Origin: Candidatus Kaiserbacteria bacterium
GTDB taxonomy: Bacteria > Patescibacteriota > Minisyncoccia > Phycocordibacterales > UBA2100
NCBI GenBank assembly: GCA_016214605.1
Contig: JACROD010000030.1
Location: forward strand, 1-28,581
Reading direction: 5' to 3'
Length of the DNA: 28,581 nucleotides
Part shown: one piece after another, positions 1 through 28,581 of the stretch
How the letters are laid out: the number at the start of each line of letters is the position of its first letter
How positions within the stretch are numbered: the stretch's first letter is position 1
Program-made: the position numbers and the translations under genes
Notes under the pieces: model-generated
Told to the model about the DNA's origin: nothing
What the model saw: only the letters and a program-made list of their open reading frames with translations
Databases searched by the model: none

Positions 1-185
1 CGAAATCCTACAGATATTGAGCGTGTCGCTATTCGACAAAAACGGCTTGGTTGAGCTATTTTCCGAGCGCAAGCTACAAAACAACGTCAAGGGTTTTGAA
101 AATATGGCTTCGTTGTTTGATTTTTAACGGGACACGAGTGCTATTTTATAATGAGGCCGAGACAGAAGGCGGTTTTTGGGCGTTT

Positions 186-605
186 ATGGAAGAACGATAC
201 GTCCAACGAAATGTCCCGACCGGATATTGCAAGAAATGTGGAAAGTGGCTCGGACCCCAAGAGGGAAATGTCCGAATCATACGTCTCTATGAGATCGATG
301 AAAACTTTCGCCGGACAGGGAAGTTGACCGAACGGCCTGATTGTCCGGATGGTGCTCATGAAGAAGGCGTGGGCGATTCGATCGGTTATCAAGGTCTCCA
401 TCTCTTGCAAAACGGCCATCATCTCACTATCTACCGGAGAGGCAAGCCGCTTCGCTTCGTATGGTCCGGGATCATAGAGTTGGTCGAATATCCCGCCGAT
501 GCCGTCCATAAGCCGGGTTTCTTGATACAGAGCGGCGTCGATCCGCAGGAATGGAAAAGATGGTTCGACGAAAGATATCCTGCGACGCTGACTATTGTAG
601 AGTAG
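186..605 (+). CDS. hypothetical protein with CxxC motif. The ORF track starts it at 51 from a TTG; the first ATG is at 186
   Basis: Open frame 51..605. The codon-position-1 G bias fits the + frame. A rho-independent terminator follows at 628-667 on the same strand. TATAAT at 147-152 and a weak AGAAGG lie upstream of ATG 186. No recognisable family. Confidence 0.4.
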   Translation: MEERYVQRNVPTGYCKKCGKWLGPQEGNVRIIRLYEIDENFRRTGKLTERPDCPDGAHEEGVGDSIGYQGLHLLQNGHHLTIYRRGKPLRFVWSGIIELVEYPADAVHKPGFLIQSGVDPQEWKRWFDERYPATLTIVE

Positions 606-627
606 TTGGATAATGCCTTGTTTGGGG

Positions 628-667
628 GCCCGGAAAATGCTGCGCATTTTCCGGGCTGGTTTTTATT
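628..667 (+). terminator. rho-independent terminator: 13-bp stem gcccggaaaatgc/gcattttccgggc, 3-nt loop, then a T-run
   Basis: Perfect inverted repeat read directly from the sequence, followed by tggttttta. Confidence 0.6.
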
Positions 668-691
668 GCCAAAATAGGGTATCATGGTGTT

Positions 692-1708
692 ATGTCCGTT
701 TCGGACAACACCCATACAGTAGGGCTCTGGCCCGTCATAGCGGCACTCGGCGGCAACACGATAGTAACCGTCTTCAAATTCACCGCGGCGATCACTTCCG
801 GGTCGAGTGCGATGTTTTCCGAGGCGATACACAGTGTCGCGGATACTTCCAATCAGGTCTTGCTCTTGATCGGCCTCAAGCGTTCGCGCAAAAAGGCCGA
901 TGAAGATTTTGGATACGGATACGGGCTCGAGCGCTTTTTCTGGGCGCTGCTTTCGGCATGCGGCGTCTTTTTTGTCGGCGCAGGGGTGACCATATCGCAC
1001 GGCATAGGATCGCTCTTGGAACCGCATCCGATCGAAATACAGATGTCGGTCTTTGTGGTGCTTTTCGTGTCGCTCGTCGTCGAGTCTTGGACGCTTTTCT
1101 TGGCAGTGCGCTCGCTTGAGCGCATGTTTCCCGACCACACATGGCGCGAGCGCATGGCTATCGCCGACCCGACCACGCTTGCTGTATGTCTCGAGGATGG
1201 CGTGGCCGTGATCGGAGTGATCTTGGCGGCCGCGAGTATCGGCCTTTCGTACTATACGCGAAACCCTCTTTGGGATGCGATAGGGTCGCTCTTGATCGGT
1301 CTGATGCTGGCCGGGGTCGCTACCACTTTGATCATGCGCAACAAATCATACCTCTTGGGGCGTGCTATTCCCGAAGATCTCAAGGAAGAGATCATTGCAT
1401 CCATGAAAACCGATCCAGCAATTGAGAAGGTTATCGATTTTAAATCATCGGTCCTCGATATCGGCGTGTATCGCATCAAGTGCGAAGTCGAGATGACCGG
1501 TTCGGCATTGCTCAAGGAGATATACAAACATAACTCCCTCAAGGAGGAATACGAGGAAGTGCACAATGACTTTGAAGAATTCAAGAAATTTTGCGTCGGC
1601 TATAGCAATCGTATTCCTCGCATGATCGGCAAGCATATCGACAAACTCGAAGCTCGGCTGAGGAAAGAATTCCCTGCAGTGCGCCACATCGATATCGAGA
1701 TCAATTAA
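692..1708 (+). CDS. cation diffusion facilitator (CDF) family divalent-metal efflux transporter (CzcD/FieF-like) with a C-terminal cytoplasmic domain
   Basis: N-terminal TM helices with the typical CDF signature (FSEAIHSVADT..., HGIGSLLEPH). 338 aa. TATCAT lies 6 nt before the ATG. Confidence 0.85.
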   Translation: MSVSDNTHTVGLWPVIAALGGNTIVTVFKFTAAITSGSSAMFSEAIHSVADTSNQVLLLIGLKRSRKKADEDFGYGYGLERFFWALLSACGVFFVGAGVTISHGIGSLLEPHPIEIQMSVFVVLFVSLVVESWTLFLAVRSLERMFPDHTWRERMAIADPTTLAVCLEDGVAVIGVILAAASIGLSYYTRNPLWDAIGSLLIGLMLAGVATTLIMRNKSYLLGRAIPEDLKEEIIASMKTDPAIEKVIDFKSSVLDIGVYRIKCEVEMTGSALLKEIYKHNSLKEEYEEVHNDFEEFKKFCVGYSNRIPRMIGKHIDKLEARLRKEFPAVRHIDIEIN

Positions 1709-1722
1709 GGAGGCTCCTGCAC

Positions 1723-2844
1723 CTAGCGGCCCAGACCGCGCAGTGCGAGCCCTACCGCCACCGCAAAGCGCGGTCCGTCTTCGCGCAGGGCGTGTTCGAG
1801 TATTATGGGGCCTTTGGTGCGGTCAAAAGCGCGGATCAGCTCGACCGGCAGTGAGAGCTTGCTCGCTACGAGCTCGACGATTCCGGGCATATACGAGCCG
1901 CCGCCCGCAAGGAAGACGCGTTCGATCGGCTTGGATTCGCGTTTCTTTTGCTCCTCAAACATCTGCTCTACGTATGTCCAAATCGGCGCGAGCGCGGGCT
2001 CGATGACAGTGCGCACCTCACTTCCCGCCGAGAGGCCGTGCTCGCATTTGACGCGTTCGGCCACGAGCGAGTCGAGTGATCGCGCCTTTCCGATCTCTTG
2101 GGTGAGCGAGGCTCCTCCGACCGGGATCACACGTGCATCGACGGGGACGCGATGCTCGTTGAGGATGTATGCTTTGGTGGATGACGCGCCGAGATCCAAG
2201 AGAAGTGCCGGAGTCTCGGTGGTATGTATGCATGCGCGCGCTGCACTAAACATTTCTATCTCGAAAAAAGCCGGAGTGAGCCGGGAGTCTTTCGCGATCT
2301 GTCCGAGTCGGTAGGCACTGTCGTTGTTGACGGCCACGACGATCACTTTTTGAAAATGCGCCTCGGTTTGTTTGTTGGGGACGAGCACGTCAAACACACT
2401 CGATTCTTCTTCCTTGACCGGATACCAGTCGATCATGAGCTTGTCGACCGAGATCGGGATGAATTTTTGTACTTCGGATGGGACGAGACGAAGCATTTGT
2501 TCGGGGTCTCTTTTGGGCAGGTCGATCACATTGATGAAGGACTCTGAGAGGGGGACTGCTACGCCGCAGCGGCGCGATTGAGCGTCGACCTCGTGCAAGA
2601 GGTCCGAGAGCTCGGCGCTCCGGATAGCGGGATTGGCGTCCGAGGTCTTGCCCGGATCTTGGCCCACGTCGTAGGGGGTATTGCTGATCTCACCATATGT
2701 CTCGAGGACGATGTCATTGTCGATCATCGACAATTGGACGATTTTGATCGAGGACGAGCCGATATCGACGCCGACGAAGCTTCCGGTGTAGGGGATGACG
2801 TCACTGATCTTTTTTATGATCTTGGAAACAGTGTGAGTGTCCAT
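1723..2844 (-). CDS. pilM: type IV pilus assembly ATPase-fold protein PilM-like (actin/FtsA superfamily)
   Basis: FVGVDIGSSSIKIVQL N-terminal motif and overall FtsA/PilM-like layout. Start taken at the internal ATG (MDTHTVSK), because TATATT lies 6 nt upstream. The ORF-track extension to 2949 runs through the divergent promoter region. Confidence 0.7.
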   Translation of the reverse strand: MDTHTVSKIIKKISDVIPYTGSFVGVDIGSSSIKIVQLSMIDNDIVLETYGEISNTPYDVGQDPGKTSDANPAIRSAELSDLLHEVDAQSRRCGVAVPLSESFINVIDLPKRDPEQMLRLVPSEVQKFIPISVDKLMIDWYPVKEEESSVFDVLVPNKQTEAHFQKVIVVAVNNDSAYRLGQIAKDSRLTPAFFEIEMFSAARACIHTTETPALLLDLGASSTKAYILNEHRVPVDARVIPVGGASLTQEIGKARSLDSLVAERVKCEHGLSAGSEVRTVIEPALAPIWTYVEQMFEEQKKRESKPIERVFLAGGGSYMPGIVELVASKLSLPVELIRAFDRTKGPIILEHALREDGPRFAVAVGLALRGLGR

Positions 2845-2889
2845 CCAGGAAATATAGCATGATAAATGTTCGCGTTGTATAATTCGCGC
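2845..2889. promoter_or_regulatory. divergent promoter region. Minus strand: TATATT -10 for the pilM-like gene. Plus strand: TATAAT (2878-2883) for the glycosyltransferase. Each sits 6 nt from its ATG.
   Basis: Hexamers read directly. The spacing pattern recurs across the window. Confidence 0.4.
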
Positions 2890-4059
2890 ATGAATGTGCT
2901 CATGGTTACGAGCGATGCGAGCGCCCTCATCGACGGGAGCGCCGCTCAATCAATGCTCCGAGAGCAGGCGACTCTGACCAATCGCCTGATGGTCGTCGTC
3001 ATGAACGGATACGGCACGCACGCGTCGCCGCGCAAGGTATCCGACAATCTATGGATTTTCCCGACGAATTCGTGGATCCCTTTTTTGAAAATACTTGATG
3101 TGTTGTATATCGTGAAGCGCGAATTCTTCTTCCAAAAGCGCCTACAGGCCGATATCGTTGTTGCCAACGATCCAGGTAGTGCGGGTATTGCGGGATATCT
3201 GCTCGCTGCACGGTACAAGAAGCCGCTGCATGTGCACCTCGAACACGACCTCGTCTCTTTGTCATATCTCCGATTCTCTATTTTGGGCGCCTTTCGTACG
3301 GTCTTTGCGAGAATCGTGGCGGGGCAGGCGACCACGGTGAGCGTGGGCCAAGCACAGACAAAAGCCGCCATGGTCCGGATGGATCCGCGCTTTGCCGATC
3401 GCACCACGGTCATACCGCGTTACATCGATACCAAAGCGCTCCAGAGCGAGGAAGCCGTCCCGGCCGACGATCTCCACCTCAAATACACTGACTTCCGCGC
3501 GATCATGCTCGTCGTGGCTCCGTTGACCCACGAGCACAACGTACAGTTGGCGATACGATCGTTGGCTCAAGTCTCCAAATTCTACCGGCACATCGGTCTG
3601 GTGATCGTCGGCAACGGCCCCCTCAAGCTACCGCTCAAGTGGCTTGCCTGGAGACTCAAAGTGGCCGACAAGGTGATCTTTGAAAGCATGCGCGAGGATC
3701 TCACTTCGTACTACAAGAGCGCACATTTGCTCATGGTGCCGTCGCGTCACGAAGAGTATGGGACGATCATCGAAGATGCCGCCGCTACGGGGTGCGCGAT
3801 TGTGACCTCTCCGGTCGGTATCGCGCCCGCTCTCATCGAACACACGAAGAATGGTTTCCTCTGCGATCCAAAGGTGCCTTCAGAATTTTGGAACGCGGCG
3901 GATGCCCTGATCCGCAATTGGCGTTTGTGGGACGAGGTCAAGAAAAATATCCTCATCTCCGTGGAGACATACATGCACCAGGACAAGTCCGAGCACCTCG
4001 CCCTCTACAAGGCGTCGTGGGAAAGCGCTATTCGTCTCGCGCGCGGCGTACAGATCTAA
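2890..4059 (+). CDS. glycosyltransferase family 1 (GT4-like, GT-B fold)
   Basis: C-terminal EEYGTIIEDAAATGCAIVTSPVGIAPALIEHTKNGFLCDP matches the GT1 EX7E nucleotide-sugar binding region. N-terminus MNVLMVTSD is typical. Start moved to ATG 2890. Confidence 0.8.
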   Translation: MNVLMVTSDASALIDGSAAQSMLREQATLTNRLMVVVMNGYGTHASPRKVSDNLWIFPTNSWIPFLKILDVLYIVKREFFFQKRLQADIVVANDPGSAGIAGYLLAARYKKPLHVHLEHDLVSLSYLRFSILGAFRTVFARIVAGQATTVSVGQAQTKAAMVRMDPRFADRTTVIPRYIDTKALQSEEAVPADDLHLKYTDFRAIMLVVAPLTHEHNVQLAIRSLAQVSKFYRHIGLVIVGNGPLKLPLKWLAWRLKVADKVIFESMREDLTSYYKSAHLLMVPSRHEEYGTIIEDAAATGCAIVTSPVGIAPALIEHTKNGFLCDPKVPSEFWNAADALIRNWRLWDEVKKNILISVETYMHQDKSEHLALYKASWESAIRLARGVQI

Positions 4060-4071
4060 TCTTCCAAAGGA

Positions 4072-4467
4072 CTAGATCCAGGCTTCAATGAGGGCGTCCA
4101 TGGTGCCGCGATAAAAGAGCACGGTGCCGGTCACGAGTGCGGTCGCATAGAGCGCCCACATGGTGTATTCGAGCCATGCAGGTGTGTACCAGAAAGCGAG
4201 CGCCGCAAGTGAGACAAAGAAGAGGATCGACGACGCGAGATGGATATGAAAGAGGTGTCCGCGGTGCGTGCGAAAACCCATCCGGACGCGCAGCTTGATG
4301 AGGAGTATCAGGATGATAAAAGTATAAAAAGCAAGCTGGTAAAAGTACGTCTCCAATGCGCCGGTATGGATCATGCCATTAATGACGAAGCTGGTCGCGA
4401 AAGCAAGGATGATCCCCGTGACGGCGCTCAGGCGCATGTAGAGGGTCTTTTTTGAGGGGGACATAGG
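4072..4467 (-). CDS. hypothetical integral membrane protein (about 4 TM)
   Basis: Hydrophobic helices. Start at MSPSKK, with TATAGT 6 nt upstream. The track's longer N-terminus was not used. Confidence 0.45.
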   Translation of the reverse strand, partial: PMSPSKKTLYMRLSAVTGIILAFATSFVINGMIHTGALETYFYQLAFYTFIILILLIKLRVRMGFRTHRGHLFHIHLASSILFFVSLAALAFWYTPAWLEYTMWALYATALVTGTVLFYRGTMDALIEAWI

Positions 4468-4554
4468 GAGACTATACAACGATACCGGCGATTGACGCAT
4501 CCCGTGGGCGCGTGTACAGTTTGCCGCAGAAATTGACTCGGATTGAAGAGGAAA

Positions 4555-5025
4555 ATGGACATGCAGGACTCTCACATCCTACTGCCGCTCCTGGAACTCG
4601 CGGCCGCGCTTGCGGCAGGGATACTCGTCATCAGCTTCGTTTTGACCTATTTGTATGGACAGGAGACGGCGCGGACGCGACGGATCTTCAGAGCGACGTA
4701 TTCGGGATTCGACGAGTGTCAGTATCAAGACGCCTATGATCGACATCGTTTCTATCGGTGGATGTATCTTGGATCGTTCACTGTCGCGATTCTTGTGATT
4801 GAATCCATGGTGCGTATTGCGGGGGTATCGTTTGAGTTTACGCCGCTCAAAGTAGCGCACTATACCCTTGATGGGATCTATTGCATTTTACTCGGACTGA
4901 CTCTCTGGTACAACGGATTTAGAAGCGAATTCCATGGGAAATTCGCGTACTGGCTCGCGGTGTCCGGTATTGGTGTGCTGACGACCGGCCTGTATCTTTA
5001 TGTCGACTTTATTTTGAAGCACTGA
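4555..5025 (+). CDS. hypothetical integral membrane protein (about 4 TM)
   Basis: GAGGAAA SD lies 3-4 nt before ATG (MDMQDSH). Hydrophobic profile. Followed by a terminator. Confidence 0.5.
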   Translation: MDMQDSHILLPLLELAAALAAGILVISFVLTYLYGQETARTRRIFRATYSGFDECQYQDAYDRHRFYRWMYLGSFTVAILVIESMVRIAGVSFEFTPLKVAHYTLDGIYCILLGLTLWYNGFRSEFHGKFAYWLAVSGIGVLTTGLYLYVDFILKH

Positions 5026-5029
5026 ATAA

Positions 5030-5070
5030 GCGCGCCGACCCTTCCAGGGTCGGCGCGCAACTCTTTTTCC
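5030..5070 (+). terminator. rho-independent terminator: stem gcgcgccgaccc/gggtcggcgcgc, loop ttcca, T-runs downstream
   Basis: Perfect 12-bp inverted repeat followed by ctctttttcc...gttttt. Confidence 0.6.
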
Positions 5071-5167
5071 GCGCGTTTTTATCCGAATCAATTCCTATTT
5101 CCAAGCTTTTTTGGCCTACCCCGTGAGAAATTTCAAGAAATTTCTTTTACGGGGTATGATACGCCGC

Positions 5168-6772
5168 ATGACTCAAGCCGAAGCTGTCGCGATCCTCAAG
5201 ACCGGAGCCAATGTATTTCTCACCGGTGAGCCGGGTGCTGGCAAGACACATACGATCAATACGTTTGTCAGGTGGCTCCGCGAGTGCAGTATCGAGCCCT
5301 CCATCACCGCCTCGACCGGTATTGCGGCCACGCATATCGGCGGCATGACCATCCACTCATGGAGCGGCATCGGTATTCGCAACACGCTCAATGATTATGA
5401 CCTCGACCAGATCACGCAAAACGAGCGCGTGGTCAAGCGTGTGCGCGGCACACACACACTCATCATCGACGAGATCTCGATGCTCTCTGCGACCACATTT
5501 ACCATGGTCGATCGGGTGTGTCGCGCGATCCGCCACAGTGAAGACCCTTTCGGTGGGTTGCAGGTCGTGCTGGTGGGGGATTTTTTCCAGCTCCCGCCGA
5601 TCCAGCGATATGAGGCGGTGCGTCCCGATCAGGGAGAGCTTTTTATCGACGAAGATGACGAAGACACCTCGGTATTCGCCTGCGGATCGCGCGCATGGCG
5701 CACACTCAATCCGATCGTCTGCTATCTCTCCGAGCAGCACCGCCAAGAAGACGCGGGCTTTCTTGAGGTCCTCTCCGCGATCCGCAGCGGTGCAGTATCG
5801 AGTGAGCACAAAGCTCTCCTCGAGACACGCCGCGTCGAGGCCAAGAGCGTCGATATCACCCACCTCTATTCGCACAATGCCGACGTCGATCGGATCAACG
5901 ATATCGAGCTCGGCAAGATCAAAGGCGAAGCACACAATTTCCTCATGACCTCGACGGGAAGTATGGGATTGACCGCATCTCTCAAGCGCGGATGCCTCTC
6001 ACCGGAGACCTTGAATCTCAAGGTCGGCGCACGCGTCATGTGTACCAAGAATGATCTCAATGGCAAGTATGTAAACGGCACCATCGGCACGGTGAAGGGA
6101 TTTGTCAAAGAGAGCGGATTTCCGATCGTCGAGACCAAGGATAAGCGGACACTCGTGATCGATCCGGTCGAATGGGCGGTTCAGGATGGCGGCAAGGTGC
6201 TCGCCAAGATTGTGCAGGTGCCGCTGCGCCTCGCCTGGGCGATCACCGTGCACAAGAGTCAGGGTATGTCGCTCGACGCCGCGCATATGGATCTCTCCAG
6301 TGCTTTTGAATACGGCCAGGGCTATGTGGCGATCTCGCGCGTGCGTACGCTCGCCGGCCTTTCACTCGGCGGGATCAATGCCAAGGCGCTGCAGGTGCAC
6401 CCCGAGATCAGCGAAAAAGACGTCGAGTTTCGCGCTGCCTCGGAGCGCGCGCAAGCGATATTTGCGGCGATGAGCGCGGATGATCTCACCAAGCTCCAAG
6501 AGAATTTTGTCCGCGCCTGCGGCGGCCATATTGCCACCAAGACAGAGCTCAAAGTGCGCGCCAAAGAAAAAGAACAGAAGGGTGCCAAACTCGCCGAGAT
6601 CCGTGAAAAATTCCCCAACGCCTACCGCCCCTGGACGGAGGCTGAAGACGCCGATCTGATCGCACGATTCAACAGCGACGAAAAGCAATCCCATATAGCC
6701 GCGAAACTGGGCCGTAAACCGGGCGCGATCCATATGCGCCTGGTCAAGCTGGGGCTCATCATGGAGGAATAA
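5168..6772 (+). CDS. Pif1-family SF1B ATP-dependent DNA helicase with a C-terminal extension of about 110 aa that contains a Myb/SANT-like helix-turn-helix
   Basis: Walker A GEPGAGKTH. Pif1 signature PFGGLQVVLVGDFFQLPPI. Motif VHKSQGMSLD. C-terminus PWTEAEDADLIARF...IAAKLGRKPGAIHMRL resembles a Myb repeat. Start at MTQAEA, because TATGAT lies 7 nt upstream. Confidence 0.85.
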   Translation: MTQAEAVAILKTGANVFLTGEPGAGKTHTINTFVRWLRECSIEPSITASTGIAATHIGGMTIHSWSGIGIRNTLNDYDLDQITQNERVVKRVRGTHTLIIDEISMLSATTFTMVDRVCRAIRHSEDPFGGLQVVLVGDFFQLPPIQRYEAVRPDQGELFIDEDDEDTSVFACGSRAWRTLNPIVCYLSEQHRQEDAGFLEVLSAIRSGAVSSEHKALLETRRVEAKSVDITHLYSHNADVDRINDIELGKIKGEAHNFLMTSTGSMGLTASLKRGCLSPETLNLKVGARVMCTKNDLNGKYVNGTIGTVKGFVKESGFPIVETKDKRTLVIDPVEWAVQDGGKVLAKIVQVPLRLAWAITVHKSQGMSLDAAHMDLSSAFEYGQGYVAISRVRTLAGLSLGGINAKALQVHPEISEKDVEFRAASERAQAIFAAMSADDLTKLQENFVRACGGHIATKTELKVRAKEKEQKGAKLAEIREKFPNAYRPWTEAEDADLIARFNSDEKQSHIAAKLGRKPGAIHMRLVKLGLIMEE

Positions 6773-6823
6773 AAAAGAAAGCCGCCCGCGGAAAGCAATG
6801 AGCTTCCCGTGAGCGGATAAATG

Positions 6824-7108
6824 TTATTCCCAAGAAGAATCTTTCTTCAGATATGAGAATGATGGCACTTCAGCATACACAGTGATGAGTTTGTCGCGGA
6901 GATGATGGACGACCTCCACAACGGTTCCGGATGTCCAATATGCGCCACCCTCCGGCCACTCTCCATCTAGTCCTAATTTATGTCCGATTCCTGGAACACA
7001 CGAGTGCTCAAAATTGCGCGCGAGCGTTTTGCCGGTGTGGTTGCCGTCGTCGTCGACTTCTCTGGCTACGACACGGAACCGTACTGCCATTTCGACGTAA
7101 AGACCCAT
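6824..7108 (-). CDS. hypothetical small protein (about 94 aa)
   Basis: GGGAGG SD lies 5 nt before ATG (MGLYVEMAV). GC3-rich frame. No family recognised. Confidence 0.5.
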   Translation of the reverse strand: MGLYVEMAVRFRVVAREVDDDGNHTGKTLARNFEHSCVPGIGHKLGLDGEWPEGGAYWTSGTVVEVVHHLRDKLITVYAEVPSFSYLKKDSSWE

Positions 7109-7208
7109 CGTATCCTCCCTGAGTAAAGTTCTAATAGAGAGAATAACATGTAAATTACGTATCGTCAAATAACTAGATTTTCAGCCAAAATGTGTTATTA
7201 TGATCCTT

Positions 7209-8201
7209 ATGTTAATCGATGAGATCATGGTGACCCTCACGGGTGGGCATGGCGGCAAGGGCGCTGTGGCTTGGAACAACATCAAGCTTCACCGCGGTCC
7301 GGTGGGGGGCGATGGCGCGCGCGGTGCCTCGATCTATTTTGAAGGCGTCGGTGATATCGGTATGCTGTCTCAATTCCAGAGTATGAAGGACGTTCACGGC
7401 AAAGACGGAGAAAATGGTAAGGGCCAGTGGCGCGATGGTGCCAATCCCGACCATCTCATCCTTAAGGTACCGACCGGTACGATCGCGACCAATGTAGAGA
7501 CGGGCAAAGTGATCGAGATCACCAAGATCGGACAGCGCGAGCTCATGGTCGCCGGAGGCTTGGGCGGATGGGGAAATTTCAAGTATAAATCATCGACCAA
7601 TCAGTCGCCGCTGCAGTCCCAGCCGGGCCTACCCGGCGACACGGCGACCCTTCGACTTGACCTCAAGCTCATCGCCGATGTCGGTCTCATCGGCTTGCCC
7701 AATGCCGGAAAATCGAGCCTCTTAAACGCGCTCACTTCGGCAAAGGCCAAAGTCGGCGCATACCAATTCACGACACTCGAGCCAAACCTCGGGTCGTACT
7801 ACGGTCTCATCATCGCCGACATCCCGGGGCTCATCGAGGGTGCTTCCGATGGTCGCGGACTCGGGGTCAAATTCCTCAAGCATATCGAGCGCACCGGCTC
7901 ACTCATGCACCTCGTCTCTGCCGAATCCGACGATGTGGTAGGCGATTACAAGACCATCCGCGCGGAACTCAAGAAATACAACAAATCACTGACGGAGAAA
8001 GACGAATATGTGTTTCTCACCAAGAGCGACACAGTCGATGCAAAGACGCTCGAGACCCAGCTCAAGGCGCTCAAAAAGGCAAAGATAAAAGCGACGCCGA
8101 TATCGGTCTACGATGACGAGAGTCTCAAACACGTCCAAAAGGTCCTCAATGAGATCAGTGAAGGGAAGCGAGTAGTGACGGAGGCTGTCTCAGTAAAATA
8201 A
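7209..8201 (+). CDS. obg: GTPase Obg/CgtA
   Basis: N-terminal Obg fold (MLIDEIMVTLTGGHGGKG, glycine-rich). G-domain G1 GLIGLPNAGKSSLLNA plus DIPGLIEGA. TATTAT lies 7 nt upstream of ATG 7209. Confidence 0.9.
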   Translation: MLIDEIMVTLTGGHGGKGAVAWNNIKLHRGPVGGDGARGASIYFEGVGDIGMLSQFQSMKDVHGKDGENGKGQWRDGANPDHLILKVPTGTIATNVETGKVIEITKIGQRELMVAGGLGGWGNFKYKSSTNQSPLQSQPGLPGDTATLRLDLKLIADVGLIGLPNAGKSSLLNALTSAKAKVGAYQFTTLEPNLGSYYGLIIADIPGLIEGASDGRGLGVKFLKHIERTGSLMHLVSAESDDVVGDYKTIRAELKKYNKSLTEKDEYVFLTKSDTVDAKTLETQLKALKKAKIKATPISVYDDESLKHVQKVLNEISEGKRVVTEAVSVK

Positions 8202-8230
8202 CGTTTCGGATACATATATATACATACATA

Positions 8231-8270
8231 TGCTCCTGTAATTCTCGCAATTGCGAGAATTACAGGAGCA
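8231..8270. repeat. perfect 40-bp palindrome tgctcctgtaattctcgcaa/ttgcgagaattacaggagca
   Basis: Exact reverse-complement symmetry read from the sequence. It lies 30 nt after the obg stop and opens a low-GC islet. The right arm contains an AGGAG 6 nt before a 5-codon mini-ORF ATG. Confidence 0.9.
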
Positions 8271-8364
8271 ACTCATGCCAAAAAAGCAGTGAGGTGTTTG
8301 CGTGCGTGGTCAAAATATGGTTTAATAACGGTCGCGAACACATGTAAAAAACGGGAGATCGTTC

Positions 8365-8637
8365 ATGGTGCATTGTGTGGACTTGACCATGCAAAAAAGA
8401 GACGAAATAAAACGTCTTTTTAATGCCTATAAATTAAACCTATTCCAAGATAATCGAGCCATGTATTTATGTCGCATTGCACTGCTGAACGATGCTGGAT
8501 ATCTCGATAGGAAACAGCGGCGTGAATTGGCGGTCAAGTTATTTCAGTATGGTTCCGAAGAGGCTGCATGGCTCAAGAAATTTGCGTCGGATGAATACGA
8601 ATACATCACCAGTGCACATACGGTGCTACAGAAGTAA
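8365..8637 (+). CDS. hypothetical small protein (90 aa) encoded in a low-GC (about 40%) islet
   Basis: GGGAGA SD lies 7 nt before the ATG. AT-rich codon usage, atypical for the window. The stop codon sits in the loop of the terminator hairpin. Confidence 0.5.
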   Translation: MVHCVDLTMQKRDEIKRLFNAYKLNLFQDNRAMYLCRIALLNDAGYLDRKQRRELAVKLFQYGSEEAAWLKKFASDEYEYITSAHTVLQK

Positions 8638-8660
8638 TTCTGTAGCACCTCTTTATTTTT
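8622..8660 (+). terminator. rho-independent terminator: stem ggtgctacaga/tctgtagcacc, loop agtaat, then tctttattttt
   Basis: 11-bp perfect inverted repeat plus T-run. It directly abuts the trxB stop on the other strand. Confidence 0.6.
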
Positions 8661-9588
8661 AAACTCCTCGATGCAAAGACACGTAGACATCCTCCAGTGC
8701 CTTTACCGCATCTCCTGCAGCGATGTTGTTTTGGTGGTAGAGACCGTCGGTGCAATCGCCTGCGGCCCAGATGCGCGGATGTGAAGTGTGCTGGGTCTTG
8801 GGGTCGACATTGATCTGACCGATCGGATTCTTGGTGACAGCGTCGCCGAGCCAAGCGGTATTGGGCAAGAGGCCGATTTCGACAAAGATACCGGCCACAG
8901 GCAGAGTCGTTTCGGTGTTCGTCTTCACGTCTTTGTATTTTACACCGCTGACAAACTGTTCGCCTTCGATCGACATGATCTCGGCATTGGTGATAATGTG
9001 GAAATTCTCATGGCTTCTTGCCGCCGCGACGGTGATCTCATCTGCGCGGAAGGTCTCGGTGCGGTTGAGGAGCGACACGGTCTTACAGTAGGCGAGGAGC
9101 TGGAGCACGGTCTCAAATGCTGCGTTGCCGCCGCCGATCACCGCGACGTCTTGGCCAGCAAAGAGCGGGCCGTCGCAGGAAGCGCAGTAAGTGAGGCCTT
9201 TGTTGTCGTGTTCGGCGGCACCGGGCACTTCAAGCTTGCGACGCGAAGATCCGGTCGCGACGAAGAGTGCCTTTGCCTCGTACTTTGCGCCCTTCTGTGT
9301 AGTGACCTCGACATGGGTATCATCCACGGTCGTCTGTGTCGCGGTATCGGGCGAAATGATGGTCAGGTATTCGCCGGTGTGGACCTCGGCATGTGCGCGC
9401 AGACTCTTGGCGAGATCGGCCCCGGAGATTCGTGGTGTGCCGATCCAGTTCTCGATCCCCTCAGAGACGACGCTCTGTCCGCCCCATTCCGAAGTGATAA
9501 AGACGGTTTTTAATTGTTTGCGGGCTGCATAAATAGCGGCGCTGACACCAGCGGGTCCCCCGCCGACAATAATGAGGTCGTAAAGCAT
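8659..9588 (-). CDS. trxB: thioredoxin-disulfide reductase
   Basis: FAD-binding site GGGPAG. Redox-active CASCDG. NADPH-binding site GGGNAA. 309 aa. TAAAAT lies 6 nt upstream of the ATG. Confidence 0.9.
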   Translation of the reverse strand: MLYDLIIVGGGPAGVSAAIYAARKQLKTVFITSEWGGQSVVSEGIENWIGTPRISGADLAKSLRAHAEVHTGEYLTIISPDTATQTTVDDTHVEVTTQKGAKYEAKALFVATGSSRRKLEVPGAAEHDNKGLTYCASCDGPLFAGQDVAVIGGGNAAFETVLQLLAYCKTVSLLNRTETFRADEITVAAARSHENFHIITNAEIMSIEGEQFVSGVKYKDVKTNTETTLPVAGIFVEIGLLPNTAWLGDAVTKNPIGQINVDPKTQHTSHPRIWAAGDCTDGLYHQNNIAAGDAVKALEDVYVSLHRGV

Positions 9589-9611
9589 CTGAGTATTTTA
9601 CTACACTTCAA

Positions 9612-9655
9612 TCTAAAAACAGAATCGCCCGACGAGGTCAGGCGACCTGTCGGGC
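9612..9655 (-). terminator. rho-independent terminator for the small gene 9663..9923: a 12-bp stem with a 1-nt bulge and loop aggc, followed on the minus strand by tgtttttag
   Basis: gcccgac-g-aggtc / gacct-gtcgggc inverted repeat. Minus-strand T-run = plus-strand aaaaaca. Confidence 0.55.
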
Positions 9656-9662
9656 GTAGGAT

Positions 9663-9923
9663 TTATTCCGAACACCACTTTCCGTGGTACTCGAAGGCCT
9701 TTTCGAATTCGTCCAGCACGAAGCTGGCCTCTTCGAGCAGCTCTTCGCGCTGATCCACTTCCAGTGGACTCAGAATCGTAGCGCATAGATTCTCGAGATC
9801 GCCCTTGAATCCCTTGACGGTCTCGTAGTCCGTTTTCGTCGGATTGGATGTTCCCTTGGCGAGAACAGCATCCAAAGCATCCGATAAAGCCTCAAGTTTT
9901 TTGTTACCCGTTGTGTTAGTCAT
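9663..9923 (-). CDS. hypothetical small acidic protein (86 aa) as an independent transcription unit between ftsZ and trxB
   Basis: AAGGA SD lies 8 nt before the ATG. It has its own sigma70-like promoter upstream and a terminator downstream. Confidence 0.5.
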   Translation of the reverse strand: MTNTTGNKKLEALSDALDAVLAKGTSNPTKTDYETVKGFKGDLENLCATILSPLEVDQREELLEEASFVLDEFEKAFEYHGKWCSE

Positions 9924-9965
9924 CGCGGAATCCTTCGTGACTTCCAGTTTGGTTGAACCAATGCT

Positions 9966-9994
9966 ATAATAACACCCATCTATACAAATGTCAA
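9966..9994 (-). promoter_or_regulatory. sigma70-like promoter TTGACA-17 nt-TATTAT on the minus strand, directly after the ftsZ stop
   Basis: -35 = rc of 9989-9994. -10 = rc of 9966-9971. Exact consensus -35 and a 17-nt spacer. Confidence 0.5.
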
Positions 9995-9995
9995 G

Positions 9996-11285
9996 CTATT
10001 TCCTGCGGAGGAAAGAGGGAAGACCGCCCCAGGGGTCGTCGCTCTCAGGCTCTTCCGGGGCGCTCGGCGGTGGTGCGGGGATGACGGGGGTATGGGGAGG
10101 GATATCCATCTTGATATCGCGGATTGATTTGCCGTCTTTTTCGGGTCGATTCGCACCGGTCGCGGAATCGATGATGATCTTCACATCTTCACCGCGGCCG
10201 CGGACGGTCGCGGGCGGGACGTCGGCGTCTTTTTTCGAAGGGTTGGAGGGGATGCGGATAGAGTTGGAAGAAGGAGTGTTCGATCCCGATCCGGTACTAA
10301 AAAGAGGAGTGCGCTGTTGAGAGCTGTTTTCTGGGAATCCGGTCGCGATGACCGTGACGCGCACCTGACCCTTTTTGAGGGATTCGTCGGTGACGGCGCC
10401 GAAGATAACCTTTGCCTCCGGATCGATCGCCTCGGTAATGACTGCTGCGGCATCCTGCACTTCGAGCATGCCGAGGTCGTCTCCGCCGGCGATCGAGAAG
10501 AGTACGCCCTTGGCGCCATGGATCGAGACTTCAAGTAACGGACTATTGATAGCGGCGCGTGCGGCGAGCTCGGCGCGCTTTTCGCCCGCTGCGACTCCGA
10601 TGCCCATGAGGGCAGAGCCTGCATTTTGCATGATCGTGCGCACGTCGGCGAAATCGACGTTGATGATGCCGGTTGTGGTGATGAGATCAGAGATGCCCTC
10701 GACGGCCTGCTTCAGGATGTCATCGCACATGGCGAAGGCGTTTTTGATGCCGGTGTCGCGCGAGACGATCGAGAGCAGTTTGTCGTTGGGGACGATGATG
10801 AGTGCGTCGACGGCCTTGCGCAGATTGCTCAAGCCCTCATCGGCCAGTCGGGCGCGCGCCTGCCCCTCGAACGCGAAAGGCTTGGTCACGACGCCGACAG
10901 TGAGCGCGCCCAATTCGCGTGCAATCTTGGCGACGACCGGAGCTGCGCCGGTGCCGGTGCCTCCGCCCATGCCGCCCGTGATGAAGACCATGTCAGAGCC
11001 CTTGATCGCTTCCTGGATCTCTTCGCGCGTTTCTTCGGCGGCCTGCTTGCCGATCTCGGTGTTCATGCCAGCGCCCAAGCCTCTCGTCAGCGACCTTCCA
11101 ATATGAATCTTTTTCTTCGCTTTTGATTTGTGGAGGTCTTGAGCGTCGGTGTTGATCGCGATGAAATCAACGCCGTGGACGTTGCTTGCGACCATGTGAT
11201 TAACGGCATTGTTGCCCGATCCTCCGACGCCGATCACGCGAATTCGCGCAAATGATTCAACGTCAGTTTTTACCTGCTTTGTCAT
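9996..11285 (-). CDS. ftsZ: cell division GTPase FtsZ with a long disordered C-terminal linker and the conserved C-terminal peptide (LPSFLRRK)
   Basis: Tubulin signature [13 protein letters not shown]...GGGTGTG. Start at MTKQVKTD, with TATGAT 9 nt upstream. The track's extension to 11492 overlaps ftsA. Confidence 0.95.
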
Positions 11286-11359
11286 AGTGGGCTCATCATA
11301 GCAGATTTTCCCAAAAGAAAACTTGACACGCTCCCGTATCAATTTTCCGTATCTTCTTG

Positions 11360-12532
11360 CTATGGAAGGAGAGATTTGAACGTTTGTCGGACGGATTCGC
11401 CCGCGCTGCGCAGGATCTCCTTTATAGAGCTTGATCGGTCCACGGAGTCCTGTGCGTATGCCCAGCGGCAAAGACCGTACGCTACGGCCCATGTGGCGTC
11501 GATGCTCGAAGCGCGTGAAAGCTGGCCTATTGCGCCGATCTGAGAGGGGAGCTTCATGATGGCGCGCGCGACATCGGATGCGTTCATGAATCCGCTGCCG
11601 CCGCCGGTGATGACGATTCCCGCCGGAAGGAGACGCTGGCGGCCGATCAATTTGAGATGGGTATCGACGAGTGTGAACATGGTTTTCAGGCGCGCGGCGA
11701 TGAGCGTGTTCATCTTTTTTTCGGACACATCCGATCCGGACACGCCGCCGCGCTTGAGTTGTTCTGCTTCCGGAAGGGGGACTTGCAGCGAAAGCGCGAT
11801 CGAATTCGTTACATCAGAAGAGCCGGTCGGGAATATCTTGAGCGATATCGGCGTGTCGGCATCGAAGACGATCACCGACAAGGTCTCGGCACCGATGTTG
11901 GCGAGTACTACACCGGCCATCTTTTGCGCTTTGGTGAGCGTGACGAGGCTTGCCGCCAAAGGGGATGCCATCACGTCCTCCACCTCGACTCCGGCAGCCT
12001 CGACGGCATTGATGAGATCTTCGTGGTGTTGGGAGAGCATAGTGATCAAAAGGGTGTCGACAGAGAGTTTGGTGCCCTGCAGACCTTCGGCCTTGCCATA
12101 AACCTTTGCGCCGTCGAGACGGAATTCGAGCGGGATTGTGTGAATGACCGTGCGATTGTTGAGCTTGCCGGAGGCGCGTTTGACGCTTTCGGTCTTGGCG
12201 CGCTCAATATCGCGCTCAGTGACGACACCACCGGACGATGTGAGCGTGATCTCGCCGCTTGAGCGGATCTCATCCATCGAGACGCCGCCGACGGCCACGC
12301 GCGCGCTCTTGACGCGGACCTTGGCGGCGCTGGAGGCGCGCTGAAGAGCTTCTCGAATGCTTTTGATCGCTTCGGCTTTATCTATGATGTATCCGTGGCG
12401 CAGGCCGCGTGAGCTCGACATGCCGGTACCGAGTATCATCATGGGGATATCGGGGCGCTCGGGTGCTGCGGCGATAACGATTTTGACGTGATAGGTCCCA
12501 ATGTCGATACCAGTGTATATCTTGCCTTGCAT
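11360..12532 (-). CDS. ftsA: cell division protein FtsA
   Basis: Actin-like ATPase N-terminus [14 protein letters not shown], with the FtsA domain layout. It lies directly upstream of ftsZ. TATACT lies 8 nt upstream of the ATG. Confidence 0.9.
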
Positions 12533-12653
12533 AAAAATGAAGTATAGACGTACTCCCTGCGCGAAGAGCAGGATCTGTACGCTTATATGTATTGTACGCC
12601 ACCATTTGGGGCATACAAGTCAAAAGATGCGTGGATAGCGGGCGCTATACGCC

Positions 12654-13085
12654 TCAAATCAATTTAAATCTACTGAGGATGACATCTTCGCGACGCTCCA
12701 TGTCGGCGCTGTGCTGATAGCCGGCGAGGTGGAAACATCCGTGTACATAGAGGTGAGCGATGCGGGATCGCGGCGAGATCTTCATTTCTCGCGCTTCGCG
12801 TTCGGCTTTGCGGATATTTAGGAATATCTCCCCTGTGTGTTTATCAAGGGGGAAAGAAAGGACGTTGGGCGCGTAATCCTTGTGTCGATGCTCAATATTG
12901 ATTCGGCGCGCGAGCTTGTCACTACACATGACAAGGGAAAGCTCATAGTGGTCGCCAAGGATCGTGCGCCATATCTCTTTGAAAGGAATATTCGGTATAG
13001 TGCTCGATACGGTAGTGCGTATATCAAAACCACCAAGATCGGATCTTGGTGGTTTGGCGGTATTTTTGATCCCCCGAGAAGTCAT
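12654..13085 (-). CDS. ybeY: rRNA maturation endoribonuclease YbeY
   Basis: Zinc-binding motif HGCFHLAGYQH (H-x3-H-x5-H). NVLSFP motif. 143 aa. The start ATG overlaps the rpsU stop (TAATAATG). Confidence 0.8.
   Translation of the reverse strand: MTSRGIKNTAKPPRSDLGGFDIRTTVSSTIPNIPFKEIWRTILGDHYELSLVMCSDKLARRINIEHRHKDYAPNVLSFPLDKHTGEIFLNIRKAEREAREMKISPRSRIAHLYVHGCFHLAGYQHSADMERREDVILSRFKLI
13027..13055. repeat. 29-bp palindrome aaaccaccaagatc-g-gatcttggtggttt inside the ybeY 5' coding region
   Basis: 14-bp perfect arms read directly. Confidence 0.7.
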
Positions 13086-13087
13086 TA

Positions 13088-13414
13088 TTAGCGGGCGATT
13101 GGGGTTCCTTCCCCGAGTTTGGTCGATGTATTGGAGGAGGCGTTTTCGGTTGATGTCTGGGAGCGGGGAGTGTATCCGCGGCGAGTCGGGGTCTCGGTGA
13201 CCTTACCCTCTTTGAGAAGTTGGCGGAATTCATCGCGGCGCTTGATGAGCTTGAGCGCGCGCTTTTTCTTGACGGTATTGGAGGATGCGCGTGCGTAATA
13301 GCGTTTATTACGGACTGTCTTGATGATATTGGCGCCCTGGGCGCGCCGGGTGAATCGGCGGATGGTAGAAAGGGCGTTTTCAGTGCCCGTCTTGGTTACT
13401 TCTGCATTTATCAT
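13088..13414 (-). CDS. rpsU: 30S ribosomal protein S21 with a C-terminal extension of about 40 aa
   Basis: TIRRFTRR...KTVRNKRYYARASS...KKKRALKLIKRR aligns with the S21 core. 108 aa compared with about 70 aa typical. Confidence 0.75.
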   Translation of the reverse strand: MINAEVTKTGTENALSTIRRFTRRAQGANIIKTVRNKRYYARASSNTVKKKRALKLIKRRDEFRQLLKEGKVTETPTRRGYTPRSQTSTENASSNTSTKLGEGTPIAR

Positions 13415-13452
13415 GTGATGACAAATATATCATGGGACCCTATAAAAGGCAA

Positions 13453-13480
13453 CATATGTGGGTTGTCATATGTGGGTTGT
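13453..13480. repeat. tandem direct repeat 2 x 14 bp (catatgtgggttgt)
   Basis: Exact tandem duplication. It abuts the displaced hisS 3' fragment. Confidence 0.8.
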
Positions 13481-13485
13481 CCAGA

Positions 13486-13600
13486 TCAGGCGGGAACTCG
13501 TGGCCGGGTGATCGAACGGTGGCGCTTCAGGTAGCTGACCAGCTCATCTATTGGCACGGCATTTTGGGAGTTGGTCGCGACTTCGCGCACGTCGTCCGTC
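13486..13600 (-). pseudogene. displaced 3' fragment of a hisS-like gene (direct-repeat copy A). It encodes ...VREVATNSQNAVPIDELVSYLKRHRSITRPRVPA* with no start codon
   Basis: About 80% nt identity to 15925-16030, with a 36-bp identical core (13556-13591 = 15984-16019). 12 of 14 codon differences are synonymous. The open frame runs from an in-frame TAA (13651-13653) to TGA and contains no ATG. Confidence 0.6.
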
Positions 13601-13610
13601 AATTTTATGA

Positions 13611-13647
13611 CAAAAAAATAGGGCTGTTCGCTTTGCGCGAACAGCCC
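13611..13647 (-). terminator. rho-independent terminator of the flotillin gene: 11-bp stem gggctgttcgc/gcgaacagccc, followed on the minus strand by a T7 run
   Basis: Perfect inverted repeat. Plus-strand A7 run at 13612-13618. Confidence 0.6.
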
Positions 13648-13672
13648 TTCTTAAGGTGCTTAGATGATTAGA

Positions 13673-15775
13673 TCAAGATGGCATGTGTCCGCCATTGCCG
13701 AGAGAATGATTGTCTTTTTCCGTGGCGGGAACAACCGCCTTGGAAGGAACTTCTTCCTCGATCTGCGTGGTGGTAGGTTTCGATGAACGACGCAGGAAGC
13801 TCATCAACTGAGGCATCAATCCATTGACGCCACCGATGCCATTCTCGCCACCGATCGTGACGGCGAGATTCTCCGGCATGAACCGTTGTGTGCCCAATGC
13901 CAACGCCTTGATGGCATTGATGAAGGCCGTTTGGTCCTTGCCGACTGCCTTTTGTTGAGCTTCGAGGCCTGCCGCGACAGCAAGTCCCTGTGCTTCGGTC
14001 TCAACAGCTTTGGCCTTACCGACTTCAGTAAGTCGGAATGCCTCGCCTTCAGCCGCTTTTTTGACCGCTTGCGCCAAATTGTCAGCGATAGTAATGCCGA
14101 CCTCAGATTTTGCAAGATCGGCTTGCTGGTCGGCCTTGCCTTTCGCAGCTTCCAGATCGAGACGCTTGTCTTGCGCCTCTTTCTCGGCTGTAAAGGTCGC
14201 CTTCTGTTGGTTGGCGATTTCACGTGCGGTGAGCACTATGACCAGTTCACTCGGAAGAACGACATCTTGGATATACACGCCGCGTGTTTCCACCCGGTAC
14301 TCTTTCAACCGATTGGCGATGTGATCCTGCGCTTGCTGCTGGACCTCTTGCCGCTCCTCAATGAACTTAATTGCAGGCATGCTCTGTAGTTTGTCGCGGA
14401 AATGGTTGCCCACCGCCGCCTGCAGGACCTCATTGACGAGGTTGTTCATGGTCCCAACGATCGAGATCACTTTCGGCGCCTCGGTGTCCGGCACATGGAT
14501 CTGAACTTGCAGATCGATTTTGAACACGAAACCTTCTTTCGACTTCGCGACGATCTGCTTGAGGTCCTTGTCCAGATTATGTGCGGTTGACGTCGCCTCG
14601 GCCCAGTTGAGGGTGAGGATAAACGTCGGCACCTTCTCGTGACTATATACGCGAGGATTGATCGCGTATTTGCCGGTACGCAACGGCTCTTGCCAAATGC
14701 CGCGGTGTCCGGGCCGGACGAGGGAGCCGAATTTGAAGTCGGCCCCAGACGTGTCTTCGGTCGCAAGACCGACGTACGCCTTAATAACCACAACCTCACC
14801 CTGATTCACGACGAGCATAGGAACCATCTCGACAGATACCAGGAACGGATTGAGATTGTAGGCGCCATAGAGCAGTGGATCATGCTGAAGACCGATCCGA
14901 CCACCCTTGTCGAGGAAGGCCTGGAAGTCTTGGTAGTTGTTGTGAGCATCATTCTTGCTGGCGAGAATCATCTCGACCAGTTCGCTGTCCTTCGTCCCTG
15001 TGCCCCTTTTCTCGGCGCCATCAATGTCTTGGAAGTCGCCAAGGCGGTTTGCCATCGCGCCCTTGGGTGAAGGTTCGCCCTCGAGTGTCGTTACGATGCC
15101 GATCATGTCGACGATCTTGTCGACGATCTTGTCGTCACGATCTTCTTTCTTTGGTGCGATACGGACAACCTTCATTTGGTCATCCGTGAGACTGAACGAC
15201 TTATGGGTGAACGTACTTCCTCCTCTCGCTTGTATGAGATGGAGGTATTCGTCTGCCACCGGGACACCATAGACATGATTCAAGGTGACGATGAGGAAGC
15301 CGACAGGATGGATCATTGCCACGGTGCCGGGAGGTAATACCGGGCGTTGCACGCCGCGTTGGCCGCCGCTATTCAAGAATGCTCGGATGTCTTGGAAGTT
15401 ACCGAACTCTTTCATATACAGAGCGGACTTTGCTCCCATGGGGAGCGGAGCGCCGATCTGCGAGATCACGATGCCGATCTGTCCGGCAGGGATCTGCACA
15501 AACGGATGACATGTCACCGTATAGAGCGGCCAAAGTTTGAAGCGGATACCAGTCATCAGTAGTTCGGCCTGGTAACCCGCCTCACCATTGAATGCAATCG
15601 GGCCATTGCCTTGCTTCCAACTCAGTCGCTTCTGTACCAGACCGACTTCATTCGGCGGAATCTTCCAAAATGACATGCACGCGATAATCGCGACCGCGAT
15701 CAGCGCACCCAATATCCAGCCTATCCCTGCCATAGAGGCGAAAATAGCGCCGATACCACTGAGAATTCCCATCAT
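13673..15775 (-). CDS. flotillin-like SPFH/Band-7 domain membrane protein (FloT/YqiK-like), about 700 aa
   Basis: N-terminal 2 TM, then KIPPNEVGLVQKRLS at the start of the SPFH domain. Long Ala/Glu/Gln-rich coiled-coil C-terminus typical of flotillins. AAGGAG SD lies 7 nt before ATGATG. The TTG start of the track at 15796 was rejected. Confidence 0.85.
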   Translation of the reverse strand: MMGILSGIGAIFASMAGIGWILGALIAVAIIACMSFWKIPPNEVGLVQKRLSWKQGNGPIAFNGEAGYQAELLMTGIRFKLWPLYTVTCHPFVQIPAGQIGIVISQIGAPLPMGAKSALYMKEFGNFQDIRAFLNSGGQRGVQRPVLPPGTVAMIHPVGFLIVTLNHVYGVPVADEYLHLIQARGGSTFTHKSFSLTDDQMKVVRIAPKKEDRDDKIVDKIVDMIGIVTTLEGEPSPKGAMANRLGDFQDIDGAEKRGTGTKDSELVEMILASKNDAHNNYQDFQAFLDKGGRIGLQHDPLLYGAYNLNPFLVSVEMVPMLVVNQGEVVVIKAYVGLATEDTSGADFKFGSLVRPGHRGIWQEPLRTGKYAINPRVYSHEKVPTFILTLNWAEATSTAHNLDKDLKQIVAKSKEGFVFKIDLQVQIHVPDTEAPKVISIVGTMNNLVNEVLQAAVGNHFRDKLQSMPAIKFIEERQEVQQQAQDHIANRLKEYRVETRGVYIQDVVLPSELVIVLTAREIANQQKATFTAEKEAQDKRLDLEAAKGKADQQADLAKSEVGITIADNLAQAVKKAAEGEAFRLTEVGKAKAVETEAQGLAVAAGLEAQQKAVGKDQTAFINAIKALALGTQRFMPENLAVTIGGENGIGGVNGLMPQLMSFLRRSSKPTTTQIEEEVPSKAVVPATEKDNHSLGNGGHMPS

Positions 15776-15848
15776 GGGAAAGCTCCTTATTATCAAGGTT
15801 CATACCGATTTCTTTATCGGTAGACCGCACAAATGTGCGATCAGGAGA

Positions 15849-15876
15849 ACTATAGAGTAATTCTGCTTTATGTCAA
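15849..15876 (-). promoter_or_regulatory. sigma70-like promoter TTGACA-16 nt-TATAGT for the flotillin gene
   Basis: -35 = rc of 15871-15876. -10 = rc of 15849-15854. Confidence 0.5.
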
Positions 15877-15913
15877 ATACAAATGATAGGCGAGTATTTT
15901 GGGCGATTGAGAT

Positions 15914-17152
15914 CTACACCCCCACGCGTGGCCGCGTGATAGATCGGTGACGTTTGAGATAGCTGACCAGGTCTGCGATCGGAACGGCATTTTGGGAGTT
16001 GGTCGCGACTTCGCGCACGATGATCGTCCCTTCGCTCGCCTCTTTGTGGCCAAAGATCAAGATATACGGCGTACCAAGGGCTTGGGCGCGTCCCATCTGC
16101 TCGGTTATACGGTCATGCCAGAGGCTATGATGTACATGAATATTCGCCCGTCGGAGATTCTCCAGGATGCCGAGAGAGCGTTGTCGTGCGATGCCGCCCA
16201 GATGCGCAAAATAGATAGCCGGTACAGCCTCGATGGGGCGCACGGGTTTTTGTGGAGATGGTTTTGTGCCGCCATTCATCTCATAAGTGATGGAGATCAT
16301 AGCTGCGTTTCTTGGTGAGCGTGCGAAACGGCTTATCAAAGGATCATACCGCCCGCCGAACGCCACCGGTGCCCGTAAGCCTGTAGCCGCATCAACTTGG
16401 GATATTTCAAAGAGCGAGTGCGACCAGCATTCGCGGCTTCCAAGGATCTGTCCGTTCAGTTCATAGGGGAGGCCGGTCGCCTCCAAATATTCGAGGAGTT
16501 CCCAAAAGCGAGCGCGCTCTTCTTCGGTGAGATATTCCATCGCTTGTGGAGCACGAGGGACTGCCGGATGTCCACGTTCGATCAATTGTACGAGAGTGCC
16601 GAGCGGATCCGTCGCTGCACGCGGTCGGAGCGAAGGAGAGATTGATTCGATATGTTTGCGCAGATACAATCCGACATCGCGGATATATCTGCCGGAGGAC
16701 TCCGAAGATCCGATGTTGTTAATGAGGATGATGCGGTCCTCGACCCCTGCTTCTTGTGCGATCGCGCTTGCTACTATAATGAGAAGGGCTTCGGCGATCG
16801 TGCTCGGAGTACCGAGAATATGGAGCTCGAGCGACACCGATGGCGATGCACTGGTATTGGGCATAATACGCCAAGCGAGCACGGTATCGCGCGACGGCCC
16901 CATACGAGAGACAAATTTTTTGGCAGCGCTCGGCAGCGTACGCTCGTCTCGCCGCGTAAAGTTGATCTCATTCTCTATTTTCACGCTCTCCTTTTTGCGC
17001 TTTTCTCCAGCATTCAATCCTTTGGCATTTCGCTCTCTTGCGGTCTGTTCTATTTCGTCGAGCGGTACGAAGCCGTAATACTCGGCTACGGCGATCGCTT
17101 TCTGCAAAAGAGCGTCGGTAGACTGGCGGGCCCCATCCTTGAGTCTGATCAT
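15914..17152 (-). CDS. hisS: histidyl-tRNA synthetase family protein (HisS/HisZ-like) with a divergent, shortened catalytic core
   Basis: GGRYDPLISRF (HisRS GGRYD motif). LINNIGSSES versus the HisRS LE(I/L)NS(I/L)GS region. C-terminal anticodon-binding-like domain. A block of about 45 aa around class II motif 2 and RPEGT appears to be missing. Start at MIRLKDG. The track's extension to 17359 overlaps lepB. Confidence 0.65.
   Translation of the reverse strand: MIRLKDGARQSTDALLQKAIAVAEYYGFVPLDEIEQTARERNAKGLNAGEKRKKESVKIENEINFTRRDERTLPSAAKKFVSRMGPSRDTVLAWRIMPNTSASPSVSLELHILGTPSTIAEALLIIVASAIAQEAGVEDRIILINNIGSSESSGRYIRDVGLYLRKHIESISPSLRPRAATDPLGTLVQLIERGHPAVPRAPQAMEYLTEEERARFWELLEYLEATGLPYELNGQILGSRECWSHSLFEISQVDAATGLRAPVAFGGRYDPLISRFARSPRNAAMISITYEMNGGTKPSPQKPVRPIEAVPAIYFAHLGGIARQRSLGILENLRRANIHVHHSLWHDRITEQMGRAQALGTPYILIFGHKEASEGTIIVREVATNSQNAVPIADLVSYLKRHRSITRPRVGV
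15925..16030. repeat. direct-repeat copy B: the real 3' end of the hisS-like gene, homologous to 13498-13600
   Basis: See copy A. It encodes the real C-terminus ...VREVATNSQNAVPIADLVSYLKRHRSITRPRVGV*. Confidence 0.8.
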
Positions 17153-17171
17153 GTGCAGATAATCGTTACCA

Positions 17172-17795
17172 TTAAGTGGCGGTATTGTTGTTATACCGGG
17201 CTTCAGCGGGAAATACACCGATCCCATTGAAGGGATACAGTCTGAAAAGGACGCGTCCGACAATGTCGGATCGAGGCAAAATACCCCACAAACGCGAATC
17301 AGCGGAGACTTTTCTGTTGTCGCCGAGTACAAAATACTGATCCTTGCCCAAAACGACATTCATATCAGAAGCTCCGCCGAAGTTTTTGGGGCTGATGTAA
17401 GGCTCATTGAGTGTCATGCCGTCAGGATGTGCGTCATTTATGATAGTGACCGTGGGAGCGGGCCCTTTGATCTCTACAGTCTCGCCAGGGAGGCCGATGA
17501 CACGCTTGATAAGCGCTCGTCCGGTGTCTTGTGGCAGGTCAAGGACGATCACATCGCCGCGTTGTGGCGTCTCGAGCCGGTAGGTGACGCGATCTACAAT
17601 CAAATAATTCCAGTTATCGAAGTTGGGCTCCATGGAAGAGCCGACAACGATGTATGGAGCGGCGATGAAGAAACGGATGATGAGTGCTACACCGAGCGCG
17701 ATGACGAGATAGAAGAAAAATGATCGCTCAGTTTTAACAATACCAATAGTTGGTTCCGGTGATGAGACATTTTGATGCATCACGGGATCAGTCAT
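17172..17795 (-). CDS. lepB: signal peptidase I
   Basis: N-terminal TM, then GSSMEPNF (catalytic Ser), KRVIGLPGE (Lys) and GDNRKVSADSRLWG box E. Start at MTDPVMH, with TAGAAT 8 nt upstream. Confidence 0.85.
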   Translation of the reverse strand: MTDPVMHQNVSSPEPTIGIVKTERSFFFYLVIALGVALIIRFFIAAPYIVVGSSMEPNFDNWNYLIVDRVTYRLETPQRGDVIVLDLPQDTGRALIKRVIGLPGETVEIKGPAPTVTIINDAHPDGMTLNEPYISPKNFGGASDMNVVLGKDQYFVLGDNRKVSADSRLWGILPRSDIVGRVLFRLYPFNGIGVFPAEARYNNNTAT

Positions 17796-18118
17796 GTACG
17801 CACATTCTACTGCGAGTATGCCGTTGACGCAAAGTATCTCGGTGTGTTGCATCAGAGAAAAATATTTTTGCAGACACGCGTAATCAAAACATCTTCGCGG
17901 CGCAATTATTTTTTGCCTGCGGAACTCGCCTACTGGCTCAAACAGGTCGGTCACTGCTATGACCGACACGTTAGTGGATGCTTTGTATATAATGCGGCAC
18001 TACTTTATTCTGGTAAGAGTTGGACTAATTTCGCGTAGCTTTACCACCAGTCCTCGGCTGCAAAATATTTGCGCCGCGAAGATGTTCAACACCCGATTGT
18101 TTGTTAGAATGGTGCGAT

Positions 18119-18739
18119 ATGACATGGACCATCGTCGGCCTAGGCAATCCGGGAGAAGAATACGACAATACGAGGCACAATGCCGGCCGTATGGCGCTCG
18201 AAGTAGCCGCAAAAAAGGCCGGGGGTGATGAGTGGAAGGTGAACCCCGTAAAAGCGAGCGCTCACGGGGCAGGCAAGGGCGCAAAAGCGACCGTCGCGAA
18301 GGCCACGATAGGCAAGACAACCGCCGTATTCGTATTGCCGGACACCTTTATGAACAAATCCGGTGCGGCAGTGCTCAAATATGTGAAGAGTGCAAAGGCC
18401 GCAGAGCGGATGATCGTGGTATATGACGACCTCGATCTGCCGATCGGCACGATCAAGCTCTCCTTTAATAGAGGATCGGGCGGTCACAAGGGTGTCGAGT
18501 CGATCATGCGCGCCCTCAAGACCAAAAAATTCACGCGCGTGCGCATCGGTGTCTCACGCGCCACCGCTTCGGGCAAGATCAAGAAGCCTTCAGGCGAAGA
18601 CGAGGTGATCGATTTTATCCTCGCGGCATTCAAGCCCGCTGAGATGACCGAGCTCAAAGGTGTTTTCAAGAAAGTGAGTGAAGCGATCGAGACTATCGTC
18701 ACCGAAGGCCCCGAGCGTGCAATGAATCAGTTTAATTGA
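18119..18739 (+). CDS. pth: peptidyl-tRNA hydrolase
   Basis: MTWTIVGLGNPGEEYDNTRHNAG, the N-terminal signature of the Pth family. TAGAAT lies 8 nt upstream of the ATG. The track starts at a TTG at 18101. Confidence 0.9.
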   Translation: MTWTIVGLGNPGEEYDNTRHNAGRMALEVAAKKAGGDEWKVNPVKASAHGAGKGAKATVAKATIGKTTAVFVLPDTFMNKSGAAVLKYVKSAKAAERMIVVYDDLDLPIGTIKLSFNRGSGGHKGVESIMRALKTKKFTRVRIGVSRATASGKIKKPSGEDEVIDFILAAFKPAEMTELKGVFKKVSEAIETIVTEGPERAMNQFN

Positions 18740-18746
18740 CGGGTCT

Positions 18747-19265
18747 ATGCGCACTTTGATCACAGGAGTAGCGGGTGCCGGGAAGACCACCATCGTTTCC
18801 GAACTTCGTAAGCGGGGATATCGAGCCATTGATCTTGATGACTGCGACGTTTGTATATGGGTCAACAAAGAAACAGGGAAAGAGGCTGTTTACAACGAAG
18901 GTGCAGGAGGTGTGTGGATCGAGAGACATCGGTGGCAAGTAGTGGTACCAAAGCTCATTGATCTACTGGATTCGTTCCCGGAGACTGAAGACGTGTTTGT
19001 CGGCGGAAAGGTGGCCAGTGTGCAAGTGGATGAAATAAAGAAAATCTTCGATAGGATGTACGTGTTGAAGCCGGCAGACGCTATAATAGATCAGCGACTG
19101 AGCAAAAGAACTTCCAATATCGTCAATTTTGCCAAGACCAAGGAAGAGAGGGAAGCTCTGATAAGAGGTCGAAATAAATTTGAACAAACATGTATCGATT
19201 GTGGCATGGTTCCGCTCGATAATCAGGGAACGGTCCAGGAGATCCTCGAAGAGATCTTATGCTAG
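18747..19265 (+). CDS. P-loop NTPase, predicted small nucleotide/nucleoside kinase-like protein
   Basis: Walker A ITGVAGAGKTT at the N-terminus. 172 aa. No finer assignment is possible. Confidence 0.6.
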   Translation: MRTLITGVAGAGKTTIVSELRKRGYRAIDLDDCDVCIWVNKETGKEAVYNEGAGGVWIERHRWQVVVPKLIDLLDSFPETEDVFVGGKVASVQVDEIKKIFDRMYVLKPADAIIDQRLSKRTSNIVNFAKTKEEREALIRGRNKFEQTCIDCGMVPLDNQGTVQEILEEILC

Positions 19266-19287
19266 CTATTTCCTAACTCTAAACACA

Positions 19288-21066
19288 ATGACTTATTTGC
19301 CGATACAAAGAGTGTTTGTGCTTCCCTTGATCGTCTTTTGTATCGGAGTCGCGGGGCTCGTGGTGGGTCAGCCGCTCCTCTATCTAGCCGCGACGCTCAT
19401 CGGTATCGGGAAGATCGTCTTGGATTCGTACGAAAAGATCCGTGAAGGACACTATTCGCTCGATTATATCGCCTTCCTCGCGATGGTGGTCGCGGTCGTG
19501 TCCGGCAATTATCTGCCCGGCGCGGTCGTGGCGCTTATGTTTACCGGTGGCGAAGCGCTCGAAGACTTTGCCGAGGGTCGTGCGACGGCATCGCTCAAGG
19601 CTTTACTCGAAAGGATCCCCAAGGTCGCGCTCGTGCGCGATCAGGCTGGGGCGACACGTGAGGTACCGCTCGCGGAGGTATCTACCGGCAGTACGATTGT
19701 GGTGCGCGGGCATGAGCTCGTGCCGCTCGACGGCACGCTCGCATCGGCAGATGCGATCCTCGACACCTCCAATCTCACTGGCGAATCGCTTCCCGAGACG
19801 ATCACCAGCGGTACGTTCGTCAAAAGCGGCATGATAAACGCGGGTCCGACATTCGACCTCGTGGTCTCGGGTACGTTTGCCACGTCGACCTACGCACGCA
19901 TCGTGCAATTAGTAGAAGATTCCAAGCGCGAACAAGCACCGATGGTGCGCCTATCCGAGCAGGCCAACTTTCCTTTCACGGCGGTCACGATCGCACTTGC
20001 ATCGGGGGCATACTTCTTCTCGGGTGAGCTCGGCCGCGCGCTCGCCGTCTTGGTGATCGCCACACCCTGCCCGCTCATCATCGCGGCGCCGATTGCTTTC
20101 ATCGGCGGGCTCTCGCGCGCCGCGCATCGCAACATCATCATCAAGAAGCCAGCCGCGCTCGAAGCGCTCTCGCACGCGACGACAATCTTTTTCGACAAGA
20201 CCGGCACGCTCACGCTCGGCACGCCCGAGATCATCTCTATAGATGTACACGAAGCAGGTATGAGCGAAGAGCAGGTGCTCGCGATCGCCGCCTCCATCGA
20301 ATTCCATTCGATCCATCCGCTCGCGAGCGCGGTCACGGCGGCTCTTCAGAGTAGAGGAGTCGCGCTCTTACAGGCGACCGATGTGTCCGAGACCATCGGC
20401 CAAGGCATCAGCGGCACGGTAGACGGCGCGCGATATAGTATCAGCAAGTCGGCGCATTCAGGCGAGCAGGGGGGTATCGTCCTTGCGCTCGCGCGCGAAG
20501 GGGACGTGGTCGCCGAGCTTCATTTTGCAGATGTGCTCAAAGACAATGTGAAGCATCTCATCAATACACTCCATGATCGGGGCTTGCGTGTCGCGGTCAT
20601 TACCGGCGATCGTCAGGCCAATGCCGAAGCGGTCTTCGCGAGGATGTCTCTCGATATCCATGCGGATTGTTCGCCCGAAGAAAAACACCGCCTCGTCACC
20701 GAGGCCAAGGCCAAAGGCGAAGTGGTGGTCATGGTGGGCGACGGCCTCAATGACGCGCCGGCGCTCGCCACCGCTCATGTGGGAATGGTCTTCTCGGGTA
20801 CCGAAAACAGCGCGGCGATCGAAGCGGCCGATGTGGTGATCATGGGCCGTGATGTGGCGCTCGTCGCGGAAGTATTCGCGATCGCGGGGCGTTCGACCAC
20901 GATTGCCAAACAGAGCGTGTGGACAGGGATCGGGCTCTCGACCGCCGGCATGCTCTTTGCGGCGTTTGGATTCATCGTGCCGGTCATGGGAGCCTTGATC
21001 CAAGAGGCGATAGACGTGGCAGTGATCCTCAATTCGCTCCGCACGATCCGCGGCGGCAAAAAATAA
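19288..21066 (+). CDS. P1B-type heavy-metal-translocating P-type ATPase lacking an N-terminal HMA metal-binding domain
   Basis: CPC in a TM helix (IATPCPLIIAAP). DKTGTLT phosphorylation site. SIHPLA (HP motif). GDGLNDAPAL hinge. Start at MTYLPIQ. The track's N-terminus overlaps the previous gene. Confidence 0.85.
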   Translation: MTYLPIQRVFVLPLIVFCIGVAGLVVGQPLLYLAATLIGIGKIVLDSYEKIREGHYSLDYIAFLAMVVAVVSGNYLPGAVVALMFTGGEALEDFAEGRATASLKALLERIPKVALVRDQAGATREVPLAEVSTGSTIVVRGHELVPLDGTLASADAILDTSNLTGESLPETITSGTFVKSGMINAGPTFDLVVSGTFATSTYARIVQLVEDSKREQAPMVRLSEQANFPFTAVTIALASGAYFFSGELGRALAVLVIATPCPLIIAAPIAFIGGLSRAAHRNIIIKKPAALEALSHATTIFFDKTGTLTLGTPEIISIDVHEAGMSEEQVLAIAASIEFHSIHPLASAVTAALQSRGVALLQATDVSETIGQGISGTVDGARYSISKSAHSGEQGGIVLALAREGDVVAELHFADVLKDNVKHLINTLHDRGLRVAVITGDRQANAEAVFARMSLDIHADCSPEEKHRLVTEAKAKGEVVVMVGDGLNDAPALATAHVGMVFSGTENSAAIEAADVVIMGRDVALVAEVFAIAGRSTTIAKQSVWTGIGLSTAGMLFAAFGFIVPVMGALIQEAIDVAVILNSLRTIRGGKK

Positions 21067-21082
21067 AAAAGTATAAAAATCA

Positions 21083-21112
21083 AAAGCACTTTCATAAAAA
21101 TGAAAGTGCTTT
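21083..21112. terminator. hairpin terminator aaagcactttcat-aaaa-atgaaagtgcttt, with an A-rich run upstream (T-rich on the minus strand)
   Basis: 13-bp perfect stem 17 nt after the ATPase stop. Confidence 0.55.
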
Positions 21113-21245
21113 GGAATGAACAATAGAATGGATTTAGGCAGGTTTAATTCTCAAAAAGAGAACGATAGAACCGGCATAAAGAGCCCTTCCTGTTTTTGAT
21201 GGTAGGTGAGTATTCCTGTGCTGTCTAGTACATATCTCGACCGAC

Positions 21246-21296
21246 TGTGGATAACCACATATTATCTCTTTAGAGATTGCGATAGGTTGTTGATAA
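21246..21296. promoter_or_regulatory. two DnaA-box 9-mers in the same orientation: TGTGGATAA (21246-21254, perfect reverse complement of TTATCCACA) and TGTTGATAA (21288-21296, 1 mismatch). They flank the small palindrome atctct-tt-agagat.
   Basis: Motifs read directly in the AT-rich intergenic region upstream of the protease gene. Confidence 0.3.
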
Positions 21297-21398
21297 CCGA
21301 TAAGTACTTCAAATATAAAGTGTACTCTGGATAGAGTATCGGCCCAAACGCATCAGTGCGTTTGATCGCCATGTTCCTCTGGAAAAAGGGAGGCTGTG

Positions 21399-22145
21399 AT
21401 GAAGATATCTGGTTATGCGAGAGATGTCGCCCCCGTCGTGGCGGTGATTGCCGTTGGTTGGTTGTGGTGGAATACTGTTATACCGCCGGAGACGACCACG
21501 CTGATCGAGTCATCGGTCAAGATCCATGCGACCTTCCCGGATATTCCTGTGGCACATCCGACCCCGCGCAAGACCGGCTTGGAAGATGTCGGTGGCAGTA
21601 TCGGAGCTGGGACCGTCGTCGGCAGCATCTTGTATCGGTTTGTGGACGGCAAACATGCCGTACATGCGGCCATTGTGTCCGTAGCGCATGTTGTCAAAGA
21701 TGCTCAGAATGTCGACGTGGAGTGGAAGGGAAAGCATATTCCCGGCCGTGTGATCGCCAAAGACGATGAGCTCGATCTGGCGCTCGTGGAGGTGCCGGTG
21801 TCGCTGCCCAAGGCAGAGATGTTTTTCGGTCAGGTGAAGGTCGGCATGCCTCAATGGACGGTCGGATATCCGTATGGGACGGGCGTGTCGATCACTTATG
21901 GATTTGTGAGCACGATCAATCCGGTGATGGGTCTGCGCCAAGCCTCTGCGTCGATCTGGCCCGGTAATTCTGGTGGCGGAGTCTTTATCATCCACCAAAA
22001 TCACTTCGTCCTCGTGGGAGTGGCGGATGCCGTCTATGTAGCCCAGCTGTCTCCTCAGCAAATGGCAGTCGTGGATACCGTCGGGTTCTTCGTCACCACG
22101 AACAAGGTCAAGAAGTTTCTCCTGGAGAATCACGTGTCTCTCTGA
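21399..22145 (+). CDS. membrane-anchored trypsin-like (S1 family) serine protease
   Basis: N-terminal TM. Catalytic triad in the order His (SVAHVV), Asp (DLALVEV), Ser (GNSGGGVF). GGGAGG SD lies 5 nt before the ATG. Confidence 0.75.
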   Translation: MKISGYARDVAPVVAVIAVGWLWWNTVIPPETTTLIESSVKIHATFPDIPVAHPTPRKTGLEDVGGSIGAGTVVGSILYRFVDGKHAVHAAIVSVAHVVKDAQNVDVEWKGKHIPGRVIAKDDELDLALVEVPVSLPKAEMFFGQVKVGMPQWTVGYPYGTGVSITYGFVSTINPVMGLRQASASIWPGNSGGGVFIIHQNHFVLVGVADAVYVAQLSPQQMAVVDTVGFFVTTNKVKKFLLENHVSL

Positions 22146-22236
22146 GGCGCTCTGTCGGCCCTCGCGCACCATGCGCGGGGGTCTTTCTATCTATACAAAT
22201 CACGAGATCGTCACGTGCTGGCTCAAGCATCAAAAA

Positions 22237-22268
22237 AGCCGCGCAGTGATGCGCGGCTTTTTTCTTTT
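22237..22268. terminator. bidirectional rho-independent terminator: agccgcgca-gtga-tgcgcggct, flanked by A6 upstream and T6cT4 downstream, between the convergent protease and rpsA genes
   Basis: Perfect 9-bp GC-rich stem with U-runs on both strands. Confidence 0.7.
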
Positions 22269-22303
22269 GACAGGGATTTGGCAAGAGTCAGACTCTTTAC
22301 AAT

Positions 22304-23440
22304 CTAGACGATCGGCTTGAGTGTCATGCGACGCTCCTTGGGTTCGAAGAACGTGATCGTAAAAGGATACACGTTGCCGAGCTGAAGCTTGGAGCGCAGC
22401 TCTTCCTCGGTGCCGAATTCCGATACATGGACCAAGCCCGCGACACCTTCCTCGATGGAGGCCAAAGCGCCGTGTTTGTTGTACTTGATGACCACTGCTT
22501 CGACGCGATCGTCTTTCTTGTACTTGGCACCAGCTGCTTTCCACGGATCGTCCATGAGTGCCTTGATCGAGAGGGATACTTTGTCCTCCTTGACCTCGAT
22601 GACCTTGACCTTGACCGGCTCGCCGACTCGGAAACGAGTCTTGGGATTCTCCACGAGCGCCCAGTCCATTTCGGAGATATGTACGAGTCCCTCGAGACCT
22701 TCTTCGAGCTTCACAAAGACGCCGAATTCGGTGGCACCGGTGACAATCCCGTCGAGTACATCGCCCACATGGTATTTCTCCACGAGACCTGCGCGCTCGG
22801 TCGAGCCTGCACCCTTTTCGGAGAAGATGAGTTTTTGCTCCTTGGGGCTCGCGGTGATGATCATCACTTCGACGGGAGTGCCGACCATTTTCTTGAGTTC
22901 GGCGAAGACCTTGTCCTTGTCGCCGTCGGAGACGCGCGGATAGTGTGCAGCTGAGAGCTGCGAAGCAGGGAGAAATCCGGCGATACCGTTCCAGTTGATG
23001 ATAAGGCCGCCCTTGTTGGCGTCGGTGACGGGGAGTGTAAAGACCGTCTTCTTCTGAAGTGCGGTCTCCGCATCGCTCCACATGAGCGCCTGGCGCGCTT
23101 CACGCAGCGACAGCTCCATGTAGCCCTCGGCGGTCTCGGTACCGACGACCTTGGCGGCGACGATGTCGCCGATGTTCACATTCTTCAGGGTCTCGCGTGC
23201 TGAGAGATACTCGCGCCCGTAGATAATACCGGTCCCAAAGGGATGCAGATCGACGAACACGCGCGCACGGCCGATCGCGATCACTGGTCCTTCGACCATT
23301 TCTTCCATACCCGGCTTCTTGGGCGCTAGATTCATAAGCTCCGCCATCGGCCCTGTTGGTTCGTCTTGGGGCACGACGACCTCAGATTCTTCTCGCATAT
23401 CCGCTTCTAAGACGGCGGAATTCTTCTCTTGTTTTGTCAT
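22304..23440 (-). CDS. rpsA: 30S ribosomal protein S1, short form with 4 S1 domains
   Basis: Repeated S1 OB-fold motifs (GxxVxGxVxxIxxFGxFVxL...). 378 aa, with an acidic N-terminal extension of about 50 aa. Confidence 0.9.
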   Translation of the reverse strand: MTKQEKNSAVLEADMREESEVVVPQDEPTGPMAELMNLAPKKPGMEEMVEGPVIAIGRARVFVDLHPFGTGIIYGREYLSARETLKNVNIGDIVAAKVVGTETAEGYMELSLREARQALMWSDAETALQKKTVFTLPVTDANKGGLIINWNGIAGFLPASQLSAAHYPRVSDGDKDKVFAELKKMVGTPVEVMIITASPKEQKLIFSEKGAGSTERAGLVEKYHVGDVLDGIVTGATEFGVFVKLEEGLEGLVHISEMDWALVENPKTRFRVGEPVKVKVIEVKEDKVSLSIKALMDDPWKAAGAKYKKDDRVEAVVIKYNKHGALASIEEGVAGLVHVSEFGTEEELRSKLQLGNVYPFTITFFEPKERRMTLKPIV

Positions 23441-23798
23441 TGTATATATGACGCTTTGGGTGCTGATCGCCTTGCAACAATGCCTATCGGAGCGACCCGC
23501 CTCCGCATAAAGCTTCGGCGAGGGACCTCAGTGTTAGCCCGTGACGTTCAATTAATAATGAACCGAGAAACTGTATCAAAAAATTACCGAAATGCAAGAG
23601 ACAAATACAAAATAAAAAGGGACTTCATACCTCTTCAGGAAGCGAGTCCCGAAGCTAGTAGAAGTCCCCGATGTATCAAAGGAGAGATTAATCTCTCACC
23701 ATGACCCGACGCCCTTCGTCGGCGGCGAGGAGATATTCATATCCTTACCCTCCCTATAATAAGCACTTGCCCTAGGTGGGTTGCCGGCGCGCCAGCCG

Positions 23799-23936
23799 TC
23801 AGGTGACGGCGACGAAGCCCAGGCGGCCGCCCGCGGCGCCGATGCCGAGATAATGATTCACAAAGCCGATGGTGGAGCCGACGCTGGAAGCGATACGACA
23901 CTCATGATGCCAATGCGGCGGGCCGTGACTGTTCAT
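23799..23936 (-). CDS. candidate small protein (45 aa): His-rich N-terminus (HGPPHWHHEC) followed by a Gly-zipper hydrophobic segment
   Basis: ATG preceded by AGGGAG at an 8-nt spacing. Third codon positions are about 85% G/C, like real genes here. It is below the 60-aa cutoff of the ORF track. Confidence 0.4.
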   Translation of the reverse strand: MNSHGPPHWHHECRIASSVGSTIGFVNHYLGIGAAGGRLGFVAVT

Positions 23937-24027
23937 TCTGAACACTCCCTAGTTGTTGGTTGGAACATACCTTGGTCGTCCGGTCCGACTCTCACGTGTG
24001 AGGGTCCTTCCAGTCCAAAGCTAGAAC

Positions 24028-24055
24028 ATTATGAGCCCCCTATTTTATTTGTCAA
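24028..24055 (-). promoter_or_regulatory. candidate minus-strand promoter TTGACA-16 nt-CATAAT, reading toward the small ORF and rpsA
   Basis: -35 = rc of 24050-24055. -10 = rc of 24028-24033. Confidence 0.35.
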
Positions 24056-24100
24056 GTCCTCGTCTGTATTGTCTTGTTTTGCTTCAAAAATAAGGCTTTT

Positions 24101-24129
24101 TTCACATATCTGAAGCTTCTGCTATACTA
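24101..24129 (+). promoter_or_regulatory. promoter TTCACA-17 nt-TATACT, 6 nt upstream of the ATG of the MBL-fold gene (leaderless-type)
   Basis: Hexamers and spacing read directly. Confidence 0.5.
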
Positions 24130-24135
24130 GGGCCC

Positions 24136-24795
24136 ATGATTCTTACATACCACGGTGGTGCATGTGTGAAGGCGAGTGCAGGGGATACTACTATAGTACT
24201 CGGCCCCGTCTCCAAGGGGTCCAAATCCTTCAAACCGGCCAATTTTGGGGCAAATATCGCCTTTATCTCACTCAATCATCCCGATATGAACGGTACTGAG
24301 GAAGTACGCGGGCGACCCCGTAAAGACGACACCGAAGGTGCCGTCAACGGGGCAGGCAAGGAGCCTTTCATCATCACGGGGCCCGGCGAGTACGAGGTGA
24401 GTGATATCTCGGCTGCGGGTTTTTCATCGGGCTCTGTCTATGGCGGTCATGAGCTTATCAATACGATCTACTCGATCCATTTTGATGGCCTCTCGGTACT
24501 CTATCTTGGCGCGTGCGGCGATGCACAGCTGCCCAAGGAGGTCTTGGAAATGGATGCACCGGATGTGCTCATTCTTCCCGTGGGCGGCAACGGCGCCTTG
24601 AGTCCGGCGGATGCTCAGAAGGTTGCCGTGAAGCTTGAGGCCAAGATCGTAATTCCGATCCTTTATGACGACAAGACGCTCAAAACCTTCCTCAAAGAAG
24701 CGAGTAGCGAAGACGTAAAGCCGGTCGACAAACTCACCATCAAGCCGCGCGATCTCGCAGGCAAAGAAAGTGAGACCATCGTTCTCAGTGTATAA
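24136..24795 (+). CDS. MBL-fold metallo-hydrolase (UPF0173/Lactamase_B_3-like)
   Basis: MILTYHGGACVKAS N-terminus and overall beta-lactamase-fold pattern. 219 aa. Confidence 0.75.
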   Translation: MILTYHGGACVKASAGDTTIVLGPVSKGSKSFKPANFGANIAFISLNHPDMNGTEEVRGRPRKDDTEGAVNGAGKEPFIITGPGEYEVSDISAAGFSSGSVYGGHELINTIYSIHFDGLSVLYLGACGDAQLPKEVLEMDAPDVLILPVGGNGALSPADAQKVAVKLEAKIVIPILYDDKTLKTFLKEASSEDVKPVDKLTIKPRDLAGKESETIVLSV

Positions 24796-24802
24796 TGTAA
24801 GA

Positions 24803-25186
24803 ATGGTAGTCAGAAAAGCCGTCGAATCTCTCAAGGCTCGTCCGCACGATGAGCGGCATGCCGCCGCGGTATTCTCGGCACTCTTGGTCATGGCAGTGCT
24901 CCTGGTAGCGTGGGTGGTCTTTTTTCTCAAGAGTTTCCAAACGGCGCCTCCCGATGATTTTCCCAATGTCGGCACGACCGAAACGCCCGCACAGAACGCA
25001 TCTGCGGCCGCTGCGGTCAATGCGATCATACATTCGACCGTGACGAGCAACATCGGTGCGCAGTCCCCGGCGGATGTCGAGGCGACCTCTGTCGATACTG
25101 CGCCATACATCCCATCCTCCGCACCAACTGCAACCCCCAAAGACGGCAGTGTTGCAGATCAGCTTCAAAAGGCTTTGGATCAATGA
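24803..25186 (+). CDS. hypothetical membrane-anchored protein with a Pro/Ala/Thr-rich extracytoplasmic tail
   Basis: TATAAT, which spans the upstream stop codon, lies 6 nt before ATG 24803 (MVVRKAV). Single TM, then a low-complexity tail. Confidence 0.45.
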   Translation: MVVRKAVESLKARPHDERHAAAVFSALLVMAVLLVAWVVFFLKSFQTAPPDDFPNVGTTETPAQNASAAAAVNAIIHSTVTSNIGAQSPADVEATSVDTAPYIPSSAPTATPKDGSVADQLQKALDQ

Positions 25187-25208
25187 CGTGAGCCTTGTCA
25201 AAAGAGAA

Positions 25209-25243
25209 AGCTCCGGCAGCGAGTGCCGGAGCTTTTGTTTTTG
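25209..25243. terminator. bidirectional rho-independent terminator agctccggca-gcgag-tgccggagct plus T-run, between convergent genes
   Basis: 10-bp perfect stem. aaagagaa upstream and tttgtttttg downstream. Confidence 0.7.
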
Positions 25244-25248
25244 CGGTC

Positions 25249-25572
25249 TCAAGTCCCGCGCTTATTCTTGTGCTTGCGCCAGGCGAATCCGATGATCTCC
25301 TCCGCCTCCGCCGCGTTGTCGCCGAAATAGCCCTTTTTCATCCGATATCGAGTGAGCCAATAGTGGGTCCACAGAGTAACGACGAAAAAGGCTGAGAGGA
25401 TCGTAATGTTGGAGAAGTCGCCCCACGTCCATCCGACATACGGCGTGTACGGCGTTGTAAACGCACACAGGGCCAATAACAAAACGGTCGAGATGATCGA
25501 AGTCCTTTTCAGAGATCGACACATCTCTCGTTGTGCCGCTTGGATAGAGACGATGGTGTCGCGATCGTTCAT
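25249..25572 (-). CDS. hypothetical small 2-TM membrane protein (about 107 aa), divergent from gyrA
   Basis: AGAGGAG SD lies 9 nt before ATG (MNDRDTIV). The track's longer N-terminus runs through the terminator hairpin and was rejected. Confidence 0.5.
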   Translation of the reverse strand: MNDRDTIVSIQAAQREMCRSLKRTSIISTVLLLALCAFTTPYTPYVGWTWGDFSNITILSAFFVVTLWTHYWLTRYRMKKGYFGDNAAEAEEIIGFAWRKHKNKRGT

Positions 25573-25610
25573 TATGATGGGCTCCTCTTTCTGCCAACCT
25601 GCAGACACTG

Positions 25611-25665
25611 TATAATGGTATACCAGTAGTGTCAACTCCTCTCTGCGTCCCAAAAATGCTATAAT
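25611..25665 (+). promoter_or_regulatory. gyrA promoter region with two consensus TATAAT boxes (25611-25616, preceded by TG, and 25660-25665, 10 nt before the ATG)
   Basis: Hexamers read directly. Confidence 0.45.
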
Positions 25666-25675
25666 TCCCGCACTT

Positions 25676-28159
25676 ATGGCACGCAAAGAAATCCCCAAAG
25701 CGCCCGCTCCGACCCCCAATCCTCTTGGCGTCATTGCGCGTTCTATCACTACCGAGATGCGCGAGAGCTATCTCGACTACGCGATGACCGTCATCACAGC
25801 GCGTGCATTGCCGGATGTACGCGATGGTCTCAAGCCCGTACACCGCCGCATACTCTACGCTATGCTCGAAGCTGGTCTCACTGCCGGCGCCAAGACCCGC
25901 AAATCTGCGACCGTGGTCGGCGATGTGCTCGGCAAATACCATCCGCACGGCGATGCATCCGTCTATGATGCAATGGTCAAGATGGCGCAGGATTTCTCCA
26001 TGCGCTATCCGCTCGTGATCGGCCAAGGCAACTTCGGCTCGATCGACGGCGACGGCGCCGCAGCCTACCGCTACACCGAAGCCAAGATGTCCAAGCTTGC
26101 GGGCGAGATGGTCAAAGACCTCGAGAAGAACACCGTCGATTTCCGCCCCAATTATGACAACACCAAGACCGAGCCGACCGTCCTGCCGGCGGCGGCCCCC
26201 AATCTCTTGCTCAACGGCACGCTCGGTATCGCGGTCGGTATGGCATCCAACATCCCGCCGCACAATCTGCGCGAAGTGTGCGAGGCTGCTATTCATCTCA
26301 TCGAAGAGCCCGACGCGACGACCGAAGACCTCCTCAAATTCGTCCAGGGCCCTGATTTCCCGACGGGCTGCATCGCATTCGATCACAAAGACATCGCACA
26401 CGCCTATGCCACCGGGCGCGGCGGCGTCGTGGTGCGCGGCAATACCGAGATCATCGAAGGCAAGAAAGGCGACTACCAGATCATCATCTCTTCGATCCCG
26501 TATCGTGTGGTCAAGGCCGATCTCATCACCAAGATCGCCGACCTGGTGCACGAGAAGAAGCTCGAGGGTATCAAGGATGTCCGCGATGAATCGACCACCG
26601 ATATCCGCATCGTGATCGACCTCAAGTCGAGCGCCAATGCACAGACCGTGCTCAACTACCTCTACAAGCACACGCAGCTCGAAGACACCTTCCACTACAA
26701 CGTCGTCGCGCTCGTCGACGGCGTCCCGCAGACACTCTCGCTCAAGGCGATTCTCGAATACTACATCGCGCATCGCCGCGAGGTGGTGACCCGCCGCACG
26801 CAATTCGACCTCGACAAGGCGCTTGCCCGCGAGCACATCCTGCTCGGCCTCAAGAAAGCGCTCGATCATATCGATGCGATCATCAAGCTCATCCGCGCAT
26901 CGCGCACCGTCGAAGACGCCAAGGCGGGACTCATGAAGACATTTAAATTTTCCGACATCCAGGCGCAGGCGATCCTCGACATGCGCCTGCAAAAGCTCGC
27001 TGGCCTCGAGCGCAAGAAGATCGAGGACGAACTCAAAGAAGTGCAGGATCTCATCGCTGAGCTCCAGGCTCTCCTCAAGAGTGCGGTCAAAATGATGAGT
27101 CTCATCAAGAAAGAGATCCGTGAGATCATCGAGAAGTACGGCGACGACCGCCGCACCAAGATCATGAAACATGGCCCCAAGGAGCTCAAGATGGAAGACC
27201 TCGTCGCCGACGAAGAGTCCGTGCTCGTGCTCACCTCTGGCGGCTATATCAAGCGCACCAATCCGCACGAATACCGCCTCCAGAAGCGCGGCGGTGTCGG
27301 CGTGGTAGACCTCAATACAAAGGAAGAAGACTTCGTCACGCAGTTCCTCACTGCATCCGCTCATAGCGATATCCTCTTCTTCTCCGATCGCGGTAAGGCC
27401 TATCAACTCAAGATGTACGAACTCCCCGAAGGTAAGCGTGCCACCAAGGGCAAGGCCCTGGTCAACTTCCTCTCGCTCGAAGGCGGCGAAAACATCACCT
27501 CGATCCTCGCTATGCCAAAATCGCTCAAAGCATCCGACGGCCTGAGTCTCCTCCTGTGTACGCGCGACGGCACGGTCAAGCGCACCAATGCGGAAGCCTT
27601 CAAGGAAGTCCGACGCTCGGGGCTTATCGCGATTGGCCTCGACAAGGGCGATGCACTCATCTCGGCACAGTTTGTGCGCGACGGCGACGATGCCATGATC
27701 GTCACCTCCAAGGGCCAGTCGATCCGCTTCGCGGTCAAAGATGTCCGCGAGATGGGTCGCCAGGCAGGCGGCGTACGCGGCATGAAGCTTGCCAAGGGCG
27801 ATATGGTCGTCGGTGCTGGTATCGTCCCCAAGGGCGTCAAAGATGCGCAGGTGCTCGTGCTCTCATCGAGTGGCTATGGCAAGAAGACCAAGATGACCGA
27901 ATACAAAGTCCAAGGCCGCGGCGGCTCCGGTATCAAGACCATGTCGATCACTCCCAAGACCAAACAACTCGTTGGCGCCACGATCATCACCGACGGCGGC
28001 GAGCTCGTCGCCATGTCCCAAAAAGGCCAGGCGATCCGCACCGAGCTCAAAGAGATCCCATCGCTCTCCCGCGCGACCCAAGGTGTCCGCATTATGAAGA
28101 TGCGCGAAGGCGACAGCGTAGCATCGTTTGTGGTGTTTGAGGGTGGGGAGGAGAAATAA
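25676..28159 (+). CDS. gyrA: DNA gyrase subunit A
   Basis: [29 protein letters not shown] (active-site Tyr region). GyrA-box-like [11 protein letters not shown]-terminal beta-pinwheel repeats. 827 aa. Confidence 0.95.
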
Positions 28160-28503
28160 CGGACTGCTTAAAGAACATTGAGGCTGGCTAAAGAAATATT
28201 TTGCCTCCTAAAGCTTTTTTCCGAGGGTGCAGATAAAAACAAGTTAAGCAATAAGGTATCTGATTTTATATCAAGGGTCGTAGGAAAAAAGATAGGCACA
28301 GTTAATTGCTGAGGAAGAAAAAGGGGAGCACATTTTTAATTTGCTCAATGTGTGTTGTAGTGCGAAAAAAGGAAAAAAGACAGACGTTGGCGGGGTTTGA
28401 CTTTTGCTAAAATATCAGTATCGTGAGCATCGGACAGATAGTCCTACAAAAACCCCTCAAGCCGAACACCGACTTTTTTGAATAATCGATGCTGGTAATG
28501 CCT

Positions 28504-28581
28504 TTAAGATAGCACGTTTCTGTTTTTTCTCCTCTCGTTTCTTCCACTTTGCGATCTCGATATCCCACGCTTCCTGTGGCG
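28504..28581 (-). CDS. possible 3' end of a minus-strand gene that continues beyond the window (basic C-terminal tail ...RHRKRGISRSQSGRNERRKNRNVLS*)
   Basis: Open frame to the window edge ending in TAA. Only 26 codons are visible. Confidence 0.2.
   Translation of the reverse strand, partial: RHRKRGISRSQSGRNERRKNRNVLS

Follow-up and report, generated by a model that had tools for sequence, protein, structure and literature searches.

In the stretch of Kaiserbacteria DNA that we analyzed (28.5 kb, hereafter the window), a hisS-like gene is followed by a single flotillin-like gene and then by a second copy of the hisS 3' end. This raises the question of how an essential gene came to be separated from one version of its own ending by unrelated cargo. 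It is possible that an integrase placed the cargo at a dedicated attachment site. Alternatively, one crossover between matching stretches of hisS may have carried it in. The host is a tiny groundwater bacterium, and the features given below lie on the minus strand unless stated otherwise.

A repeat finder returned one family only, a pair of 105-nt direct repeats (13496-13600 and 15924-16028) with 83% identity and a spacing of 2428 nt. MAFFT alignment upheld the pairing, which bears out the repeats of about 100 bp and 80% identity in the preliminary description. Local alignment of the hisS end with the downstream region gave z=43.7 against shuffles. The perfectly identical core that had been reported, the 36-mer ACGGCATTTTGGGAGTTGGTCGCGACTTCGCGCACG, has exactly two copies in the window, one within hisS at 15984..16019 (core B, encoding VREVATNSQNAV) and one at 13556..13591 (core A), and had 0 matches in 100 shuffles. 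As for a dispersed repeat family, a window search that allowed up to 3 mismatches yielded no further copy. The core peptide, VREVATNSQ, is near-invariant across 120 HisRS homologues.

The target gene (15914..17152) encodes a divergent histidyl-tRNA synthetase of 412 aa as annotated, identical to NCBI protein HZC00_05225, and its mechanical ORF reaches 17359. The product has an HGTP_anticodon domain (E=9.7e-13) and aligns over residues 112-399 with PDB HisRS chains (E down to 6e-21); no Pfam catalytic-domain match was found at E<=0.001. Its C-terminus reads ...VREVATNSQNAVPIADLVSYLKRHRSITRPRVGV up to the stop, and the minus-strand translation of copy A reads ...VREVATNSQNAVPIDELVSYLKRHRSITRPRVPA, again up to a stop. 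Beyond the cores, the 3' end now joined to hisS (tail B, 15914..15983, PIADLVSYLKRHRSITRPRVGV and stop) lies between the two cores and ends GGG-GTG-TAG, while the detached end (tail A, 13486..13555, PIDELVSYLKRHRSITRPRVPA and stop) ends CCC-GCC-TGA-T. The target ORF is intact, with hisS running through tail B to its stop and tail A left in frame and orphaned. Copy A had been said to lack a start codon; it does lack an ATG and an SD, but in-frame TTG and GTG codons lie just upstream, from which an ORF would span only 38 codons.

The two copies encode the same peptide in the same frame, and of the 14 codon differences between V and RPRV, 12 are synonymous, as previously described. The post-core tails differ at 14/21 third codon positions and at 1/42 first and second positions, and the former value matches the between-species level (11-16/21). 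The suggested dN/dS check on the aligned repeats accordingly gave mostly synonymous rather than random divergence (pS 0.70, pN 0.055; pN/pS about 0.08). Because of these values, the sequence comparison supports a history in which the tails diverged as working genes in separate lineages under purifying selection, and not by in-place decay. The earlier proposal that copy A stems from a functional hisS in a different lineage thus stands as to separate-lineage divergence but not as to its foreignness, since copy A is probably the native one. The core behaves otherwise: differences number 0/36 there versus 15/63 in the tail (Fisher test, p about 5e-4 to 8e-4), and this contrast supports reading the exact core as a recombination tract. 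Core B would then mark the site of a crossover or a conversion tract.

The flotillin-like gene (13673..15775) is the sole gene between the repeats. Its product is a 700-aa SPFH/Band 7 (flotillin/YqiK-like) membrane protein with a hydrophobic N-terminus and a Band_7 domain (PF01145, E=3.8e-18, residues 330-541), and its homologues are named HflC or YqiK-like. The signals listed for it in the preliminary description were all found again: a promoter-like site, TTGACA-16-TATAGT (15849..15876; 11/12 positions match), an SD, AAGGAG (15783-15788), upstream of the ATG at 15775, and an intrinsic terminator (13613..13648; hairpin 13620-13648 with a 12-bp stem and 5-nt loop, T7 run) that ends 21 nt before core A. 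Non-coding DNA flanking the cargo within the cassette amounts to only 118 nt and 72 nt.

The best cargo homologues are 70-78% identical and sit in high-GC, large-genome bacteria, the named ones being Alphaproteobacteria (Stellaceae, Rhizomicrobium and Acetobacteraceae). Eighty metagenome loci with cargo homologues have a median GC of 61% and lie on contigs of up to 1.9 Mb; their DNA similarity to the cargo is restricted to the CDS, and hisS tails are absent from them. A donor in which a hisS ending in RPRVGV is joined to flotillin was found neither in 5.8 billion proteins nor in the metagenome scan. Composition gave a mixed answer, GC being no marker (54% in both insert and window) and tetranucleotide usage mildly deviant, with the lowest correlation in the contig across the flotillin gene. 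These homologues, together with the absence of the gene from relatives' loci, agree with the horizontal acquisition proposed earlier and support a foreign origin of the cargo.

We compared the locus with its relatives, in which the gene order lepB-hisS-S21-ybeY-ftsA-ftsZ is kept in about 55 related Kaiserbacteria loci and an S21-like gene comes after hisS in about 50. No flotillin gene was found at the hisS locus in 54 genome loci or in 10 further metagenome contigs, 7 of which run past hisS (L058, L059 and L055 stop shortly after it), so that no relative in this set carries the gene here without repeats. The 46 genome loci with both hisS and S21 likewise gave no flotillin match, and in about 30 of them S21 directly follows hisS. 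The expectation that hisS should directly precede S21 where flotillin is absent was thus borne out in most relatives. Among the closest (65-83% HisRS identity), the two genes are adjacent in L057, L142, L143 and L145, and L055, L056, L043 and L144 have other cargo, never flotillin. This distribution supports the view that flotillin was inserted at the hisS 3' end in one lineage only.

Tail remnants are rare among the other occupied sites, 14/16 of those in genome loci having none, so that a duplicated tail does not generally accompany insertion at this hotspot. L014 is an independent second case of a tail remnant, with another boundary in hisS. There the hisS tail (..RRRRIGGRAEALA and stop) is separated from a remnant (..RRRIGGRAEAHI and stop) by a HAD hydrolase gene, and the repeat consists of a 20-nt identical 5' block, 3 synonymous changes and 2 divergent last codons. 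It begins about 45 nt before the stop, versus 105 nt in the window, which argues against one shared att core. Both boundaries coincide with conserved peptide blocks, a placement that fits homology-guided exchange.

Which of the two tails is native? The preliminary description took copy B as the real hisS end and copy A as the foreign one. We think that the polarity is probably the reverse, because tail A adjoins the native S21 promoter region and has the ending typical of the clade. The native downstream unit (13088..13452) comprises a promoter-like site found by a promoter scan (13452..13424) and an S21-like gene (13088-13414) whose small, basic product has no Pfam match at E<=0.001. The promoter, TTGCCTTTTATAGGG, is conserved in L043, L056 and L057, and tail A is contiguous with this region. 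The xxx-GCC-TGA-T ending of tail A recurs in the four closest relatives with comparable tails (L055, L056, L057 and L043), and clade C-termini end in -xA; GGG-GTG-TAG of tail B differs from this pattern. A crossover within the core would make tail B the imported piece. This call draws on two terminal codons plus topology, as saturation leaves the synonymous sites unable to tell the tails apart, and a 39-nt stretch of tail B that is 90% identical to L055 counts against it. The 2 x 14-nt tandem repeat reported next to copy A (CATATGTGGGTTGT; 13453..13480, no strand assigned) was also recovered; it is unique in the window and occupies the position of the hisS terminator hairpin of relatives.

We consider it fairly probable that a 2.43-kb cassette entered the hisS 3' end by one reciprocal crossover with circular DNA, possibly driven by homology. 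The cassette would comprise a surrogate hisS tail, a promoter, the SPFH/flotillin-like gene and a terminator. On the incoming circle, a single copy of the 36-nt block for the conserved VREVATNSQNAV would have preceded the circle's own version of the last 22 hisS codons, and crossover would have taken place inside that block. Afterwards hisS would remain intact, its reading frame passing from the core into tail B, the imported end, whereas the native tail A would be orphaned behind the cargo terminator with the S21 promoter still attached. Evolution of the two tails as functional 3' ends in separate Kaiserbacteria lineages accounts for differences that are synonymous and saturated. The insertion itself would be recent, given the lack of decay in tail A (the single first- or second-position difference given above). 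The flotillin gene's original source was probably non-CPR bacteria, as its alphaproteobacterial best homologues suggest. Since the cargo is already adjusted to about 54% GC, it was probably passed on most recently by another genome of Kaiserbacteria type or by an element resident in such genomes. That the intermediate was circular, that tail A is native and tail B imported, and which enzyme acted are inferences, and on the enzyme we lean slightly towards homology-driven (RecA-type) crossing-over at the conserved block over a dedicated integrase in trans.

Campbell-type single crossover, as used with suicide plasmids, offers a precedent for such an event. There, too, the insert ends up between direct repeats of the homology segment, with a hybrid copy joined to the gene and the second copy orphaned, and no dedicated recombinase is needed. 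However, it is familiar chiefly from laboratory work, the homology here is short (105 nt with 36 nt exact), and a 2.4-kb circle needs a natural source. Integron gene cassettes share the single-gene mobile unit, the fixed position and cargo that differs by lineage, but this insert has no attC-like imperfect palindrome, attI or IntI and brings its own promoter and terminator. We rejected an integron gene cassette on these grounds (no inverted repeat except the terminator, no IntI, an 11/12 promoter of its own). An IS element or transposon was rejected as well, as the cassette has no terminal inverted repeats and no transposase, and the duplication is 105 nt long and diverged.

The main alternative, which we regard as possible but doubtful, is site-specific insertion by a tyrosine or serine integrase, as in e14 or phage 21 in icd, with the 36-nt core as the att identity block. 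The insert could be what remains of a larger island after decay and loss of the integrase, or it could be a CIME-like element mobilized in trans from elsewhere in the genome or from a related element. The architecture matches that of e14, which replaces the icd 3' end and leaves the native end at the far side as a 163-bp icd' pseudo-fragment (PMC6379469, PMC13626634). Like the insert described here, e14 and phage 21 in E. coli sit inside an essential or central protein-coding gene, at its 3' end, supply an end whose differences are mostly synonymous or conservative, and leave the native end beyond them, giving homologous attL and attR in the icd case. Flanking target-derived repeats, an intact ORF and unoccupied sites in relatives are all found at our locus; an element-encoded integrase is not, the insert holding one SPFH gene only. 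In addition, e14, a prophage remnant of 15 kb, encodes its own integrase and excises on SOS induction, whereas here we have a 2.4-kb insert with one cargo gene, no recombinase and a CPR host, and tails that are far more diverged, with saturated third positions. CIMEs by definition keep attL and attR with the integration genes lost (PMC5704250), and by comparison with ICESt1/ICESt3-type att flanks the repeats here would be putative att sites, the recombination and transfer genes being absent.

Other observations bear on an integrase in both directions. The repeat's 5' edge is sharp at the core, and 6/10 matches directly upstream of it could be a decayed hisS-derived attP arm. Against this, the window contains no integrase, as the preliminary description had stated, and also no transposase and no recombinase Pfam match, and no ORF of integrase size or Phage_integrase type is present at about 20 occupied hisS-S21 sites in relatives. 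Elsewhere in the genome, of which we saw 28.5 kb, there could be an integrase. A CIME presupposes a cognate ICE/IME integrase, however, and about 60 related loci yielded none at this site; the boundary in L014 is a different one. The reconstructed attP has no arm-type repeats, and the cassette has no spare or decayed DNA beyond its two short non-coding flanks. Finally, site-specific recombination leaves 36 identical nt beside a saturated tail unexplained, a pattern that under the crossover model, too, needs prior identity or gene conversion. The earlier reading of the locus as a product of site-specific integration was not supported by these data.

Linear DNA may instead have been taken up, for example by natural transformation, from a related hisS-flotillin lineage and joined by homology-facilitated illegitimate recombination (HFIR), which we judge improbable. 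The homologous join would lie in the hisS tail and the illegitimate one 105 nt upstream on a sister copy, with the core duplicated from the recipient. HFIR usually deletes rather than duplicates recipient DNA. Identical cores would be expected if both were recipient sequence, there is a short GACG/C..C microhomology at the right junction, and the window encodes a PilM-type pilus assembly protein; but two chromosome copies would be required, and the parallel structure in L014 is explained no better than by a circle. At least one source records HFIR in competent bacteria (PMC3240628).

An assembly artefact seems less probable still. The true chromosome would then read hisS-core-tail A-S21, and a core-tail B-flotillin molecule or strain would have been threaded in via the 36-mer. 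The window is a metagenome-assembled contig, and two independent assemblies of a relative (L058, L059) break about 150 nt past hisS. However, flotillin DNA adjoins Kaiserbacteria-type hisS sequence at both junctions, so at least the join of terminator, 21 nt and core must exist in reads. Moreover, usual read lengths and final k-mers exceed a 36-nt repeat, it is implausible that a 2.4-kb circle would exist free with no replication gene, and cargo GC equals host GC. In-place tandem duplication of the hisS tail, with decay of the downstream copy and an unrelated flotillin insertion between, would account for direct repeats that share a frame, yet it is effectively refuted by nearly all-synonymous, saturated differences (about 17% non-synonymous versus at least 56% expected under the most favorable model, p about 9e-4) and by the abrupt 0/36 to 15/63 switch, which uniform decay would not be expected to produce.

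Overall, the locus is a clean case of a known trick, a variant of e14/icd and of CIMEs that is unusual only in its absent integrase, in which a probably imported replacement gene end keeps the essential hisS working. We also entertain, as a speculative and rather unlikely extension, that the hisS 3' end of Kaiserbacteria is a dedicated docking site for integrase-free single-gene cassettes that carry a tail mimic, travel as circles and use the host's homologous recombination. If this were true, genome-reduced CPR bacteria would have a recombinase-independent system of gene-cassette exchange, in which small circular cassettes loop out of one lineage's genome and re-insert in another's at conserved codon blocks. 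The window, with its flotillin gene, and L014, with its HAD hydrolase, would be two captured instances of this exchange, and its older products would be seen in the roughly 20 hisS-S21 sites with different contents.

All genes around the insertion lie on the minus strand of the window, in the order lepB (17172-17969), the hisS-like gene (15914-17152 as annotated), the SPFH/flotillin-like gene (13673-15775) and a small basic S21-like gene (13088-13414), with ybeY, ftsA and ftsZ as the next genes. A repeat finder returned one long repeat family, made up of copy A (13496-13600) and copy B (15924-16028), which are 105 nt long, 83% identical and 2428 nt apart. Within them, an identical 36-mer, the core, occurred exactly twice (13556-13591 and 15984-16019); it was absent from shuffles and had no third copy in the window at up to 3 mismatches. 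Copy B forms the actual 3' end of hisS, translating as ...VREVATNSQNAVPIADLVSYLKRHRSITRPRVGV before the stop, and copy A, on the same strand, reads ...VREVATNSQNAVPIDELVSYLKRHRSITRPRVPA before its own stop. These results bear out the preliminary description, which had reported direct repeats of about 100 bp with an identical 36-bp core, the real hisS C-terminal end in copy B and the same peptide, in the same frame, in copy A. We also located all of the expression signals that it had assigned to the cargo gene: a near-consensus promoter (TTGACA-16-TATAGT), an AAGGAG SD and a terminator with a 12-bp stem, whose T-run ends 21 nt ahead of core A. The 2 x 14-nt tandem repeat described beside copy A (unit CATATGTGGGTTGT, 13453-13480) is real, and its unit has no other copies elsewhere in the window. 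In relatives, a strong terminator hairpin separates the hisS stop from the S21 promoter (L057:1540-1590, L056:4375-4420, L043:12050-12095); the window lacks this hairpin and has the tandem repeat there instead, and S21 is now insulated by the flotillin terminator. An Rfam scan of the whole window gave no match.

The HisRS-like protein (15914-17359) is divergent, such that Pfam sees its anticodon-binding domain only, and PDB HisRS chains align with residues 112-399. The mechanical hisS ORF of 481 aa shares about 190 nt with lepB, and the relatives agree with the annotated start at 17152, which gives 412 aa. The mechanical ftsZ ORF (498 aa) shares about 130 nt with the end of ftsA (9996-11492 and 11360-12532), and because most relatives align to ftsZ only from residue 60-70, the true start is probably later.

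A scan for the HisRS-like protein, with each species represented by one genome, yielded 54 loci, all from Kaiserbacteria/Paceibacterota MAGs, and closer relatives were located on contigs after a protein-database search. The block of leftward-pointing pth, lepB, hisS, S21, ybeY, ftsA and ftsZ was kept throughout the 54 loci, and the flotillin protein had no tblastn match in any of them. Where both hisS and S21 were present (46 loci), the gap between them was 20-230 nt in about 30 and 550-3300 nt, or 0.55-3.3 kb inserted, in 16. Among the closer relatives, hisS is followed directly by S21 in L057, L142, L143 and L145 (81, 76, 74 and 65% HisRS identity, respectively), so that the arrangement predicted for flotillin-free loci was found both there and in the roughly 30 short-gap genome loci. 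An unrelated 177-aa ORF follows hisS in L055 and L056 (83 and 82% HisRS identity) and in L043, leaving no trace in the window, and L144 has a HicB-like gene at this position. Since the genome loci and closer relatives are either empty or hold other cargo, with flotillin at this position in the window only among the relatives examined, hisS-S21 is the ancestral state.

The insertion site is a cargo hotspot of the clade, and about a third of the sampled relatives hold different cargo at the same intergenic position. Across L001-L054, L055-L057 and L142-L145, the contents of the hisS-S21 gap are mutually unrelated: genes for transglutaminase-like, HAD hydrolase, methyltransferase and tRNA-binding domain proteins, MqsA-like and HicB-like antitoxins, and several secreted or unknown proteins. 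No integrase was found at the occupied sites of the relatives. Two independent assemblies of a 77%-identical relative (L058 and L059) have contigs that end (at ~9400) about 150 nt after hisS, possibly because strains vary or repeats occur at the same site. Elsewhere in the block, three genomes (L008, L025 and L039) have inserts of 1.3-1.8 kb at the ybeY-ftsA boundary, and L142:7719-11210 encodes a 1042-aa fn3-domain protein and an 88-aa ORF between S21 and ftsA, with no ybeY called.

The two copies differ at 0 of 36 positions in the core and at 15 of 63 in the tail (Fisher p ~8e-4). In relatives, 5-8 of the core's 12 third positions are different, so conservation by itself cannot account for its identity, which suggests that the core is an exchange or conversion tract. 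Over the 21 codons after the core, tails A and B show 14 third-position differences and 1 difference in 42 first and second positions, and Nei-Gojobori counts gave a pS of 0.70, near saturation, and a pN of 0.055, in agreement with the near-synonymous divergence under selection proposed in the preliminary description. The synonymous distance between the tails is as large as that separating either copy from hisS tails in other species (11-16 of 21), and both tails diverged as working genes. We rejected decay of copy A in place after a duplication, with copy B constrained, which would be expected to leave at least 56% non-synonymous differences; about 17% were observed (p ~9e-4).

Copy A had been thought to come from a different lineage. 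Our comparisons suggest the reverse, that tail A is probably native and tail B imported. Tail A is contiguous with the S21 promoter region (TTGCCTTTTATAGGG...ATGATATATT), with a near base-for-base match in L043, L056 and L057, and it ends CCC-GCC-TGA-T, where L055, L056, L057 and L043 all have xxx-GCC-TGA-T. Tail B ends GGG-GTG-TAG. The HisRS C-termini of the clade are -NA, -LA, -FA or -HA; tail A encodes -PA and tail B -GV. A crossover in the core would mean that all DNA between the cores was imported, tail B included. The case for this polarity is moderately strong; it is not certain, because synonymous sites are saturated, and so uninformative as an arbiter of the native tail, and short blastn matches point both ways (A to L058, 80% over 92 nt; B to L055, 90% over 39 nt). 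Tail B belongs to the Kaiserbacteria type. The absence of decay in tail A indicates that the insertion is recent.

A second case, in the related locus L014, is an independent repeat of the insertion signature. Here, an HAD hydrolase gene (11230-11913) lies between the hisS end (...RRRRIGGRAEALA and stop) and an orphan remnant (...RRRIGGRAEAHI and stop) located 66 nt upstream of S21. The repeat copies (L014:11180-11224 and L014:11953-11995) share a 20-nt identical 5' block, followed by 3 synonymous changes and then 2 divergent last codons. Tail remnants were absent from the other 15 occupied genome loci and from L056 and L144. L007 and L011 have the same HAD gene and left junction as L014, with no remnant. 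The repeat boundary lies about 45 nt ahead of the stop in L014 and 105 nt ahead of it in the window, and both boundaries fall on peptide blocks, VREVATNSQ and YLKRRR, that are near-invariant in 120 homologues.

The topology of the locus would result if a circle containing the core, tail B, promoter, flotillin gene, terminator and 21-nt spacer had recombined with the chromosome in one reciprocal crossover, with the surrogate tail keeping the essential hisS functional. The 28.5-kb window contains no integrase, as had been noted, and no transposase or phage gene; no arm-type repeats surround the reconstructed circle junction, and the cassette has no spare DNA. Of the site-specific integration footprint originally proposed, then, the gene-3'-end topology stands, but the window lacks a recombinase and its repeat boundary differs from that of L014. 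Differing boundaries on conserved blocks better fit homology-guided crossing-over than a single att core, and we lean slightly toward a RecA-type Campbell insertion. Alternatively, the islet could be a CIME-like element, that is, a cis-mobilizable element without integration genes (PMC5704250), served by an integrase in trans. No cognate element turned up in the sequences searched. We consider it improbable that a recombinase-independent cassette exchange system docks on the hisS tail. An assembly artefact is unlikely, as cargo DNA is fused with hisS sequence of the Kaiserbacteria type at each of the two junctions, and the reads are longer than the 36-nt repeat.

The cargo protein is recorded at NCBI as HZC00_05220 of a Candidatus Kaiserbacteria MAG, and the next-best proteins are 70-78% identical, with no donor above 78% in a search of 5.8 billion proteins. 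Those of them with a taxon name are all alphaproteobacterial (Stellaceae, Rhizomicrobium or Acetobacteraceae), and a cluster look-up for further taxa added only one more Rhizomicrobium. The neighbors of the best homologue, amidase, radical-SAM enzyme and molybdenum-cofactor enzyme genes, are not a CPR gene set. Eighty metagenome loci with cargo relatives had a median GC of 61%, and some were on contigs as long as 1.9 Mb. They resemble the window at the DNA level only as far as a point inside the coding sequence, and none of the 80 has a hisS tail nearby or the cassette's non-coding flanks. The core was absent from IMG/VR, where cargo homologues reached only 51-55%, plasmid homologues were all below 40% identity, and there was no phage DNA match. 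The low-GC contig L121 (41%; Hainich groundwater, 0.2 um fraction) encodes a 58%-identical homologue and could come from another small-genome organism carrying the SPFH family.

The GC of the cargo does not deviate (54.1% versus 54.3% for the window) and is uninformative as an island marker, and its codon usage is within the host range. Only its tetranucleotide profile deviates, and mildly: its value of 0.75 is the lowest in the contig, where the mean is 0.86 (sd 0.044). Together, the homologue taxa, the host-like GC and codons, and the Kaiserbacteria-type tail B suggest that the gene passed long ago from non-CPR bacteria to a Kaiserbacteria-like genome or element; the whole cassette would then have moved into this genome recently.

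We conclude that the locus is a single-gene islet that lacks an integrase and carries a surrogate tail, set in an essential gene for an aminoacyl-tRNA synthetase in a CPR bacterium. It is neither an integron cassette nor a transposon. It resembles e14 in icd in the single-crossover topology of a circle into a gene end, a pattern described for e14 and phage 21 in Escherichia coli (PMC6379469, PMC13626634), but unlike that family, the window locus has no integrase. The general e14/icd-like kind is already known, and a specialist would find this one neat rather than startling. Gene acquisition in CPR/Patescibacteria, whose genomes are small and contain few recognizable mobile elements, is little understood, and the locus provides a base-pair-resolved example of a gene of proteobacterial ancestry placed into the end of an essential gene. 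If the integrase was lost or acts in trans, this would be one more example of the e14/icd pattern, valuable mainly for annotation, where tail A should be labeled a pseudo-fragment of hisS and the flotillin gene a horizontal acquisition. If the insertion was homology driven, gene gain in CPR bacteria could proceed without dedicated mobile-element machinery.

Follow-up and report, generated by a model that had tools for sequence, protein, structure and literature searches.

Organization of the region upstream of rpsA

The window analyzed here, a 28,581-nt contig from Candidatus Kaiserbacteria (CPR), carries on its minus strand an rpsA gene (22304..23440) for a ribosomal protein S1 of 378 amino acids with four S1 domains. 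Divergent from rpsA is a gene for an MBL-fold protein (24136-24795, plus strand), and the spacer between the two measures 695 bp. A listing of the ORFs from rpsA to the MBL gene bore out the preliminary description of this DNA, in that the rpsA strand of the spacer contains no ORF of 60 amino acids or longer. The same description held the gap to be unusually long for the locus, a statement that does not survive comparison with relatives, whose MBL-rpsA spacers measure between about 150 and 2300 bp (67 loci).

Inspection of the spacer suggests that it is a composite of modules and not a single element, and this composite explanation as a whole is one that we consider reasonably probable. The first module would be a promoter, probably leaderless, that adjoins the start of the MBL gene. 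The second would be an independent, lineage-specific transcription unit of ~415 nt (about 24021-23609, minus strand) that runs from a sigma-70-type promoter to a strong intrinsic terminator. The third, past this terminator, would consist of the conserved promoter of rpsA itself and a 5′UTR of ~123 nt. Throughout, the start and end points of the transcripts of the small unit and of rpsA, like translation of the small peptide, are predictions read from the DNA.

The MBL promoter, TTCACA-16-TG-TATACT (24101..24135, plus strand), was found by the promoter scan. The end of its −10 box is 7 nt from the ATG at 24136, and the MBL mRNA is therefore probably leaderless. A −10 box placed in this way before the ATG is found at most genes of the window. 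The GGGCCCTAGTATAGC portion of the promoter is conserved in the related loci L001 and L081.

A predicted small transcription unit

The small unit occupies 24055-23609 on the minus strand, from promoter through terminator. The TTGACA-16-CATAAT promoter candidate that had been noticed upstream of the ORF is indeed present (24055..24028, minus strand); it matches the consensus at 11 of 12 positions and would start transcription at ~24021. Its elements ACTTGACAAATA..ATAGGG..(T/C)ATA(A/C)T are conserved in L081 and L001, and its similarity to the L081 promoter stands at z=10 against shuffles. In both of these relatives TTGACAA reads as TTGTCA on the opposite strand, 18 nt from a TATACT, and the conservation of this promoter may be due in part to a role as −35 element for the divergent MBL gene. 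The leader up to the ORF start is 85 nt long, and in the MFE fold of 23951..24021 (minus strand) it forms a long imperfect hairpin at about 24021-23969. This leader could not be aligned with that of L081 (z=1.3 versus shuffles).

Downstream of the leader a Shine-Dalgarno sequence, AGGGAG (23950-23945), precedes a 45-codon ORF (23936-23799; together 23799..23950, minus strand) with the predicted product MNSHGPPHWHHECRIASSVGSTIGFVNHYLGIGAAGGRLGFVAVT, which begins MNSHGPPHWHHECR. The preliminary description had this peptide exactly right, including the ATG (23936-23934), the stop codon (23801-23799) and the placement of AGGGAG 8 nt upstream. It had also labeled the ORF unannotated, which is incorrect: GenBank already lists it as the hypothetical protein HZC00_05260. 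Further along, reading the same strand reveals a second Shine-Dalgarno sequence, GGGAGGG (23754-23748), followed by a 14-codon mini-ORF, MNISSPPTKGVGSW (23740-23696; together 23696..23754, minus strand). The stop codon of the mini-ORF overlaps the start of a perfect 16-nt palindrome, GAGAGATTAATCTCTC. In the distant loci L070 and L071 an SD-led mini-ORF of 10 codons also follows the first ORF (ORF1), with a sequence unrelated to that of the window.

The palindrome, reported earlier at 23681-23696, is as perfect as claimed and lies one nucleotide over, at 23682..23697; as RNA it is predicted to become a hairpin with a 6-bp stem and a UUAA loop. By chance, 0.14 16-nt palindromes with up to 3 mismatches are expected per window. 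Similarly, the reported 8-bp stem GGGACTTC/GAAGTCCC does pair, with its arms at 23619-23626 and 23661-23668 instead of within 23618-23667, and the long-range complementarity between cttcgtcg and cgacgaag proved to be 11 nt at 91%, with arms separated by 82 nt and not by about 90. The GGGACTTC/GAAGTCCC stem is part of a longer, interrupted hairpin, predicted to have about 25 pairs and with TTTTTATTTT behind it, and is therefore taken to be an intrinsic terminator. This terminator (GGGGACUUC...GAAGUCCC and then UUUUUAUUUU; 23609..23669, minus strand) has, in the predicted fold, its stem at 23669-23619 and the U-tract UUUUUAUUUU at 23618-23609. It was missed by the promoter and terminator scan because the loop limit of that scan was 8 nt. 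The region 23600-23800 folds at −79.4 kcal/mol (z=−3.85 versus shuffles). The units of L081, L070 and L071 also end in a hairpin and a T-run (TTTTATTTT in L081, and the T-rich CTTTTTATA and CTCTTTTATA in L070 and L071). The palindrome and the hairpins noted earlier would thus make up the 3′ region and terminator of the small unit.

Since the hairpins, the palindrome and the ORF all lie upstream of both the terminator (23669-23609) and an rpsA promoter (23597-23570), they belong to a separate transcription unit. The earlier suggestion, that rpsA may have a long structured leader and a small ORF ahead of it, is consequently only partly upheld; a structured leader exists, but it is confined to the proximal ~123 nt. 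That proximal segment (about 23563-23441) does not figure in the preliminary description.

The same arrangement could be read quite differently, with the whole 0.7 kb serving as one rpsA leader in which read-through of the terminator into rpsA depends on translation of the small ORF or ORFs. The ORFs, the terminator and rpsA do follow one another in this order on one strand, the mini-ORF stop abuts the palindrome hairpin, and PP motifs in both ORFs might pause ribosomes. A short ORF, hairpins, a terminator and a same-strand gene downstream are also what one sees in the trp, thr and leu leader-peptide attenuators. Unlike those systems, however, rpsA here has its own conserved promoter (TTGCAT-16-TGaTACAGT) between the terminator and the gene, and the unit is dispensable in relatives: L082 possesses the same rpsA promoter and leader with the unit missing, and in L070 and L071 the unit is separated from rpsA by 1-2 kb of other genes. 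The unit, moreover, adjoins the start of the MBL gene and not rpsA, and a conserved alternative antiterminator pairing is absent. Attenuation of this kind is thus highly improbable.

Coding potential of the 45-codon ORF

The length of the ORF by itself is within chance expectation, as the same GC-rich stretch contains overlapping ORFs of 54 amino acids (same strand) and 110 amino acids (opposite strand). Combinations of a Shine-Dalgarno sequence with an ATG are not rare either, numbering about 23 in the window when both strands are counted. What places this ORF in context is that its SD-led start codon lies between a promoter (24055-24028) and a terminator (23669-23609), and that its codon usage is like that of the host's genes. 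The preliminary description had put its third-position GC at about 85%; we measured 76%, with an average of 67% for the genes of the window. The codon score of the ORF is 0.42 per codon, compared with a median of 0.41 for real in-frame windows, and exceeds 99.9% of off-frame windows. The positional counterpart in L081, a 36-residue ORF that is likewise called as a gene, behaves in the same way in its SD-led frame (0.43, above 99.8% of off-frame windows).

We looked for homologues of the 45-residue peptide in several ways. A word-indexed search of 5.8 billion protein clusters and an exhaustive HMMER scan of 1.84 billion representatives each returned the peptide itself and nothing else, and a back-translated scan of metagenome DNA likewise found none beyond itself. 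Pfam gave zero matches for this ORF or for the overlapping 110- and 54-residue ORFs, and phmmer against 671 ORFs from the gaps of relatives yielded nothing significant for the peptide. Queries for related loci were a 48-residue version of the peptide with a GTG start and a padded form of the 36-residue L081 peptide. The ORFs of the window and L081 have their first seven residues, M-x-x-HGPP, in common (BLASTP E=0.001). Past residue 7 the two peptides are no closer than shuffles (P=0.21), which gives no evidence of purifying selection at the protein level, and at the DNA level the ORF compares with its L081 counterpart at z=1.4 against shuffles, with amino-acid conservation beyond the shared start not detected. 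The preliminary description had made conservation of the reading frame a test of the ORF; in the relatives this conservation is largely lacking, and what stands is the stretch of seven residues shared with L081. Within the 160 loci and the window, an ORF starting with M-x-x-HGPP occurs only three times (the window, L081 and L071), in every case in the MBL-rpsA gap and on the rpsA strand. The motif is retained in L081 although four-fold degenerate sites are just 55% identical. The L071 ORF has a codon score of −0.24, like non-coding sequence. The presence of M-x-x-HGPP at the same position in L081, and possibly in L071, hints at a small, fast-evolving family and not a pure singleton.

A bacteriocin-like or small membrane peptide had also been proposed. 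Bacteriocin, RiPP and type I toxin assignments are unsupported; the peptide has no clean transmembrane segment and has a GG 7 residues from its C-terminus, its neighbors are rpsA and an MBL-fold hydrolase, and modification or immunity genes are absent nearby.

A further reading of the unit dispenses with the peptide altogether. The unit would then be a non-coding small RNA of ~415 nt that acts through structure or base pairing, with the ORF a by-product of GC-rich sequence. A promoter and terminator of its own and a peptide with no homologues are what such an RNA would show, and the minus strand is predicted to fold more stably than shuffled sequence, at z=−2.3 over the unit as a whole and z=−3.85 over its 3′ part, compared with z=−1.0 on the plus strand. 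In addition, the indels that distinguish ORF1 of L070 from that of L071 have lengths not divisible by three, and a 37-nt block downstream is 100% identical, a pattern that looks more RNA-like than protein-like. Most of the folding signal is supplied by the terminator hairpin, however, and gene-like codon usage in exactly the SD-led frame, in both the window and L081, is not what a by-product should exhibit. What the window and L081 units share is limited to the promoter and 21 nt where the ORF begins; because they have no further sequence or structure in common, no covariation can be shown for the small unit.

Searches for known RNAs point in the same direction. Rfam 15 (4227 models), applied to the whole window at gathering thresholds, gave zero matches, and at E up to 10 the region 23300-24300 gave only a noise match to a human lncRNA family (E=0.34), so that the covariance-model scan suggested in the preliminary description brought no relevant family to light. 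Neither tRNA nor tmRNA was found in the window by ARAGORN. Comparison by eye with consensus features of RNase P, tmRNA, SRP and 6S RNA revealed no convincing resemblance to the small unit. Weak matches to the Rfam Thr_leader and Leu_leader families do occur in relatives, at other positions and below threshold. The earlier proposal of an unannotated small RNA is thus without positive support, in a region with no Rfam match and with an ORF that is already annotated, and we judge it unlikely. The most likely identity of the small unit, held with moderate confidence, is an orphan peptide gene that is fast-evolving and lineage-specific, and its main product would be the SD-led 45-residue peptide with the conserved M-x-x-H-G-P-P start.

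The unit lies in a variable slot

The contents of the MBL-rpsA gap vary greatly among relatives. The gene mscL is present in 14 of the 67 loci, and about a dozen have ORFs with signal-peptide-like starts. The small unit occupies a hypervariable slot, filled in other Kaiserbacteria with unrelated cargo, either mscL or small secreted-looking proteins, or with nothing. In L082, whose rpsA is 86% identical, the gap is 176 nt and consists of the rpsA promoter and leader only; the upstream unit is entirely absent. Since this relative keeps the rpsA promoter and leader, the small unit is not required for rpsA expression. L001 contains a 190-nt version of the unit that has no ORF. L081 is the nearest relative with such a unit, and what it has in common with the window is confined to the promoter and residues 1-7 of the ORF product. 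Comparison with L081 illustrates the difference between the modules: the rpsA promoter and leader are similar at z=35 against shuffles, and the 5′UTR, ORF and 3′UTR of the small unit at z=1.3-1.6. All three of L081, L082 and L001 conserve the promoter and leader of rpsA but not the body of the small unit.

Such variability raises the question of whether the unit might be neutral filler, left behind by variable cargo that is decaying at an insertion hot-spot; it may be transcribed, from a promoter maintained for other reasons, but would have no function of its own. The unrelated contents of a slot of 150-2300 bp, the absence of the unit in L082 and of its ORF in L001, the lack of detectable constraint on the unit body between the window and L081, and the double use of the promoter −35 as an MBL −35 in L081 and L001 are all consistent with this notion. 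On the other side, a tblastn search with 456 gap ORFs detected no remnants of mscL or other gap genes in the window, with matches in the rpsA-proximal block only. Gene-like codon usage is unexpected in decayed sequence, conservation extends to the −10 box and spacer on the rpsA strand, and M-x-x-HGPP is kept in L081 despite the divergence at four-fold degenerate sites noted above. Neutral filler is therefore an explanation to which we give little credence, and an orphan peptide gene is retained as the preferred reading.

A conserved structured leader upstream of rpsA

The rpsA promoter, TTGCAT-16-TGaTACAGT with an extended −10 (23570..23597, minus strand), was recognized as a block conserved in L081, L082 and L001; it scores 8 of 12, below the threshold of the promoter scan, and would start transcription at ~23563. 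From there to the start codon extends the ~123-nt leader (23441..23563, minus strand), supported by a match to covariance model R2 and by covariation in the family. On the minus strand, a 5′ hairpin (23564-23545) presents AUUAUUAAU. Helix P1 pairs ACGU..GGG (23547-23538) with CCC..GCGU (23460-23450) and is followed by the joiner UAACACU. Helix P2 (CUG+GUCGCU / GGCGA+UCAG) is interrupted by an extra hairpin of 34 nt (23529-23496), and the terminal loop is CCGAUAGGCAUUGUUGCAAG. The leader ends in an AU-rich stretch with no Shine-Dalgarno sequence before the AUG at 23440. In the family the fold is a two-helix domain, composed of P1 with an internal loop and of P2, with the conserved terminal loop ACGG(U/A)(A/U)GC; the loop sequence CGGUAGCG is nearly invariant. 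AU-rich single strands flank the domain on both sides, with AUUAUUAAU(U)AAUAG 5′ of P1 and, from P1 to the AUG, 8-14 nt that are A/U-rich and have no GGAGG.

When the matches of two models, R1 and R2, are combined, the motif immediately precedes rpsA in 68 of the 80 loci from related genomes. In 625 kb (about 1.2 Mb counting both strands) R1 has 59 matches and R2 has 44, none of them away from rpsA. Each match lies on the same strand as rpsA and stops at the start codon of that gene (in L070 and L071, at its upstream in-frame ATG), so that across the 80 loci the motif is placed in the 5′UTR of the r-protein's own gene. R2, which was built without the window, L081, L082 and L083, matches the window at 23438-23561 on the minus strand (26.8 bits, E=1.6e-5), and this is its only match there.

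Covariation was evaluated in two independent MAFFT alignments with a hand-derived structure and not with RNAalifold output, since mis-registration of the helices in the raw MAFFT alignment limited RNAalifold to 10 pairs. In the type A alignment (58 sequences) 77% of the cells are paired, compared with 36-50% in slid controls, double changes occur in 15 of 17 pairs, and the covariation score of 0.39, against 0.20 in shuffles, was reached by none of 500 shuffles. The type B alignment (18 sequences), from which the window and its closest relatives were left out, gave comparable values (76% paired versus 36-47%, double changes again in 15 of 17 pairs, and a score of 0.45 versus 0.20, 0 of 500). 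The outer part of P1 is only 66-68% paired in these alignments. The type A model failed to detect the leader of the window (7.9 bits), and a type B model was needed for this reason. By energy alone the window leader does not adopt the consensus fold (z=−0.18 in single-sequence folding). With compensatory changes that exceed both the 500 shuffles and the slid controls, the existence of a structured RNA motif ahead of rpsA is well supported by covariation. It corresponds to no curated r-leader family: Rfam, searched at E up to 10, left the leader unmatched in the window and in L081, L001, L070, L071 and L040, the last of which has a type A leader.

By analogy with that of E. coli rpsA, this leader probably serves the translational control of S1; it would control rpsA translation and would probably be sensed by free S1. 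A more specific proposal, to which we subscribe only tentatively, is that the two-helix fold of Kaiserbacteria and related Paceibacterota is an undescribed S1 autoregulatory operator, structurally unrelated to that of the gamma-proteobacteria, which would act with a four-domain S1 devoid of the domain on which repression depends in E. coli. A somewhat less probable alternative is that the fold, while real, is not an S1 operator but a riboswitch, the site of another protein, an RNA thermometer, or a structure that stabilizes the mRNA or serves as a ribosome standby site. Structure and exclusive association with rpsA are established, and the assignment of the ligand follows from analogy. In favor of such an alternative, the predicted S1 of the window has, by domain search, four domains and no extra C-terminal ones, whereas autorepression by E. 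coli S1 needs domain D6 (PMC10931766). The near-invariant CGGUAGCG loop suggests specific recognition, whereas the preference reported for S1 is a loose one for AU-rich sequence (PMC10931766). Against these points, AU-rich flanks and a missing Shine-Dalgarno sequence mirror the translation initiation region of E. coli rpsA (PMC10931766). Confinement of the motif to rpsA in about 1.2 Mb of both strands, furthermore, accords better with autogenous control than with a riboswitch for a metabolite, an element that usually serves several gene families.

Discussion

It is instructive to compare the putative S1 operator with known systems. The E. coli rpsA leader forms three hairpins, and E. coli S1 has six domains. 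The leader described here is built differently, of nested P1 and P2 helices with the conserved ACGG(U/A)(A/U)GC loop, and we see no sequence or structural homology between the two. They are nevertheless alike in position, since the gamma-proteobacterial operator is also in the rpsA 5′UTR, with a conserved fold just before the start codon, and alike in that a canonical Shine-Dalgarno sequence is absent and AU-rich single strands flank the helices (PMC10931766). The proteins differ as well, a four-domain S1 in the CPR host and, in E. coli, an S1 that needs D6 for repression (PMC10931766). In E. coli, conversion of the AUG-proximal region to GGAGG does away with repression (PMC10931766). Several families of gamma-proteobacteria conserve the rpsA operator features that underlie S1 autoregulation (PMC10931766). 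Outside these families we found no description of an S1 leader in the literature, nor one of a CPR rpsA leader, and term searches of the main text of the 2020 r-leader catalogue (PMC7247131) returned no S1 leader. In other respects the motif resembles r-leaders in general, with a covarying structure at one r-protein gene only and in one lineage, and it differs from those catalogued in Rfam 15, none of whose 4227 models matches it.

The small ORF resembles other orphan small ORFs of the CPR in being short, SD-led, equipped with its own promoter and terminator, free of homologues and situated in a variable intergenic slot. It is unlike them in that its M-x-x-HGPP start recurs at the same position in L081, and possibly in L071. 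Taken alone, the small ORF and its hairpins are unremarkable; the unit is an orphan of this lineage, placed in a variable slot, and its hypothetical protein is already annotated.

The more useful result is an uncatalogued and well-supported RNA structure upstream of rpsA across a CPR clade. The host genomes are reduced, with a short S1 and apparently many leaderless mRNAs. A leader that differs structurally from the known one would offer a handle on the control of S1 translation in uncultured bacteria with reduced genomes, and also on what a four-domain S1 recognizes. To our knowledge few non-coding elements have been described in CPR genomes, and the leader motif would improve their annotation.

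A conserved rpsA leader

The rpsA gene (22304-23440, minus strand) encodes a product with four S1 domains, which is 65-92% identical to the S1 proteins of Candidatus Kaiserbacteria and Paceibacterota genomes. This similarity identifies the window as CPR/Patescibacteria DNA, and according to a protein look-up it spans an entire NCBI contig of 28,581 bp. A spacer separates it from a divergent Lactamase_B_3 gene of the MBL fold (24136-24795). The preliminary description had proposed that this 0.7-kb region (23441-24135) is a long rpsA leader or a small RNA. This interpretation is partly right, for another reason. A structured rpsA leader does exist, but it is a different part of the spacer from the one so described. 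rpsA has its own promoter, TTGCAT-16-TGaTACAGT (23597-23570, minus strand), which is situated downstream of the terminator of a separate small unit (24055-23609, minus strand) and is conserved in the related loci L081, L082 and L001. The position of this promoter implies a 5'UTR of about 123 nt.

A recurrent pattern emerged when 131 distinct sequences upstream of rpsA were inspected. A 5' hairpin is followed by AUUAUUAAU(U)AAUAG, by P1, a helix that contains an internal loop, and by a joiner that reads UAAGGCUU or UAAYMCU. The sequence of a second helix, P2, varies freely while its complementarity is kept, with arms such as CCCUGC/GCAGGG, CUUCUCUUC/GAAGAGAAG and UCGAGCC/GGCUCGA. The terminal loop contains ACGG(U/A)(A/U)GC and, after 8-14 A/U-rich nucleotides, the pattern ends with an AUG that has no Shine-Dalgarno sequence (SD). 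An extra hairpin of 34 nt is present inside P2 in the window (23496-23529, minus strand) and in L082 (2912-2945) and is absent from L081 and L001; with this insert P2 becomes a three-way junction, and the window's sequence still allows each of the nine P2 pairs.

Covariation was evaluated in two alignments. In the first (type A, 58 sequences aligned with MAFFT and scored against a hand-derived structure), 77% of cells were paired, compared with 36-50% in slid controls, 15 of the 17 pairs had changed on both sides and the covariation score was 0.39 against 0.20 in shuffles (0/500). The second (type B) consisted of 18 separate sequences and omitted the window, L081, L082 and L083. Here the corresponding values were 76% against 36-47%, again 15 of 17 pairs, and 0.45 against 0.20 (0/500). 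The outer part of P1 was only 66-68% paired in the unrefined alignments. Covariance models built from these alignments matched 59 and 44 of the 80 genome loci, for a union of 68. Every match lay on the rpsA strand. The 3' end fell on the start codon of rpsA except in L070 and L071, where it fell on an in-frame ATG just upstream, and none was found away from the rpsA start in 625 kb. The type B model also matches type A leaders, so that both types belong to one family. In the window its sole match is 23438-23561 (minus strand; 26.8 bits, E=1.6e-5), and it matches L081, L083 and L082 at the equivalent position. The type A model did not detect the window's leader, whose folding energy by itself does not mark it as unusually stable.

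Neither leader type matches an Rfam family, and no S1 leader turned up when the main text of a 2020 catalogue of new ribosomal leaders was searched by term. For known RNAs in general, Rfam 15 gave no match at gathering thresholds across the whole window and, within the region at E values up to 10, a single noise match; tRNA and tmRNA are absent from the window. The motif is a well-supported new ribosomal leader.

Most of the 19 long genes of the window (for example those starting at 692, 24136 and 25676, and those at 8659-9588 and 11360-12532 on the minus strand) are not preceded by an SD. Several have a -10-like box (TATACT, TAAAAT, TATAAT, TATCAT) that ends 6-10 nt ahead of the start codon, and SDs are found mainly before genes that possess 5' leaders. 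The missing SDs and the proximity of these boxes to the start codons suggest that leaderless mRNAs are widespread in this genome.

A separate unit at the MBL start

The MBL-rpsA synteny is preserved in 67 of 80 related genomes, with a hypervariable spacer of about 150 to 2300 bp. In 14 of these 67 loci the spacer contains mscL on the strand opposite rpsA, and in about a dozen it contains small ORFs with signal-peptide-like N-termini; its contents are otherwise unrelated from locus to locus. The window's spacer holds no remnant of mscL or of the other relatives' spacer ORFs, and when compared with 160 related loci it is matched only in the rpsA-proximal ~150 nt. This block alone makes up the 176-nt spacer of L082 (86% S1 identity). 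L081 (90-92% S1 identity) has a unit laid out like the window's, in which a promoter also present in the window, ACTTGACAAATA...ATAGGG...TATACT, precedes a 5' leader (about 70-75 nt), a 36-codon ORF with an SD, a terminator and then the rpsA block. L001 (85% S1 identity) has the promoter and a unit of ~190 nt without a comparable ORF. In every case the unit adjoins the MBL start and never rpsA; about 1.7 kb of other genes lie between unit and rpsA in L070 and L071. The latter two loci share a block of 37 nt, GAATCGCCCCGGGCTGAAGGCCAGGTAAGCGAGAACG, at 100% identity (L070:2090-2126, L071:2149-2185), while the flanking unit sequence has strongly diverged, with indels. The block overlaps an SD-led 10-codon ORF, M(P/Q)NRPGLKAR, and the constraint on it looks to be at the nucleotide level.

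A promoter on the rpsA strand usually lies directly beside the MBL -10 box. In L081 (2549-2556) and L001 (3631-3638) the -35 element TTGACAA, equivalent to window positions 24055-24049, reads TTGTCA on the opposite strand, 18 nt from the MBL TATACT. In these loci the two divergent promoters may therefore share a single near-palindromic -35, and conservation of the small-unit promoter may be due in part to this double use. In the window an insertion of ~50 nt (about 24060-24120) parts the two promoters, and the MBL -35 there is TTCACA instead.

As an observation the preliminary description was essentially right; every feature it listed is present. The peptide, the spacing of its SD and the promoter TTGACA-16-CATAAT agree exactly with that description, and the palindrome and 8-bp stem exist, each one base away from its reported coordinates. 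The stem forms the base of a longer, interrupted hairpin of ~25 predicted pairs followed by UUUUUAUUUU, which is thus a predicted intrinsic terminator. A second SD-led ORF, of 14 codons (23740-23696), ends at the palindrome. The minus-strand sequence TTTGATACA occurs twice, 100 nt apart, within the rpsA extended -10 box (23572-23580) and just past the palindrome (23672-23680), either by chance or perhaps because a piece of promoter was duplicated. At 10 of 12 positions, UUCAGAAUGAAC at the beginning of the small ORF (23931-23942) is complementary to GUUCAUUAUUAA in the rpsA leader's 5' hairpin (23552-23563). The two RNAs could conceivably make contact there, but this complementarity is probably fortuitous.

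Does the small unit encode a peptide?

The 45-codon ORF is already carried in the annotation as hypothetical protein HZC00_05260, and its third-position GC, put at about 85%, is 76% when computed. Its length is not significant, as the same GC-rich stretch also carries ORFs of 54 aa and 110 aa that overlap it. The codon usage of its SD-led frame is at the median for real genes and scores above 99.9% of off-frame windows, and the L081 frame scores above 99.8% when referred to that locus's own genes. Against this evidence for coding must be weighed the lack of protein conservation. The peptide has no homologue among 5.8 billion protein clusters or, in an exhaustive HMMER scan, among 1.84 billion representatives; a back-translated metagenome scan gave nothing matching and there is no Pfam match. 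The L081 ORF, called as a gene, is likewise a singleton. The two peptides have in common only M-x-x-H-G-P-P (BLASTP E=0.001), and past residue 7 their similarity is at the shuffle level (p=0.21). At the nucleotide level, between the window and L081, the unit's 5'UTR, ORF and 3'UTR do not rise above shuffles (z=1.3-1.6), whereas z is 10 for the small-unit promoter and 35 for the rpsA promoter with its leader, and four-fold degenerate sites are 55% identical, near saturation. ORFs that start with M-x-x-HGPP occur only three times in all the loci and the window, each in the MBL-rpsA spacer on the rpsA strand. The third, M-x-x-HGPP(H) at L071:1976-2107, is from a distant relative (71% S1 identity) and its codon usage looks non-coding; it could be a decayed homologue, a case of nucleotide-level conservation or a coincidence. 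On balance we favor a fast-evolving orphan peptide gene, with a non-coding RNA and neutral filler as less likely but live alternatives. A promoter, an SD, a gene-like frame and a terminator are directly visible in the small unit; its transcription, its translation and any function are inferences. As a whole, the small-ORF unit is ordinary.

Implications for rpsA control

In E. coli, the rpsA initiation region is subject to competition between 30S-bound and free S1, and its features are conserved in some gamma-proteobacteria only (PMC10931766). The features of the Kaiserbacteria rpsA leader match this control logic. The structured domain would bring two AU-rich single strands together beside the SD-less start codon. 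The four-domain S1 and the nearly invariant loop sequence keep ligands other than S1 in play. By analogy with E. coli, the leader would exert translational control on rpsA.
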